Assembly (NCBI GenBank): GCA_040904565.1
Contig: JBBDTI010000075.1
Coordinates: forward strand, 32,001 to 96,000
Length of the DNA: 64,000 nucleotides
Direction of reading: 5' to 3'
From: Rhodothermales bacterium
GTDB taxonomy: Bacteria > Bacteroidota > Rhodothermia > Rhodothermales > VXPQ01
The position numbers were made by a program, and so were the translations under genes. Within the stretch, counting starts at the first letter, position 1; each line of letters starts with the position of its first letter. Of the stretch, positions 1 to 64,000 are shown piece by piece. Below the pieces are notes generated by a model that was not told where the DNA came from, ran no database searches, and saw only the letters and a list, made by a program, of their open reading frames with translations.

Positions 1-1107
1 GTCTGACGGTGCGTCGGGGTCGATCCGTTCGAGCGAGCGGCCCGCACGTCCCGCTTCTGCCGTGTACGACATGGAGTCGATAACGACGCCGGCCGCTTCG
101 AGAACGACGCGGTCGCCCGCGTTATTGAGGCTGGGCCATGGTGAAACGGCCAGAAACGGCACGGTACGAAACTGATCGCTGAACGCGTCGGCATCCTGCA
201 CGAGAACCGCATACGCGCCCGGTGGAAGGTCGATCTGCGCGTCGGCCAGCTGAGAGGGGGAGGCCGTCGCGTCGCGCAGCGTCAGTACGTCCAGAGCCAC
301 GGACCTACCGCTCCGATTGTAGAGCTCGATGAACTCGGATCCGGTCGGAGGAGGTGCGAACTGGATCTCGTTCAGTACGACGTCACCGTGCTGCGGGGGT
401 GAACGTGGCGGCGGGGGCTCGGGAGCAACGACGGGACTCGAAACGAAGCGGTCGAAGACGAAGGAAGAGCGTCCGGCGGGCGTATGTTTAATCCACACGG
501 CCATAAACGCGCATTCCGTATGAACTCCGTCTTCCGCCGTGAATGCGGTCGTACCGTTCACGTCGACGTCCCATCGGCCGTCGAGGTAACGTCGAACCGT
601 CAGGTTGACGCGGGACGAGTCGCCGGCAACACGTGCGTCCTCCGAACGCCCGAGCCGGATCCGTTTCGACCAGGTTCCGTCTACGCGCCAGAGTGAGACC
701 GCATCCGTGTTGTTGGTTCCAAATTGAACGTAATACCCGGTCGGAGTCCGTCGTACGTCCGGTTCTCGCGCGCAAATGAAGACGCGGGCGCCGTTGAACG
801 TGCTGAGATTGACGTCCCGGTGTGCGAAGAAGAACCCCCAGGTTCCATAGGCCGCCGCATGGGGGACGGCCAGCGCAAGGGTATCCGAAGCCGCCGTTCC
901 GTTCGATGACAGCGCAGGATCGTCGCCCAGGTAAGTGATGGAAAATCTGGCCGTATCCCCGATCCACGCGGGATCACGATCGAAGTCACCGTCGCCGAAA
1001 TCGTCGACGATCCTGAGCTGGGAGGCTGCGGGCAAACCCAGGAGGGCCTGCAGGAAAAGCAGGGCCAGAACGAACACCACGCTGGTGGGTCTCTGGACGA
1101 GCCGCAC
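1..1107 (-). CDS. Lamin-tail-domain (LTD) secreted protein, 5' part; runs off the left edge of the window
   Basis: Frame absent from the ORF track, translated by hand from GTG at 1107. Signal peptide MRLVQRPTSVVFVLALLFLQALLGLPA, then DDFGDGDFDRDPAWIGD, then LTD motifs GDVVLNEIQF..SEFIELYNRS..LPPGAYAVL..WPSLNNGGD. Confidence 0.8.
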   Translation of the reverse strand, partial: MRLVQRPTSVVFVLALLFLQALLGLPAASQLRIVDDFGDGDFDRDPAWIGDTARFSITYLGDDPALSSNGTAASDTLALAVPHAAAYGTWGFFFAHRDVNLSTFNGARVFICAREPDVRRTPTGYYVQFGTNNTDAVSLWRVDGTWSKRIRLGRSEDARVAGDSSRVNLTVRRYLDGRWDVDVNGTTAFTAEDGVHTECAFMAVWIKHTPAGRSSFVFDRFVSSPVVAPEPPPPRSPPQHGDVVLNEIQFAPPPTGSEFIELYNRSGRSVALDVLTLRDATASPSQLADAQIDLPPGAYAVLVQDADAFSDQFRTVPFLAVSPWPSLNNAGDRVVLEAAGVVIDSMSYTAEAGRAGRSLERIDPDAPSD

Positions 1108-1234
1108 GTCATTGCGCCGCGAGGCGGGTTGTGGAAGGATAACTGTTACCCCTTAGACCCGCGTGCTACGCAAACGTGACCCTACGCATCTCCCCGACAC
1201 GTGACCGTACGCACCACAGGGAAGAAGCGTGGCC

Positions 1235-2485
1235 TTATGTGGTCAGTATGCCGGCGTCGAGGTGTTCCAGCAGGGTCCGGGAAAGGAGCGCCGCCGTTGC
1301 CGCGAGGGCTCGTTCGTCGATATCGAAGTGTGCGTCGTGCAGCGGATAGGCGCTCTCGGGAGAGGAATACGTTCCGACGCGAAGCAGCAGGCCGGGAACG
1401 TGCTCGAGATAATGCGCGAAATCCTCAGAGCCCATGCTCGGCCGAGGTATGTGAAAGACGGCCCGATCACCGGCGTAGGAGCGGACGGTACGTTCGACGT
1501 GCTTCACGAGGCGGGGGTCGTTGTTGACGGGAGGGGCGCCGCCATGTATGTCGATCTCCGCAACGGCCCCGTGGATCGTTGCCAGGTCGTTCGTCAGCCG
1601 GCGAATGTGATGTATGATGGCCTTTCGGTCTTCCAGATTGGTCGTCCGGAGCGTACCTCCGAATTCCACTTCGTCCGGAATGACGTTGAATGCGTGGCCG
1701 GCGTGGAACCGGCAGATCGTGAGCACGGACGGATTGCGGGCGTCCGTTACCCTGCCGATCAACTGGTAGAGCGTGTTGGCGATTTCCGTCGCTACCCAGA
1801 TGGTATCGACGGACTCGTGAGGACGCGCGGAATGGCCCGTGCTTGGAGCCTTAATTCGCACGTTGAACTGGTCTGTAGCCGCCGTGATGGGCCCCGCGAG
1901 CAGTCCGTATTTGCCCACTTCAAGCGTAGGATCGACGTGGATGGCGTAGACGCTCTGGACGTCCTCCAGCACACCTGCATCGATCATCGAGCTGGCGCCC
2001 CCGGGCATCCCTTCCTCGTTAGGCTGAAAGAATACGCGGACCGCCCCCTTCAGGCGCTCTTTGTTCTGGTGGAGGATGAGCGCAATCGCGACGGCGATGG
2101 CCGAATGCGCGTCGTGTCCGCAAAGGTGGGCAACGCCCGTATTCTTCGAGGCGTAATCCGTCGACTTGGCGTCCTGTGTAGGCAGAGCGTCTATATCCGC
2201 GCGATAGGCCACGAGCGGGCCGTCCTGACGGCCGACGATGTCGACCCAGAGTCCGGTCTCCGCGACGGGGCCGTGGACGTCGAGTCCGTGACGGGTGAGA
2301 AGGTTTCGAAGAAAGGCGCTCGTGGCATGTTCCTCAAATCCGAGCTCCGGATGGCGGTGCATATGCCTGCGTACCTCCCGGACGAACGATAACAGTGCAG
2401 CCGGGAGCGCGGACGGATCTGACAGCGCATCTACCACGAGGTCGAGGTTGGCAATGTCGGGGATGTCCGCCTGGAGGGGAGTCAT
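1235..2485 (-). CDS. M20D family amidohydrolase (aminoacylase/hippurate hydrolase-like)
   Basis: Motifs RRHMHRHPELGFEE, RADIDALP, HLCGHDAH, FQPNEEG, GSEDF, LH. Confidence 0.92.
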   Translation of the reverse strand: MTPLQADIPDIANLDLVVDALSDPSALPAALLSFVREVRRHMHRHPELGFEEHATSAFLRNLLTRHGLDVHGPVAETGLWVDIVGRQDGPLVAYRADIDALPTQDAKSTDYASKNTGVAHLCGHDAHSAIAVAIALILHQNKERLKGAVRVFFQPNEEGMPGGASSMIDAGVLEDVQSVYAIHVDPTLEVGKYGLLAGPITAATDQFNVRIKAPSTGHSARPHESVDTIWVATEIANTLYQLIGRVTDARNPSVLTICRFHAGHAFNVIPDEVEFGGTLRTTNLEDRKAIIHHIRRLTNDLATIHGAVAEIDIHGGAPPVNNDPRLVKHVERTVRSYAGDRAVFHIPRPSMGSEDFAHYLEHVPGLLLRVGTYSSPESAYPLHDAHFDIDERALAATAALLSRTLLEHLDAGILTT

Positions 2486-2652
2486 AAGCGGGGATGGGCC
2501 TTCAGAGGCCGCATCGTATGGTTCGAAGTGCAGGTAATGGTGACGGCGTAAGCGTGGGGATGCTACGAGTATGATTCATCCGAAAGATTCTACCCATCTC
2601 CGGGGCACCTGTTTTTCAAGACACTGTGAAGGGATCCTGCGGCGCGGTCAGG

Positions 2653-3438
2653 CTACGTGTCCGGTTGACCGGTCGGAAAGAGCTGGTGAAAGCGCGCGAC
2701 CATGCGATGGGCTTCCTTCCGGATCGACGCTTGCTCTCGCTCGGAATCGGCGAAGGTCTCGAGGATGCGTTGCAGCTGATGGTCGAAGTCCGCCTCGTCC
2801 GACGTGGCGAGATCCCAGTAGGCCTGAGCTCGCTCGATGCGATCTTCGACGAGATTCGGTTGATCTGCAATGGTGGGGTCGTCCAGCAGGGGACGTGCGA
2901 ACGTCGCCAGTGCCTCCGGAAGTTCGAGGTCATCCGGGCCGTACGTCACGCGGTGCCTGCTCGGAAGGGGTTGCCGCCCCTGATATTCGTCCAGCAACAT
3001 ATCGAAGGTGGGGAGGGCGTACCCGGGTGTTTCCAGCGCTGCCCGGCGTTCGTCGGGGCTAAAGGACGTCCAGTGTTCTTCGAGCAGACTGAGCAGCACG
3101 AGCAGGTTGCTTCGCTCCTCGTCACCGGCACCGGGCCCCAGCAGGGCGTCTTCCAGTTTGGGAAGCAGGCTGAGGTGTTCCTCATCGCCCAGCTCCATGA
3201 ATGCCCAGAGCAGGCGCGCGGTGTCGAGCACGGCCACCATGGTGGCAAGCTCGTCCCGGTCTCTGGACAATGCGTCCGTTCGATCGTCCGCACGCCAATC
3301 CACGTCATACAGGTCGAACAAGGGGCCGGCAAAGCGCATGAGTGCGTCAAAACGTATTCCGGACCGTCCGCTCAGATATACGTCGAGGGCCTCCCGAAGC
3401 ACGTTGATGCGTTGTTCTCGGTTTCGGTTACTGCTCAT
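2653..3438 (-). CDS. Hypothetical acidic helical protein with an internal duplicated motif
   Basis: 261-aa ORF, co-oriented and 15 bp downstream of the VWA gene; protein-like composition. Confidence 0.75.
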   Translation of the reverse strand: MSSNRNREQRINVLREALDVYLSGRSGIRFDALMRFAGPLFDLYDVDWRADDRTDALSRDRDELATMVAVLDTARLLWAFMELGDEEHLSLLPKLEDALLGPGAGDEERSNLLVLLSLLEEHWTSFSPDERRAALETPGYALPTFDMLLDEYQGRQPLPSRHRVTYGPDDLELPEALATFARPLLDDPTIADQPNLVEDRIERAQAYWDLATSDEADFDHQLQRILETFADSEREQASIRKEAHRMVARFHQLFPTGQPDT

Positions 3439-3453
3439 GTCGTCCGTCGTGCG

Positions 3454-5616
3454 TCAAACCATGCCGCTACGCTTGCGAATAAACCACTCAGCGGTCAATA
3501 GAAGCACGATAAGCGCCAGAAAGATGTGATGCCGTCTCAAATCCATCTCAGCTTCGCGCTCGACGATAAGCGAGGCCAGGTTCGCCGTGGAGGAAAGCAC
3601 TGAGGACATGGCGTCCGGATTGGAAAGATCGAGGACGTCACCACCCGAGCGACGGGCAATCTGTTGCATGATAGGGGCGTTTGCCCTCGTTTCCTTAAAC
3701 TCGAGGGTAAGCGACCCGACCGCAAAACCGCCCGCGTCAGCCCCGAGCGTGTCTCCCTCCCGGATCGCTTCCGCTTCGAACCGGTAGGTCCCTTCGGGGA
3801 ATGTCCCGGCGTCGAGCGTATATCGCCCGTTGCCGATCGGATTCAGCACGTACGGGTTGACGGTACCATCCGGTGCCGTAACGTTGACTTCGACGGATGC
3901 ATCGTCGACCGGATTCAGGCTTTCGTCGTACACCTGGCCGGATATCTGCACCGGTTCGTCGCCCGCAAACACGTCACGTGAGGGCACCACGCGGACGGGC
4001 CGGTCGTCTGCCCGCGCCGTGAGCCATTGTGCTGTGTTGGAGAAGAGGCTGGGCCAGAGGTGGTCGAGCTGTGAGAGATCTTCCGGCACATTACGCCACC
4101 GCCACGTGCCCGCACCCAGGAGGGCCGCACTCCGGTGCTGACTTCGGCGCCGTACGACGAGCATGGGATCATCCAGATCGATACCGCGAACGGAGGTCGT
4201 CGCGAGGATGTCAGCATCCGGCGAAGCAACCCATCGGGTCTGGCTGAACGCCAGCGGTGGAAAGCGCCGCCAGTTTTCCGGCGAGGCGTCCTCGATGTTC
4301 AAAATCGGGTGCGCCAACCCCGCGGAGGTGGGAACGAAGGCCGCTTCCATGAATCCGCCTCTCACCTGATCGGCACGAGCCGGGAGGACGTCCGCCAGAT
4401 AATCGTTAAGGAGCGCGATATCCGATCCGGTCGTGAGTAAATAGAATACAGGAATTCCCTCCTCTATCATGTCCGCCACCTGCGTCACGACGCCCGCATC
4501 GGCTTCACGGCCGGGATATCCAAGCAAAATAAGCAGGTCTACGTCGTCGACGCCGCCTGGAAAAGATCCTTCATAAAAGGAGGTGGCGTCTTTCTGGACG
4601 AAGGACGATACCTCGAACGTCGGATCGTCGAGAAGAAGTTGTCGGGTTGAAGCCACGTCGGGTCCAGGGCGACCGGCAACGAGGAGGGCGCGGCGCCTGC
4701 TTTCAAGCACGCGAACCGTCACGGTCTCCTGATTGTTGCGGTGCGTGACTTCTCCTGGCAGCTCGGTGACGGCAACCGTGTACCGTTGCAATCCTTCCGT
4801 TTCCGGTTCGACGGCGAGGTCGACGGTGACCTCGGATTCACCTTCAGGCAGCGTGATGCGTTCGGATGACTCGACGATGTCGTTTCGGAGCAGAGACACC
4901 GTTACGTCCTGTCCATCCAGACCTTCGCTGCGCACGCCGACCTGGACGGGCAGCACGGTACCCACATAGGCGATCTCGTTCGTCGTAACGCGCCGAATCT
5001 GGACGTCGACGTGGCGCGTCGTATCACCCAGCACGGCCGTGAAGATGGGGACGGGATATCGTTCCGCCGTATAAATCGGATTGCGTCCCGTGTTGTACTG
5101 TCCGTCCGAAACGAGAACGGCCGCACGATAATTTTCCTCGCGGAGGCGTTCCCGGACGTCTTCCAGCGCCTGCGAGATGTTCGTGCGATCTGCACTGAAA
5201 CGCAGGGAGTCGGGGAGCGTCCGCACGTCCGACTCAGCCTCCAGATTGGCTCCGAACCGGAAGAAACGGATGTCGGATTCGCTCAGTGTTTCCGGAAGAC
5301 GGCCCAGTACGTCTTCGATGACCGCGTGCAGGGAGGAGGACGATGAATCGACGGCCGCAGTGATACGGAGGCTCTCACTGTCGTCGAGAAGAACGGCCAC
5401 GACCGGACGCCGTTCTTCCCGGTCGATCGTGCGAAGCACGGGCTCGAGCAGCAGAAAGAGAATCAGGAAGAGCGCGGCGAAGCGAAGGAGGCCCAGGAGG
5501 ATCCGCCGCGACCGCGCGATCTCGGGCGTCGTCGTACGGTACAGCCAAAATGCCAGTCCGGCTGCTATGAAGGCGGACAGGACGAGCAGCCAGGGATTTA
5601 AGCCGAAGGATAGCAT
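3454..5616 (-). CDS. VWA-domain membrane protein with Ig-like and glutamine-amidotransferase-like regions
   Basis: Two N-terminal TM helices, MIDAS-like LLDDSES, T..SDG, and C-terminal anchor LLLTAEWFIRKRSG. Confidence 0.8.
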   Translation of the reverse strand: MLSFGLNPWLLVLSAFIAAGLAFWLYRTTTPEIARSRRILLGLLRFAALFLILFLLLEPVLRTIDREERRPVVAVLLDDSESLRITAAVDSSSSSLHAVIEDVLGRLPETLSESDIRFFRFGANLEAESDVRTLPDSLRFSADRTNISQALEDVRERLREENYRAAVLVSDGQYNTGRNPIYTAERYPVPIFTAVLGDTTRHVDVQIRRVTTNEIAYVGTVLPVQVGVRSEGLDGQDVTVSLLRNDIVESSERITLPEGESEVTVDLAVEPETEGLQRYTVAVTELPGEVTHRNNQETVTVRVLESRRRALLVAGRPGPDVASTRQLLLDDPTFEVSSFVQKDATSFYEGSFPGGVDDVDLLILLGYPGREADAGVVTQVADMIEEGIPVFYLLTTGSDIALLNDYLADVLPARADQVRGGFMEAAFVPTSAGLAHPILNIEDASPENWRRFPPLAFSQTRWVASPDADILATTSVRGIDLDDPMLVVRRRSQHRSAALLGAGTWRWRNVPEDLSQLDHLWPSLFSNTAQWLTARADDRPVRVVPSRDVFAGDEPVQISGQVYDESLNPVDDASVEVNVTAPDGTVNPYVLNPIGNGRYTLDAGTFPEGTYRFEAEAIREGDTLGADAGGFAVGSLTLEFKETRANAPIMQQIARRSGGDVLDLSNPDAMSSVLSSTANLASLIVEREAEMDLRRHHIFLALIVLLLTAEWFIRKRSGMV

Positions 5617-5658
5617 GAAGGCAACGAAATGATAGGCTAGGTTTCCCGCTGCATCTCG

Positions 5659-5746
5659 CAGCTAACGTCGTTCAGCTGACAGCGTGCAGCTAACATGGTG
5701 CAGCGAACAACGCGCGGCCAACGTCGTGCAGCTAACGATGTGCAGC
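5659..5746. repeat. Degenerate 14-bp tandem repeat, 6 copies plus a partial, consensus CAGCTAACnnnGTG
   Basis: Units read directly: cagctaacgtcgtt / cagctgacagcgtg / cagctaacatggtg / cagcgaacaacgcg / cggccaacgtcgtg / cagctaacgatgtg / cagc. Confidence 0.85.
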
Positions 5747-5753
5747 GTGCGGG

Positions 5754-7484
5754 TCAGCGCACGACGACGAATCGCGCCGCCGTCCTCCGCCGCTCGGTCG
5801 TATACACGGCGAGGTATATGCCCGAAGCAAGGTGCCGGGACGGAACGCGGAGCGTCGTCGAGCCCGCCGCCGTACCCCGTACGTCGACGCGGATGCGTCG
5901 TCCGAGTGCGTCGAAGATCTCGAGCCTTCCGGCGGTCATTGCGTCGGTCTTTATATGGATGAATACCTGATCGGTTGCCGGATTGGGATACGTCTCTATG
6001 GACAGCCCATCGTGCTCTTCCACTACGCCGGACGCGGCGTCGACAGCCGCAGATGCATTCACGATGCCCCAGCCGAGCGCATTGTCCGGCTGCGTACCGC
6101 GACTTGCCGTCACACGAAGGATGTCACGGACCTGTAGGGGACTGAGCGTCGGGTTAACCTGTAGCATCTGGCAGACGACGGCACTTACGAGCGGGGCAGC
6201 GAAGGACGTACCGTTTGAGAAGCCGTAGCCCCCAGGTTCCGCTATGTAGACCCCTGTTCCCAGCGCGGCGACGTCGGGTTTGGTACGGCCGTCCGCCGTC
6301 GGGCCGAACGAGCTGAAGGAGGATCGCGAGGAGTCGGCGTTTACGGCACCCACAGCGATCACAAAATCTCCGTCTGCCGGCGTACTTACATAGTACCAGC
6401 ACCGGCTCGGCGAGGAACATCCGGAATTCCCAGCGCTGGTGACGACCACTACGCCGAGTTCGACCGCGCGATCGGCAGCCAGCGTAGTTACGGCCGTCTC
6501 TCCATCGAGGTCTTCCCGGGAATAGTTGCGCTCGCCGGGATCGAACGTCGTATAACCGAGCGACACATTGACCACGTCGACGCCCATCGACTCGAGCCAT
6601 TCGAGTCCGGCCACGAAATAGTCCTCTTCGCGATTGGTTTCGGTCGGACCATATTCGGTGATGGCGCCGAGAACCTCGGCGCCGTGGGCGGGGCCGATGA
6701 GCCGCCCGGGATCGTATCCGACGGCCACCGATGCCACGCTCAGTCCGTGAGTAAAGGCAGGCTGCGGCGATCCAACGAAGTCACGCACGTCCACCAGGCG
6801 TCCTTCCGTGGTGAGGCGCTCGAAGGCTGGATGGTCGAATCCACCAAACGGTGTATCCAGGAATCCCAGGCGCACACCCGTACCATCGATTCCCCGTTCC
6901 AGGGGAGCGATGGCCCGAATGAGGTCGAGCTGTAGGCGTGAGGGACCGTAGTCAAGGTCTCCCACCTTGAATGCGGGCCCAGCGTCTGACGGCGGCGGAT
7001 GGACTGGAGGAAGCAGCGCTACCGGCCGGACCGAACGCACGAAGCCTATCTTCTCGACGCGATCGACCTGGTCCCGAGTCAACCGTGCGCTCACGGCATT
7101 GAGCCACCGGCTCTGGACGATCGGCTCGATGCCCATCTGCCGTAGCCGCTCCGTGTAGGAGGGGGCGACCTCGAGGTTGAGACCGGCGGTATCAGACTGA
7201 CCGCGGACCCGGCGGCGCCGCAGCGCGCGGTCGGACGCCCCGGATGCGTGCGCGTCCGGCTTCCCATCCAAAAAAATCCAGTGTTTCTCGGCGTTGTGAT
7301 CGGCGTCGTGCGGTACATCCCGTATCGGGGGCCGAACGGCTTTCTGCGTGGCCGCTCGAATGGTCACCTGTGGAAATGCCGTGCGAGCCTGCGCTTCACC
7401 AGTGAGCGGCGATAAGGAGGTTATCGCCGAAAGCCCTCCAGCGAGCAGGCAGATAGCGATGCACGTGCGTGCGATTGGATTCAT
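5754..7484 (-). CDS. S8 (subtilisin-like) serine peptidase with T9SS C-terminal sorting domain
   Basis: Catalytic D (GFLDT), H (THGLSV), oxyanion N (SAGNSG), S (NGTSFAAP); CTD YPNP...G.Y. Start placed at ATG 7484, where the signal peptide MNPIARTCIAICLLAG begins. Confidence 0.9.
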   Translation of the reverse strand: MNPIARTCIAICLLAGGLSAITSLSPLTGEAQARTAFPQVTIRAATQKAVRPPIRDVPHDADHNAEKHWIFLDGKPDAHASGASDRALRRRRVRGQSDTAGLNLEVAPSYTERLRQMGIEPIVQSRWLNAVSARLTRDQVDRVEKIGFVRSVRPVALLPPVHPPPSDAGPAFKVGDLDYGPSRLQLDLIRAIAPLERGIDGTGVRLGFLDTPFGGFDHPAFERLTTEGRLVDVRDFVGSPQPAFTHGLSVASVAVGYDPGRLIGPAHGAEVLGAITEYGPTETNREEDYFVAGLEWLESMGVDVVNVSLGYTTFDPGERNYSREDLDGETAVTTLAADRAVELGVVVVTSAGNSGCSSPSRCWYYVSTPADGDFVIAVGAVNADSSRSSFSSFGPTADGRTKPDVAALGTGVYIAEPGGYGFSNGTSFAAPLVSAVVCQMLQVNPTLSPLQVRDILRVTASRGTQPDNALGWGIVNASAAVDAASGVVEEHDGLSIETYPNPATDQVFIHIKTDAMTAGRLEIFDALGRRIRVDVRGTAAGSTTLRVPSRHLASGIYLAVYTTERRRTAARFVVVR

Positions 7485-7602
7485 GCTGTAGGCGGCTTTT
7501 GGCCGGGAGCGAGTGACGTCAGCGAACCGTTGTACCGCCTGTGCTCGGCTTCGACGTGAGGGCGGGCTCGATCGCGAGCCGGTATGGGGTTGATGTCTTC
7601 GA

Positions 7603-8562
7603 CTACAGGTATGGCAAGGCAAGATACAGCATGTAGGCACTGAATCCGGCCATCAGCACGCCCCCCTCGACGCGCGTAATGGTGAACTTCGTCCACGCCA
7701 TCGGGAACAGAACGAGACCCACTCCCAGCATCACCGGGAAATGAATCTTGAGCGACGTGGCGTCTACGTGCAGCGGCTGGTACAGGCTGACGAATCCCAC
7801 GACGAACAACACGTTGAGCATGTTGCTGCCGAGAACGTTGCCTACGGAGATGTCTGCCTCCTGCTTCAGTGCAGAGACGACCGACGCTGCGAGCTCCGGC
7901 AGGCTCGTTCCGATGGCAACGACCGTCAGGCCGATGACGACCGGGTCGATTCCCAGGAACTGGGCCACGTTCACGGCCGCGTAGACCATCAGACGGGCAC
8001 CGCCGGCGAGCACGACGATCCCGAAAACGACCAGGGCCGCCTTTTTCCAGAAGGGAGACTCGACATCCTCCGGACGAACGGCCGAGGTTTCGACAGGCAT
8101 CGGGGGGGGCTTGTGACGTTTTGCGTCGATAATGAGGTAAAGGAGAAAGGCCGCCAGGCCGGCGACGAGCAGGAGTCCGTCGGCCCGTCCGATCACCCCA
8201 TCGAGTGCCAGCGCGTAGAAGAGAAAGAGCACCGCCATCATGATGGGATACTCCTTCTTGAGCGTGGCGGGGGAGACGGCCAGCGGCAAAATGAGGGCCG
8301 TCGTTCCCAGGATGAGGGCAATATTGCAGATATTGGATCCCACGATATTGCCGAGCGCGAGACTTTCCTCTCCGGTCAGCGCTGCGAAGAAATTGACGAC
8401 GAATTCCGGCATCGACGTGCCCAGCGCGACGACGGTTAGACCAACGATCAGCGGCCGGATGCCGTACTGAAGGGCGATGCTAGCCGCACCCTTGATGAGC
8501 CATTCCGCGCCGAAATAAAGCAGCAGGAGTCCGACGACAAAGAGAAAAGCCTGCAGGAGCAT
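7603..8562 (-). CDS. Calcium/sodium antiporter (CaCA family, YrbG-like)
   Basis: Two alpha repeats GTSMPE..GSNICN and GTSLPE..GSNMLN; about 10 TM helices. Confidence 0.93.
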   Translation of the reverse strand: MLLQAFLFVVGLLLLYFGAEWLIKGAASIALQYGIRPLIVGLTVVALGTSMPEFVVNFFAALTGEESLALGNIVGSNICNIALILGTTALILPLAVSPATLKKEYPIMMAVLFLFYALALDGVIGRADGLLLVAGLAAFLLYLIIDAKRHKPPPMPVETSAVRPEDVESPFWKKAALVVFGIVVLAGGARLMVYAAVNVAQFLGIDPVVIGLTVVAIGTSLPELAASVVSALKQEADISVGNVLGSNMLNVLFVVGFVSLYQPLHVDATSLKIHFPVMLGVGLVLFPMAWTKFTITRVEGGVLMAGFSAYMLYLALPYL

Positions 8563-8626
8563 ATTGGGGTTATACGGTGGAGGTCACGTACATACGTAAT
8601 GTAGCTAAGGTAGTGCATGAAGCGTG

Positions 8627-9448
8627 CTATCCGGTAAAGAAATCGGGTAGCAGGGCAATTGGACTGGATTGTACGGGCGGTTCGTCGCCTGCGTCCATCC
8701 AAAGCGTCGTGCCGGGAGCGAGTTCCGCCAGAAGCTGCCGGCATGCCCCGCACGGCGTACAGCCCGACCGTTTGCGGCACGAGAGGTAGACGATGGAAGG
8801 GTGGCGAAACCCGTAGCTTACGGCCGTCCCAATGGCACTGCGTTCCGCACAGAGCACGTGCATCCAGTCCGCGTGCTCCACGTTGACCCCGGGGATATAG
8901 CCTTCTCCCGGGACTTCGAGTAGGCATCCAACCTTAAAATCGGAAAAAGGAGCGAACGCGTGGCGTGCGATCCGGCGGGCGGCCAACACCCCCTCCCGAT
9001 GGGAGAGGGAACCTGAAGGAATGCGAGCGTCGGAAGCAGAGCTTTTGCGGTCCGGTTCGTGACTATCGAATTCGGTCTCGTGCCGGGAAAGAAAGGGAGA
9101 GAGGGGAGATTCGGGCGCCGGAGCACCGGGCAGCGATCCGAGCAGGCGGGGACCTGTACGCTCGAGGTCGCGGAGCAGGGGCGTGCCTCGCGCGTACTGG
9201 ATTTCTTGAGGGTGGAACGGTCGTGACGAGACGACGGCCCGAATCGAATCGACCTGCCGGGCGACAGCCGTCGTGACGGCGTTCAGCAGCGCCGGGATCG
9301 TCAGGGAATAGGAGGCGCTTTCGACGCGGACTCCGGGAATCCATCGGCCGTCTTCCAGGACGAGGGTCACGGCGTCGTGCTGCCCGGAAAACGGGACGTG
9401 CGCTGAGCGGGCCGACGTCGTCAGGCGTGCTTCGTACGAATCGGTCAC
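8627..9448 (-). CDS. cdd: Cytidine deaminase, two-domain
   Basis: C-terminal APFSDFKVG..GVNVE..LCAERSAI..PCGACRQ; degenerate N-terminal copy of the domain. Confidence 0.85.
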   Translation of the reverse strand: MTDSYEARLTTSARSAHVPFSGQHDAVTLVLEDGRWIPGVRVESASYSLTIPALLNAVTTAVARQVDSIRAVVSSRPFHPQEIQYARGTPLLRDLERTGPRLLGSLPGAPAPESPLSPFLSRHETEFDSHEPDRKSSASDARIPSGSLSHREGVLAARRIARHAFAPFSDFKVGCLLEVPGEGYIPGVNVEHADWMHVLCAERSAIGTAVSYGFRHPSIVYLSCRKRSGCTPCGACRQLLAELAPGTTLWMDAGDEPPVQSSPIALLPDFFTG

Positions 9449-9555
9449 GGACGTGGGATACCTTTCGTTTGCCGTAGGATTACGGTGAATTTACGGGAAC
9501 GGTTTGCACCCGGCCGATATTCTGGGCTAGCTTGACGGCGGATGCACGAGTACTG

Positions 9556-9644
9556 GCCGGGATGGCGGAATTGGTAGACGCAACGGACTTAAAATCCGTT
9601 GGGCGTATGCGCCCGTGCGGGTTCGAGTCCCGCTCCCGGTACCA
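9556..9644 (+). tRNA. tRNA-Leu (anticodon TAA), CCA encoded
   Basis: Acceptor stem GCCGGGA/TCCCGGT followed by ACCA; D-loop TTGGTAGAC; anticodon arm ACGGA-CTTAAAA-TCCGT; long variable arm; T-loop GTTCGAGTC. Confidence 0.97.
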
Positions 9645-9765
9645 TCGCCTTTACTCCCGGCACGATCGGGTTCGATCGGACCGATGAAGGCTTCCGTCAT
9701 CGGAGTGGCGCGCATCAGAACCGCGGTATGCCGGCCCTGTGCTGAAAAGTTGCGCCGAGGACATA

Positions 9766-9951
9766 CTAACGCTCTTTCCAGGGCCGCCAGGACCACCCCA
9801 TTAGATTCTCTAGTATTAAAAAACCACCCAGCGTAAAGAGCACGGCGAACCCGTAGATGAAGCTCGATAGGAGGACCGAAGCGGTTTTTCGTGCGTTTTT
9901 CGGTCCGGACGTCTGGGAAGCGGATGTCTCGGATCTGGATCTGTCGGACAT
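9766..9951 (-). CDS. Possible small single-pass membrane protein (61 aa)
   Basis: Polar N-terminus, one clean hydrophobic helix VLLSSFIYGFAVLFTLGGFLIL, Trp-rich basic tail; lies in otherwise empty intergenic space. Confidence 0.5.
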   Translation of the reverse strand: MSDRSRSETSASQTSGPKNARKTASVLLSSFIYGFAVLFTLGGFLILENLMGWSWRPWKER

Positions 9952-10188
9952 GGACTCGTGCCTGGTTTCTTCCTGGGCCGGCGACGTGCGGTACGACGTC
10001 GAAAGTCCGCCCCACCGGCTTCAATATCTCACAATACGTTTGGAAGTACAATGGAGCGCGGATTGGGGCTAATCGATGGGATCGTGTTAAGGCCGGGAGA
10101 TTAGAAGCGCTTTCAACGGGCCGTAGTTTGCTGGATGAGCGGTCATACACGATCTTAGCGCGCATATTTTTTGGAGATCAACGGAATC

Positions 10189-11289
10189 ATGGCGCAACGA
10201 ATCGTCGTCAAGATTGGAACGAGTGTACTGACCGGGGGCACCAAGCGTCTCGATCGAGGTCAGATGGTCGAGATCGTTCGTCAGTGTGCCGCGCTGCACG
10301 AAGAGGGGATCGATCTGGTTATTTGCAGTTCGGGTGCGATAGCGGCCGGACGGGAGCGTCTCGGTCTGGCCGAAATGCCGACATCGCTGTCCGAAAAGCA
10401 GATGCTTGCAGCGGTCGGACAGAGTCGTCTCATGGAGACGTGGGAGCAGCTCTTCGGACTCTACGACATCCACGTCGGACAGATGCTGATCACGCGGGCC
10501 GACGTGGAGAATCGTCACCGGTTCCTCAATGCACGGGATACGCTCCAGGCACTGCTAGAGCACCGCATCATTCCCGTGATCAACGAGAACGATGCCGTTG
10601 CCACGTCGGAAATCCGCGTCGGAGATAACGACAACCTCTCCGCACTGTGCGTTCTGCTGGCGGAAGCGGATCTGCTTGTCATGTTGACGGATCAGCCGGG
10701 GCTCTTTACGAAGGATCCCCGCACGAATCCGGACGCGGAGTTGATTTCCGAAGTACGCCACATCGACGACGCGCTGCACGAGGCCGCGGGAGGCAGCCGA
10801 TCGGGGCTGGGCGTCGGGGGAATGCGTACGAAACTGGAGGCGGCGGATGTTGCGCGACGGGCCGGGGCGGACGTGGTTATTGCGGCAGGAAGTGCACCAA
10901 ACATATTGCGAAGGATCGTGGCAAGGGAGCGGGTGGGTACCCGGTTTCCCGCCATCGATACGCCGCTCGAAAATCGCAAGCGATGGATCTTCGGCGGAAA
11001 CGTTGCGTCGGGAGTCATTACAGTTGATGCCGGCGCCGCGGAAGCGCTGGCGGTCAAGGGTGGGAGTCTGCTCCCGGCGGGCATCACCGGCGTCCGTGGA
11101 TCGTTCGAGCGGGGAGATGTCGTCCGAATCGTGGGAGCGGGTGGAAAGGATCTCGGTCGAGGGATTGCTCGGTACGATAGCTCGGATGCCGATCGCATCA
11201 GGGGGGTGCAGTCGGAGGCGATCCATGACATACTGGGGTACGCATACGGGCCCGTGGTCGTCCATCGAGACGATCTCATTCTCATTTAG
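10189..11289 (+). CDS. proB: Glutamate 5-kinase with PUA domain
   Basis: [39 protein letters not shown]-terminal VHRDDL; ATG at 10189. Confidence 0.97.
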
Positions 11290-11315
11290 TCACGAAATCT
11301 CGATTGTCGGATGAC

Positions 11316-12653
11316 ATGCCAGTAGACGAAACGACAACACAGGATACCACGCTGGAAGGGGATACGTCTCAGGGGGTAACCCCTGTGGAAACGGTATCGC
11401 TGGTGGAGATGGGGCGCCGCGCGCTCGCGGCGAGCCGGACGCTCGCTCGCCTGAGTACGGTGGAGAAGAACGAGGCGCTGGCCGTGATAGCGGACGAGCT
11501 TGAAGCATCTGCCTCCGATATTCTACGCGAGAATTCGCTGGACGTGGACGAGGGCAGGGAAAACGGTCTCAGCGAAGCGCTGCTCGATCGCTTGCTGCTT
11601 ACGGAGGAGCGAATTCAGAGCCTTGCCGCCGACGTTCGGTCGGTCATCGACCTCTCCGATCCGGTCGGGTCCGAGTTCGGAGGGCGGAAGCTGCCGAACG
11701 GCATGCAGCTGGTCAAGCGCCGGATACCTCTCGGAGTCATCGGCGTGATCTATGAGGCGCGGCCCAACGTCACCATCGACATTGCCTCGCTCTGTCTCAA
11801 GACGGGCAACGCCGTCATCCTGCGCGGCGGAAGCGAAACGTTTCGTAGCAATATCGAGCTAATCGGGGTCATTCGACGCGCGCTTCGAAGGTGCGGCATA
11901 CCGGAGGACGCCGTTCAGTATATCGAGAATCCGGATCGTGCCCTTGTCGAAGAACTGCTGCGTCTCGACGAATACGTCGACATGATCGTCCCGCGGGGAG
12001 GTGCGGGTCTGCATCGACTGTGCCGGGAGCGAAGCACCATACCGGTCATTACGGGCGGGATCGGCATCTGTCACGTGTTCGTGGATGCGTCCGCCGATCA
12101 ATCCAGAGCCGTCGACATTGTCGAAAACGCCAAGGTTCAGCGCCCGAGCGTGTGCAACGCGCTGGATACGCTGCTGGTGCACGCGGACGTAGCCGCACGC
12201 TTCTTGCCTGACGTGGCTCGTCGACTGCTTGAGAGCGGCGTGGAGTTCAGAGCGGATGACCGCGCGATGGCGATCCTGAAAGGCGTCGGCGGCCTTTCGC
12301 TTGAGCCGGCGGGTGACGACGACTTCGATCGGGAATGGCTCGGGCTTACGCTGGGTGTCCGCGTCGTCGACGACGTCGATGCGGCGATCGAGCATATTCA
12401 ATCCCACTCTACGGACCATTCCGACAGCATACTGACGAACGACTGGGACCATGCCAACGAGTTCGTCGACCGGGTGAATTCGGCGGCGGTGTACGTTAAT
12501 GCGAGTACGAGATTTACGGATGGCGGTCAGTTCGGTCTTGGTGCAGAGGTCGCCGTCAGTACGCAGAAGCTTCATGCCCGCGGGCCCATGGGACTGGAAG
12601 AGCTGACGACGTATAAATGGATCGGATATGGGAACGGACACGTGCGCGAGTGA
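11316..12653 (+). CDS. proA: Gamma-glutamyl phosphate reductase
   Basis: [54 protein letters not shown]; start uncertain (TTG 11304 or ATG 11316). Confidence 0.97.
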
Positions 12654-13570
12654 ACGATGATGATCTTCCTCCCTCTAACGATGTAATGGGCGTGCCGGAC
12701 CTGTCTTTCGACCTAACTCTCAATCCACCTGCGCGGAGCGTACGCCTCGTCGAAGAGATGTGGCGAGAGGAGTCGCACCCTGAAATCCATGAGATTGTAT
12801 CCCTGCTCGAGCACGATCCTGTGACGACGTTACACCTGCTGCGGCAGGTCAACTCGCCGATCTATGCACTGAAGCAGAGCGTAGCCTCCATCGATCGAGC
12901 TGCAACCATGCTTGGATTCGACGCCGTGGCGAATACGATCTTCGTCGAGTCGCGCATTCCTAAGCCGGACGATCTGGCCACGGCGCGCGCGCAGCTTGCG
13001 TATGCGTATCTGATCGGTTCGAGTGTTACGGCATCGTATATCGCGAGGGATCTCGCTCATGAGTTGGACATGGAACGGCCGGGAGTCATTCGAACCGCGG
13101 CACTGATTCACCAGGTGGGTCGCATGGCCTTGCTGTCGTCGGACCCGCAGACGTATCTACCGCTCTGGACCGAGTCGACGACGCCGTCGGGAAGGGCGAT
13201 AGCCGTTCCGCCCGGGATTGGCCGGGAAATCGTTCATTTTCGGACCGATTATACGCGTTATGGTGAGGACTTGGCGAAGAACTGGCACCTTCCCCCGGAT
13301 CTTTCCGAGTCCATTCGCTACCATGCGGATCCGGAACGAACGGAGGACGCCGACCGCCACGTGGTCCTGGTCGTAGCGGTGTCGCAATATGCGGCACGCA
13401 CGATGTTCGAGCCGGAGGAGCACCTCGATCGGGATCAATCGCGCGAACGTCTCCGAAAGGTAGCCAACGAGCTCGCGGAGGCCTATGAAGTGAGCAACAA
13501 GGCTATAGAAAACGTTCTGGAACAGTCCAAGAAGGAAGCCTATCAGGAAGCGATCGCCATGAAACTCTGA
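12650..13570 (+). CDS. HDOD domain protein
   Basis: [49 protein letters not shown]; GTG start overlaps the proA TGA (GTGA). Confidence 0.85.
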
Positions 13571-13591
13571 TCCATCCTACGAAGCACGAGA

Positions 13592-13615
13592 GAGCCTGGT
13601 TCGGGAACCGGGTTC
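13592..13615 (+). terminator. Hairpin after the HDOD gene, possible terminator
   Basis: GAGCCTGGTT-CGGG-AACCGGGTTC stem with G-U pairs; only a weak T tract follows. Confidence 0.4.
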
Positions 13616-13695
13616 GTTGTACTTTGCAGGAGAGTGAGCCGGCCGATCTTCGTTTATGCAATAGCGCAATTCAGCTAACCATGCGTGTAGATAAG

Positions 13696-14520
13696 ATGGT
13701 AGATATGGTAGAAAATAACACGAGCGTCCATTTCCCTCGGTTGATCGTTGCCGCGGTTTTGACGGTTGCTCTGTCCGTCGCTACCATCGGTTGCGAGTCC
13801 GACACCTCGGCGACGCAGGACGCGCCCAATGAGTCGAACGTGCTGAGCCAGGAAGAGCGTGATGCAGGGTGGGAGCTCCTCTTCGACGGTGAATCGTTTT
13901 CCGGGTGGCGAGGACTGGGGCGCGACGAGATCCCCGAGGGCCACTGGCAGATCGAGAACGGAACGATCCGGAAGGTTGCCGGCGGAGATGTGCCGACGGC
14001 GGCCGACGGTCAACCCCTCGAAGGAGGTGACATATTGACCGAGGCGACGTTTGAAGACTTCGAGCTCGCCCTGGAGTGGCGCGTGAGTGAGGTGGCTAAC
14101 AGTGGCGTCAAATATAACGTCTCCGAGGCCATGTCGACGTCATCCGAGCCGCAGCATGCGGCACTCGGCTTTGAATATCAGATTCTGGACGACGATCGGC
14201 ATCCGGATGCGCTGAACGGTCCAACCCGGACGGCCGGGGCGCTTTACGACATGATCCCGCCAAACGAAAATAAGGCACTGCAGCCCGTAGGCGAGTGGAA
14301 CGAGGCGCGAATCGTGTTCGACGGATCCCGCGGCGAGCACTGGCTCAACGGAGAGCTCGTGCTCGAATACGATCTCGACTCGGAGCGATTCGCCAGCCTC
14401 CTTCAGGCAAGCAAGTACGCCGATATCGAAGGGTTTGCCGATCGGCGTACCGGTCACATCGTACTGCAGGATCACGGGGACGACGTCTGGTTTCGGGATA
14501 TCAAAATCCGGCGGTTGTGA
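13696..14520 (+). CDS. DUF1080 / 3-keto-disaccharide hydrolase family lipoprotein
   Basis: Lipobox TIGC; GWELLFDG, NSGVKY, EYQILDD, GEWN, GHIVLQDHG..VWFRDIKIR; start uncertain among ATGs at 13681, 13696 and 13705. Confidence 0.9.
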   Translation: MVDMVENNTSVHFPRLIVAAVLTVALSVATIGCESDTSATQDAPNESNVLSQEERDAGWELLFDGESFSGWRGLGRDEIPEGHWQIENGTIRKVAGGDVPTAADGQPLEGGDILTEATFEDFELALEWRVSEVANSGVKYNVSEAMSTSSEPQHAALGFEYQILDDDRHPDALNGPTRTAGALYDMIPPNENKALQPVGEWNEARIVFDGSRGEHWLNGELVLEYDLDSERFASLLQASKYADIEGFADRRTGHIVLQDHGDDVWFRDIKIRRL

Positions 14521-14530
14521 GCTGTACGCC

Positions 14531-14866
14531 ATGCCGGACTCAACCCATACAGGAGCTGCCGGGCATCTAACGAGCGAGCAGCTCCTATTCCTGAGCGCGT
14601 GGAGGCCTGTCGAGACGGATACGAGCCCTAGCGAAGGGGATCGGTGGACGTGCTTGAACTGCAGCGGCGACGTCGCCTATTTCCGTACGCTGGCACGGTT
14701 GGAAGGGGAGAAGGGGCAATACATGGTCCAGTGTCCTCTATGTGACCATCTTCAGGTCGTTCGACTGACGCCGGAGGAAGAACGTACCATATCCGTCGAA
14801 TATGGCGGTCCGCACATCGATCGCTTTCTGACATTTCTGGATCGAAGAAATGCGGGCCACGATTGA
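14531..14866 (+). CDS. Hypothetical zinc-ribbon protein (CxxC...CxxC)
   Basis: ATG 10 bp after the DUF1080 stop; CLNC and CPLC pairs. Confidence 0.65.
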   Translation: MPDSTHTGAAGHLTSEQLLFLSAWRPVETDTSPSEGDRWTCLNCSGDVAYFRTLARLEGEKGQYMVQCPLCDHLQVVRLTPEEERTISVEYGGPHIDRFLTFLDRRNAGHD

Positions 14867-15014
14867 GTCGGTCGTGTGGAACGAGTCGGCTGGACCAATT
14901 GGGTCGTGCGGAACGTGCCGGGCGGCGGCTGGACGAAAGCGGCTGATTTAAGATGGCAGGGGGAGAAACCGATACTTTCGGCAAGACGCGCGTACCCCAA
15001 CCCCGGCTTCTTAG

Positions 15015-15404
15015 ATGATGAAGGTCCTGATCGCTGAAGACAACGTTATCATGGCCTCCGCACTGAAGCGAATGCTTCAGCATATGGGATTCCATTACGT
15101 GCGTGAAGCAAATGACGGGGCGGAGGCTCTCAGCCTCCTCGCGCAGGAAAGCTACGATCTCGTCGTGGTGGACTGGATGCTGCCTTCGCTAAGCGGCGTC
15201 GCCATCGTTAAATGGATGCGCTCCAAGCGGCCGTACGCCACCTGCCCGGTGATTATGGTCACCATCAAGGATCAGCCCGAGGACGTGCTCCTCGCCGTGG
15301 AGTCCGGCGTCGACGAATACATGATCAAGCCCCTCGATAAGCACATCCTTCACGGAAAGGTCCAGAAGGTCATGAAGCAGCGTGCCGGCTTCGGTGCGGT
15401 TTGA
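15015..15404 (+). CDS. Stand-alone CheY-like response regulator
   Basis: KVLIAEDN, VVVDWMLP (phospho-Asp), IMVT, IKP. Confidence 0.9.
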   Translation: MMKVLIAEDNVIMASALKRMLQHMGFHYVREANDGAEALSLLAQESYDLVVVDWMLPSLSGVAIVKWMRSKRPYATCPVIMVTIKDQPEDVLLAVESGVDEYMIKPLDKHILHGKVQKVMKQRAGFGAV

Positions 15405-15413
15405 CGTAACGTC

Positions 15414-15842
15414 TCAGCCGGCTTGCAGCGTGGCATCTACGCTGATTTCCGCGCTTTTCTTGAAGAGCTGCGATACGGGACACGCATTCTTTGCGGCCTC
15501 TGCCGTTTTCTGAAAGGTATCCTCGTCGATTCCCGGTACGTCGGCGACGGTGACCAGACGAATTTCATTGATGGATGGGCCGTCGTCCGTCATGTTCAGA
15601 TGGACGTGAGCCGTCGTATTCACGCTGTTGGGCGTATGTCCTGCTTTGGCCAATTCATTAGAAAACGCCATGGAGAAACATCCGGCATGTGCGGCCGCGA
15701 GCAACTCTTCAGGATTCGTCCCATCTCCTTCTTCGAATCGGGACACGAAGGAATAAGGCCCTTCCCAGCCGGCCATCTTCATGGTTCCCTTCCCACTTTT
15801 CAGGTCTCCTTTCCAACGTGCTTCCGCTTTACGAACAGGCAT
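15414..15842 (-). CDS. osmC: OsmC family peroxiredoxin
   Basis: AEARWKGDLKSGKG, SRFEEGDGTNPEELLAAAHAGCFSMA, AKNACPVS. Confidence 0.93.
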   Translation of the reverse strand: MPVRKAEARWKGDLKSGKGTMKMAGWEGPYSFVSRFEEGDGTNPEELLAAAHAGCFSMAFSNELAKAGHTPNSVNTTAHVHLNMTDDGPSINEIRLVTVADVPGIDEDTFQKTAEAAKNACPVSQLFKKSAEISVDATLQAG

Positions 15843-16134
15843 AATGGTATCGATCTCTTCTGGTTGGTGGAACTGGCTTAGGCGTGCACGGTGAGGCGAC
15901 AATGGATTCGGTCTCACCTGCTCCGTCCATTTTAGGGCATCTGTGGAAAACAAATGTTGTCGTCACGTGATTTCTACACTCTTCCTGCCCGATGATTGCC
16001 GTCGAATGAGTCGGTGCGTCGTATTCGACGGAACTCCATCGGAGATTCATGCGAGGCATCGCCTAATGGAACGATTAGGTGGTCTCACGTCGTATAAGGA
16101 TAACTGATAATGCAACCAGAACGGACGCGAATAC

Positions 16135-16548
16135 GTGGCTACGAAGAGTTCACTTTCGATACCCGTCGAAGAAATGTCGCTCGATGCCCTTTCCGAGCGC
16201 GTTCAGATCTCTAAACAGACGCTCGTACGCTGGGTTGATCGACATCTGATCGACGCCAAGCTTGGATGGGCTCTTTCATCGGACAATAATGAGATTCGCG
16301 TGATCGAGCTGTCGGAAGACACGCTCGACTTTCTTGCGTCGTTTGCTGAGGACTATCGAGAAGATACGGTCACGCGGACGGAGGCGAGGCGTATTCTCAA
16401 GAAGATCGATCGCAAGAAGATTAAGAAGATGATTCGCGCGGACGACATCCTCGCCGTGGAGGTAGATGACGAGGTGAAGATCGTCGTCGGCAGTATTGAA
16501 GACTATCTCATCGATCAGGAAAGGGACGAGGAAGAGGAAGAAGAATAG
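16135..16548 (+). CDS. Hypothetical protein, probable tandem MerR/Xis-like winged HTH with acidic tail
   Basis: SLDALSERVQISKQTLVRWVDRHLI and VTRTEARRILKKIDRKKIKKMIRADDI segments; poly-Glu C-terminus. Confidence 0.65.
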   Translation: MATKSSLSIPVEEMSLDALSERVQISKQTLVRWVDRHLIDAKLGWALSSDNNEIRVIELSEDTLDFLASFAEDYREDTVTRTEARRILKKIDRKKIKKMIRADDILAVEVDDEVKIVVGSIEDYLIDQERDEEEEEE

Positions 16549-16697
16549 GCGTTCTTCGGCAACCACATCAAAGCGGGGAAGCCGGGTCTGCGTTTATTTT
16601 ATATCGCCTCGTCGCCCGTTCCGGCCGCATCTCTCGGGCACGGCATCCGTTCATGCATCCCCTGGGCACCCTTCACATCATGTTACGTGAGTAAGCT

Positions 16698-18494
16698 ATG
16701 TCGAACGAGCACTCCGGTGCGCAAGCCGTCCGTTGGAATCTAACCGATCTGTATGCCTCGAATGAGGCGCTCGAGGCGGATCTCGCGACGGCGCACGAAG
16801 CGGCCGGTGAGTTCGCAGCGAGATATCGAGGAAATGTAGGTGCCCTTCCGCCCGACGAGCTGGCTGATGCGTTACGCCGTTTCGAGGAGATTCAGGATCG
16901 GCTCGGGCGGGCGTATACCTACGCATACCTCTACTGGTCGACGGATACGAACGACGAAGCGCGCGGGGCCCTTCTTCAGCATGTACGGGAGTCGTATACC
17001 AGGACGAGCCAGCAGCTCATCTTCTTTGAAGTCGAATGGGCAAAGCTCGACGACGATCGAGCATCGGATCTGCTCGCTGCCGACGCGCTGTCGCACTACC
17101 GCCACTACCTTGAGCTCGAGCGGGTGCGAAAGGACCATCTATTGTCGGAACCGGAAGAACGCGTGCTCTCCGAAAAGTCCGTTACGGGGCGCAGCGCCTG
17201 GAATAGATTCTTCGACGAGACGCTGGGAGCAGCCCGGTTTTATGTGGATGGGGAGGAGCTGACGGAGCAGGAGACGCTTTCAAGACTTCACGATCCGGGT
17301 CGCGAGACGAGGCGCAAAGCCGCGCTGGCGCTGACGGACGGGCTGCAGTCGCACAGCCGGCCCCTCACATATATTTTTAACACGATCCTGGCCGACAAAG
17401 CCTCCGACGATCGACTGCGCGGATATCCCTCGTGGTTGTCGTCGCGAAACATGTCAAATGAGGTAGTGGATGAGACGGTCGAAGCGCTCGTGGACGCCGT
17501 TACCTCCCGCTACGACATCGTGGCTCGCTACTACCGGCTGAAGCGGAACCTGCTTGGGTACGACGAGCTATTCGACTACGACCGTTACGCTCCACTGGGT
17601 GACGCGGACACGCGGTATACGTGGGATGAGGCACGTGAGATCGTCACGGACGCTTATGCATCGTTCCATCCCCGGATGGCAGAGATCACGAGACTCTTTT
17701 TCGAGGAGCGCTGGATCGATGCGCCGGTACAGCCGGGAAAGCGGGGAGGGGCGTTCAGTCACGGTGCCGTGCCGAGTGCCCATCCGTACATCCTGCTCAA
17801 TTATACGGGCAAACCGCGCGACGTCCAGACGCTGGCGCACGAGCTCGGCCATGGCGTCCACCAATATCTGTCGCGAAAGCAGGGTGTGCTGCAAGCCGAC
17901 ACGCCGCTCACAACGGCCGAGATGGCGTCCGTGTTCGGCGAGATGATCGTCTTCCAGCGATTGATTCGTCGTGAAGAGAGTGCGACCAATCGGCTCGCCA
18001 TGCTGATCGGCAAAATCGACGATACGATCGCGACCGTATTCCGGCAGATCGCCATGAATCGGTTCGAGGATCGGATACATACGACGCGGCGCCAAGCGGG
18101 CGAGCTGACGGCGAAACAGTATGCCGAGCACTGGATGCACACGCAGCGTGACATGTTCGGAGGGAGTGTCACGCTCGGGGAGCATTACAGGCATTGGTGG
18201 AGCTACATCCCGCACTTCCTCCACAGTCCGGGTTACGTATACGCCTACGCTTTTGGGGAACTGCTCGTGCTGGCGATGTACACGCGATATAAGGATAATC
18301 CGTCTTCGTTTCCCGCGGCCTATCTCGATCTGCTGGAGGCGGGAGGATCGGACTGGCCTCACGTGCTCGTCGGTAAGGTCGGCGTGGATATGCAGGACCC
18401 GGACTTCTGGGCCAGGGGACTCGTGGCGATAGAAGACCTCGTCGACGAGGCGGAAACACTGGCGGAGCAGGTCCAGGATGCCCGTCGCGAATAG
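16698..18494 (+). CDS. Oligoendopeptidase F (M3B family)
   Basis: WNLTDLY, GKRGGAFS, TLAHELGHGVH, AEMAS, YIPHF..YVYAY. Confidence 0.93.
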   Translation: MSNEHSGAQAVRWNLTDLYASNEALEADLATAHEAAGEFAARYRGNVGALPPDELADALRRFEEIQDRLGRAYTYAYLYWSTDTNDEARGALLQHVRESYTRTSQQLIFFEVEWAKLDDDRASDLLAADALSHYRHYLELERVRKDHLLSEPEERVLSEKSVTGRSAWNRFFDETLGAARFYVDGEELTEQETLSRLHDPGRETRRKAALALTDGLQSHSRPLTYIFNTILADKASDDRLRGYPSWLSSRNMSNEVVDETVEALVDAVTSRYDIVARYYRLKRNLLGYDELFDYDRYAPLGDADTRYTWDEAREIVTDAYASFHPRMAEITRLFFEERWIDAPVQPGKRGGAFSHGAVPSAHPYILLNYTGKPRDVQTLAHELGHGVHQYLSRKQGVLQADTPLTTAEMASVFGEMIVFQRLIRREESATNRLAMLIGKIDDTIATVFRQIAMNRFEDRIHTTRRQAGELTAKQYAEHWMHTQRDMFGGSVTLGEHYRHWWSYIPHFLHSPGYVYAYAFGELLVLAMYTRYKDNPSSFPAAYLDLLEAGGSDWPHVLVGKVGVDMQDPDFWARGLVAIEDLVDEAETLAEQVQDARRE

Positions 18495-18528
18495 CGGATA
18501 GGCGTTTCCGACTGGCTTGCCGGCACCT

Positions 18529-19227
18529 CTATTCGTCGACGTCACTCGGATCGATATCCATTACGCCGTGGCGCCAGGCCCATGTGACGAGAGCGGGGCG
18601 CCATTTTTCTTCGGTAAGGGCTCGAAGCTTGTCCACGTGGTTCCGCACCGTATGTTCGGATCGATCGAGCTCTTTGGCGATTTCCTTGTTGTTCAGGCCT
18701 CTGGCCACGTAATGGAGGACCTCGAGAAGCGTGCTGTTGATTCCCAGGTCGATGAGTTCACGGCGCATACGCTCCTCGCGCGACGCTTCTTCTCGCTGCT
18801 GTCTTTTCTCATCGACGATGTCTACAGCGACGCGCGGGCTTACGTAGACACCACCCTCTGCGACGGTCCGTATGGCGGTGACGATATCTTCCAGCGATTC
18901 GTCCTTCGTCATGTATCCCGCGGCACCGGATTCGAGCAGGGCGAAGACATATTCCGGATCACGGAAACCGCTCAGCGGAAGAATCAGCACGTCGATCTTC
19001 TCGTTTTCTAGTTGGTGGGCTACCTCGACGCCCGTCATGTCGGGCATTTCCATGTCCAACAGCAACACGCAGGGGCGCTTCTCGCGTGCGAGCTTGATCG
19101 CCTCGGATCCGCTTCCGGCCTCACCAACCACCTCAATATCCGGTTCTCGATCCAGCTCCGTGCGAACGCCGGCTCGAAAGCCCGGGTGGTCATCGGCCAG
19201 AACGATTCGAATCGTAGAATTTTCCAT
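18529..19227 (-). CDS. NarL/LuxR-family response regulator
   Basis: LADDHP, LLLDMEMP, YMTKD; LuxR HTH GLNNKEIAKELDRSEHTVRNHV. Confidence 0.92.
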   Translation of the reverse strand: MENSTIRIVLADDHPGFRAGVRTELDREPDIEVVGEAGSGSEAIKLAREKRPCVLLLDMEMPDMTGVEVAHQLENEKIDVLILPLSGFRDPEYVFALLESGAAGYMTKDESLEDIVTAIRTVAEGGVYVSPRVAVDIVDEKRQQREEASREERMRRELIDLGINSTLLEVLHYVARGLNNKEIAKELDRSEHTVRNHVDKLRALTEEKWRPALVTWAWRHGVMDIDPSDVDE

Positions 19228-19286
19228 ACGGTCCCGTTAGCTGCCGTCTTGTTACGTGCCGCGCTGTCGCATTGGGTGCTGTTGGA

Positions 19287-22200
19287 TCACGCGTCCTGGT
19301 GTACCGGGCGTGGGGCCAGCACACGCACCGTAGTGCCGTCGCCCGGAGTGGATTCGAGGGTGAGGTTGGCTTCAATCGCCTCCGCCCATTCGGAGATGCC
19401 CAGCAGTCCGAAATGCTGACTTCGTGCCAGCGTCAACAGGCTCTTAGGAACGTTGAATCCGCGCCCGTCATCGGTGATTTCAAGGAGCACGCCGGAATCA
19501 TCCAGCTCGAAGCGCACGAGCACGTTAGATGCGTCGGCGTGCCGGATGACATTCGTGATTGCACTTTGATATATACGAAACAGGGAATGACGGAGATGCT
19601 CGTTCAGCTCCTGTCTGTCAGGCGCGAGATCAAGCGTAGCGTTCATGTTCGGCTGCGACCTCATGATCGTCCGCATATGAGCACGGATGGCTTTCTCCAG
19701 GCCGAATGGACCGAGAGAAGGCGGGCGAAGTTCGCCGCAGAGGATGCGCAGGTCTTCGGCCGTCTGCTGGACGACGCCATGGAGGTCTTCGAGCATCTTC
19801 TCGCGTTCAGAGTCGGCCGGGTCGCGAGCCAGGACCTCGATCTTGTGCCGAATCGAATAGAGATTCTGGAGCGGGCTGTCGTGCAGCTCGCGAGCGAGAT
19901 AATGCCGTTCTCGTTCTCGACCTTCCGTGAGAAGTCGTAGTGTTTCTGACTTTACGCGCTGCTCGCGATTATATCGGTACATGGCAACGGATCCTCCGAC
20001 GAGTCCGATCGCCAGAATGGCCGAAACCCGGAACCAGAGCGTCTGCCACCACGGCGGGATGATGCGCAGCCGGAGCCATACCGTGTTCCACGCGCCCTGG
20101 CTGTTTGCCGCGCGCACGCGGAAGATATACTCATCCTGCCGCGGTCTGAAGTTCGCGTAAGAAGCCCTTCCCAGGGATCCCGACATGTGCTGCCAGCCCG
20201 CGTCGTAGCCCTCCAGCCTGTACTGATACTGATGCATCGACGGATTCGTGAAGTCGAGGACGGCAAATTCGAGCGTGAAGAACCGGTCTGAGTACGAGAG
20301 GGATACGGTCTGCTCGGACGGGATTTCCCAATCGACGACCTCATCCATTTTCTTAAGCGTCGTGAATACGACGGGCGGCTGCCGGTCCTGATCGTATTCC
20401 GGCAGTGGAGGGCGGAAGTGACTGAAGCCGTTGCGGCCGCCGATGACGATCGAGCCGGTATGCGTAAGGAGGAGGGCGCCGGAACTGTACTGATTCGGAC
20501 TCAGTCCGTTGCGATCGTTGAAATGGCGCACCGTTGCCGTTTCCGGATCGAAATAAGTGAGTCGATTAGCAGCTGTGATCCAGAGGGCGCCATTTCCGTC
20601 GCCCGTAATGGAGAAATACGGTTCCGGTGTGAAGCCCTCGTCGATTGTGTAGCGGGTCACCTGTTCACTGGCCGGATCGAATCGATTCAGGCCACCGTAG
20701 GTGCCGAGCCAGAGGATGCCGTCCGCGTCCTCGTAGATCGAAGCGATCCGGTCGTGGCTCAGGGAGGCGTCGTTCCGGGGAGCGTGTCGGTACGTCGTAA
20801 ACGTTTCCGTTGCCCTGTCGAACCGGTTGAGTCCACCACCGACCGTGCCGATCCACAGCGTCCCTTTGCGGTCCTCATAAATGACCTGGACGCTGTTGTC
20901 GCTCAGCGTCGTCGGATCGTACGGGTCGTTCCGATATCTCGTGAACGTTCCTTTGACGGGATCGAGCCTGCTGAGCCCGCCCCCATCCGTTGCAGCCCAG
21001 ACGTAACCAGACGCTGCGACGTGAACGTCCAGTATCGCATTGGAGCCGATCGAGGACGGATCATCAGGTGCATAGCCGTAGTGGGTCGTTCGGCCCGTCG
21101 CGTGATCGTAGGAGAAGAGACCGTCACCGTTCGTACCTATCCAGAGGTTGCCGCCGAGGTCTTCGTCGATCCCCGTGACGACGCTGTTGTGGAACCACGC
21201 GGCCGAATTCGGTGCTTCGATACGGCGAAACGTTTCCGTCCGGAGGTCAAAGCAATCGATGCCACCTCCATCCGTACCGATCCAGAGCACATTCGGCTGG
21301 TTCGCACCGCGGTGCAGCGCGAGCACGTCGTCGTTAGAGAGAGAGTTGGGATCACCTTCCACGTGGGTATAATGTTGATGGCGTTCCTGCGCGAGGTTGT
21401 AGATGGAAAGGCCGCGGCTGCTGCCTACCCATAGATTGCCGGCTCTATCCTCGTACAGTTCGGTGACGATATTGCTTGCGATGCTGGAAGGATCGCTCTC
21501 GTCATACATGAATCGTCGGAATTGCCGGGTGGCTCGGTCGTAGCGTGCGAGTCCACCATCGTAGGTTCCGACCCACAGAACGCCTCGAGAATCCTGTAGA
21601 ATGCTCCAGACCTTGTTGTCGCCGATCGTGCCGGGATCATCCGGGGCGTGGGTGAAGGCTTCGAAGGACGTCATGGATGCATCGAGGCGGTTGAGTCCAC
21701 CTCCGGAGATACCGATCCATACGTCGCCGAACTGATCGGATTCGATGGCGCGAATCCGGTTACCCGTCAGATGCGGCGTGTCGACCTGGTCTGCCGTGAA
21801 CCGTGTGACGGTACGCGATACGGGATCGAGTCGATTTAGTCCGCCGTCCCAGGTGCCCACCAGCAGGTTTCCCTCAGCATCCTCCCCGAGGCACCAGATC
21901 TTATCGTGGCTGAGGCTTCGCGGATTGCCGGGTTCGTGGCGGAAATGTTCGAAGCGGCCGCTCTCCCTATCGAGGCGTGCGAGCCCCTCTAAGGTTCCGA
22001 TCCAGATCCTGCCGGATGCATCTTCGTGGAGCGACGTTACGACGGCGCTGTTCAGCCCGTCAGGCCGATTGCACGGCTCGACGCCGCAGTCGTAGACCGG
22101 ATAGCGGATGAACGCGTTCCGTTCTCGATCGAAGCGATTGAGTCCACCCCAGCGCGTGGCAATCCAGATGTTGCCCTCCTCGTCTTCAAGCAGGTCCTCG

Positions 22201-22577
22201 ACACGACTATCTGCCAGGGAGAGCGTGTCGTCCGACTCATGTTCGTAGACCGTAAAGCTGTTTCCGTCGTACTTGTTCAGCCCGCTCTCCGTGCCGATCC
22301 ACATGAATCCGTAGCGATCCTGGAGGATCGCATACACCACGTTATTAGAAAGTCCATCCTGAGCAGAGAGCCGCGTAAACCGGTAGCGCGTCTCATCGAT
22401 CGGCTCGGAGAACGCCGACCCTGCGAGCACAATCGTGCCACTCAACAAGATCAACAAATGTACGAGCCTGTCCGTGCACCACGTCGTCACGCTACGATGT
22501 GAAGGATAAACGGGAGGCATCTGCGGTGATGGTCCGGGAGGTTTTGACGAGGTCTCGGAGGCAGCACCCCTCCGCAT
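19287..22577 (-). CDS. Sensor histidine kinase: double beta-propeller (Reg_prop) + Y_Y_Y + TM + HisKA_3 + HATPase
   Basis: Many L.ED..G.LWIGT..GL.R.D repeats, YQYRLEGYD..W, PPWWQTLWF TM, ARELHD, NVIRHA, DDGRGF; start 22577 or 22520. Confidence 0.93.
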   Translation of the reverse strand: MRRGAASETSSKPPGPSPQMPPVYPSHRSVTTWCTDRLVHLLILLSGTIVLAGSAFSEPIDETRYRFTRLSAQDGLSNNVVYAILQDRYGFMWIGTESGLNKYDGNSFTVYEHESDDTLSLADSRVEDLLEDEEGNIWIATRWGGLNRFDRERNAFIRYPVYDCGVEPCNRPDGLNSAVVTSLHEDASGRIWIGTLEGLARLDRESGRFEHFRHEPGNPRSLSHDKIWCLGEDAEGNLLVGTWDGGLNRLDPVSRTVTRFTADQVDTPHLTGNRIRAIESDQFGDVWIGISGGGLNRLDASMTSFEAFTHAPDDPGTIGDNKVWSILQDSRGVLWVGTYDGGLARYDRATRQFRRFMYDESDPSSIASNIVTELYEDRAGNLWVGSSRGLSIYNLAQERHQHYTHVEGDPNSLSNDDVLALHRGANQPNVLWIGTDGGGIDCFDLRTETFRRIEAPNSAAWFHNSVVTGIDEDLGGNLWIGTNGDGLFSYDHATGRTTHYGYAPDDPSSIGSNAILDVHVAASGYVWAATDGGGLSRLDPVKGTFTRYRNDPYDPTTLSDNSVQVIYEDRKGTLWIGTVGGGLNRFDRATETFTTYRHAPRNDASLSHDRIASIYEDADGILWLGTYGGLNRFDPASEQVTRYTIDEGFTPEPYFSITGDGNGALWITAANRLTYFDPETATVRHFNDRNGLSPNQYSSGALLLTHTGSIVIGGRNGFSHFRPPLPEYDQDRQPPVVFTTLKKMDEVVDWEIPSEQTVSLSYSDRFFTLEFAVLDFTNPSMHQYQYRLEGYDAGWQHMSGSLGRASYANFRPRQDEYIFRVRAANSQGAWNTVWLRLRIIPPWWQTLWFRVSAILAIGLVGGSVAMYRYNREQRVKSETLRLLTEGRERERHYLARELHDSPLQNLYSIRHKIEVLARDPADSEREKMLEDLHGVVQQTAEDLRILCGELRPPSLGPFGLEKAIRAHMRTIMRSQPNMNATLDLAPDRQELNEHLRHSLFRIYQSAITNVIRHADASNVLVRFELDDSGVLLEITDDGRGFNVPKSLLTLARSQHFGLLGISEWAEAIEANLTLESTPGDGTTVRVLAPRPVHQDA

Positions 22578-22677
22578 GCTACCGTGCCACGCCGGCTCTG
22601 TCCATCACGGCGAGCGGAAGCGGGCCGTGTTGTGCAGTGACGTGCGGTACGGCCTCATGCTGGGTTGCACGATGCCG

Positions 22678-22749
22678 TGTGGTGCTGCGTTGTTTCTGGC
22701 GTGTCGCGCTGCGTTGTTTCGGGCGCCGTGCGCCATGCTGCTTCGATGG
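22678..22749. repeat. 24-bp tandem repeat, 2 good copies plus a degenerate third
   Basis: tgtggtgctgcgttgtttctggcg / tgtcgcgctgcgttgtttcgggcg / ccgtgcgccatgctgcttcgatgg. Confidence 0.6.
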
Positions 22750-22839
22750 CGTAAGATACTATGTTTCAGACTGTTGTAAAGGGGGCATATCCCCGCGCCG
22801 ACGGAATTGGTGCGGCTCATTGCTGGCGCACGCCTGATT

Positions 22840-22891
22840 CGTAGTGTCGCAGTGTCACGACCGTAGTGTGAGAGTGCCTGCTGCGTAGTGT
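22840..22891. promoter_or_regulatory. Three CGTAGTGT direct repeats at exact 22-bp spacing, putative regulator-binding array
   Basis: CGTAGTGT at 22840, 22862 and 22884; internal AGTG also phased at 22851 and 22873. Confidence 0.6.
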
Positions 22892-23161
22892 CTGACCGCC
22901 ACTCATTCAGGTAGAGATTGCCACCGGAATGGCAGTCTCAACTCATGACAATATCAACGGATACCGCGTACTTGTCTCCAGATCGTGCAGGGGCCGGTTC
23001 AATGCAGGGACTGGACTCATACAGCGCCCCGTCCCATGGACGGTCCCATATTCGGTCACATACAGCGTTCGGTGCAAGAATGCCGGTGCAAAAATGATCG
23101 AACGACGGCGGACTCCGTCGGACCACCCTCACTGTCCTACTGACTGAATTCGTAAGATGCC

Positions 23162-23335
23162 ATGAAACAATTTGTTTCCATCTTTCTCTCCGCCGTTTTC
23201 GCCTCCGCCATCTTGATCGGATGTGGATTTGTCGATAGCAATACGAGCCGTGTCGAATCCGAGGAGCCGACGACCATCGAGAGAACCAATATCGGAGCCT
23301 TTGCTACGGCCGATACCACGGGATTCGAGGGATAG
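23162..23335 (+). CDS. Small lipoprotein (57 aa), absent from the ORF track
   Basis: Hand translation MKQFVSIFLSAVFASAILIG-CGFVDSNTSRVESEEPTTIERTNIGAFATADTTGFEG*; classic signal peptide II with lipobox LIG-C. Confidence 0.75.
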   Translation: MKQFVSIFLSAVFASAILIGCGFVDSNTSRVESEEPTTIERTNIGAFATADTTGFEG

Positions 23336-23359
23336 TGTGAAGGGCTGTCTCTTGTGAAC

Positions 23360-23504
23360 ACAACGTCGGAAGACGTACGACAATCCGTGCCTCGTTGCAC
23401 ATCTAATGCTGCAGGGAGTAAGGGGATGACTCCCTTGCGGCCGCGAGACGGCGTCACGCAACGTGATGCCTGCACGGAACGGCGAAGTCTGACAACGGAC
23501 TTCG
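23360..23504 (+). ncRNA. Candidate structured RNA / structured 3' UTR
   Basis: Stems ACGTC-GGAA-GACGT, GGGAGT/ACTCCC, GCCG/CGGC, GGCGTCACG/CGTGATGCC and CGAAGTCTG-ACAA-CGGACTTCG; long-range pair TCCGTGC/GCACGGA; no credible ORF on +. Confidence 0.45.
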
Positions 23505-23511
23505 TATAAGG

Positions 23512-23557
23512 ATCCGCGCCACCCGCAGCTCTCTCCGGGTGGCGCGGATTTTTTTTT
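23512..23557 (+). terminator. Rho-independent terminator
   Basis: 14-bp stem ATCCGCGCCACCCG / CGGGTGGCGCGGAT followed by a T run. Confidence 0.9.
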
Positions 23558-23601
23558 GCTTCCTCGGTGCCGGTGCCGGTGCCTCAGGAGTAACCGGTGC
23601 C

Positions 23602-24744
23602 TCAGACGTAATCGGGGGCGCTCTGCACGTCCACCAGTTTTCTTGAGATGGTGCTGATCGACTCGGCGCCGTTGTTCGTGACGACGACATCGTCTTCGAT
23701 GCGGGCACCTCCAAGCTGTGGGATGTAGATGCCCGGCTCGATCGTAAACGTCATACCTTCCTCCAGAACCACGTCGTTGTTTGCTCGGATGTAAGGCGGC
23801 TCGTGGACGTCGAGGCCGAGGCCGTGTCCCGTTCGATGGATAAACCGGGACCCGAATCCGGCGTTCTCTACGACGGCGCGTGCGGCACGATCGACCTGGC
23901 CTGCCGTTCTTCCCGGGGCGGCCGCGTCGCGCGCTGCGCTATTGGCCTCCCTCACGATGTGGACGATGCGATGCAGATCGTCCGGTACCGGGCCGTAGCT
24001 AAACATTCGTGTCAGGTCGGAGAAATAGCCTTCGGCATTCGCCCCCCAGTCTACCAGCAAAAGATCGCCTTCAGCGAGTGGCCGGTCTCCCGGGACTGCG
24101 TGCGGGTTGGCGGTCGAGGAGCCAAAGGCCACGATTGGAGAGAAGGGCAGCCGGGGCGCGCTGCCGCCTTCAAGGAGGTAGGCAGTCAGACGGGATGCCA
24201 GCTCTCTCTCCGTGATGCCGGGCGTGACGTGCGACAGTACGCGCTCGAGCGCCTTCTCGGCGATGTGTACGGCCCGGCGAATACGTGCCACTTCGTCGGC
24301 ATCCTTACGGGCGCGCAGGACCGACAGCGCCTCGGCACCATCCACAAACGCGGCTCGTGGTGCCGCGTGCTCGAAATAGCGAAGCTCCAGTACGCGGAAT
24401 CGTTCCGGTTCGAGTCCGATCGTGGCAAAGTCGAGCCGTGCCTCGTCCGACGCCCGCTGAAACGCCCGCTGCCATGTCGTTGTGTCCTCGCCATATGCAT
24501 GGATCTGTGCATCAAAGCCGATGTTCGAAGTTTTCTCTGTCTCGAGCTCGGGCAGGACCAACAGCGGAACCCCGTCCTTGCGGAAAATACCGACGACAGG
24601 ACGTTCGCTGAGGTGGAACGAGAGCCCCGTCAAATACGTCATTGATGAACCCGCATTCAGAAGCAGCGCGTCCAGCCCCAGTCTATCGAATTGTTCGCCC
24701 AGTCGTCGCTGTCGATCTTCGAGCTGATTGTTCGGTTTGGTCAT
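23602..24744 (-). CDS. Xaa-Pro peptidase / prolidase (M24B)
   Basis: ANPHA, VDWG, YFSDLTR, HRTGHGLGLDVHEPP, TIEPGIY, RIEDDV. Confidence 0.93.
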   Translation of the reverse strand: MTKPNNQLEDRQRRLGEQFDRLGLDALLLNAGSSMTYLTGLSFHLSERPVVGIFRKDGVPLLVLPELETEKTSNIGFDAQIHAYGEDTTTWQRAFQRASDEARLDFATIGLEPERFRVLELRYFEHAAPRAAFVDGAEALSVLRARKDADEVARIRRAVHIAEKALERVLSHVTPGITERELASRLTAYLLEGGSAPRLPFSPIVAFGSSTANPHAVPGDRPLAEGDLLLVDWGANAEGYFSDLTRMFSYGPVPDDLHRIVHIVREANSAARDAAAPGRTAGQVDRAARAVVENAGFGSRFIHRTGHGLGLDVHEPPYIRANNDVVLEEGMTFTIEPGIYIPQLGGARIEDDVVVTNNGAESISTISRKLVDVQSAPDYV

Positions 24745-24927
24745 GCGCCATATGCGAGATATTCTGAAGTAGTGGTCGACTTTTGCGTAAGTTGCTCGGC
24801 GTGGATAGATTTGGAAGCGGATTCATGGGGATCGTTTCCGTTCATTTATTCTTCACTACGACAGGAAAACACCCGTACTCCGCGCGCAGTAAGCTCCGCG
24901 TAGACCTATTCGCGACGTTCATCCGTA

Positions 24928-26370
24928 ATGACCTTTTTTGCATTCGGTGTAAATCACCTCAGAGCTCCGGTCGACGTACGTGAAGCTTTTGCGCTCGACG
25001 AAGAGGGCAAACGTGGCTTGTATCGTCAGCTCGAACTCGGGCCATCCTCCGAACTTCTGCTGCTTTCTACGTGCAATCGTACCGAAGCGTATCTATATGG
25101 TACGGAGCCGGACGTCGAGGTGGTAAGGGGGGCCCTGAGTGATGCGGCCGGGACGACGTGGCCTGAAGAGAGTGCCTTCTTCTTTCAGGACGAGGCAGCG
25201 ATCCAGCACGTTCTCGAGGTAGCGGCCGGACTCAAATCGCTCGTACTCGGGGATGCGCAGATTTTTTCACAACTGAAGGAGGGATACCGGATCGCCGTCG
25301 AGGAGCAGCGGATGGATACGACGATGCACCGCCTCCTTCATACTGCTTTTCGCACGGCGAAGCGCGTCATCAACGAGACGGATCTGTCGACCGGTGCCGC
25401 GTCGATACCGCATCAGGCCGTCGAGGCCGCAAAGGCGCATGTTCGATCTCACCGCGGACAGGCGCTCGATGCGCTGAGCGCGCTCGTCGTGGGGTCGGGG
25501 AGCATGGGACTCATTGCGGCGGAGGCGCTCTGTCTGGAACGCATTCGCAGTCTGTCCTTTACGAACCGGTCGGAGGAGCGTGGACGTGCGGCCTCATCGA
25601 AGTATCACGCGACATTCGTTCCATGGAGCGACCGATATCAGGCGGCGGCGGCGGCGGATGTAGTCATCGTAGCGACGTCGGCGGAAGAGCCTGTGCTGTT
25701 CTTCGAGCCGTTTCGCGACGCGGGCGTGTCCGACGGCCTGCTTATCATCGACATCTCCGTGCCGCGGAACGTGGAGCGAGGTATCGAAGAGCTGCCGGGC
25801 ATCCACGTAATCAACGTGGACCAGCTCATAGAGGTCGCGGAAGGGACGCAGGAGGTACGGGCATCGGCCGTACCCGATGCCCGCCGCATCGTTGACGAGA
25901 TGCTCGGGGAATTCGTGTCCTGGGTATTTCACCATCAAGCCTTGCAGCCGGCGATTCGAGCCATCGGGGAGACGTTCGAGGCGATTCGCGTACAGGAGGT
26001 CAACCGGCACCATCAGCGCTTCTCAGAGGCGGACCGAGCCGAGCTCGACCGGATTACGCGATCGATCATCCAGAAGCTGCTCGCCGTACCGATCGTCCGT
26101 CTCAAGAGCGTCGACCCGGAGAGCATTAATTTTGCGCACGGTATTCGCCTGCTGCATGCGCTGTTCGAGCGACAGGAGTGTGAAGACGATCGAGTCGGCA
26201 CGTCGAGCGATGCGCCGCCATTGGATTCGCGATCCGAAGCGCTTAGAGAAGACTGTCCGATCGAGCCGCAGCTGCCCGGCGCTCCCTTTGCCGACGAAGA
26301 GCTGGAGATGGATCTCAGAGATATTCTCCGCTCCTTTCCCGGCCGGGATGAAGGAACGACGGCGTCATGA
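24928..26370 (+). CDS. hemA: Glutamyl-tRNA reductase with acidic C-terminal extension
   Basis: GVNH..APVDVRE, LSTCNRTE, GDAQI, GSGSMG, DISVPRNV. Confidence 0.95.
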   Translation: MTFFAFGVNHLRAPVDVREAFALDEEGKRGLYRQLELGPSSELLLLSTCNRTEAYLYGTEPDVEVVRGALSDAAGTTWPEESAFFFQDEAAIQHVLEVAAGLKSLVLGDAQIFSQLKEGYRIAVEEQRMDTTMHRLLHTAFRTAKRVINETDLSTGAASIPHQAVEAAKAHVRSHRGQALDALSALVVGSGSMGLIAAEALCLERIRSLSFTNRSEERGRAASSKYHATFVPWSDRYQAAAAADVVIVATSAEEPVLFFEPFRDAGVSDGLLIIDISVPRNVERGIEELPGIHVINVDQLIEVAEGTQEVRASAVPDARRIVDEMLGEFVSWVFHHQALQPAIRAIGETFEAIRVQEVNRHHQRFSEADRAELDRITRSIIQKLLAVPIVRLKSVDPESINFAHGIRLLHALFERQECEDDRVGTSSDAPPLDSRSEALREDCPIEPQLPGAPFADEELEMDLRDILRSFPGRDEGTTAS

Positions 26371-27305
26371 GCGCCGATTCGCTCGTTCTGGGAACGAGAG
26401 GGAGTGCGCTCGCGCTTCGACAGGCCCGACTCGTGCAACAACAGCTCGACGACCTGGGATACGAGGTCGAGCTCCGCATCATCAAGACCACGGGCGATCG
26501 GATTCTCGACGTACCGTTATCCGACATCGGCGATAAGGGCCTGTTTACGAAGGAACTCGATCTCGCGCTCCTGGAGGGTTCGATTCAGCTCGCCGTACAT
26601 TCATTGAAGGATCTGCCGACGCGGCTTCCGGACGGGCTGGTTATCGCCGCCGTGACGGAGCGTGAGGATCCTCGAGACGCCTTTGTGGCCCATCCCGCTT
26701 TTAGTGGGGCGCTCGTGGACGTTCCTGAGGGAGCGATGATCGCGACGGCGTCCCTGCGCCGGCGCGCTCAGCTGAAGGCCTGGCGCAGCGATCTACGCAT
26801 CGAGCCCGTCCGTGGCAACGTCGACACGCGTCTGCAAAAGCTCGACGGAGGAGACTGGACGGGCATCGTGCTTGCCGCTGCCGGACTCCTGCGCCTCGGC
26901 ATGGAGGAGCGCATCACGGAGGCCATCGATCCTGCGTTCATGCTGCCCGCCGTCGGACAGGGTGCGCTGGCTATCGTGTGTGCGGAATCCGACATGCCCA
27001 CGCAAGATCTACTTCGATCCGTCCTCCACCATTCCGATACAGCTAATGCCGTTATTGCAGAAAGGGCACTCCTCCATCGACTCCAGGGTGGGTGCTCCAT
27101 ACCCGTGGGCTGTTACGCTACGGTACACCAGGATCGTCTGGTGATGGAGGGATGCGTGGCGGATCTGGAAGGCCGGCGTGTCGTTCGCGGCAGCATAGAA
27201 GGCGTCGTTTCGGATGCGGAAGTGATGGGGCGCGAACTGGGAGACGAACTCATAGCGCGGGGGGCCGGCGCCATCCTGGATGAGATTCGTAACGCGTCGT
27301 CATGA
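26367..27305 (+). CDS. hemC: Hydroxymethylbilane synthase
   Basis: GTRGSALAL.Q, TTGD, GLFTKEL, VHSLKDLP, RGNVDTRL, GGCSIP; ATGA overlap with hemA. Confidence 0.97.
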   Translation: MSADSLVLGTRGSALALRQARLVQQQLDDLGYEVELRIIKTTGDRILDVPLSDIGDKGLFTKELDLALLEGSIQLAVHSLKDLPTRLPDGLVIAAVTEREDPRDAFVAHPAFSGALVDVPEGAMIATASLRRRAQLKAWRSDLRIEPVRGNVDTRLQKLDGGDWTGIVLAAAGLLRLGMEERITEAIDPAFMLPAVGQGALAIVCAESDMPTQDLLRSVLHHSDTANAVIAERALLHRLQGGCSIPVGCYATVHQDRLVMEGCVADLEGRRVVRGSIEGVVSDAEVMGRELGDELIARGAGAILDEIRNASS

Positions 27306-28039
27306 TGAGCCCGCTGGCCGTACTGCTTCGATCTGGTGATGAGGACGATCCGTACGAAGCGGCGTTCTCGGAGCAGGGATTTGATGTTCGTTCGATTCCG
27401 GTGCTCGCGTTTAAACTCGTCAATCTGGACAAGCTTCGTGACCTCATCAGTCGCCCCGACGAGTACTCGGGATTGATGCTAACGAGTCCACGTGCCGTCG
27501 ACGCGCTCGGTGAGGTGCTCCTGCGGGGATCGGTTTTCCTTGAGCGATGGCGCGGCAAACCAGTCTTCGTCGTCGGGTCGCGGACGGCGGACGGCGTCCG
27601 AGCGCTCGGCCTTGATCCGGTGGGGGAGGGGTCCGGTTCTGCTCAAGTCCTGGCTCGGCTCATTCTGAGCGAGCCCATTCACAACCAGCTGCTATTCCTT
27701 TCCGGAGATCGGCGGCTGGACGAGCTTCCGTCGACCTTGCGAGACGCGGGGACGCCGTTCGCTGAGCTCTGCGTCTACGAGACCCGTCTGCGTCCGGAGA
27801 TAGACTGGCCCGTGGATCGACCCGTCGACTGGATCGTCTTTTTCAGCCCGTCAGGCATCGAGGCCGTCGAAGGTACGGATCCTGGACTACTGGAAGCGGT
27901 CCACGTCGCTGCGATCGGGGAGACGACGGCTACGGCGTTGCGTGATCGCGGCGTCGAGGTGGATGCTGTAGCGACCGAGCCGAATGCGCAAGCTTTAAGT
28001 GAGGCCGTCCGTGCGGCCTACGACCGTATCCGCTCCTGA
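27302..28039 (+). CDS. hemD: Uroporphyrinogen-III synthase
   Basis: LTSPRAV, VG..TA, VYET, FFSPSG, AIGETTA; follows hemC. Confidence 0.9.
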   Translation: MMSPLAVLLRSGDEDDPYEAAFSEQGFDVRSIPVLAFKLVNLDKLRDLISRPDEYSGLMLTSPRAVDALGEVLLRGSVFLERWRGKPVFVVGSRTADGVRALGLDPVGEGSGSAQVLARLILSEPIHNQLLFLSGDRRLDELPSTLRDAGTPFAELCVYETRLRPEIDWPVDRPVDWIVFFSPSGIEAVEGTDPGLLEAVHVAAIGETTATALRDRGVEVDAVATEPNAQALSEAVRAAYDRIRS

Positions 28040-28666
28040 CGCTGCGTCGAGGGCTGCACGAATGTCCGCCGCGGCTCGAACGGGATTTGCGGCGAGCGTG
28101 ATGGCGGTCATCACGGCGATCCCATGTGCACCGGCATTCATGACCGATTCGACGCGTTCCGCCGTGACGCCGGCAATCGCGATGACGGGAACGCCGACGG
28201 CTTCGCACACCCTGGTCAGCGTCGCAAGGCCCTTCACCGAGGCCGGATTTCGTTTGCTGGCCGTCTTGAAGACGGGTCCAAACCCGACATAATCGGCCCC
28301 GTCGTCTTCGATCCGAAGAGCCTGTTCGAGTGTCGTCGCCGTTCCACCGATCAATGCCTCTGGACCGAGCACGCGCCGGGCGGCCGGAATCGGAAAATCG
28401 GACTGCCCGAGGTGGACGCCATCAGCCGATACGGCCTGCGCAACATCGATCCGATCATCGACCACGAACACCGCCGATTGCCGGCGACAGACTTCGGCGG
28501 TTTCAGCGGCTTCCTTCAGTACATGCCGGATGCCGCTGTGTTTTTCTCGGAACTGAATCGTATCCGCACCGCCCTCGATGGCGAGGCGTGCTATTTCCGC
28601 GTGGGAATAGCGCTGTTGGAAGTGATAGTCCGTGAGGACGTGAAATCGTCCGATTGTACGCTGCAT
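27995..28666 (-). CDS. thiE: Thiamine-phosphate synthase
   Basis: IQFREK, DDRIDVA..ADGVHLGQSD, GFGPVF.TASK, PVIAIAG; tail overlaps the hemD tail. Confidence 0.92.
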   Translation of the reverse strand: MQRTIGRFHVLTDYHFQQRYSHAEIARLAIEGGADTIQFREKHSGIRHVLKEAAETAEVCRRQSAVFVVDDRIDVAQAVSADGVHLGQSDFPIPAARRVLGPEALIGGTATTLEQALRIEDDGADYVGFGPVFKTASKRNPASVKGLATLTRVCEAVGVPVIAIAGVTAERVESVMNAGAHGIAVMTAITLAANPVRAAADIRAALDAASGADTVVGRTDGLT

Positions 28667-28716
28667 GTTGGCGACTGGAAGAGGAAACCTGAGGAATGTG
28701 TTAGTATGAGATCGGT

Positions 28717-29163
28717 CTACTCGTGCCTCGATGCACCCAGTGACGTGACAAGGTCGTCGTAGCGCGGCCAAGCGTCCCGATCCAGCTCGTAGGACGTAAG
28801 ACCAATGGTCACGTCCGCCCAGGACCCGTAGTCACGAACGTCCAGCACGCGATGGGCAGAATCCATCCGGTTCGCGGCCACGTCGGCGACCGACCGGATA
28901 CGCACCCACGGCCCCCGAACGTGTATCTCCGCGATACGTCGCCGGAGATTGAAGCTCGTCCATGCGGAAGCCAGAAGGATGGCCCCGGCAGCAGCCCAGA
29001 ATGCATATGGAACGATGGACAGCTCTTCAAGAACGGCGACCAGCGTAGCGATCATCACGGGAAGCAAGAACGCAGCCAGGGACGGGACGAGGGCCCGTGA
29101 GTAGACCGCGGTTCGGTGTAGATCACCCGGGTGATTCCTGCTCTTAAACTGCCGATCCGTCAA
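28717..29163 (-). CDS. Hypothetical two-TM membrane protein with a PH-like beta-rich C-terminus
   Basis: Two hydrophobic helices; ATG overlaps the upstream stop codon. Confidence 0.65.
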   Translation of the reverse strand: MTDRQFKSRNHPGDLHRTAVYSRALVPSLAAFLLPVMIATLVAVLEELSIVPYAFWAAAGAILLASAWTSFNLRRRIAEIHVRGPWVRIRSVADVAANRMDSAHRVLDVRDYGSWADVTIGLTSYELDRDAWPRYDDLVTSLGASRHE

Positions 29164-30230
29164 CCGAAATGCCCCCTTTCGGCCGCTGAACGTTGCTGGT
29201 CGACGAGTGCGGAAGCGACGGCTCTCGGCACGGGAAGATCCATCATCGTTCTGAGTCCGGCAGCCGCCTGTACGATGGCCGGGATCGTGTTAACGACCAT
29301 CGCAACCGTGGCTGTATCGCCGAAGATGCCGTTTTGAACCACCAGATTGATCGGGGGCGTACCGTCGATGCGAATGACGTCTCGTGAATCGGTTGCACCC
29401 ACGTACATCAGAAGATCCAGCGAAAGCACCTCCGCCGTTCCGTGGAACCCCTTCATGGTGTGATGGATGCCGGCCACCTCACCGCGACCGACGCGCAGAT
29501 GGTCTGTCTGGACGTCCTGCTCGGCGATGACCGGTTCGAGATGTTCGTCGATCCGCTCGATCACCCATCCGAGTCCGGCGGCCAGAAGACTCAGGGATTC
29601 GCGCAGACCGATATGTCCGAATCTTCCGGTCGACTTTCGCTCCGCGAACGCGTCGACGTTCAATCCGGCTCCGATCTTCTGCTGCAGCGGCATCCGTCGG
29701 CTGCCGGCGTTAACAATGCGCTGTACGTGAACGGATCGCACGTCCGTACAGACGGCGGTAGCCATAAGCGGCAGCAGATCCATGGCATATCCTGGATTTA
29801 CGCCGGTCCCGACGACAGCCACGCCGTGCTCGCGTGCGAGGTCGTCCAATGCCTGACTGCGGTTTTTATGGCGCTCGAACGGAAAAGCAAGTTCTTCGGT
29901 TGACGAGATGACGTGGGCGCCGTGTCGGATGCAGCCCTCAATCTGCGGGTAGACGTCTTCCAGAAAGGATGTTGTCGTGTGCAGCACGACGTCCGGTCGC
30001 GTCCGATGCAAGGCCTCCTCTGCATCCCGTTCGATGGTTATGCCGGTATCCTCGTCAAGCCCGAGCAACTCGCCGACGTCGCGTCTCGCTTTCTTCGGGT
30101 CTACGTCCACGGCAGCCACGAGCTCAAAGGTGTGCGAGCACTGCTGTGTACGGAGTACGGTTCGCACACATTCGAGGCCTATGGGACCTACGCCATACTG
30201 CATCACTCGCACGGGTTGCTCTTCTCGCAT
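29160..30230 (-). CDS. DapB-like NAD(P)-dependent oxidoreductase, 2,4-diaminopentanoate dehydrogenase / native amine dehydrogenase family
   Basis: Rossmann YGVGPIG, STEELAFP, GTGVNPGY.MD, GHIGL.ES, GDTAT..VN..P. Confidence 0.85.
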   Translation of the reverse strand: MREEQPVRVMQYGVGPIGLECVRTVLRTQQCSHTFELVAAVDVDPKKARRDVGELLGLDEDTGITIERDAEEALHRTRPDVVLHTTTSFLEDVYPQIEGCIRHGAHVISSTEELAFPFERHKNRSQALDDLAREHGVAVVGTGVNPGYAMDLLPLMATAVCTDVRSVHVQRIVNAGSRRMPLQQKIGAGLNVDAFAERKSTGRFGHIGLRESLSLLAAGLGWVIERIDEHLEPVIAEQDVQTDHLRVGRGEVAGIHHTMKGFHGTAEVLSLDLLMYVGATDSRDVIRIDGTPPINLVVQNGIFGDTATVAMVVNTIPAIVQAAAGLRTMMDLPVPRAVASALVDQQRSAAERGHFG

Positions 30231-30246
30231 ACGTGATTTTCGATCC

Positions 30247-31881
30247 TTAACGGTCAGGCTGTAGAAACGGATAGGCGTAATGGCGCGCCGGATTAAACGT
30301 CTCCTTTATCGCCCGTGCCGACACCCATCGCATGAGATTAAGCGGGGAACCGGCTTTATCGTTCGTCCCCGAGCCGCGGGCACCGCCGAACGGCTGCTGT
30401 CCGACCACGGCACCGGTTGGCTTATCGTTGATGTAAAAATTACCGGCGTTGTCGACGAGCCTTTCCATCGTGCTGCGCACGACCGCGCGGTCCCTTGCGA
30501 AAACAGCACCCGTAAGGGCGTAGGGCGAGGTATCGTCCAGCAGATCGAGCATCTTCTCATACCGCTCGTCTTCATATACGAACACGGATACGATCGGACC
30601 GAAAATCTCCTCACGCATCGTCTGATGCCTGGGATCGTCGACCTTCAGGACGGTCGGACGGATAAAGTAGCCGCGGCTATCGTCGTACGTACCGCCGTGG
30701 ACTATCTCCACCTGGCTGTCCGAGCGTGCCGCTTCAATATGTTCTACGATCCGTCGGTAGGATGAACGGTCGATCACGGCGTTGATGAAGTTGGTGAAGT
30801 CATCTACGGAGCCCATCGCGATCTCGTCCAACTGCCCGGTTATCTCACGGCGAATCTCGGGCCAGCGTGACGCCGGAAGGTACACCCTGGAAGCAGCCGA
30901 ACATTTCTGCCCCTGATATTCGAATCCGCCTCGAACGATGGCCGTAGCAACCGCCGCGTCCTCCGCCGACGCGTGCGCTACGATGAAATCCTTCCCGCCC
31001 GTTTCGCCGACGACGCGTGGATACGACCGATACGTATCGATCTGCGATCCGATCGTACGCCACATATGTTTGAAGGTCTGGGTCGATCCCGTAAAGTGGA
31101 GTCCGGCCAGGTGCCTGGATGCAAACACCGGATCGCCCACGTCCGGTCCATGCCCGGGAAGCATGTTGATCACGCCGTCCGGCAATCCGGCTTCTTGCAG
31201 GAGCTTGTATGTGTAATAAGCAGAGAAGAGGGACGTGGTCGACGGTTTCCACAAAACCGTATTGCCCATCAGGGCCGGCGCCGTCGGAAGATTGCCCTGA
31301 ATGGAGGTAAAATTAAATGGCGTCACGGCGAATACAAACCCTTCCAGGGCCCGATATTGCATCTGATTCCACGTTCCTGTCGGGGAGTAGGGCTGCCGTT
31401 CATAGAGTTCCTCCGCGTACTTCGCGTTGAACCGCCAGAAGTCGATCAGCTCACAGGCCGCATCTATCTCTGCCTGGAAGACATTCTTACTCTGGCCGAG
31501 CATGGTCGACGCGTTCAGCGTATCGCGCCAGGACGTAGAGAGCAGTTCCGCCGCCTTCAAGAAGACGGCGGTGCGATCCGTCCAGTGCATGCGGGCCCAT
31601 TCGTTGCGTGCTTCGAGAGCGGCGTCTATGGCTTCGGCAACCTCGGTTTCGCCGCAGAGATGCACGTCAGCCAGCACCTGTCCGTGATCGTGGGGGGCCG
31701 TGACGGTCACCATATTTCCGGTACGAACCTCACGTCCACCGATGAATGCGGGGATCTCGAGCCGCTCGTTCTTGAGAACGTCTAGCTGACGCTGCACGCT
31801 ACGACGCTCCGGTGATCCCGGTTTGTAGGACAGCGTCGGTTCGTTGACTGGTTCCGGAGCCGTGCGTATCGCGTTGCTCAT
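30247..31881 (-). CDS. pruA: L-glutamate gamma-semialdehyde (P5C) dehydrogenase
   Basis: NEP.LSY.PGS, QAEIDAACELIDF, PFNFT, FTGST, GETGGKDF, EYQGQKCSA, EEIFGP, NDKPTGAVVGQQPFGG. Confidence 0.96.
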   Translation of the reverse strand: MSNAIRTAPEPVNEPTLSYKPGSPERRSVQRQLDVLKNERLEIPAFIGGREVRTGNMVTVTAPHDHGQVLADVHLCGETEVAEAIDAALEARNEWARMHWTDRTAVFLKAAELLSTSWRDTLNASTMLGQSKNVFQAEIDAACELIDFWRFNAKYAEELYERQPYSPTGTWNQMQYRALEGFVFAVTPFNFTSIQGNLPTAPALMGNTVLWKPSTTSLFSAYYTYKLLQEAGLPDGVINMLPGHGPDVGDPVFASRHLAGLHFTGSTQTFKHMWRTIGSQIDTYRSYPRVVGETGGKDFIVAHASAEDAAVATAIVRGGFEYQGQKCSAASRVYLPASRWPEIRREITGQLDEIAMGSVDDFTNFINAVIDRSSYRRIVEHIEAARSDSQVEIVHGGTYDDSRGYFIRPTVLKVDDPRHQTMREEIFGPIVSVFVYEDERYEKMLDLLDDTSPYALTGAVFARDRAVVRSTMERLVDNAGNFYINDKPTGAVVGQQPFGGARGSGTNDKAGSPLNLMRWVSARAIKETFNPARHYAYPFLQPDR

Positions 31882-32194
31882 AATCGATTCGAAATCTGGA
31901 TACCTTGCATGGCGATGGACTGCCGGGCGTTGCCTGACGTCAGTCGGCCCGTACCGGGCGCGCTCTCGCGAGCACATCCTCAGGACGGATTGTGACCATG
32001 ACGGGTTATGACGCCACAGCTGCGCCTCTTGAGGTACTTACGGCCGACGGGTCGATTTTGATGCCGGTCGGTCCGACTTCCTGCGGTGGTATCGCCTCAG
32101 CCGGGCGTCGCCGAACGTCCAGGGTCAACAAGGAGAACCGCTGCCGATCGGTGCAGTTAGCATGATTCTCAGAGACGAGTGATGCCGGACTACC

Positions 32195-33448
32195 ATGCCC
32201 TCCCGCTTCGAACGATTCATGGCCGTGCGCTATTTCCGCTCCGCAAGGGGCCGGGAAGAGGGGCGCCGGTTCATCCGCTTCATTACGTACGTAGCGGTCG
32301 GGGGTGTCGCGCTGGGTACGGCCGCACTGCTCCTCGCCCTATCGATCGTACGAGGATTCAGTACCGAGATTGAGGCGAAGATCGTCGGGTTTGGTGCACA
32401 CGTTCAGGTAGAGACGTTGCGGGATGCACCGATCGACGACGCGTCGGCTCTCGAACTCGATCTGTCGCGGCGCGATGGTGTACGCAGCGTCGCTCCCGTC
32501 ATACAGGAATTTGCGCTCCTCCGACGATCGGCATCCCAGATCGACGGTGCGGCTATCTGGGGTACGAACCGGCCTCCTGATTACGTGCGTGAGCACGTGG
32601 TCGAAGGCACGTTCGATACGTCGAGGGGTGACGACGGTCTTGCCGGCATCGTTCTCGGAACGGCGTTGGCCGATCTGCTTGGCGTCGAGGTAGGAGACCG
32701 GGTAACCGCCTTTTCCATGCGTTCCGGCGGCGGCGCATCCGACCTGATGTCGGGTCTCTCTCCACCGCGCGTCAAGGCGTTTCGAGTTACAGCCTTCTAC
32801 GAGACGTCGCTGGCGAATTTCGACGAGACGTACGCGTTTACCTCCATGGAGGTGGCGCGCGACCTGCTCGGATACGGCGCCGATCAGGTTACGCGCTTCG
32901 ATCTAACGCTGGCGGACGTAAGCCGCGCGGAGGAGACCGCGCGCTCCATCGAAAAGGATCTGGGATTCCCGCTCATGGCCCGGAGCATTTACGAGGTATA
33001 CAGCGGACTCTTCGCCTGGGTCAACTTGCAGGAGGGTATCATACCGATCGTTATCAGCGTCATCGTCATCGTGGCCGCGTTCAATATCGTCGGCACGCTG
33101 CTGATGATGATTCTGGAAAAGACGAGAGAGATCGGCATTCTGGAGAGTATGGGGGCTTCCCGGCAGTCCCTTCGAAAGTTGTTCCTGTGGATCGGTTTGC
33201 TCATCGGTGTCGCCGGGACGGTGATCGGTGAGGGTCTCGCGCTCGGATTCGGCATGTTGCAGGCGAAGTACGGCATCATCCCACTGCCGGAGGAGGCCTA
33301 CTACATGAACACGGCTCCCATCGAACTCCATCCACTCGATTTCGTAATCGTAGCTGCTGCCACGATGCTGCTCTGTATGCTGGCGGCCTACGTGCCGGCT
33401 CGCGTCGCGGCACGCATCGAGCCCATACGCGCCATACATTTTCGGTGA
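32195..33448 (+). CDS. LolC/LolE-family lipoprotein-releasing ABC permease
   Basis: FERFMA.RY, MacB-type periplasmic domain, AAFNI..LMMILEK.REIGIL..MGA. Confidence 0.9.
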   Translation: MPSRFERFMAVRYFRSARGREEGRRFIRFITYVAVGGVALGTAALLLALSIVRGFSTEIEAKIVGFGAHVQVETLRDAPIDDASALELDLSRRDGVRSVAPVIQEFALLRRSASQIDGAAIWGTNRPPDYVREHVVEGTFDTSRGDDGLAGIVLGTALADLLGVEVGDRVTAFSMRSGGGASDLMSGLSPPRVKAFRVTAFYETSLANFDETYAFTSMEVARDLLGYGADQVTRFDLTLADVSRAEETARSIEKDLGFPLMARSIYEVYSGLFAWVNLQEGIIPIVISVIVIVAAFNIVGTLLMMILEKTREIGILESMGASRQSLRKLFLWIGLLIGVAGTVIGEGLALGFGMLQAKYGIIPLPEEAYYMNTAPIELHPLDFVIVAAATMLLCMLAAYVPARVAARIEPIRAIHFR

Positions 33449-33452
33449 CCTC

Positions 33453-33722
33453 ATGAAAGACGTAGATAGCTCACCGCCCGCAATCGACGTCCGTCTCTTC
33501 AGCTCTCTCAGGGAGCAGGTAGGATGCGGGTCGGTTGCGGTGATCGTAGAGGGACCGATGACGGTCGACGAGCTGCTCCGGCGGCTGGCCGACGAACATC
33601 GGGCCGTACAGGCGTTTCTATCGTGTATCCGGGTGGCGGTGAATCAGGAATACGTCGGAGAATCACATGTCGTCGGTCCGGGCGACGAGGTGGCCTTGAT
33701 CACGCCCGTAAGCGGAGGCTGA
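33453..33722 (+). CDS. moaD: Molybdopterin synthase sulfur carrier
   Basis: VRLFSSLRE, VAVNQEY, GDEVALITPVSGG C-terminus. Confidence 0.92.
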   Translation: MKDVDSSPPAIDVRLFSSLREQVGCGSVAVIVEGPMTVDELLRRLADEHRAVQAFLSCIRVAVNQEYVGESHVVGPGDEVALITPVSGG

Positions 33723-33724
33723 TA

Positions 33725-34183
33725 ATGGAGGAACTCAGGACGGACCGACGATGGATCCGTATTCAAGAGGCCCCTCTAGACGTCGCCCCGGCGTCTGACT
33801 TTCTTCGGGTCGAGGAAGCCGGCGGCATCGACCTTTTTCTAGGGACGACACGGCGCTGGACGGATGGACGAGAAACGGTACAGCTCGAATATGAATGCTA
33901 CGAATCGATGGCCGTGTCGGAGCTCGATCGCTTGTTGGATGAGGCGGCGGATCGCTGGCCCTTGAGCAGAGCGTGCATCCTTCATCGCACGGGTGCGGTA
34001 CCCTTGCGCGAGATCAGCGTCGTCGTTGGCGTTTCGACGCCCCATCGTGACGCCGCCTTCGGGGCGTGTCGGTACCTGATCGATGAGCTCAAGCGGCGGG
34101 TACCCATCTGGAAGAAGGAGCGGTTTGCCGACGGCACCACGGACTGGGTCGAAGGGGAGCGCCCGCCGCTGACGGACGGCTGA
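33725..34183 (+). CDS. moaE: Molybdopterin synthase catalytic subunit
   Basis: GGIDLFLGTTR, LEYECY..MA, HR.G, STPHRDAAF, PIWKKE. Confidence 0.93.
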   Translation: MEELRTDRRWIRIQEAPLDVAPASDFLRVEEAGGIDLFLGTTRRWTDGRETVQLEYECYESMAVSELDRLLDEAADRWPLSRACILHRTGAVPLREISVVVGVSTPHRDAAFGACRYLIDELKRRVPIWKKERFADGTTDWVEGERPPLTDG

Positions 34184-34201
34184 CCGCCCGGGCCGGCCGT
34201 A

Positions 34202-35170
34202 TTAGGTTCCGAAATAATCGGAGAGGGCTTCTCGAATCCGCTGCTTGGGGTCCGGATGCGTTTCAGGTACGAATTCGCGTCCGGTGACGGCCTCATAGAG
34301 CTCGACGTACCGCCTCGCCACCTCCACACGGAACGAATCGGGCAGATCGGGCAGGGTCTGTCCCTCTTTACCCTGGAAGTCGTGATCCATCAGCCACTCG
34401 CGCACGAATTCCTTAGAAAGTTGCTGCTGCGGCTCGTCGTTGCGCAGCCGCTCCTCGTAGCCGTCCGCGTAATAAAACCGGGAGGAGTCCGGTGTATGTA
34501 CTTCGTCGATCACGACGAACGCACCATCAGATCGCCGCCCGAATTCATACTTTGTGTCGACCAGCAGGAGGCCCCGTTCAGCCGACATGCGGGTCCCGCG
34601 ATCGAACAGCCGCAGGGAGATCGATTCAAGCTCGTCGAATTCATCGCGGGACAGGATGCCGCGTTCGACAATTTCCTCTCCTGATATGTCCTCGTCGTGG
34701 CCTTCGTCGGCCTTGGTGGCCGGCGTCAAAATGGGAGCGGGCAGCCGGCTGCTCTCTTTGAGTCCACCCGGGAGCGCCACACCGGAGACCTGGCGGCGAC
34801 CGTCGCGATACTCGCGCCATGCGTGCCCGGCCAGATATCCCCGTACTACAAATTCTACGGGTACCGGCTCGCAGCGCACGGCGACCGTAACGTTCGGATC
34901 CGGGACGGCAATGAGATGATTGGGCGCGATGTCGCGTGATTTCTCCAAAAAGTACGCGGCCGTCTGATTCAGGACCTGGCCCTTGAAGGGGATCTGCTGC
35001 CGAAGTACGTGATCGAATGCAGAAATTCGATCCGTCGTGACGAGGATCAGCACGTCCTCACGTCTATACGTATCCCGAACTTTTCCGCGGTATCGCTTCC
35101 CGAACTCGTCAAAATCGGTCGCGTCGATCGTTCGGTCGAGGTGCTGCTCGAGAATGTCTGTGGATGTCAT
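34202..35170 (-). CDS. purC: SAICAR synthetase
   Basis: YRGKVRD, TDRISAFD, VEFVVRGYL.G, TPATK, LVDTKYEFG, DEVHTPDSSR. Confidence 0.96.
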   Translation of the reverse strand: MTSTDILEQHLDRTIDATDFDEFGKRYRGKVRDTYRREDVLILVTTDRISAFDHVLRQQIPFKGQVLNQTAAYFLEKSRDIAPNHLIAVPDPNVTVAVRCEPVPVEFVVRGYLAGHAWREYRDGRRQVSGVALPGGLKESSRLPAPILTPATKADEGHDEDISGEEIVERGILSRDEFDELESISLRLFDRGTRMSAERGLLLVDTKYEFGRRSDGAFVVIDEVHTPDSSRFYYADGYEERLRNDEPQQQLSKEFVREWLMDHDFQGKEGQTLPDLPDSFRVEVARRYVELYEAVTGREFVPETHPDPKQRIREALSDYFGT

Positions 35171-35207
35171 GGCGTTATAACTACCTGGATGGCCAACGGC
35201 GTGCGAT

Positions 35208-36230
35208 TCAACCGGGTGCTGACGAGCTGCGCGCGATGAGTTCGGGGACGATTACGCGGTCCAGCGGCTTTCCCTCATCGTCCCCTTCCATGCGCATCAG
35301 CAGCAGGCGCGTAGCTTCTTCACCTACCCAGTGCATCCGCTGATCGACGCTGGAAAGTCCAATGTAGTAGCTCGACTTGATGTCGTCGTATCCCACGATA
35401 GCCACATCGCCGGGTACGTCGCGACCGGCGTCGCGTACCGCCTTCCACGCGCCGATCGCCTGGACGTCGCTCATGGCGAAAACGGCCGTGATCTCCGGCG
35501 CCTCGGTAAGAATGCGTTCCATGGCCTCATATCCGGCCTCTTCGCTAAATCCGGCATGCTTCTCCGTCTGTCCCGTAAAGACGTGCGTCCGTCCAAACGG
35601 GAGTCCGGCGCGCTTCATGGCCGTTTCGACGCCATCGATTCGTTCGTCCTGCACGGTGCTCTCGGTGTGCGAAGCGATGACGCCGATATGCTCGTGACCG
35701 AGTGCGACGAGATGATCGATCGCCGCCGTGGCTCCGGTCCGATCGTCCCAGTGAAACGAGTCGAAATCGGGATGGACCGAACCCACTAGGACGACGGGCG
35801 CGTGCAGCGCACGAAGCTCGTGAACCAGGCGATCTTCTACCGGCACTCCGACGAGCAGGAGTCCGTCTACCGCCCCTCGGCTTAGGAAGTTGAGCAGCGT
35901 CTGCTCGGGCGAGGTGGAACCCAGGTCACAGAGCAGGAGATCGATGTCCTGATTCCTGAGGCGGAAGCGGATGCCCTTGAGCAATTCCGTGTGAAAGGGC
36001 ATCGTAAACGTTGGAATCGCCACCGCAAACGACTTCGTCGCCTTCTGTGCGAGGGATTTGGCCGTTCTGTCGGGTCGAAACTCCAGTTCTTGAATGGCCT
36101 TGAGGACCCGAACGCGCGTCGGTTCGGACACATCCGACGAGGCGTTCAGTACGCGCGATACCGTGGAAATCGCGACGCCGGCGTGGTCGGCCACGTCATA
36201 GATCGTGACTTTGGACTTTTCTTGCGACAT
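35208..36230 (-). CDS. LacI family transcriptional regulator
   Basis: TIYDVA..AGVAISTVSRVLN HTH; periplasmic-binding-protein fold with VPGDVAIVGYDD. Confidence 0.95.
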   Translation of the reverse strand: MSQEKSKVTIYDVADHAGVAISTVSRVLNASSDVSEPTRVRVLKAIQELEFRPDRTAKSLAQKATKSFAVAIPTFTMPFHTELLKGIRFRLRNQDIDLLLCDLGSTSPEQTLLNFLSRGAVDGLLLVGVPVEDRLVHELRALHAPVVLVGSVHPDFDSFHWDDRTGATAAIDHLVALGHEHIGVIASHTESTVQDERIDGVETAMKRAGLPFGRTHVFTGQTEKHAGFSEEAGYEAMERILTEAPEITAVFAMSDVQAIGAWKAVRDAGRDVPGDVAIVGYDDIKSSYYIGLSSVDQRMHWVGEEATRLLLMRMEGDDEGKPLDRVIVPELIARSSSAPG

Positions 36231-36495
36231 GGAGGGATGAAACTATCGGGCTTTGCTCGTCGGTAGAATACGTTTTATTCTGTTCGTCTGAGGCGTACCT
36301 TAACGTTAATTTTGAAGAAAAGCTTCGGGTGTTCCTCACGAACGTGCTCTGGAGTCCCTTCGCCGTCTACCGCCTTCAGCGTTCACAGGCAACGCGTTCA
36401 CGAGGCGCCAACATTCTCCGGATTACGGCCATCCTCAATCGGAATCCGAAACCGTTCTCGGGTGGCCGGCGCCAGCGGGTGGCCGTGAGGAGGAC

Positions 36496-36533
36496 GATGT
36501 GCGGAACGATATGTGACGTGCGGAACGATATAT
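36496..36533. repeat. 19-bp tandem duplication upstream of the cop promoter
   Basis: gatgtgcggaacgatatgt / gacgtgcggaacgatatat. Confidence 0.75.
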
Positions 36534-36556
36534 AGGGTACCAGGGTATGGTATAAT
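36530..36556 (+). promoter_or_regulatory. Putative CsoR operator overlapping an extended -10 box
   Basis: TACCA-GGGTA-TGGTA inverted repeat with G-tract (36538-36552), resembling CsoR operators; TG-G-TATAAT at 36548-36556. Confidence 0.65.
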
Positions 36557-36714
36557 TCACGTTTATGGGTTCGAATGTGATAGCGGCCAGAGCTCGGGAG
36601 ACCGATGCGCCGCCAGGCGTCTCCGGAATGGCGCCGCGCATCGTATGTGGCCAGTTCGCAGGTCGGGCCTGCACGGGTGCTAGGCATGTTCTACTAAAAA
36701 GGGTGCGACGCAGC

Positions 36715-36924
36715 ATGGAACGCAAGATTACGATCGAAGGGATGGGATGCGATCACTGCATCGTCAGCGTACGAGAGGCGCTCGAGGGTATCGAGGGCGT
36801 AACGGTGAACGACGTGGAGATCGGGCGCGCGCGCGTTACGGTATCCGAGGGCGTCGACGCCGACGCTATCGACGAGGCCATTCACAGCGCGGGATACGAA
36901 CCGACGGGGCAGGAGGAGGCCTAG
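36715..36924 (+). CDS. copZ: Copper chaperone (HMA domain)
   Basis: IEGMGCDHC, AGY. Confidence 0.92.
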   Translation: MERKITIEGMGCDHCIVSVREALEGIEGVTVNDVEIGRARVTVSEGVDADAIDEAIHSAGYEPTGQEEA

Positions 36925-36930
36925 GCATCG

Positions 36931-37212
36931 ATGCGACTTCCCGAAGCTGAGGAGAAGGACGTCACGCAGCGGCTGCGTCGGATTGAGGGGCAGGTGCGCG
37001 GATTGCAGCGCATGGTCGAAGAGGGCCGCTACTGTGGAGACGTGCTCACGCAGATCACGTCCGTCCAGCGCGCACTGCGCGCCGTGGGCGAGCGCATCAC
37101 GCGCAACCACCTCGAGACGTGCGTTACGGAGGCGCTGCGGTCGGGAGATCGCGAGGCCGCCCAAGAAACGTACGACGAAATCATGAATCTGCTCTACAAG
37201 CAGCTCAGATAG
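36931..37212 (+). CDS. csoR: Copper-sensing repressor
   Basis: [24 protein letters not shown] (C-H-C ligands). Confidence 0.93.
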
Positions 37213-37216
37213 GCCG

Positions 37217-39538
37217 ATGGCAATGCAGGCGACAAAGGATGACGAGAATAGGTCCGGAGACGGTTCCGTTGATTTCGGCGTGCGCGGCATGACGTGCGCC
37301 GCGTGCGTACGGCGCGTAGAGCAAGCCCTGAGCGGCGTCGACGGCGTGGAAGATGTCGAGGTCAATCTCGCGATGGAGCGGGCGCGTGTTCGCTATGCAG
37401 GCGACGGGCATGCTCCGGAGACCTTTTACCGGGTCGTTCGCGATGCCGGCTATGACGTAATCGAGGCCACGGGTGACGCACAGGAGCAGGCGGCGGCCGA
37501 AGAGGTTGCTCGTGAAGCGGAACGCAGAGAGCTGCTTCGCCGTGTCGTCGTCGCGGGTGCCCTGACGGTACCGATCGTCATGATGCAGATGGTGCCCATG
37601 GCATGGGCGGGCGCTGCCCAGCTGCTGTATGGGATGATTCCCCAAAGCCGGCTGAACTACCTGCTTTTCGTGCTGGCGAGTGTCGTGCAGTTCGGTCCCG
37701 GCCTGCGTTTTTACGTGCTGGGATGGAAGGCGACGCGCGCGATGAGTCCGGATATGAACACGCTCGTCATGCTGGGCACGAGTGCCGCGTATGGATACTC
37801 GGTCGTGGCCACGTTCGTGCCGCGCGTACTGCCGGCCGGGACGGTTCACGTCTATTACGAGGCCTCGGCGGCGATCATCGCGCTCATCCTGCTTGGCAAA
37901 TACATGGAGGCGCGGGCGAAAGGCCGAACGAGCGAAGCGATGAAAACGCTGCTCGAGCTGCGTCCGAGTACGGCGCTCGTGGTCCGAGATGGAGAAGAAA
38001 GGGAAATCGCTGTAGACGCCGTACAGCCGGGCGATCTCGTGCTGGTTCGACCAGGTGACCGCATTCCGGTCGACGGGGTGCTGGAAGAGGGCTCCACGTA
38101 CGTGGACGAATCCATGATCAGTGGCGAGCCCGTGCCCGTAGCGAAAGCGGCGGGCGACGAGGTCGTCGGCGGCACGGTCAATGAACGCGGGAGCTTCACG
38201 TTTCGCGCTACGCGTGTCGGACGCGACACGGTGCTTGCACACATCATTCGCATGGTCGAGGAAGCGCAGAGTTCCAAGCCGCAGATCCAGGCTCTCGCCG
38301 ATCGCGTCGTGGCCGTATTCGTACCCGTCGTCCTGGCGATAGCAACCGTTACGTTTGTCGGATGGATGATATGGGGCCCGACCCCGGCGCTCACGTTTGC
38401 GCTCGTCGCGGCCGTGTCCGTGCTCATCATCGCGTGTCCGTGTGCGATGGGTTTGGCCACACCCACGTCGGTGATGGTGGGAACGGGCAAGGCGGCCGAA
38501 ATGGGCGTCCTCTTCCGTCGCGGTTCAGCGCTGGAAACGCTCGCGGAGGCAGACACCATCGTACTCGACAAGACGGGTACGCTTACGGAAGGGCGGCCGC
38601 GGTTGACGGACGTGCATCCGGCCCCCGCGTTCAGCCGAACGGAGGTGCTCCGCCTGGCGGCCGCCGTAGAAAAACGTTCCGAACACCCGATCGGACAGGC
38701 TATCGTCGACGCCGCGCAGGAAGAGGGGGTGGACGTGCCGGACGTATCCAGGGCCTCGGCGGAAGCCGGACTGGGTATTCGGGCGGACGTCGAGGGTGCC
38801 TCCGTGCTGATCGGATCCGAACGATTTCTGACGTCGGAGGGCATCGACGCGGGCTCGCTATCCCGAACGGCCACGGATCTGGCGGAGGGCGGCCGGACGA
38901 CCGTATTCCTGGCCGTCGACGGATCCGTGGCCGGCGTATTTGCCGTGTCCGATCCGTTGAAGGACAGCTCCGTGGCGACGGTGGCCGAGTTGAAGCGACT
39001 CGGATACCGGGTCGCGATGATCACCGGCGATGCGCGCGGCACCGCCGAGACCATCGCGGAGCGGCTCGGCATAGACGAGGTGGTGGCGCAGGTCCTGCCC
39101 GACCAGAAAGCCGATGCCGTCCGCCGTTTCCAGGAGGAGGGGCGACGCGTCGTCTTCGTAGGCGACGGGATCAACGACGCACCTGCTCTGGCGCAGGCGG
39201 ACGTCGGCGTGGCCATCGGAACGGGCACCGACGTAGCCATCGAGGCGGGTGATGTGATCCTGATGTCGGGAGACCCGCGCGGTCTGGTCAATGCGCTGGC
39301 GCTCTCACGTCAGACGCTCCGCAATATCAAGCAGAATCTTTTCTGGGCCTTCGCCTACAACGTGGCCCTAATTCCCGTAGCGGCGGGGGCCCTGTATCCC
39401 GTATTCGAGCAGCTGCTCTCGCCCGTTTTCGCCGCCGCCGCCATGGGCGTGTCCAGCATCTTCGTGCTGTCGAACGCCCTGCGTCTGAAGCGTTTCCGTC
39501 CGGTCATGCCGCCTCGTCCGTCTCCGACGGCGGCCTGA
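37217..39538 (+). CDS. copA: Copper-translocating P1B-1 ATPase
   Basis: [32 protein letters not shown]. Confidence 0.96.
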
Positions 39539-39623
39539 GTCCATGGCTGCCGTGACGGCACGGTGCCTGCTTCCCGTTCGCCGGCCGATGCTCCCGGTCA
39601 CGTTTTTCGCCGGTCAGGTTCTC

Positions 39624-40181
39624 TCAGGCATTTTTCAGGACGTTCACCAGCGAAAACTCACTGATGAGCGCCTCGCTGAAGGCTCCGAGATCGGCGGGCG
39701 TACGGCTCGTGATGAGACCGTCGTCGACGACCACGGCCTGATCCACCCAATCTGCTCCCGCGTTCACCAGGTCCCTTCGGATAGCGGGATAGGAGGTAAG
39801 ACGCCGGCTGCGCACGACGTCGGCATCGATAAGGATTTGCGGCCCGTGGCAGATGGCAGCTACGGGTTTCCCGTCCCCGAAAAACGTGCGTACGAAATCT
39901 ACGGCGTGCTCGTTCATGCGAAGCGTATCGGGATTCATGACGCCGCCCGGCAGCAGCAGCGCGTCGAAATCATCCGACTCGGCCTCGGCGAGCGTCAGGT
40001 CGACCTCCACGTCGTCTCCCCAGTTCGACCGATCCCATCCAGTGATCGCATCCGAAGTTGGAGCGACAACGACCGGCTCCGCGCCGGCTGCTTCCAGCGC
40101 ATTCCGGGGTTCGATGAGTTCCACCTGCTCAAAACCATCCGTGGCGAGAACGGCGACGCGGATTCCATCCAGATTCGGCAT
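39624..40181 (-). CDS. PfpI/DJ-1 family deglycase/protease (YhbO-like)
   Basis: GFEQVEL..P, LLLPGG, AAICHGP, TSR.P.DL. Confidence 0.93.
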   Translation of the reverse strand: MPNLDGIRVAVLATDGFEQVELIEPRNALEAAGAEPVVVAPTSDAITGWDRSNWGDDVEVDLTLAEAESDDFDALLLPGGVMNPDTLRMNEHAVDFVRTFFGDGKPVAAICHGPQILIDADVVRSRRLTSYPAIRRDLVNAGADWVDQAVVVDDGLITSRTPADLGAFSEALISEFSLVNVLKNA

Positions 40182-40529
40182 GTGTGCGGTTTATCTCTCG
40201 AAAAGGTTGATCCGATATTTTCGCCCGTCGTCCGGCGATGCGGGGATACCGTACTGCAGTCGTTCGAACGCACGGCTCGTGATCGATCGCATAACGCATG
40301 TACGGACGCGAACCGATCATTACATGGGTCGCTCTCCGGGCGTGTTCCACAAGAGCGGCGTGCCGAAAGCAACGACGGCGTGACATCTGGCCGTCACGCG
40401 CGGCGCGCGATGAATGTGTGCCGTACGTACGGTTGATTCCGGTGAACCGTGCGTATCTATTACGCGGCCGGCCATACGCCGAGGTATGGCGAGAAGGAGC
40501 AGAATCACCGAACGCGCGATACGAGTACC

Positions 40530-40772
40530 GACGTCGAGCTCTATTATGATGGATTCGGTGACAGCTCCATTAACTTCGTCGTACGCTTCTGGATCGACTA
40601 CAGGAACCACAGTGACTACCTTGGGGCACGCAGCGACGCCATCAAGCGAATCAAGAAGGCCTTCGACGAGAACGGTATCACGATTCCATTTCCGATACGT
40701 ACGCTCGATTTCGGCGTGGTCGGCGGTGTGAACCTGGATGAGGTGCCGGCGAAAGGAAACGGAGGACTCTAG
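40530..40772 (+). pseudogene. C-terminal fragment of an MscS mechanosensitive channel
   Basis: GFGDSSINFVVRFW..AIKRIKKAFDENGITIPFPIRTL; no TM or beta domain upstream, and the preceding in-frame sequence is unrelated. Confidence 0.8.
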
Positions 40773-41716
40773 ACGTCGAGATAATTAGACGAGGAGTCAT
40801 CCGGTTTGGCGTGCGTGTAGCGACTGGTGGTGGCGAGCGATTTATGACCGAGCGTTTCCTTTACGAGATGCACGGGCGCGCCTTCATCCAGCGAATGTGA
40901 TGCGTGAGCATGTCTGAGCCAATGCGGTGACACCGCGTCTGAAAGTCCGGCCGCTCTCGCAGCCTCCTTGACGATTCTCCAGATCTGCTGCCTGGACAAA
41001 ACACCTCCTTTTCTCGAGCGAAATACGGGATCTTCCGAGCCGCCAAATCCGCTGCTCCGTTCGGCCTCGCGCAGCCTCGTGAGCGCATTCCACGTTGGAG
41101 GCGAAAGGAGAATACTTCGATTCTTGTCTCCTTTCCCGCGAACCATGATCTGCCCCGTCGATTCACCGGAGGAAGACTTGCGTGGTGTGGCGGACCGCCA
41201 CCGGAGAGCATTCAGTTCAGAAACACGGCCGCCGGACGCATAAAAGAGGCGTATCAGTACGCGATCTCGCTGCTTGTCGACCGCCTCCAGTAGCCGTTGC
41301 ACGGCCTCCTGGTCGAGTATTCGTTCAGCCAGGTCGTCGGCAACAGTGGGCGTCTTGATGGCGGCCCCAACGTTGAAGACGAAGTATCCAATCTTTTGAC
41401 CGAAGGAAAACAGGCTCTTTACAGTGGACAGTTTGCGAGCGATCGTAGCTTGCGCCAACCCACGATCGAACAACTCATCGGACCAGTCCTGAAGGTCCCG
41501 CAGCGTTACGTCGGAAAGATCTGCGTCGTTAAGAGCTTCGTCGACGAATGAGAGGAATTGCGTCAGATCTCGCTCGTAGGCCTCTTGTGTACTGTCGCTT
41601 TTCCCATGAAGCCAGAGGCGGATCAGTTGTTCGTCGTCGTCCGCCTCATTGCGATGTCGAACGCTACGATCTCGAACGACTATCTCCGTATCTTTATGAC
41701 TCGAAAGAGATTTCAT
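40769..41716 (-). CDS. Xer-like tyrosine recombinase
   Basis: N-terminal SAM-like LWLHGKS.STQEAY; intact catalytic set R (GGRVSE), K (GKGDK), HWLR, LGH, Y (TSRY). Start ATG 41716; the alternative ATG at 41776 lies inside the palindrome. Confidence 0.93.
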   Translation of the reverse strand: MKSLSSHKDTEIVVRDRSVRHRNEADDDEQLIRLWLHGKSDSTQEAYERDLTQFLSFVDEALNDADLSDVTLRDLQDWSDELFDRGLAQATIARKLSTVKSLFSFGQKIGYFVFNVGAAIKTPTVADDLAERILDQEAVQRLLEAVDKQRDRVLIRLFYASGGRVSELNALRWRSATPRKSSSGESTGQIMVRGKGDKNRSILLSPPTWNALTRLREAERSSGFGGSEDPVFRSRKGGVLSRQQIWRIVKEAARAAGLSDAVSPHWLRHAHASHSLDEGAPVHLVKETLGHKSLATTSRYTHAKPDDSSSNYLDV

Positions 41717-41767
41717 GGCATCCTCAAATAGAACCGGCAATCCGGGGTACGTCGCGCCCCGTTCTGA

Positions 41768-41795
41768 ATGTAACATAATTAGTGTTATGTTACAT
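41768..41795. other. Symmetric dif-like recombination core site (11-6-11)
   Basis: ATGTAACATAA-TTAGTG-TTATGTTACAT: perfect inverted arms; the right arm is one base from the canonical XerD arm TTATGTTAAAT. Confidence 0.85.
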
Positions 41796-42138
41796 AAGCA
41801 AGCCGGAGTGGCCTAAATAAGGCCTGCACAACGGGTTCGGGCCATCGCCTATATGGTACCGGTCACTCATCGTCACTATACGCGACGCATCGTCACTCTT
41901 CGTGAAGCGTCCTCCGGCATAGCGAACGCTCGGCACCATGTACCGTGGTACAACCGGCCCGGGTGTATCGGCACCTGCGAGGCCACGTTGTGTTGGGTCT
42001 AATTGGGTCCGGCTGGGCCTGGCTGGACGGAGCCGAATTGAACCACGCCGTACGGAGCACGCGAAAAGGTGCGCTCCAGGTGCGATCCGGCGGCCGGCTC
42101 GGGCAGACCGTTCTATTGCGATGACCTCACGTTCTACG

Positions 42139-43344
42139 TTAAGTGCCCTTCGCGTCCGCTGCAGCCACGTCCGCCGGATAGCGGAAGCTGGCGGCGAGGC
42201 TCCGGTTCGTCGGCATCGTATCGGATATCAGGGCGTGGACCGTTCCGCCATGCTTTACCGTGTGCACGGCGGCGAGATCGAGCAGGTCTTCATCACCTGT
42301 TTTATGCTCGTCGTGCAGCTCGACGGAGTTGTTGTCGGCATCGTAAAATCCCCATAGATGCGAACCCATTTCGACAAACAACGTGTCGATGCGTCCGTAG
42401 ACGGCCGCGGGGATTACTTCACGGATGTCATCGGACGCAAGTCGATCGCCGTTTCCAAGAAGCTGCATGAATCTGTCGAGTGCAGCACGCTGCGTCTCCA
42501 TGAACCGCGGCTCAACGATGTCCCACGCTTTCGCGTGCATTTCCTTCGGTTTCAGGTGATCGGGATTTCCGGCGACGATCGAATCGTCGACGAGATTGCC
42601 GTATCCGTTCACTACCCGGTAGATCGGCAGATAATATTCTACCCCTGCCAGTACGAGCGGCGCCGAGTTCTCTCGCAGCACGTTACGCACTCCTTCATCC
42701 ACGCCATGAAAGAAGCGGATCAATTGATCGTGCGGACGATGCGGTTCGTCGTCGGAGTTGACCCCGTGGCCGTGAAATATGGCATCCTGCCTACCACCGG
42801 CCACGTTGGCAGTACGGTTCTGAAGCGACCGCTGGAATTCCTCCTTGGCGAGGACGTCGACCAGACTCTCCGGAAGCTCCTTTGATTCGATTTCGCTCAT
42901 GCTGTAATGCGTACCTTGAAAGAGACGCACCTTGTTCTGACTGAGTGCAAGCAGATAGAACTCATTGTTCGCTGCCAGAAGCGGAAAGAGCGGCTTGATG
43001 TGAAATCGCTTGCCCGTAAAGACAAATTCGTCGAAGTCGACGGGCAGGCGGTAGAACCGGGCCTCATCGGGCGTCATGAAGGCCGCAAAGCCGTCACTCT
43101 GATCGAGCCAAAACGAAGGGCGCTCCGTTAACGTAGCCAGCGGCTCGAGCAAGGCATCGATCTCCGCATCGCGATAGCCCTGCTCGGCTAGCTCTCGCCG
43201 GGCTGTCTTGAGCAGATTCTTTAACCGAATCGGATTCTGTGACAGCTCGGATTCGACGTGATACGTAGGCATGTAAATCGAAACGCAGGGCTCGCCTTTG
43301 AGGGCCGCCAGTTCCGTGAGTTGCTCCTTACTAAAGAGATCCAT
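42139..43344 (-). CDS. Bacterial archaeo-eukaryotic release factor homolog (baeRF3/baeRF7-like)
   Basis: PCVSIYMPT, IRLKNLL, FHIKPL.P, LALSQN..RL, FHGHG, PLVLAG, AA..GRIDTL, EDLLD.A...GG.V. Confidence 0.8.
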   Translation of the reverse strand: MDLFSKEQLTELAALKGEPCVSIYMPTYHVESELSQNPIRLKNLLKTARRELAEQGYRDAEIDALLEPLATLTERPSFWLDQSDGFAAFMTPDEARFYRLPVDFDEFVFTGKRFHIKPLFPLLAANNEFYLLALSQNKVRLFQGTHYSMSEIESKELPESLVDVLAKEEFQRSLQNRTANVAGGRQDAIFHGHGVNSDDEPHRPHDQLIRFFHGVDEGVRNVLRENSAPLVLAGVEYYLPIYRVVNGYGNLVDDSIVAGNPDHLKPKEMHAKAWDIVEPRFMETQRAALDRFMQLLGNGDRLASDDIREVIPAAVYGRIDTLFVEMGSHLWGFYDADNNSVELHDEHKTGDEDLLDLAAVHTVKHGGTVHALISDTMPTNRSLAASFRYPADVAAADAKGT

Positions 43345-43630
43345 ATGCGTACACGGTTTGAGATAAATACCGGCAAAGCTACATGGGTTAATATGCAATT
43401 CCGCGGATTAGGTTTGATCGGGCCGTGTGACGTTGATGTGAGACTCGACCGCTTCGGTCCGCACTCTCGCGGTGTCCCGGACCCGGCTACAGTCAGGATG
43501 CGGCATCCCGCACAGCTGGAATGGAAGCGGCCGGACCGCCAGGCGGCTGCGGGCGTATCGATTGCGGGGATACCCTACATTTTCTTACACGACGTCGCCG
43601 CTTCGAAGTAGCTTTTCGCGCTCTAATCGC

Positions 43631-44332
43631 ATGGAAGACCTAACACAGTGGGTACAGTATTCCGACCATCTGTTCGAGCACGCCGTGCGTATCGCCGTCG
43701 CCCTGGTGTGTGGGCTCATGCTCGGTATCGAGCGCGAGCGCAAGGATAAACCTGCCGGAATGCGAACGATTCTTCTGATTACGCTCGGAGCGGCGCTGTT
43801 CATGATCATGAGCAACATCGTCACCGTGGCGTACGAATGGCCGGTCGAGACGCGGGTCGACCCATCCCGTATTGCCGCAGGGGTCGTGACCGGCATCGGT
43901 TTTCTGGGTGCCGGCACGATCATCCAGGCGCGCGGCTCGGTCCACGGTCTTACGACGGCTGCCGTCATATGGGTGTCGGCAGGCATCGGAATGTGCGCCG
44001 GCATGGGCTACGCGGCCATGGCTTTTTTCTTCACGGCGATCGTCCTGCTGACGCTCATCGCCATGGATCCGCTGCGTCACCGGCTTGCTCGCTTGGGCAA
44101 CCGGTATGAGTTGCTCGTGATTGCACCGAATGATTCGCTCGTGCTCGAACGGATCCGCTACGTTCTCCTCGGCCACGACGTACACGACGACGACGTTGAA
44201 CTCCGCGTCATCCCCGAAGACGAGCTCGAGATCGCCTTCGTGTATTTCGGATATGGCGGCGCCGCCCTGCGTCTTCTGGAGGCGCTCGCCCGTATCGAAG
44301 GCGTACACGGCAGGCGCACAACCAGCGAATAA
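43631..44332 (+). CDS. MgtC/SapB family membrane protein
   Basis: GIERE..KPAGMRT, DPSRIAAGVVTGIGFLGAG, VHGLTTAA.IW. Confidence 0.93.
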   Translation: MEDLTQWVQYSDHLFEHAVRIAVALVCGLMLGIERERKDKPAGMRTILLITLGAALFMIMSNIVTVAYEWPVETRVDPSRIAAGVVTGIGFLGAGTIIQARGSVHGLTTAAVIWVSAGIGMCAGMGYAAMAFFFTAIVLLTLIAMDPLRHRLARLGNRYELLVIAPNDSLVLERIRYVLLGHDVHDDDVELRVIPEDELEIAFVYFGYGGAALRLLEALARIEGVHGRRTTSE

Positions 44333-44377
44333 CGAGTTTAACCCGCGCGCGCATTCGATCGCCAATCAACTCTTCTG

Positions 44378-45316
44378 ATGGAGCCGTTCCTCATTCTCAC
44401 CGGACCAACCGCCGTCGGCAAGACGGCATTGAGCATGCAGCTGGCCGCCGAGCTCGACGCTGAGATCATCTCAGCCGACAGCCGCCAGGTGTACCGTGAG
44501 CTCAATGTCGGGACCGCCAAGCCGGATGAACAAGACCTGCAAAGGGTGCGACATCACTTTATTAACGAACGGTTCCTGGGCGAAGCCTTCACAGCAGGGA
44601 TCTTCCAGCGTGAGGCCTACGCACGAATCGAGGACGTGCTCGATCGCGGCCGAACGCCCCTCATCGTGGGCGGATCGACGCTGTACCTGAAGGCGCTCAA
44701 GCACGGGCTGGCGAACATCCCCGACATCCCGGAGGACGTGCGCGCCGACATCCGGAAGCGGCTGGACGACGAAGGACCCGAAACGCTCTACGCCGCGCTG
44801 CAGTCCGTCGACCCCCAAGCCGCCGAGACCATGGATCCGACAAAGTCACAGCGCATCGCTCGAGCCCTCGAGGTCTATGAGGCCACAGGTACACCCATCA
44901 CGGCGTATCACGACGAGCAGCCTCCTCCCCCCTATGCCTTCCTGACTGTCGTTCTGCATCGAGATCGACGCCAGCTCTACGACCGCATCAACCGCCGCGT
45001 CGACCGTATGCTTGACGACGGTCTCATCGAGGAGGTCCGGCAGCTTCTCGACGCCGGGCACGACCTCTCGATCAACCTCCTCCGGACCATCGGCTACAAG
45101 GAGCCGGTCGCGTACCTGCGCGGTGAGATCTCCCACGACGAAATGGTTCGGCGCATCAAGCGGAACACCCGCAGATATGCCAAGCGGCAGCTTACGTGGT
45201 TCCGCCGGGACGAGGACAACGTGTGGGTCGACGCCGCGGCCGATTCCAACGATCTCCGATCGGACATCCGTCAGCTGCTCGCACAGGCATCCGACGTCAG
45301 CTCGCCCGCCTCGTAG
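44378..45316 (+). CDS. miaA: tRNA dimethylallyltransferase
   Basis: GPTAVGKT, SADSRQVY, GTAKP, VGGSTLY, RIARALEV, IGYKE, TRRYAKRQLTWF. Confidence 0.97.
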   Translation: MEPFLILTGPTAVGKTALSMQLAAELDAEIISADSRQVYRELNVGTAKPDEQDLQRVRHHFINERFLGEAFTAGIFQREAYARIEDVLDRGRTPLIVGGSTLYLKALKHGLANIPDIPEDVRADIRKRLDDEGPETLYAALQSVDPQAAETMDPTKSQRIARALEVYEATGTPITAYHDEQPPPPYAFLTVVLHRDRRQLYDRINRRVDRMLDDGLIEEVRQLLDAGHDLSINLLRTIGYKEPVAYLRGEISHDEMVRRIKRNTRRYAKRQLTWFRRDEDNVWVDAAADSNDLRSDIRQLLAQASDVSSPAS

Positions 45317-45472
45317 AGCCGGATGCGAGGTGCACAACTCCATCTCCCGGCTGGATCACGACCGTCACGTCGTAATCGACATTCACGTTCGACATTCGGG
45401 TAATCCGTACGACCGTCACGTCCACCTTCCGCCCCTGCTGCCGCCTCGAACGGTTCACCCGCCGCGTCGATT

Positions 45473-45500
45473 TTGACTTCGTAAGACCGATCGGTATACT
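45473..45500 (+). promoter_or_regulatory. Sigma70-like promoter for tetR
   Basis: TTGACT (45473-45478), 16-bp spacer, TATACT (45495-45500). Confidence 0.6.
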
Positions 45501-45598
45501 ACAGGCCGAGCCCACTATACCGATCTGTATAGGACAACGCTGCCGTAGCTATACAGATCGGTATTACCCTCGAGAAAACGAGCTATACAGATCGGTAT
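45484..45598. promoter_or_regulatory. Array of four palindromic TetR-type operators
   Basis: AGACCGATCGGTAT (45484), ATACCGATCTGTAT (45517), ATACAGATCGGTAT (45551 and 45585); spacing 33, 34, 34 bp. Confidence 0.8.
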
Positions 45599-45617
45599 CA
45601 TCAGACGGTCACGCCCC

Positions 45618-46340
45618 ATGAATGAGATGACGAATGAAACGACCGGAAGTGGAGGCGGCACCGATGAAAGAGGTGGCGGAGCGGGTGACGGCCGCGGAGC
45701 CCACGTGGAAGACGCCGCGCGCAACGCGTCGGAATATTTCCAGGGCGACGATGCCGGGGCACCGCGTGAGCGTATCGTTAGTGCGGCGTCGCATTTATTC
45801 CGACGCTTCGGATTTCGTGCCGTCGGCGTCGATTTGATCGCCAAAGAGTCCGACGTTGCGAAAATGACGATGTACCGCTATTTCGATTCGAAAGACGACC
45901 TGATTGTGGAGTTCTTGCAGCGCGAGGACCGAAGCCTGCGAAGCTGGTTGCATGACGTCACGTGTCAGGTTGATGGATCGGGACCAGCACTCAAGGCGTT
46001 TTTCCGGGCGCTCGAGTCCAGGACGCTCGACCCGAAGTGCTTCGGATGTCCTTTTCAGATCGCCGCCACGGAATTTCCCGATGCCGATCATCCCGCTAAT
46101 CGGCAGGCGCGCAGGCACAAGGCATGGATGCGGGAAGTGATTTCGGAGTGGGTCCGGCAGACGGGGCGGCGCAACGTCGAGGAAACGACGGAGCAGCTGT
46201 ACGTTCTCGTGGAGGGGGCCTGGGCGCGAGCGAGAATGAACCTCGGCTCTCCGACTCGAGGATACCTTGTGGAGGGGGCCCTTCTCCTCCTCGAGGGCGG
46301 GCGCTTTCTCGAGGCTATCGCGCGCTCAACGCCGGACTGA
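45618..46340 (+). CDS. TetR/AcrR family regulator (NemR/ComR-like C-terminal domain)
   Basis: RERIVSAA..LF...GF.AVGVD.IA..S.VAKMTMYRYF.SKDDL; CFGCPF..A.EF; start uncertain. Confidence 0.92.
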   Translation: MNEMTNETTGSGGGTDERGGGAGDGRGAHVEDAARNASEYFQGDDAGAPRERIVSAASHLFRRFGFRAVGVDLIAKESDVAKMTMYRYFDSKDDLIVEFLQREDRSLRSWLHDVTCQVDGSGPALKAFFRALESRTLDPKCFGCPFQIAATEFPDADHPANRQARRHKAWMREVISEWVRQTGRRNVEETTEQLYVLVEGAWARARMNLGSPTRGYLVEGALLLLEGGRFLEAIARSTPD

Positions 46341-48149
46341 GAGCACGAAGAGTGACCGATGGTGAATGAATCCTCCCAGATCTTCAGCTGACTCGACGTC
46401 GAGACCCAGTCGTTTGAATGTTGCCAGCCACTCGTAGTGCGTCCGGTACGCGTACTGCTGAGCGCGCATGGATCCGTCGGATCGTACCTCGTTCGCCATC
46501 CTATCCAGCCAGCGAAGGGGTCTCCGCTCCCACCGATGGCGGTACGTCGATTCGAGGACGACTACGTGTCGCCGGACTACACGCACGCTCTCCAGAAGCA
46601 GCCGCTCCGGATCCTCGGCATGGTGCAAGACGAACACAATGACGGCGGCGTCGAACGAGTTATCCGCGTAGGGGAGCTCCCTCCCGTCGTATACGCGGTA
46701 CGGTAGATCCGTCCGGTTCATATCGACGACATCAACGAGATGTACATCGATCCCGAATGTACGGGCAAGTGACGCAGCGACGTACCCTTCTCCGGCGCCT
46801 ACATCGACGATCGACTCATCGTCCACGAGCACGTTATGCAACAGATCGACCTTGGCCGCGGCCCGGGCGCGGACGATCGGATCGAACAGGCGGCGGCGGT
46901 ACCGGTACGCCCCCAGGAGGGCCCATCCCCCCCAGCCGAGGATCACCCAGATCCAGTAAGGGCCATCGACGTAAAGCAGATACGTTCCGAGCGACAGCAC
47001 GCCGAGCCAGATCCAGTGCCAGGACGGACGCTGCGCGGGCGCCACGAGCACGAGAATGCCGAGCAGGTACCAGGGATGCACCGTTGTCGCCAGGACGAAG
47101 AAGAGTCCGATCGTGAGGGCGAAAGCCCTGCGTGGACTCCAATCCAGTTTCCAATCGAGCACATAGAGTGCCGGCAACAGTACGAGATACAGGACCTGGA
47201 ACGCCGGACCTAATTGCTTCGACCAGTCGAGTCCGGTAGCCGCGCGGAAGATCTCCTTGACGGCATAATACGGTCCGGCATTGAATTCGAACAATCTCAC
47301 ATACAGGTCGAGCGACTGCCGTACGTTTCCGAGCACGTCGGCGTGGAGATACGGAGATGCCAGCAGCACCGCCGTTCCGACCCCGGTGACGACGGATCGC
47401 CAGCCATATCTACGCCAGACGAACGGCAGGAGCACGAACGGATACAATTTCACCCATCCCGCACAGGCGATGCTCGCCGCCGCCCATCCGCCCCACTTCT
47501 TCTTGTGCAAGGCCACGATGGCAACGCTGAGAAAGAAGACGGCCGCCGCCTCTCCGTGTGCCTGTCCGGCACCGGCAATCAATACGAGCGGATTCCAAGC
47601 ATACAGAAGGAGCCGCCGTGGCCGGAGGATACGAGACAGAACCAGCACGGCGGCCAGTTCGAAAAGAGCCAGGATACCCTTGATGACGAAGTACGAGACC
47701 TGCCATCCCTGATCGTAGAAGATCGCGCCGACGCGGAAGATGAGCTGAGAGACAGGGGGATAAACGGTATAGTAGTGCGCCGAGTTGAGGCGCTCGAAGA
47801 TCGGCTCGTCGCGAAAGACAGCCATCTCGTCGTCGGACGGCACGTGCAGGTAGGGATTGTATCCCTCTAGCTGGACGACACCGTCCCACACGTACCTGAA
47901 AGCGTCGTCGGAAAGAATGGGAGGAAGCCAAACGACGGCGAGGCGCAGGACCACGGCGACAGTCAGCACGTGGACCATGGAGACGTCGTTTCGCCGCCAG
48001 ACGAGGACGGTGAGCACGCCGACGGCGCATGCCGCGGCTACGAAGACGGACCAGGTCTCCGGAGACGCAGCGAACCAGCCCATGCCTGCGGTCGCGAAGA
48101 CGAGCAGGACGAGCAGCATCCACGTTCCGCGTGACGGCCTATCCGGCAT
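46326..48149 (-). CDS. GT-C fold (GT87-like) membrane glycosyltransferase fused to a class I SAM methyltransferase
   Basis: SDDAFRYVWDG, TVYPP, YAWNPL, VKLYP, VHPWY; C-terminal VDVGAGEG..YDG.ELPY.DNSFD..FVLHH. Confidence 0.8.
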   Translation of the reverse strand: MPDRPSRGTWMLLVLLVFATAGMGWFAASPETWSVFVAAACAVGVLTVLVWRRNDVSMVHVLTVAVVLRLAVVWLPPILSDDAFRYVWDGVVQLEGYNPYLHVPSDDEMAVFRDEPIFERLNSAHYYTVYPPVSQLIFRVGAIFYDQGWQVSYFVIKGILALFELAAVLVLSRILRPRRLLLYAWNPLVLIAGAGQAHGEAAAVFFLSVAIVALHKKKWGGWAAASIACAGWVKLYPFVLLPFVWRRYGWRSVVTGVGTAVLLASPYLHADVLGNVRQSLDLYVRLFEFNAGPYYAVKEIFRAATGLDWSKQLGPAFQVLYLVLLPALYVLDWKLDWSPRRAFALTIGLFFVLATTVHPWYLLGILVLVAPAQRPSWHWIWLGVLSLGTYLLYVDGPYWIWVILGWGGWALLGAYRYRRRLFDPIVRARAAAKVDLLHNVLVDDESIVDVGAGEGYVAASLARTFGIDVHLVDVVDMNRTDLPYRVYDGRELPYADNSFDAAVIVFVLHHAEDPERLLLESVRVVRRHVVVLESTYRHRWERRPLRWLDRMANEVRSDGSMRAQQYAYRTHYEWLATFKRLGLDVESAEDLGGFIHHRSLFVLSVRR

Positions 48150-48561
48150 AGAAGATCAATCGGACCCTTCTGCCTCCGTTTTCGAAATTGACCTCGTCGG
48201 CCATCGACTGCATGAACAGAATTCCCCTTCCCCCTTCACGAAGCAAATTTTCAGAGGCGCGCGGATCTTTGGTCATCGCTGGATCGAACCCCGTACCTTC
48301 GTCTTCCACGACAATCTCTACCTGTTCGCCGTCGGCTTCGATCCGAAAATAGACGTTTTTTTCGGCGTCGAATTTGTTGCCATGCTCGATGGCGTTCGTT
48401 ACGGCTTCCGTGGCAAGAAGAACGATCCGGTAGGCCAGATCGTCGTCGGACACCCTCGGCCCAAGAAATGCTTCCGTACGATCGACGACCCTTTGGATGC
48501 TCTTCAGGTCGCTTTTTAATACTAACTCCATCGTACCGGAAGGGAAGGGCTCGTTCGTCAT
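48139..48561 (-). CDS. Anti-sigma factor / Ser-Thr kinase (RsbW-like HATPase)
   Basis: EAVTNAIEHGN, DEG.GFDP, GGRGI; GGAGGT RBS before ATG 48561. Confidence 0.9.
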   Translation of the reverse strand: MTNEPFPSGTMELVLKSDLKSIQRVVDRTEAFLGPRVSDDDLAYRIVLLATEAVTNAIEHGNKFDAEKNVYFRIEADGEQVEIVVEDEGTGFDPAMTKDPRASENLLREGGRGILFMQSMADEVNFENGGRRVRLIFYAG

Positions 48562-48609
48562 AAGACCTCCGGAGAGGATGAAGAGAATACTCACGTATTT
48601 AGCTCAAGT

Positions 48610-50007
48610 TCACCCAGCGTCCTGACGTGTGGGCTGCCGTGGCGTTATCCGCTGACCTACGACGCCATCGAACAGGCGCGCGAGACGACGCGTCAGGCGT
48701 CTTCGATCGAACTGCTCGACATACGCACGGTCCGGCTCGGGCAACCGGCCCTCTGACCACATCCCGTACAGCTGCTCGATGCCTGCGCTAATCTCGGATA
48801 TCGCCTCCGGGTCCGCTATGGTCGCTGCGCCGTAGCGATGCAGCGCAGTGCGGGCGGCGCCCAGCGGGACGAGGCCAAGGACAGGCTTCCTCGCTCCAAA
48901 ATACTCGTACAGTTTGCTTGTCGAAATAGTATCGGCTCCTTCCGTCCGACCGACCGTCATCCACAGCACGTCGGCAGCCCGTAGACACGCAACAGCTTCC
49001 GGGTGCGATAGATAGCCCGTATGGTGGATCACGTCGGAGATACCGAGCTCGCCGGCGAGCTTCTTTGCGGATTCCGAGAGCAGGCCGACGAAGACAGCCT
49101 TCACGCTGGATTTCAGCTCCGTACGGCGCGTAAGCACGTCGGACAGTGCGCGCATGAAGGGCTCGGGCGACTGTGCGTCGTAGAACACACCACTGTAGAG
49201 CATCGTGAACGTGCTCGGATCGGGATCCAGCCCGGGAATGCACGGATCCACCTCAAGATCGTCCGGATCGTAGCCCTGCGGGATAACCACGACATCCTCT
49301 AGAAATCCGGCATCGGGATTCCGAGCTGTCAGGTTTCGGCGGATCACGTCGTTGATGACTACCGACCTGTCGCCGCGCTCCAGAACCCGGCGCTCCATGC
49401 GCGCGGAAAGTCCGCGATGCACCGGAGTGGGATAAGAATGACGCGGATTCCCGACCCAGTCGTCGCGAAAATCGAGAACGAGGGGCACACCGGTCGTTTT
49501 CGACAGACCGGCGGCTACCAGCAACGACGTGTAGGGAGGTGCCGACGCGAAGATCAGATCATACGCGCCACCTTGAAGCAGCTCAAGCCCCTTTTTGCGG
49601 GCGGGTCGCCACCATCCCAACTTGTTGTCAGGCACAAAAAGTAATTGGCTCAGACGTGAAAACGCACGGCGCGTCGATTCGTCGGGAAACCGTACGACGG
49701 TTCGGCTTCCGAACAACCGGGTCGGATCCCAGGATGCCGTTCGATGAACGGCCACGCCCGAATCCTCGATCTCCGCGAGCAGCGATTCGTCATACGCGAA
49801 ATATCCTCGAGGCTTGCAGGTGAGTACCGTCGGCTGCCAGCCAAACTCAGGTAGGTACTTCACGAACTTTGCGGTTCGCTGCACGCCGCTCAGTCCCATC
49901 GGGGGAAAGTAGTAGGCGATCACGAGCACACGCCGCTCGTCCGCCCGGTTCACCGCCGAGTCGGGTATCACAGATACGGCCTCCTTCACGTCGCCAGCCA
50001 CCGGCAC
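48610..50007 (-). CDS. GT4 family glycosyltransferase
   Basis: IAYYFPP..SGVQR..KF.KYL, SAPP, DFRD.W, SKLYEY..KP; start uncertain. Confidence 0.88.
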   Translation of the reverse strand: MPVAGDVKEAVSVIPDSAVNRADERRVLVIAYYFPPMGLSGVQRTAKFVKYLPEFGWQPTVLTCKPRGYFAYDESLLAEIEDSGVAVHRTASWDPTRLFGSRTVVRFPDESTRRAFSRLSQLLFVPDNKLGWWRPARKKGLELLQGGAYDLIFASAPPYTSLLVAAGLSKTTGVPLVLDFRDDWVGNPRHSYPTPVHRGLSARMERRVLERGDRSVVINDVIRRNLTARNPDAGFLEDVVVIPQGYDPDDLEVDPCIPGLDPDPSTFTMLYSGVFYDAQSPEPFMRALSDVLTRRTELKSSVKAVFVGLLSESAKKLAGELGISDVIHHTGYLSHPEAVACLRAADVLWMTVGRTEGADTISTSKLYEYFGARKPVLGLVPLGAARTALHRYGAATIADPEAISEISAGIEQLYGMWSEGRLPEPDRAYVEQFDRRRLTRRLARLFDGVVGQRITPRQPTRQDAG

Positions 50008-50943
50008 TTATTCGGGAAGTTGCCAGATCTCGACGAGGTTTCTTGCGATATAGGGTACGGCGACGCGATGTCGCTGTGCGTCGTACCCTATGTCTGCAGG
50101 TCTACCCTCCAGACGCGCGACGATACGATCGGTACCGTTCGAAATCACGTGCAGGCTCGAATCCGCCTGGCTGGAGATCACCAGGTCTCCGCCTCTTACG
50201 ACCTCTACGCCGTCAAGCTGCGCCCCCGACACCGATCCTTCCGTCGTCAGGCTGGGATCTTCCATCGTCCATACGAAATAGTGCTGCGAACCTCCGTACG
50301 GTACGACCATGAACCGATCGCGCTCAGGATCCCACGTTATGCCGTTCGGGCTGTCCAGAAGCGAATCCTGATGAACGGTCGAAATGGCTCCTCCGGCAAT
50401 TCGGTACACGGCATCGCGGCCGGTATCCGTTACGTAGAGCGCCCCATCCGGACCGGGAGTGATGTCGTTCAGAAACCCCGTATCCATCTCCGAGAAGTCG
50501 ATGGTTGCCAGCGGTGCTCCGGTATGCCGGTCGAATCCGCGAACCGCGTTTACGTCACACGCCCACAGCGTGTCTCCCGTAATGGCCATACCGCGAGGCG
50601 CGTGCAGCGTCACCTCTCCTTCCCCTCCTTGAATGAACTCGAGATTTTCGACCGTACCATCGATATTCATACGGCTTATAAAGCCGTTGTTGTCGGCATC
50701 CATCCCGCCACCATTGAAGTTGCCGACGAAGTAGATGTCTTGATCGGGATCGTACCGCACGGCTTCCGGTCCCAGAAACCCCGTTGCCTCAGCAACCAGC
50801 GTAGCAACCCCTTCACCGTCACCCTCATCGGCCGGCTGATCGCCGCACGCACCGAGGAAGAACAGGCTCACGATCAGGAGCGATCCGACTACGCATCCGC
50901 CGAATATCTTTCCTGGAGAACTATTTGACTCACGGACGCTCAT
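50008..50943 (-). CDS. SMP-30/gluconolactonase-like beta-propeller lipoprotein
   Basis: Lipobox LGAC; PE, P.GM, FLND, PNG, DG, PAD blade motifs. Confidence 0.85.
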   Translation of the reverse strand: MSVRESNSSPGKIFGGCVVGSLLIVSLFFLGACGDQPADEGDGEGVATLVAEATGFLGPEAVRYDPDQDIYFVGNFNGGGMDADNNGFISRMNIDGTVENLEFIQGGEGEVTLHAPRGMAITGDTLWACDVNAVRGFDRHTGAPLATIDFSEMDTGFLNDITPGPDGALYVTDTGRDAVYRIAGGAISTVHQDSLLDSPNGITWDPERDRFMVVPYGGSQHYFVWTMEDPSLTTEGSVSGAQLDGVEVVRGGDLVISSQADSSLHVISNGTDRIVARLEGRPADIGYDAQRHRVAVPYIARNLVEIWQLPE

Positions 50944-51144
50944 GTCTGACTCGCTCTATTCGTAGTGGGAATTCGTATCCTGGTATGCCGTGCGTCACGC
51001 GTTGCTCCCAGGATCGTTTGAACCTGGCGCTGCCCGCACTGCATCTCCTCTACTTCCAGTATACTGTGCGGACCCGACAGTAGTCAACGTGATGACCGTC
51101 CACCCTCCGTGCGGATAGCGAATGCACGCTGTACGGAGAGCTGC

Positions 51145-51648
51145 TCAGGACGATACGTTCGCCTGGGCACGCCGAACCCACGCATCGAGATGAGGGCGCA
51201 TGAGGTCCTCCAGTTCCGCGTTCATCCCGTCTTGATTCTCCGAGGAAACGAGGGAGGCCTCTCGCAGCATCCATCCGTCGTTCCTCTCGAACTCGAGTAG
51301 GACGGGCACCGCAGTCGGATATGAGGGTGAGCGAGCCAGAAACGTTAGGGAAGCGGATCTCGTGCCGTTCGTCGTATCGACGCGAAACCGATATCGACCC
51401 ATGACGACATGCTCGCCGGCCATCACGTTCAAATCGCCGAAAAGACCCAGCTCCAGGGCCAGCGAGTCGCCGATCGGCGTACGATCCAGCTCCGTGAAGA
51501 GTGCCCGCGCGTAGGTTCCAAAATCCGACGCCGTCGTCGCATCCGGATGGTCCGGTGCATTGCACGCCGCCGGCGCCAGCAGCAGCAACGCGATGACCAA
51601 GACCGCGTACGGGGAGGACCGGTCGCCATCGGATGACGTGTTGGGCAT
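51145..51648 (-). CDS. Hypothetical lipoprotein
   Basis: Hydrophobic stretch AVLVIALLLLAPAA-C; start uncertain. Confidence 0.6.
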   Translation of the reverse strand: MPNTSSDGDRSSPYAVLVIALLLLAPAACNAPDHPDATTASDFGTYARALFTELDRTPIGDSLALELGLFGDLNVMAGEHVVMGRYRFRVDTTNGTRSASLTFLARSPSYPTAVPVLLEFERNDGWMLREASLVSSENQDGMNAELEDLMRPHLDAWVRRAQANVSS

Positions 51649-52033
51649 GAAGCCGCCGCTTCCATCCGCGAGGTCGAACGTCAGGGATGTCAAGCGGCGC
51701 AGCGCCAGGGCGAGTCGTCTCAGCATGGAGTTCATGGCTACGGCTATGTAAAGGTGTCGGGTGCTCACGCTAAGAAAATAGTACCTAAAGCATCGTGCTC
51801 AGAAGATTGTGTTCAGCGAATGCTACCGGGCACGTTCTGCTCGGTACGATCTCGGAGTCGCGGCAGTACAACATAGTCAACCGAAGAGACTCCTGGCGAA
51901 TGGATTGCACGCTGGGTCCGATGATTCGGGGTGCGTCGGGAGGCAACGCCGTGCTGGGACCTTTTACGTGCGGTCGCGTTGAAAAGGGCCCTCAAAAAAC
52001 GGCAGGAATAGCCCCCACTACGTCATCACGAAC

Positions 52034-54382
<2,349 letters not shown>

Positions 54383-54593
54383 TCCAGGTCGAACGCGCTG
54401 GGTGGAACGCCTTCGCCCGTGCCCGCTCTCGGTCCCGCGCATTCGGTCGAACTCGCTCTGCCGTTCTTTGACGTACGTGCCTGCGAGCGTGTTCGCTTGT
54501 GGCAGCGAGCATGGTGGAGCCTCGGGCCCGTGAACGGCGTATATCGTATGTCGTACGTGCTGGAGAATCGGCAACAAACGGGAACCTGCCACG

Positions 54594-55094
54594 ATGCGCC
54601 GCGACCTTGCCACGTTGTCCGCGATCGCCGCCGTTATCGGCGTCGCACTCTCTCTTGTACTCGGTGGATGCGGGCCCACCGACTGTCTGCCTGAGCCCGA
54701 AATGGATGCGACCCCGCCGGAGGTCAATGTCACCGTAACCGTTACGTCGTCGAACGGAACCACGCGTACCATCGAACACGCAGCGGGTGACGCTCCGCTT
54801 AGCGTCGACATCTCCTCCGGGAGTTCCGTATCCGTCACCTATTCGACCGTCGATTCTTCCGGACTCCGATCGCTTTCGCCCGGCATGACGATCCATGAGA
54901 CGGTTGGAGTAGGCGTAGAGCGTCGTTCGGTAAGGATCGAACCTGTTCGGTCGGAATGCCCCGTTGCATCCCTCTCGCTTCGCCGTGAGGTTCGCGGCGT
55001 CAGGCCGGGAGAGTCCGTCGTCGTCACGATGGTAGCGGAAAACTGGGTCGGAGATATCGGCACGCTGGAGTCGGCCACCCTCCGATACAGGTAA
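54594..55094 (+). CDS. Hypothetical beta-rich lipoprotein (Ig-like)
   Basis: Signal peptide with lipobox LGGC; D.TPP.V start of an Ig-like domain. Confidence 0.65.
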   Translation: MRRDLATLSAIAAVIGVALSLVLGGCGPTDCLPEPEMDATPPEVNVTVTVTSSNGTTRTIEHAAGDAPLSVDISSGSSVSVTYSTVDSSGLRSLSPGMTIHETVGVGVERRSVRIEPVRSECPVASLSLRREVRGVRPGESVVVTMVAENWVGDIGTLESATLRYR

Positions 55095-55097
55095 GCG

Positions 55098-55604
55098 TTA
55101 TCGCTGATATGCGTCGGAACGGAAATAGGCTATCATATCGGTAGAGACCGGCTCGCCGTCGAGCTGTCGTATCATCGTCGTAACCTGGCCACGATGGTAC
55201 GAGGCATGATTGGCCGTATGGCACATCAGCTCCCATAGCGGCTGTTCGAATGCTTCATTCCTGCTGTTACGATAGGCAAGCGGCCTTTGAAGATCATCGT
55301 CCGTCAGCTCGCCGACGAACACCGTACGCCTGGCTGCAAGGGCCTCCCAGCGAGAGCGTACGGCATCCAGATCCGTCGGCGAATCGGCGTCCTCCATCCC
55401 GGCGGGCGAGGTTCCCGTCCACCTGGCCATCCAGATCCATTCGGACGAGACCATGTGCACCAGCGTATCGTGCATGGACGGGAAACTGCTTCCCATATCG
55501 CGGTGCCGCCGATCGGGCGGGACGCGATCGACGGCCGAAAGCATTCTCGTGTTGGCCCAGTCCGTATACGCGTACAGCGTCCGTATGTAGTCTACCGTTA
55601 TCAT
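55098..55604 (-). CDS. DinB family protein
   Basis: Y..WAN, SFPS..TL.H....E..W, H..NH..YHRGQ; ATG overlaps the upstream TGA. Confidence 0.9.
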   Translation of the reverse strand: MITVDYIRTLYAYTDWANTRMLSAVDRVPPDRRHRDMGSSFPSMHDTLVHMVSSEWIWMARWTGTSPAGMEDADSPTDLDAVRSRWEALAARRTVFVGELTDDDLQRPLAYRNSRNEAFEQPLWELMCHTANHASYHRGQVTTMIRQLDGEPVSTDMIAYFRSDAYQR

Positions 55605-56488
55605 CGTGAAGAACACCTCTCAGATTGTTCTAATGCGTGCGTCACGTGGTACGGTGCTTCCTCTGCTACAAAATGGCCGACCTCGCCGAGCGTGGTCACG
55701 TGTGCGTCGGACAGTGCGGATCGCCATCTGTCGAGATGTGAAGTTCGAAATACCGGATCCTTCATGCCCCACATGATGTGAGTAGGAATGGCCTTAAGGT
55801 TGGATCGACGCGCCCAGAGCCCATCCAGAAACGGCGCGGACTGCAGAAAGGCACCCGGAAGCGCCGCTGAGGCGGCCGCATCGTCGCGTAGCGGCTCAAT
55901 ATACTGCCTATGGACGGTTGATGGGAAGGCCTTTCGGTCCCCTATCCCGAACGGCATGAGCCGGGCAAGGACATTCGCACGCCGGGTGGCCACGCTCCCC
56001 ACGCTGCTGCCGAACGTGCGTGCGAAGATCCCTAATCGGCTCCACGACGCGATCGGCCACATGATCGTATTCAGGATGACGCAGCAGCGGATGGCGCAGC
56101 CACTCCGAAATGCGGCGTCCAATCCGATCGGTCCGCCCCAGTCATGGACGACGATCGCTATCTCGTCCAGATCGAGCTCGTCCAACAGCCTCCGCAGGCA
56201 CGCCGCCTGATCTTCGGGTGAATAGCTCCAGCCTGCGGGCCGGTCGGACAGTCCGAAGCCGACGAGATCGGGCGCGATGCAGCGCCGTGAGGCGCTCATG
56301 CGCAAGATGCATCTCCTGTACATGAACGACCACGTCGGATTGCCGTGAACGAAAAGAACGGTCGGGCCCGAGCCTTCATCGACGAAGTGCATTCGGCCAG
56401 GTCCAACGTCGATGTAGTTCCGTTCGAAGGGATAGGCCTTCCGATCCAGCCACGCAGGCTCCCTGGCGCGGCGCCCCGACGAGCTCAT
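55601..56488 (-). CDS. Alpha/beta hydrolase, haloalkane dehalogenase / OleB-like
   Basis: YPF, HGNPTWS, APDL.GFG.S, HDWGG nucleophile, WGMKD, GHFV.EE. Confidence 0.88.
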   Translation of the reverse strand: MSSSGRRAREPAWLDRKAYPFERNYIDVGPGRMHFVDEGSGPTVLFVHGNPTWSFMYRRCILRMSASRRCIAPDLVGFGLSDRPAGWSYSPEDQAACLRRLLDELDLDEIAIVVHDWGGPIGLDAAFRSGCAIRCCVILNTIMWPIASWSRLGIFARTFGSSVGSVATRRANVLARLMPFGIGDRKAFPSTVHRQYIEPLRDDAAASAALPGAFLQSAPFLDGLWARRSNLKAIPTHIMWGMKDPVFRTSHLDRWRSALSDAHVTTLGEVGHFVAEEAPYHVTHALEQSERCSSR

Positions 56489-56531
56489 GACGGATAGGTG
56501 ATGGGAGTCTTGCGGTACGGCGGGTTGATGG

Positions 56532-57566
56532 TCATCGGGCTGTCGGACGTTCCGCCTCGGCATAGAGATAGGCCATCGGCTCCAGCCGTGCACCCTCCTC
56601 GTTCGCGACGGCGAATCTACCTCCCTCATACATCGTCGCCGCACCGTATCGTCCATCTCGGTGTGCGGCGTAGAAGCTCAAGCCGAAGTACGGTCGTCCA
56701 TCTTCATCGAGGAGGCGCTCCTGGGTAAAGCGAACGGCCCGCCGCAGCGCTTCAAGACATGCCTCCTCGGGCTCCAATCCCGTGCGCATCAGCTCGACGA
56801 CGAGAAAGGCACCGCACACCTTGATGGCAGCCTCGCCGCGCCCGGTCGCCCCGGCAGCCCCAACCTCGTTATCGCAGTACTGTCCGGCTCCGACAATCGG
56901 ACTGTCACCAATGCGTCCCGGAATCTTCCACGCGAGTCCGCTCGTCGTCGTAACGGATCCGACGTTGCCCGCCGCGTTCACGGCGCATATATTAATGGTT
57001 CCGGTCGTGTTCTTCGTGGCCTCGTCTGTCCACTCGAGCCAGTTGTCGTTCTCGTTGAGTCGGCTTTTCCACGTCAGCCAATCCGTCCGGCTCTGCTCCG
57101 TAAGCAGGTTTTGCGGTTCGAATCCCATCTTGATGGCGAAGTCGCGTGCCCCTTTGCCGACTAGCATGATATGGTCCGTATGATCCATTACGGCTTTTGC
57201 TACGCGGGCCGCCGTCGGAATGTCTTCCAGCGCGGCGACGGATCCGGCGCGGCGCGTCGGACCGTCCATCACGGAGGCGTCCAGCGTTACGACGCCGTCT
57301 TCGTTCGGCAGTCCGCCGAGGCCGACGCTCTGGTCCTCGGGATCGAGCTCCTGAATCTCAACACCGGCAATGGCCGCGTCGAGCGGATCAACTCCATCCG
57401 TCGTCATCATCTCATACGCGCGCTGGACGCCGGGGAGTCCATTCCCCGAGGCGACGACGACGGGTGCGCTCTGGGCCGGCCGGGCTTCGACCGGTCCGAT
57501 GCCGGTTGCGGACGCCAGGGCTGCTGCCCCGGATACGTGCAGGAAATCGCGCCTAGATATGCTCAT
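56532..57566 (-). CDS. Tat-exported Ntn-hydrolase, N4-(beta-N-acetylglucosaminyl)-L-asparaginase family
   Basis: SRRDFL Tat motif; SVG.GG.P, LDAS.MDG, GTI nucleophile, TTSG..K.PGR.GDSP. Confidence 0.9.
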   Translation of the reverse strand: MSISRRDFLHVSGAAALASATGIGPVEARPAQSAPVVVASGNGLPGVQRAYEMMTTDGVDPLDAAIAGVEIQELDPEDQSVGLGGLPNEDGVVTLDASVMDGPTRRAGSVAALEDIPTAARVAKAVMDHTDHIMLVGKGARDFAIKMGFEPQNLLTEQSRTDWLTWKSRLNENDNWLEWTDEATKNTTGTINICAVNAAGNVGSVTTTSGLAWKIPGRIGDSPIVGAGQYCDNEVGAAGATGRGEAAIKVCGAFLVVELMRTGLEPEEACLEALRRAVRFTQERLLDEDGRPYFGLSFYAAHRDGRYGAATMYEGGRFAVANEEGARLEPMAYLYAEAERPTAR

Positions 57567-57816
57567 AGGAAGGCTTATAGCAAAGGTCGATCGTGAGACG
57601 TAGCGTGAACCATACAGTATCGCCATTAACGCGCGTCTTTACAAAAACGGGTGTCGTCCCACCGCAGCGCCGTATCGCTTAATGAATGGATAACGATTCA
57701 GTGCGCGGTCCATGGTATACTTCCTCGTATATTTGTGACATTCACGGTGGAGGCAGAGACCGCGCGGCGTGAATGGACCATCATCTACGTGTAAACAGGA
57801 CAGCCCGACCAGGACC

Positions 57817-59286
57817 ATGACCTACCTATCGAGAAGATCCTTCCTCAAGCAAGCAGCCAGTACGGGTGGCGCATTGATGCTGACGGGGCGTTCCTGGGCG
57901 CGGCCGTCGCGCCCTGCCGTCGTCCACGTTACAGGTCGAGTTCTGAGCGGTGGACGCCCCGTTGCGGACGTACCCGTTTCGGATGGACTGACGGTGGTAG
58001 GCACCGACGAGTCCGGTGCGTTTGAGTTCATCTCGCGCTCCAGGCAGCCGTTCGTGTTCCTCTCCGTTCCATCGGCGTTCCGCGTTCCCGTCAGCGAGGT
58101 TGGGACGGCCGCTTTCTACCAGCCGCTCGCAGTAGGTGCCGACGGCCGAGCCGACGTTCGTTTTGAGCTCGAGGCGGCAAACGGTTCGACGGAGGAGCAC
58201 GCCTTCGTCGTCCTTGCCGATCCGCAGACACAGACGCCGGAGGAGATAGACCTGCTCCACGCACAGACGGTGCCGGACGTGATCGAGACCGTATCCGGAT
58301 TCCCATCGTCGTCCATCTTTGGCGTCGCCTGCGGCGACATCATGTTCGACGATCTCGAGCTGTATCCTGACTACGAGCGGGCGGTTGCGCGAATGGGCGT
58401 TCCCTTTTTCCAGGCGGTAGGAAATCACGACCTCGATTTCGACGCGCTGGTGGATTCCACGTCTACTCGCACGTTCCAGCATCATTTCGGACCGCGCTAT
58501 TATTCGTTCGACCGTGGCCGCGCGCACTACGTCGTTCTCGACGACGTATTCTGGAATCACGCCGACTATGTTGGCTATCTGGATGAGGATCAGCTCTCAT
58601 GGTTGGAGGCCGACCTGGCACGGGTCGCGCCTGGACGGCTCGTCGTCGTATTCACGCACATACCCGCCCACTCGACCCGGTATCGGCGTGAAGATGAGGA
58701 CCGCCCGCGTGCGACCGGCTCCATCTCGAATCGGCGAGCGCTCTACGATCTGCTGTCCCCGTTCGATGCCCACGTCATCTCCGGACATACGCACGAGAAC
58801 GAGCACGTATTCGAAGGCGGCGTCCACGAGCACATCCTGGGTGCTACGTGCGGTGCCTGGTGGAGCGGCCCGATCTGTCACGACGGGACGCCGAATGGAT
58901 ACGGGGTCTTCGAGGTGGATGGGGATGAGATACGGTGGCGATACAAGGCGACGGGCCGGCCGGCGGACTATCAGCTTCGAGCCTACCCGATCGGATCGGA
59001 TGCATCGGCGCCGGATGAGATCGTAGCCAACGTGTGGGACTGGGATCCGGAATGGACGGTTACGTGGTACGAGGATGGTGTGCGCCGAGGGCTGATGGCC
59101 CGCCGTACGGGTACGGATCCGCATTCCGTCGAACTACACAGCGGGGAAGCATTTCCTGAGCATCGGCCATGGGTCGATCCGGTCCTTACCGACCACCTGT
59201 TCTACGCTCCCGTCTCACCGGACGCGCAGCGCGTCGTCGTCGAGGCGACGAATCGATGGGGGGAATCGTTCACCGCAGCCCTATAA
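57817..59286 (+). CDS. Tat-exported calcineurin-like metallophosphoesterase (N-, core and C-domains)
   Basis: SRRSFLK; ADPQ, GD, GNHD, HIP, GHTH, GAWW, DG.PNGY. Confidence 0.9.
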   Translation: MTYLSRRSFLKQAASTGGALMLTGRSWARPSRPAVVHVTGRVLSGGRPVADVPVSDGLTVVGTDESGAFEFISRSRQPFVFLSVPSAFRVPVSEVGTAAFYQPLAVGADGRADVRFELEAANGSTEEHAFVVLADPQTQTPEEIDLLHAQTVPDVIETVSGFPSSSIFGVACGDIMFDDLELYPDYERAVARMGVPFFQAVGNHDLDFDALVDSTSTRTFQHHFGPRYYSFDRGRAHYVVLDDVFWNHADYVGYLDEDQLSWLEADLARVAPGRLVVVFTHIPAHSTRYRREDEDRPRATGSISNRRALYDLLSPFDAHVISGHTHENEHVFEGGVHEHILGATCGAWWSGPICHDGTPNGYGVFEVDGDEIRWRYKATGRPADYQLRAYPIGSDASAPDEIVANVWDWDPEWTVTWYEDGVRRGLMARRTGTDPHSVELHSGEAFPEHRPWVDPVLTDHLFYAPVSPDAQRVVVEATNRWGESFTAAL

Positions 59287-59341
59287 CGCCCCCTACAAAA
59301 GGTACGGGAAACGGCGGGCAAGGGTCGTACGGGCTTATCTA

Positions 59342-60625
59342 CTACGGATCTTGCAGATGGAGATCGGCAAAGTCGAGATAGCGCTGCCAGTCGTACAGCG
59401 TCAGATCGTGTTCTCCGGTCCGCACGTGATAGCCGATCCTACCCATGACCGGACGCAGCACGTCCGGCATCTCGGTCGCGGGAAGTCCGTCCGTTCCCAG
59501 GAGGCGATACACCGGGTCTGCGTTGAGGGCCGAGAGAAACTCTCCTCGCGGATCCGCCCACAGATCCTCCGCAGCGCTGGCCACGTAGAGCGGACGGGGG
59601 GCGACGAGCGACAGCAGCATGTGCTGATCTACGGGCAGCTCGGCCTCGTTATCGGAGTAGTTGTTGAAGTTATCGGCGAACCAGTGGGGAAACGCCGTAT
59701 TGATGCGGCCCACCGTTTCACCGAATCGCCGCCTGGAGAGCGCGGCTCCGCCGCATCCAGAAGCATTGGAGATCACGAGGCCGAAGCGCTCGTCGCGCGC
59801 GCCTGCCCACAGAGATGCCTTACCGAGGCGAGAGTGTCCGATGACGGCGACACGGGCCGCATCGACGTCTGAATCCGTTTCGAGGTAATCGAGACCGCGG
59901 CTGAGTCCCCAAGCCCACGCTGCGATCGCCCCCCATTCGTCCGCCTCCGGCGAGGTTTGTCCGGCCGCGTAGAACAGCGGCTGGACGCCATTTCGAAATC
60001 CGTCGTCGTAATCCGGATCCAGATCGCCGTAATAGGCCGTAACGAGGGCATATCCCCGGTCGATGATCGCGCTCACGGGCCAGCGATGCACGCGTTTTCC
60101 GCGACCCGCCTCAGTGGCACGGTGATCAGATACGCCCATGCTCTCGTTATCCATCATCCACTGATCGGATATGGAAATATCCTCGTCCGAGTACACGGTG
60201 TGGTTTCCATAAAAGCTGAGCCCAAGGAACGCTGGAGCGGGCCCCTCACGGTCATTCGGAACGAAAATTAGCAGGTCCATGCGGGGCCGATCGTTCTCGC
60301 TGAAATAGATCGACACCTCTTTCCGCGTCGCGGCTCCGCCGAGTGCGTAGGGCTCGGAGGACGTCACCTCGAACCGCATCGCGGCAGGCGCAGCGGGCGC
60401 GCGTCCATATACTTCCGATTCGAATAGGGCCAGCAGTTCGGGTCGACGATCGTTTGTCCACGCGTCGGATGAACCTACCTCCGATCCATCCGAGAATCTC
60501 AGCGGATCCGGCAGCTCGTAATCCGGAACCTCTGCCTCGTCGTAATTGAAACCTGCGGGCTGCGCCGCGGCGACGGCTACCCAGAAAAGGCCGGCCGTCA
60601 AGATCAACGCTATCTGGTACGTCAT
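59342..60625 (-). CDS. CE15 glucuronoyl esterase-like secreted esterase
   Basis: NYDE..VP.Y.LPDPL, AWAWG.SR, GHSRLGK nucleophile, [22 protein letters not shown]; start 60625 or 60640. Confidence 0.88.
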
Positions 60626-60791
60626 CGTGTCTTCCATCATCAGATCATTCCTCTTTCTGCTATCCCCAATCCAGTTCCTCGGCGCCGAACCCTGCTTTGG
60701 CGAAATAGCACGGTTCGTTGTCGAATCCATCGTCATTCCCTCCCGTTTCGCTCCACAAGTATCATCCGGCCCTGCTCCGTCGATCCGGCGT

Positions 60792-61544
60792 TCAATCCGA
60801 CGCCAGCAAAAGATTATAGTACGGCCAGAGCTGCTTCATGGACAACAGCGCCTCGCGGAGGAGCCCACCACCCAGCCGAACGACATCCCGGGACGGTATG
60901 AACCGGTAGAGTCCGAATGAAGCAGCCGACGCGAAATCCTCAGGCATCACATCGATAGGCTCTGTAAAGTCCGTCTGCTCTCCCGCCCGCGAGCGGATAT
61001 AAAAACCACCCTCAGCCTCAGCAAGCTGTCCGTTTATCACGTCGAGAACTCGTGCGGATCGATCTTGGTGCGCATCGAGAGCGTGTGTGAATGTTTGTAA
61101 TGCGGCTCTTCTTGCAATAACGGCAATACGAAATCCCGATGGTCGAATGCTGTGTGCAAGCTGCAGATCGGTCAGGCGGGTACGCGCCGGCCGATAGAAG
61201 GACATCCACATGTGATGGTGACATCCTCCCGCTCCAAAATCGTTTTTCAGCAGGCGGGAGAACACATTGCGCTCCGTTTCCAGGCGCAGTCCATTCGGCA
61301 GCACGGCATTCACGACGAGGTCGTCGCGATACGACGTGAAAGGCCGCTTGAGATGTGCGCGGATCGCCGGTTTGTCAGCCTGATACTGCTCGATATGCGG
61401 TCGAGCCCGGAGGCGCTCGAGGATCGAGAACGCTTCTTTCGTGAATCCCGGGAACGTGATGGACGGCTCATCCGGAACGACGAGCCGTTCAACGACGGCC
61501 GGATCTACGGCATCCGTAACCGGAGGAGGCGGTTGGGAAGACAC
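60792..61544 (-). CDS. Hypothetical protein, DUF2461-like
   Basis: F.GF...F..L..L N-terminus, FSRL..D..., W..F; resemblance only. Confidence 0.55.
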
Positions 61545-61598
61545 GGTGTACGATCGCGGAAGGTGAATCGGGTGGCGATAGGTACGCTCGAGCCACGA

Positions 61599-62117
61599 TC
61601 ATCCGCTCCAGGGCGGCGTCACGTCGTTCATCCGAGCATAGGCGATGAGCTGGCCGAGATGTTCTGAGGTATGTTCCGCGAGGCCGATCATCAAATGGCG
61701 GGTCGATCGCTGAGAGCCGTCAAACCATTCTACGGGCGCCTCGAGGTCCCCCTCCGAGAGTCCGCCTACCTCCGAGACGATATGCTCCCTGGCCGCGCGA
61801 ATGAACGCGATGACGTCGTCCTTCTGCGTGAGGTTCTCTTCGGCACCCTGAAGATTAAGCTCTTCAGGCATCGAGATTCCGCCCATGTTACCGAAGAAAT
61901 AGGCAGCCGAGGATACGTGAACGAAGGCCTCGCTGATCGACCGAACGCCTTCCGCCGGACGCCAATCGTACCGGTCTGCCGGTACGGCTTCGGCGAGTTG
62001 TACCAGCTTGTCGAACGCCGCGTCGAGGTCGGCGCTCACCTCGTCCGCGACGGATTGAGCGGTAGCGGGGACGGACATCACCGCTGCCAGGAGTGCGGTT
62101 AGTAGAAGGCTGCGCAT
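61599..62117 (-). CDS. Secreted DinB family protein
   Basis: Signal peptide MRSLLLTALLAAVMSVPATA; WRP.EGVRS..E...H, H..EHLGQ.IAY.R. Confidence 0.88.
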   Translation of the reverse strand: MRSLLLTALLAAVMSVPATAQSVADEVSADLDAAFDKLVQLAEAVPADRYDWRPAEGVRSISEAFVHVSSAAYFFGNMGGISMPEELNLQGAEENLTQKDDVIAFIRAAREHIVSEVGGLSEGDLEAPVEWFDGSQRSTRHLMIGLAEHTSEHLGQLIAYARMNDVTPPWSG

Positions 62118-62408
62118 GACGTTCGCGTAATTGATTGGAATGCGGAGGACGATGCGTCGGAGGACGCCTGAATGCAACGTGAGCCGCAGATCACCCGTTC
62201 AAATCTCGATTCGACCGCGCGCTCCACGCCGTGAATGACAGTGTACGGACAGAGGCAGCATTCTGGCAAGCCCTCCCGCCGCCGGCATGGCCGCCGTACG
62301 CCTCTGCTGGAACAAGAGGCGGACTATTCGGTCACGTCTACGGCACACGACGCAACACGGTGCAGCACACCGCGCCGCCCGGATTCCTCACCATCCTTCG
62401 ACGCCGCC

Positions 62409-62711
62409 ATCTCCTCCCTTACCTCAAAACAGCGCGCCCACCTGCGCTCGCTCGCCCATCCGCTCAAGCCACTGGTGCACGTCGGGAAAGACGGGGTCAC
62501 CGAGTCGACCGTTCGTGCCGCCGGCGAAGCGTTCAACACCCGCGAGCTGCTCAAAGTGCGCGTCCTGGACGCAGCACCGCTCGACGCGGGTGAGACGGCG
62601 CGCAAGCTTCTCGACCAGATCGAGAACGCCGTTCTCGTGCAGGTTATCGGACACGTCTTCGTGCTGTACCGGCCTTTCCCCGACACCCCGGACATTCGCC
62701 TGCCCGCCTGA
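62409..62711 (+). CDS. yhbY: YhbY (CRM domain) RNA-binding ribosome assembly protein
   Basis: LTSKQRA.LR..AH.LKP...GK.G, ELLKV, Q.IG...VLYR; domain begins at in-frame ATC 62409. Confidence 0.9.
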   Translation: MSSLTSKQRAHLRSLAHPLKPLVHVGKDGVTESTVRAAGEAFNTRELLKVRVLDAAPLDAGETARKLLDQIENAVLVQVIGHVFVLYRPFPDTPDIRLPA

Positions 62712-62719
62712 CGCACCGT

Positions 62720-63379
62720 CTACTTCGCTGTAGACGCAACGAGGCGTGCGGTGGCGGCTTCAAGCCTGGCCTCGACGTCGTCGGATTCGGAGACGGAAAA
62801 TCCAAGATCCTGCAGCAGGCCGTCGGTCAGACTGTAGAGCCACCCGTGAACGGACAGCCTCTGTCCACGTGCCCAGGCTTGCTGAAGGATGGTCGTCCGG
62901 CACACATTGGCCGCCTGCTCGATGGCGTTTAGCTCACAGAGGCGGTCTGCTACCTCATCGTGCGTGGTGAGGTGGTCGAGCTCGTCGGCGTGGCGGCTCT
63001 TAACGTCGCGGATGACGCGGAGCCAGTTATCGATCAGTCCGAGATTCGTTTCACCCAGGGCGGCACGCACGCCGCCACAGCCGTAGTGTCCGCATACGAT
63101 GATGTGTTTCACCTGCAATACATCGACGGCATACTGGATGACCGATAGGCAATTCATGTCCGTGTGAATCACCAGGTTCGCGATATTGCGGTGGACGAAC
63201 ATGTCACCCGGTGAGAGATCGACGATCTGATTGGCCGGTACCCGGCTGTCCGCGCACCCGATCCACAGGTACTTCGGTGCCTGGTCCCTGGACAATTCAG
63301 CGAAGAACCCAGGTGTCTCTTCCTCGACGCGCTGCGCCCAATCTCTATTTTTGGCGAAAAGTTCCGGTAAGATACGCAC
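62720..63379 (-). CDS. can: Beta-class carbonic anhydrase
   Basis: WIGCADSRVP, FVHRNIAN, CGHYGCGG, LCELN. Confidence 0.96.
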   Translation of the reverse strand: MRILPELFAKNRDWAQRVEEETPGFFAELSRDQAPKYLWIGCADSRVPANQIVDLSPGDMFVHRNIANLVIHTDMNCLSVIQYAVDVLQVKHIIVCGHYGCGGVRAALGETNLGLIDNWLRVIRDVKSRHADELDHLTTHDEVADRLCELNAIEQAANVCRTTILQQAWARGQRLSVHGWLYSLTDGLLQDLGFSVSESDDVEARLEAATARLVASTAK

Positions 63380-63407
63380 GAGCCTGTACTCAGGATGGAT
63401 GGTTATT

Positions 63408-63929
63408 CTACTGCGCTTGGTCGACCCCGTCCGATCGAGCCGTGCTCGAGCCGAATTTCGTGGCGCTTACCACGAGAACGACGGCCCCGGTCACGATAAG
63501 GATATCAGCAAGGTTGAACACGATGGTACTGAGTCCGCCGACGTGCACGACGACGAAATCCACCACCTGACCGTTGTTCATCATTCGGTCTATCAGATTG
63601 CTGGCCCCGCCTGCCATAATCAGGGTTAAGCCACCGAGGAAGAACGGACCGCGCTCGCGCCGCCGATAGGCGACAAAAGCGATCACCAGCAGGACGGCGA
63701 CGATACCGACGCCGAACAGCCAGAATCGTACCACGTGCGACCATTCTCCTCCTATCCCGAATGCAATACCTGAGTTCTCGGTATAGGCAAGGTGAACGAC
63801 GTCTTCGACGAGCGTGATCTGGGCGCCGTAAAGCAAATGGTCGCGGGCGTACTCCTTCGTTATCTGATCGCAGCCGATGCAGGTCAGCGTCATCAGAAAG
63901 ATCAATAACGGCAGCGTAGCTTTTCGCAT
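63408..63929 (-). CDS. lspA: Signal peptidase II
   Basis: DQITK, N.GIAFG, GG.SNLIDR, VVDF, FNLAD. Confidence 0.93.
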   Translation of the reverse strand: MRKATLPLLIFLMTLTCIGCDQITKEYARDHLLYGAQITLVEDVVHLAYTENSGIAFGIGGEWSHVVRFWLFGVGIVAVLLVIAFVAYRRRERGPFFLGGLTLIMAGGASNLIDRMMNNGQVVDFVVVHVGGLSTIVFNLADILIVTGAVVLVVSATKFGSSTARSDGVDQAQ

Positions 63930-63950
63930 GTTCTCACGTGAATGAACCCA

Positions 63951-64000
63951 TTACTTCCCGCCGGCCTCTTGATGGCGGACGTACGAACGGGACGGCACGA
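63951..64000 (-). CDS. Possible 3' end of an upstream gene beyond the window edge
   Basis: Open frame VPSRSYVRHQEAGGK* ending in TAA 21 bp before lspA; too short to identify. Confidence 0.3.
   Translation of the reverse strand, partial: VPSRSYVRHQEAGGK

Follow-up and report, generated by a model that had tools for sequence, protein, structure and literature searches.

The dif-like site and its neighbouring gene

This locus raises the question of what a short, perfectly symmetric palindrome is doing directly in front of a tyrosine recombinase gene: the two could form the dimer-resolution system of their chromosome, a mobile cassette, or a gene with its own operator. We addressed this question in the window, by which we mean the whole stretch of 64,000 nucleotides from a Rhodothermales bacterium that was analysed (positions 32,001 to 96,000 of contig JBBDTI010000075.1, here C75), in the genome it comes from, and in related genomes. 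An earlier sequence-only reading had proposed that an AT-rich, symmetric 28-bp site of dif geometry lies beside the recombinase gene. The sequence, position and uniqueness of this site were all recovered by our searches, and the elements of the locus are as follows.

41768..41795, no strand assigned: dif-like recombination site, 28 bp, arranged 11-6-11, with 6 G/C among its 28 bases (21% G+C)
41768..41778, no strand assigned: left arm, ATGTAACATAA, which repeats the right arm exactly in inverted orientation
41779..41784, no strand assigned: central region, TTAGTG, not palindromic and presumed to be where crossover occurs, which would give the site its direction
41785..41795, no strand assigned: right arm, TTATGTTACAT, identical at 10 of 11 bases to the TTATGTTAAAT arm of a predicted Bacteroidetes dif
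40769..41717, minus strand: XerD-like tyrosine recombinase, referred to here as type A, 315 amino acids plus stop, assigned from Pfam, NCBIfam and invariant catalytic residues

The full site thus reads ATGTAACATAA-TTAGTG-TTATGTTACAT. The arm used for reference, TTATGTTAAAT, is taken from the supplement table of predicted Bacteroidetes dif sites in PMC3025954; with one arm so close to it and the other its exact inverted copy, the description of both arms as XerD-like stands. The site is embedded in DNA of far higher G+C content (genome about 60%) and is non-coding, with the recombinase start at 41717 on one side and the nearest conserved gene (42139-43398) on the other. Its single overlap with coding sequence stems from a mechanically called open reading frame (40769-41776, minus strand), the first ATG of which falls within the palindrome. 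We took the true start to be MKSLSS, with the ATG at 41717, where the database protein P0002 (315 amino acids, 100% identical to the window recombinase) and its homologues begin. This leaves 50 nt between start codon and site, in agreement with the 51 bp given by the earlier reading, a linkage of gene and site like that of the single-recombinase Xer/dif modules.

The site is also rare. Allowing up to three mismatches, we found it once in the window and once in the genome (4,020,002 bases), with no match in 100 shuffles. A shuffled window is expected to contain 0.02 perfect 11-6-11 palindromes; the genome contains 20 of them, and the one described here is the most AT-rich. Beyond two chance arm matches (9 of 11 bases) 25 kb away, the window holds neither half-sites nor a second copy, and no degenerate second site with at least 16 of 22 arm positions was found in 24 related loci. 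Nor was any transposase, replication or phage gene present among the 18 neighbouring open reading frames scanned. The earlier statement that a second copy, a transposase and a replication gene are lacking is thereby borne out, genome-wide for the site and within those 18 reading frames for the genes, and the signature of an integrated element, namely a copy of the core site on either side together with mobility genes in that neighbourhood, is absent.

The type-A recombinase

The open reading frame matches the Pfam domains Phage_integrase (1.2e-30) and Phage_int_SAM_1, and in an alignment of 25 sequences the residues R164, K195, H265, R268, H291 and Y300 (P0002 numbering) are invariant. This is the complete tyrosine recombinase set of Arg, Lys, His-x-x-Arg, His and Tyr, and the protein is thus predicted from its residues to be catalytically competent. 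It is the best XerC/D-like protein of its genome, and it scores below the cut-off of each NCBIfam model compared: 194.4 bits against 335.15 for XerC (TIGR02224), 193.4 against 329.6 for the XerD equivalog (TIGR02225), 163.4 against 220 for XerA (NF040815) and 62 against 267 for XerS (NF003462). Among solved chains, E. coli XerD is nearest (1a0p, 99 bits), followed by archaeal XerA (4a8e, 86 bits). For XerH, which has no model among the NCBIfam results, the chain 5jjv gives 48 bits, below the 99 of XerD.

The site at the GC-skew switch

39299..44001, no strand assigned: stretch around the switch in GC skew, delimited by the cumulative maximum and the change point and taken to be the replication terminus

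The cumulative G-C maximum falls at position 71299 of C75 (39299 of the window), 2.5 kb from the site, and the two-segment change point of the skew at 76001 (44001 of the window), 2.2 kb from it on the other side. When the 247,658-base contig is divided into 5-kb bins, 13 of the 15 bins on the left side of the site have positive skew and all 34 on the right side negative skew. For the relatives, skew pooled from the 10 kb on either side of the site proved too noisy (the left-minus-right difference was positive in 31 of 49 loci, with the sign pattern +/- in 14 loci and -/+ in 5), and it was therefore replaced by sampling over 220 kb on either side. In five complete type-A chromosomes treated this way, 19 of 20 left bins were positive and 15 of 20 right bins negative, and in all four complete relatives tested the distance from dnaA to the site amounts to 47-49% of the chromosome. 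The sequence-only reading had named the position relative to the GC-skew terminus as a check to be made: the site sits at the switch, both in its own contig and in complete relatives.

Strand-polar 8-mers converging on the site yielded none common to the genomes compared, and in a KOPS-like search the top skewed words of the contig were purine-rich and had no consistent skew in five other genomes. The same contig encodes, 52 kb from the site, an FtsK that includes a gamma domain; a predicted complex of this gamma domain with the type-A catalytic domain (score 0.00, mark 0.32) was informative neither way. Carnoy and Roten (2009), in their account of dif criteria (PMC2731167), describe such sites as non-coding, located at the GC-skew terminus, composed of 11-mer arms around a central hexanucleotide, lower in G+C, and carrying a highly conserved XerD-type arm with the inner positions most conserved. 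All five features, non-coding location, skew position, palindrome, G+C content and XerD-type arm, are found at the site described here.

Conservation of the site with its recombinase

Among 40 relatives, the site is present upstream of all four type-A orthologues. The larger species collection yielded it at 48 of 80 loci, 46 times on the upstream side, and in four complete-genome loci counted as lacking a nearby site it lies 10-30 kb upstream of the gene. Among relatives, site and gene are as close as about 30 nt and as far apart as 30 kb. Of 10 complete type-A genomes, nine contain the exact 20-bp core just once, and the tenth (G042) has two recombinase genes of the family, each with a site. 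Two homologues are also present in Rubrivirga litoralis, a cultured member with type A. With up to one mismatch allowed, the core pattern adjoins the type-A gene in all five carriers among 41 relatives; one additional exact match is located by a distant recombinase, and the remaining matches, all with one mismatch, occur in the five carriers and three further genomes.

The pattern of symmetry across 40 homologous sites is informative as to what the palindrome is. The inner arm positions are essentially invariant, and positions 6-11 pair with the opposite arm in 39-40 of the sites, while outer arm position 4 is symmetric in only 24, and this combination of symmetric inner and less symmetric outer positions argues for two protein half-sites rather than a hairpin. 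The spacer is 6 bp in every one of the 40, most commonly TTAACC (16/40). We conclude that the palindrome is a real and conserved partner of the recombinase.

We therefore consider that the 28-bp palindrome is the dif site of the chromosome and the adjoining gene its cognate XerD-like tyrosine recombinase, a reading to which we assign a probability of roughly 75%. Each of the identical arms would be bound by one recombinase monomer, and sister sites meeting at the closing septum would be joined by a tetramer of a single protein, a homotetramer being inferred because the arms are identical. Strand exchange would then proceed across the 6-bp non-palindromic centre, which would set the alignment of the two sites, and a chromosome dimer would be converted into two monomers, probably under the control of the FtsK translocase. 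As had been proposed, gene and site behave as a self-contained cassette in chromosomal context. The suggestion of an alternative dimer-resolution locus needs amending in one respect: dimer resolution is the best reading, while the terminus position and the failure to find canonical XerC/XerD make this probably the main locus.

A second Xer-like protein in Rhodothermales

The sequence-only reading had described the recombinase as solo and had called for a check of canonical xerC and xerD. Neither the window genome nor 41 Rhodothermales genomes yielded a protein over the XerC or XerD cut-off. To this extent the description fits. It has to be qualified by an arginine-less Xer paralogue, P0123, which is present in the window genome and in single copy in 170 of 174 Rhodothermales, so that a two-protein complex is possible and a single recombinase is not proven. 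The site could thus be dif with type A performing the chemistry and P0123 serving as a non-catalytic partner or binding elsewhere in the complex. The identity of P0123, 60-80% in most families, its presence irrespective of whether type A or type B (see below) is carried, and the loss of both catalytic arginines with retention of the Lys, both His and the Tyr in all seven aligned sequences would fit such a role. However, the two arms match each other exactly in this genome and almost exactly in others, which leaves no need for a second specificity; the P0123 gene is unlinked to the site (on another contig in the window genome, and about 1 Mb away in the relative G008); and types A and B, only 23% identical, would both need the same partner. 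We regard the involvement of P0123 as unlikely, and retain dif with type A as its cognate recombinase as the preferred reading.

Two cassette types at one locus

In G008, which has no type A, the corresponding position is taken by a 329-aa recombinase ("type B"). It has its own, different palindrome, situated at the skew switch beside miaA and syntenic with the window, and 11 out of 12 closely related type-B loci carry this palindrome as well. Two genes anchor the synteny.

44378..45316, plus strand: miaA (IPP transferase; Pfam IPPT), directly after the type-B recombinase in G008
37217..39538, plus strand: heavy-metal P-type ATPase (Pfam), the anchor on the other side (G008, G001 and G004)

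A first dif candidate in the genus designated g8 had been another sequence, a 16-nt CATAA-N6-TTATG palindrome, which was rejected because it lies in GC-rich conserved sequence and off the skew switch in G008.

At the thresholds used, the 174 Rhodothermales genomes (at least 90% complete) divide into 48 with type A only, 96 with type B only, 12 with both and 18 with neither. Gene and site would accordingly be viewed as one cassette, type A having probably replaced, at the same terminus locus in the lineage of the window, the unrelated type B of most other Rhodothermales.

Could the cassette be mobile?

An integrase or resolvase cassette of mobile or plasmid origin, with no role in dimer resolution and only incidentally at the terminus, would account for several features of the distribution. 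Proteins related to type A at about 50% identity are spread over many phyla, among them Chloroflexota, Cyanobacteria, Acidobacteriota, Planctomycetota, Armatimonadota and Orenia, and type A is patchy in the window genome's own family, where it was found in 1 of 14 other genomes. A decayed paralogue resides in the same genome as the window, inside an island with a CTnDOT-type integrase, and the second gene and site of G042 lie far from the terminus; these extra copies indicate that the cassette can also travel. Outside Rhodothermales, moreover, XerD-family matches over the cut-off co-occur with type A in two of five genomes tested, which implies that the type-A family is not always a dimer-resolution system. 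Against such an origin as the whole explanation stand the single site per chromosome with no flanking pair, the terminus position in the window's own contig and in 5/5 complete relatives, flanks syntenic with those of genomes bearing the other cassette, complementarity to type B, the absence of mobility genes nearby, and the presence of type A in 32 of 34 genomes of one family, almost always in single copy. Taken together, we find a purely mobile cassette very unlikely.

The more specific proposal of a mobile module that captures stress genes finds no support in the window, with its one site, syntenic flanks and lack of mobility genes, but one relative (G188) does have a defence-gene insertion. 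Here a 2.9-kb segment with one GmrSD gene lies between a half-site and a full site, and homology with a sister genome stops 2 nt into the central region, a breakpoint that points to strand exchange there. The site is separated from the recombinase gene by 28.6 kb in this genome, and no arm remnant was found at the far end of that stretch. The GmrSD insertion suggests that cargo can enter such sites, as with IMEX elements.

The palindrome might instead act chiefly as an operator or other transcription signal for the recombinase, for instance in autoregulation. Such a role is compatible with the dif reading and in keeping with a site a few tens of bases before the start codon here and in most close homologues, yet highly improbable as the main function. 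The G188 breakpoint within the central region speaks against it, relatives retain the same sequence at distances of 1 to 30 kb from the gene, and a scan of 41500-42200, which does not cover Bacteroidota-type promoters, gave no sigma-70-type promoter and no terminator.

Implications

Reading the palindrome as dif provides a concrete and testable candidate dif site and recombinase for Rhodothermales, and a sequence marker of the replication terminus for draft genomes and MAGs. Our literature search found no paper combining "Rhodotherm", "Xer" and "dif site", and neither Rhodothermus nor Salinibacter is listed in the PMC3025954 supplement, which thus offers no earlier dif prediction for the order to compare with.

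One could speculate further that dif site and recombinase constitute one exchangeable cassette in Rhodothermales, that two unrelated types have displaced each other, that type A moves between phyla, and that P0123 may partner either type. We hold this broader proposal only tentatively, at somewhat less than even odds. Two unrelated cassettes with complementary distributions at one syntenic locus would be a clear example from nature of a housekeeping recombination system displaced by a non-orthologous one. If type A does move between phyla, it may be an unrecognised dif system where none has been predicted, for example in some Cyanobacteria: dif prediction failed for this phylum according to PMC3025954, and PMC6416890 states that it has no predicted dif sites. 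The cyanobacterial homologues, the palindromes of which co-vary, could thus be a lead on this question.

Comparison with known systems

The XerCD/dif system (E. coli type; Bacteroidetes sites predicted by Kono et al. 2011, PMC3025954) has the same 28-bp site of 11-bp arms and a 6-bp centre, and by the criteria of PMC2731167 shares with the window site low G+C, a non-coding location and a position at the skew terminus. The right arm with its 10 of 11 bases in common with TTATGTTAAAT, E. coli XerD as nearest solved chain and the presence of an FtsK gamma domain add to the resemblance. The differences from XerCD/dif are that both arms are XerD-like, that the site has only a single Xer-like protein with a complete catalytic set linked to it, the gene adjoining the site, and that type A reaches 193-194 bits where the XerC and XerD cut-offs are 330-335.

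Single recombinases are known from several other lineages. In the XerH/difH system of Helicobacter and Campylobacter (PMC2731167, PMC3325230, PMC5241119), as PMC2731167 describes it, the gene is likewise usually linked to the site as one module, and the site has palindromic arms, a 6-bp centre and a near-terminus position like those of the window site; type A nevertheless has weak sequence similarity to the XerH chain 5jjv (48 bits, against 99 to XerD), and the consensus given for difH in Table 2 of PMC2731167 is another sequence. For streptococci and lactococci, XerS/difSL (PMC1914069, PMC2965235; reviewed in PMC5357621) is described as a single recombinase immediately beside its site, forming one module; difSL differs in its 31 bp, 11-bp central region and unequal arms, as given in PMC5357621, and type A in its 62 bits to the XerS model (cut-off 267). 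The XerL/dif system of Legionellales, according to PMC9765430, was overlooked in earlier surveys and comprises a single recombinase with a palindromic, low-GC site near the terminus that is exploited by a mobile element. It belongs to another lineage and is reported there as restricted to Legionellales. Archaeal XerA/dif likewise employs a single Xer-type recombinase, and 4a8e was the second-best chain at 86 bits, but type A scores 163.4 bits against the XerA cut-off of 220 and the host here is bacterial. Finally, the IMEX elements and pdif modules, in which cargo is flanked by Xer sites (PMC6449649, PMC12907356), are resembled by the bracketed GmrSD gene of G188, whereas the window site brackets no cargo.

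The gene and site of Rhodothermales are thus most likely a variant of the single-recombinase Xer/dif module. As a dif of canonical geometry, with both arms of XerD type and one XerD-like protein to serve them, it would take a place between XerCD and the known single-recombinase systems.

The site and the adjoining recombinase gene

From sequence alone, a symmetric, AT-rich site of dif geometry had been noticed in GC-rich DNA beside an intact tyrosine recombinase gene, and this palindrome and recombinase observation is real. The two, together called type A here, lie in the window with their neighbours as follows:

41768-41795: the 28-bp site, ATGTAACATAA-TTAGTG-TTATGTTACAT, a perfect 11-6-11 palindrome
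40769-41717, minus strand: gene for the recombinase P0002 (315 aa)
42139-43398, minus strand: bacterial eRF1-like gene (baeRF family 7), directly adjoining the site
39543-40436 and 40449-40772: same-frame ORFs split by a stop, with an MscS C-terminal domain in the second only
39624-40181, minus strand: the ORF best conserved in two type-A relatives (G001 and G004) within 39543-40772

A shuffled window would contain on average 0.02 perfect 11-6-11 palindromes; the genome (G000) holds 20, among which the site is the most AT-rich (21% G+C against about 60% for the genome). At up to three mismatches it is the single match in the 64-kb window, in line with the claim that no second copy is present there, and also in the whole 4.02-Mb, 95-contig assembly. 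Another perfect 28-bp palindrome, CGAATAACTCAG-TCGA-CTGAGTTATTCG, occurs on three contigs (C54:52931, C63:3402 and C85:3981, with a variant at C54:31660) and probably belongs to a repeated element. A promoter scan near the type-A site and gene gave no usable result.

The minus-strand ORF adjoining the site carries the Pfam domains Phage_integrase and Phage_int_SAM_1, and an alignment of 25 type-A family members shows no variation in the catalytic Arg, Lys, His-x-x-Arg, His and Tyr. P0002, the identical protein in the database, and its homologues begin at the ATG at 41717 and not at the first ATG of this ORF, which falls within the palindrome; 50 nt thus separate gene and site, close to the 51 bp first estimated. 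The names that homologues carry assign the host to Rhodothermales. Against the NCBIfam models P0002 scores far below the cut-offs for XerC (194.4 bits, cut-off 335) and XerD (193.4 bits, cut-off 330), and below those for XerA (163 bits, cut-off 220) and XerS (62 bits, cut-off 267). The nearest solved chain is E. coli XerD (1a0p, 99 bits), followed by Pyrococcus XerA (4a8e, 86 bits) and XerH (5jjv, 48 bits). By score, P0002 stands outside all families with a model, with XerD as the nearest. The gene for an FtsK with a gamma domain lies 52 kb away from the site, and we infer a role for this FtsK.

The baeRF family 7 gene is kept at 65-69% in G001 and G004, and finds no match in the 110 kb compared of G008, a complete genome (2.88 Mb) from the same family without type A. 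The interval 39543-40772 may be a remnant gene, its coding assignment being tentative.

Site and gene are conserved together

Orthologues of P0002 (50-67% identity) were found in 4 of 40 relatives, all four with a palindrome upstream whose outer arm positions had changed partly symmetrically. When up to one mismatch in the core is allowed, matches across 41 relatives adjoin the type-A gene in all five genomes carrying one; a further exact match adjoins a recombinase 26% identical, and the other one-mismatch matches fall in the same five and three further genomes.

We also scanned a species collection (one genome per species), in which 531 relatives were found and 80 loci kept, taking as a site a TAA-N6-TTA core whose arms pair at 8 or more of 11 positions. 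Such a site was present at 48 of the 80 loci, 46 times on the upstream side of the gene, and four site-less loci from complete genomes have a lone exact core 10 to 30 kb upstream of it. In a set of 40 sites, 39-40 keep arm positions 6-11 complementary and only 24 keep position 4 so; 15 of the 40 are perfectly symmetric. The inner part of the arms is fixed, and the outer part drifts in each arm independently of the other, the pattern reported for dif in the available text of PMC2731167; two protein half-sites fit it better than a hairpin. In remoter family members both arms have changed together, as at an Orenia locus (GCAAGATAA/TTATCATGC) and at two Chroococcidiopsidaceae loci (GCAAGATTA/TAATCTTGC).

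Position at the replication terminus

Of the 5-kb bins of the 247,658-base contig (C75, of which the window is 32001-96000), 13 of the 15 left of the site have positive GC skew and all 34 to its right have negative skew. The site (contig 73,768-73,795) is flanked by the cumulative G-C maximum, at 71,299, and by the change point of the best two-segment fit, at 76,001. In five complete type-A chromosomes, sampled in 20-kb stretches out to 220 kb on each side, 19 of 20 left bins were positive and 15 of 20 right bins negative, and in all four of those chromosomes searched, the distance from dnaA to the site is 47.2 to 48.9% of chromosome length. Flanks of only 10 kb give a weak signal, with 31 of 49 loci in the expected direction; the Orenia locus shows a sharp change, from +0.104 to -0.181 over 10 kb on each side. 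A search for polar, KOPS-like words around the site gave no usable result.

The exact core occurs once in nine of ten complete type-A genomes. The tenth, G042, which we took to be one genome with G075 from their matching coordinates, has two family genes, each with a site. Its second gene (G042:C1:1557360-1558278, 51% identity) has its own exact core site 75 bp upstream and sits 1.4 Mb from the terminus copy.

The site is very probably the dif of this chromosome, and the adjoining gene very probably encodes its recombinase. The sequence-only reading had proposed an alternative dimer-resolution locus; a role in dimer resolution is retained, with the site read as probably the main locus and not an alternative one.

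A second cassette at the same locus

A search of 41 Rhodothermales genomes gave no match above the XerD cut-off. In G008 positive skew gives way to negative skew between about 140 and 230 kb, and at 146,405-146,438 lies a palindrome, TCTACTTCCGATAA-CAGTTC-TTATCGGAAGTAAA. A 329-aa recombinase (P0122) begins about 220 bp downstream, with miaA directly after it; it shares 23% identity with the type-A protein and scores below every Xer cut-off. The palindrome of this second cassette, type B, is present again at 11 of 12 close loci and at 5 of 7 further ones examined. Two more complete genomes have mostly positive skew to its left and mostly negative skew to its right. The G008 locus is syntenic with the window: miaA, a TetR gene, a methyltransferase and the next genes are colinear, with a P-type ATPase on the other side and an 11-kb block inverted between the two. 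The window's gene order is shared by G001 and G004, both of the same family.

We surveyed 174 Rhodothermales genomes at least 90% complete for both recombinases (type A at E ≤1e-60, type B at E ≤1e-30).

Distribution of the two cassettes among 174 Rhodothermales genomes
Type A: 60
Type B: 108
A only: 48
B only: 96
Both: 12
Neither: 18

One family has type A in 32 of 34 genomes and type B in none. In the family of G000, itself a type-A genome without B, 13 of the 14 other members have B and one has A. We read this as the displacement of one cassette by the other at an ancestral terminus locus. Nine of the 12 genomes with both types are weak adjacent matches in one family, which may represent a third arrangement.

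Divergent A-like and B-like genes stand side by side in one Rhodothermales family and in G183, and may form a two-gene arrangement. Examples are:

G155:C229:6447-8339
G153:C1:1873811-1876056
G183:C44:624-2382

P0002 (residues 305-315) and P0122 (residues 313-324) have similar C-terminal tails, D-S-S/A-x-x-Y-L/I after the catalytic Tyr, invariant in the type-A alignment.

Is type A a single-recombinase system?

The recombinase had been called solo. Among the nine tyrosine recombinases of G000, P0002 has the best XerC/XerD score and none reaches the cut-off, so that no canonical xerC or xerD was found. The claim is left unproven by P0123, a 322-aa Xer-like paralogue on another contig (G000:C72:92117-93082; locus L112/L218) of which 170 of the 174 Rhodothermales genomes have exactly one copy. 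Both of its catalytic arginines are lost (GG-LSEIE, HSLTH), with Lys, both His and Tyr kept, in all seven sequences aligned. It may be a pseudo-recombinase, and it could serve as a non-catalytic partner. It lacks the C-terminal tail, and upstream of its gene (G000:C72:93083-93810) imperfect direct repeats of about 20 nt, variants of CATCTG..GCGT.GG, run to the contig end.

In other phyla, two of five genomes with a type-A family member also have XerD-family matches above the cut-off, so the family does not serve as the dimer-resolution system in all its hosts. G000 also carries a decayed type-A paralogue (C94:13446-14228, about 9446-10228 of locus L244; 51% identity, one TAG stop codon), with only an arm-like 9-mer, AATGTAACA, upstream, in an island with a CTnDOT-type integrase and SIR2-like, SMC-like ATPase and Fic genes. 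Separately, a 5.5-kb contig (G000:C52:1781-5008) holds three adjacent tyrosine recombinase genes in the layout of a recombinase-in-trio element.

An insertion at the site in a relative

At 2,297,112 the relative G188 carries the same left flank as a sister genome (L050), together with the left arm, and homology stops 2 nt into the central region; a full site lies 2.9 kb beyond this half-site (L245, G188:C1:2297112-2300025). The one long ORF in the intervening segment carries the domains GmrSD_N and GmrSD_C and is a GmrSD-family restriction gene. By analogy with Xer-exploiting elements, this layout would be the expected remnant of integration by crossover within the central region, and we take it as a sign of such an event, resembling IMEX-like or dif-module-like cargo insertion. 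This is a single case, and in G188 the other flank of the site is rearranged as well.

Comparison with known Xer/dif systems

Literature searches for a Xer protein with a dif site in Rhodothermales, and more widely for single-recombinase Xer systems in Rhodothermales or Bacteroidota, found no paper. The type-A site shows the sequence-level features of dif set out in the available part of PMC2731167. Its right arm agrees at 10 of 11 bases with the arm TTATGTTAAAT of predicted Bacteroidetes dif sites (PMC3025954, supplement) and its left arm is the exact inverted copy, which bears out the view that both arms are XerD-like; the Bacteroidetes sites predicted there have unlike left arms.

The family also reaches Cyanobacteria, where 4 of 8 loci (L089, L092, L105 and L110) have an upstream palindrome whose arms co-vary, for example AATGCAAGATTA-N6-TAATCTTGCATT. 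In the portions available, PMC3025954 reports that dif prediction failed in Cyanobacteria and Planctomycetes, PMC6416890 that no dif sites were predicted in cyanobacteria, and PMC8138268 assigns Oscillatoriophycideae to a separate 'Cyan' subgroup. These palindromes are thus candidate sites in a phylum without predicted dif according to the first two.

The same layout, with one recombinase gene next to a palindromic terminus site, is described, in the accessible text of each source, for XerS/difSL (PMC5357621), XerH/difH (PMC2731167) and XerL (PMC9765430). What stands out for type A within this kind is the double XerD-type arms, the apparent displacement of cassettes within one order, and the arginine-less paralogue.
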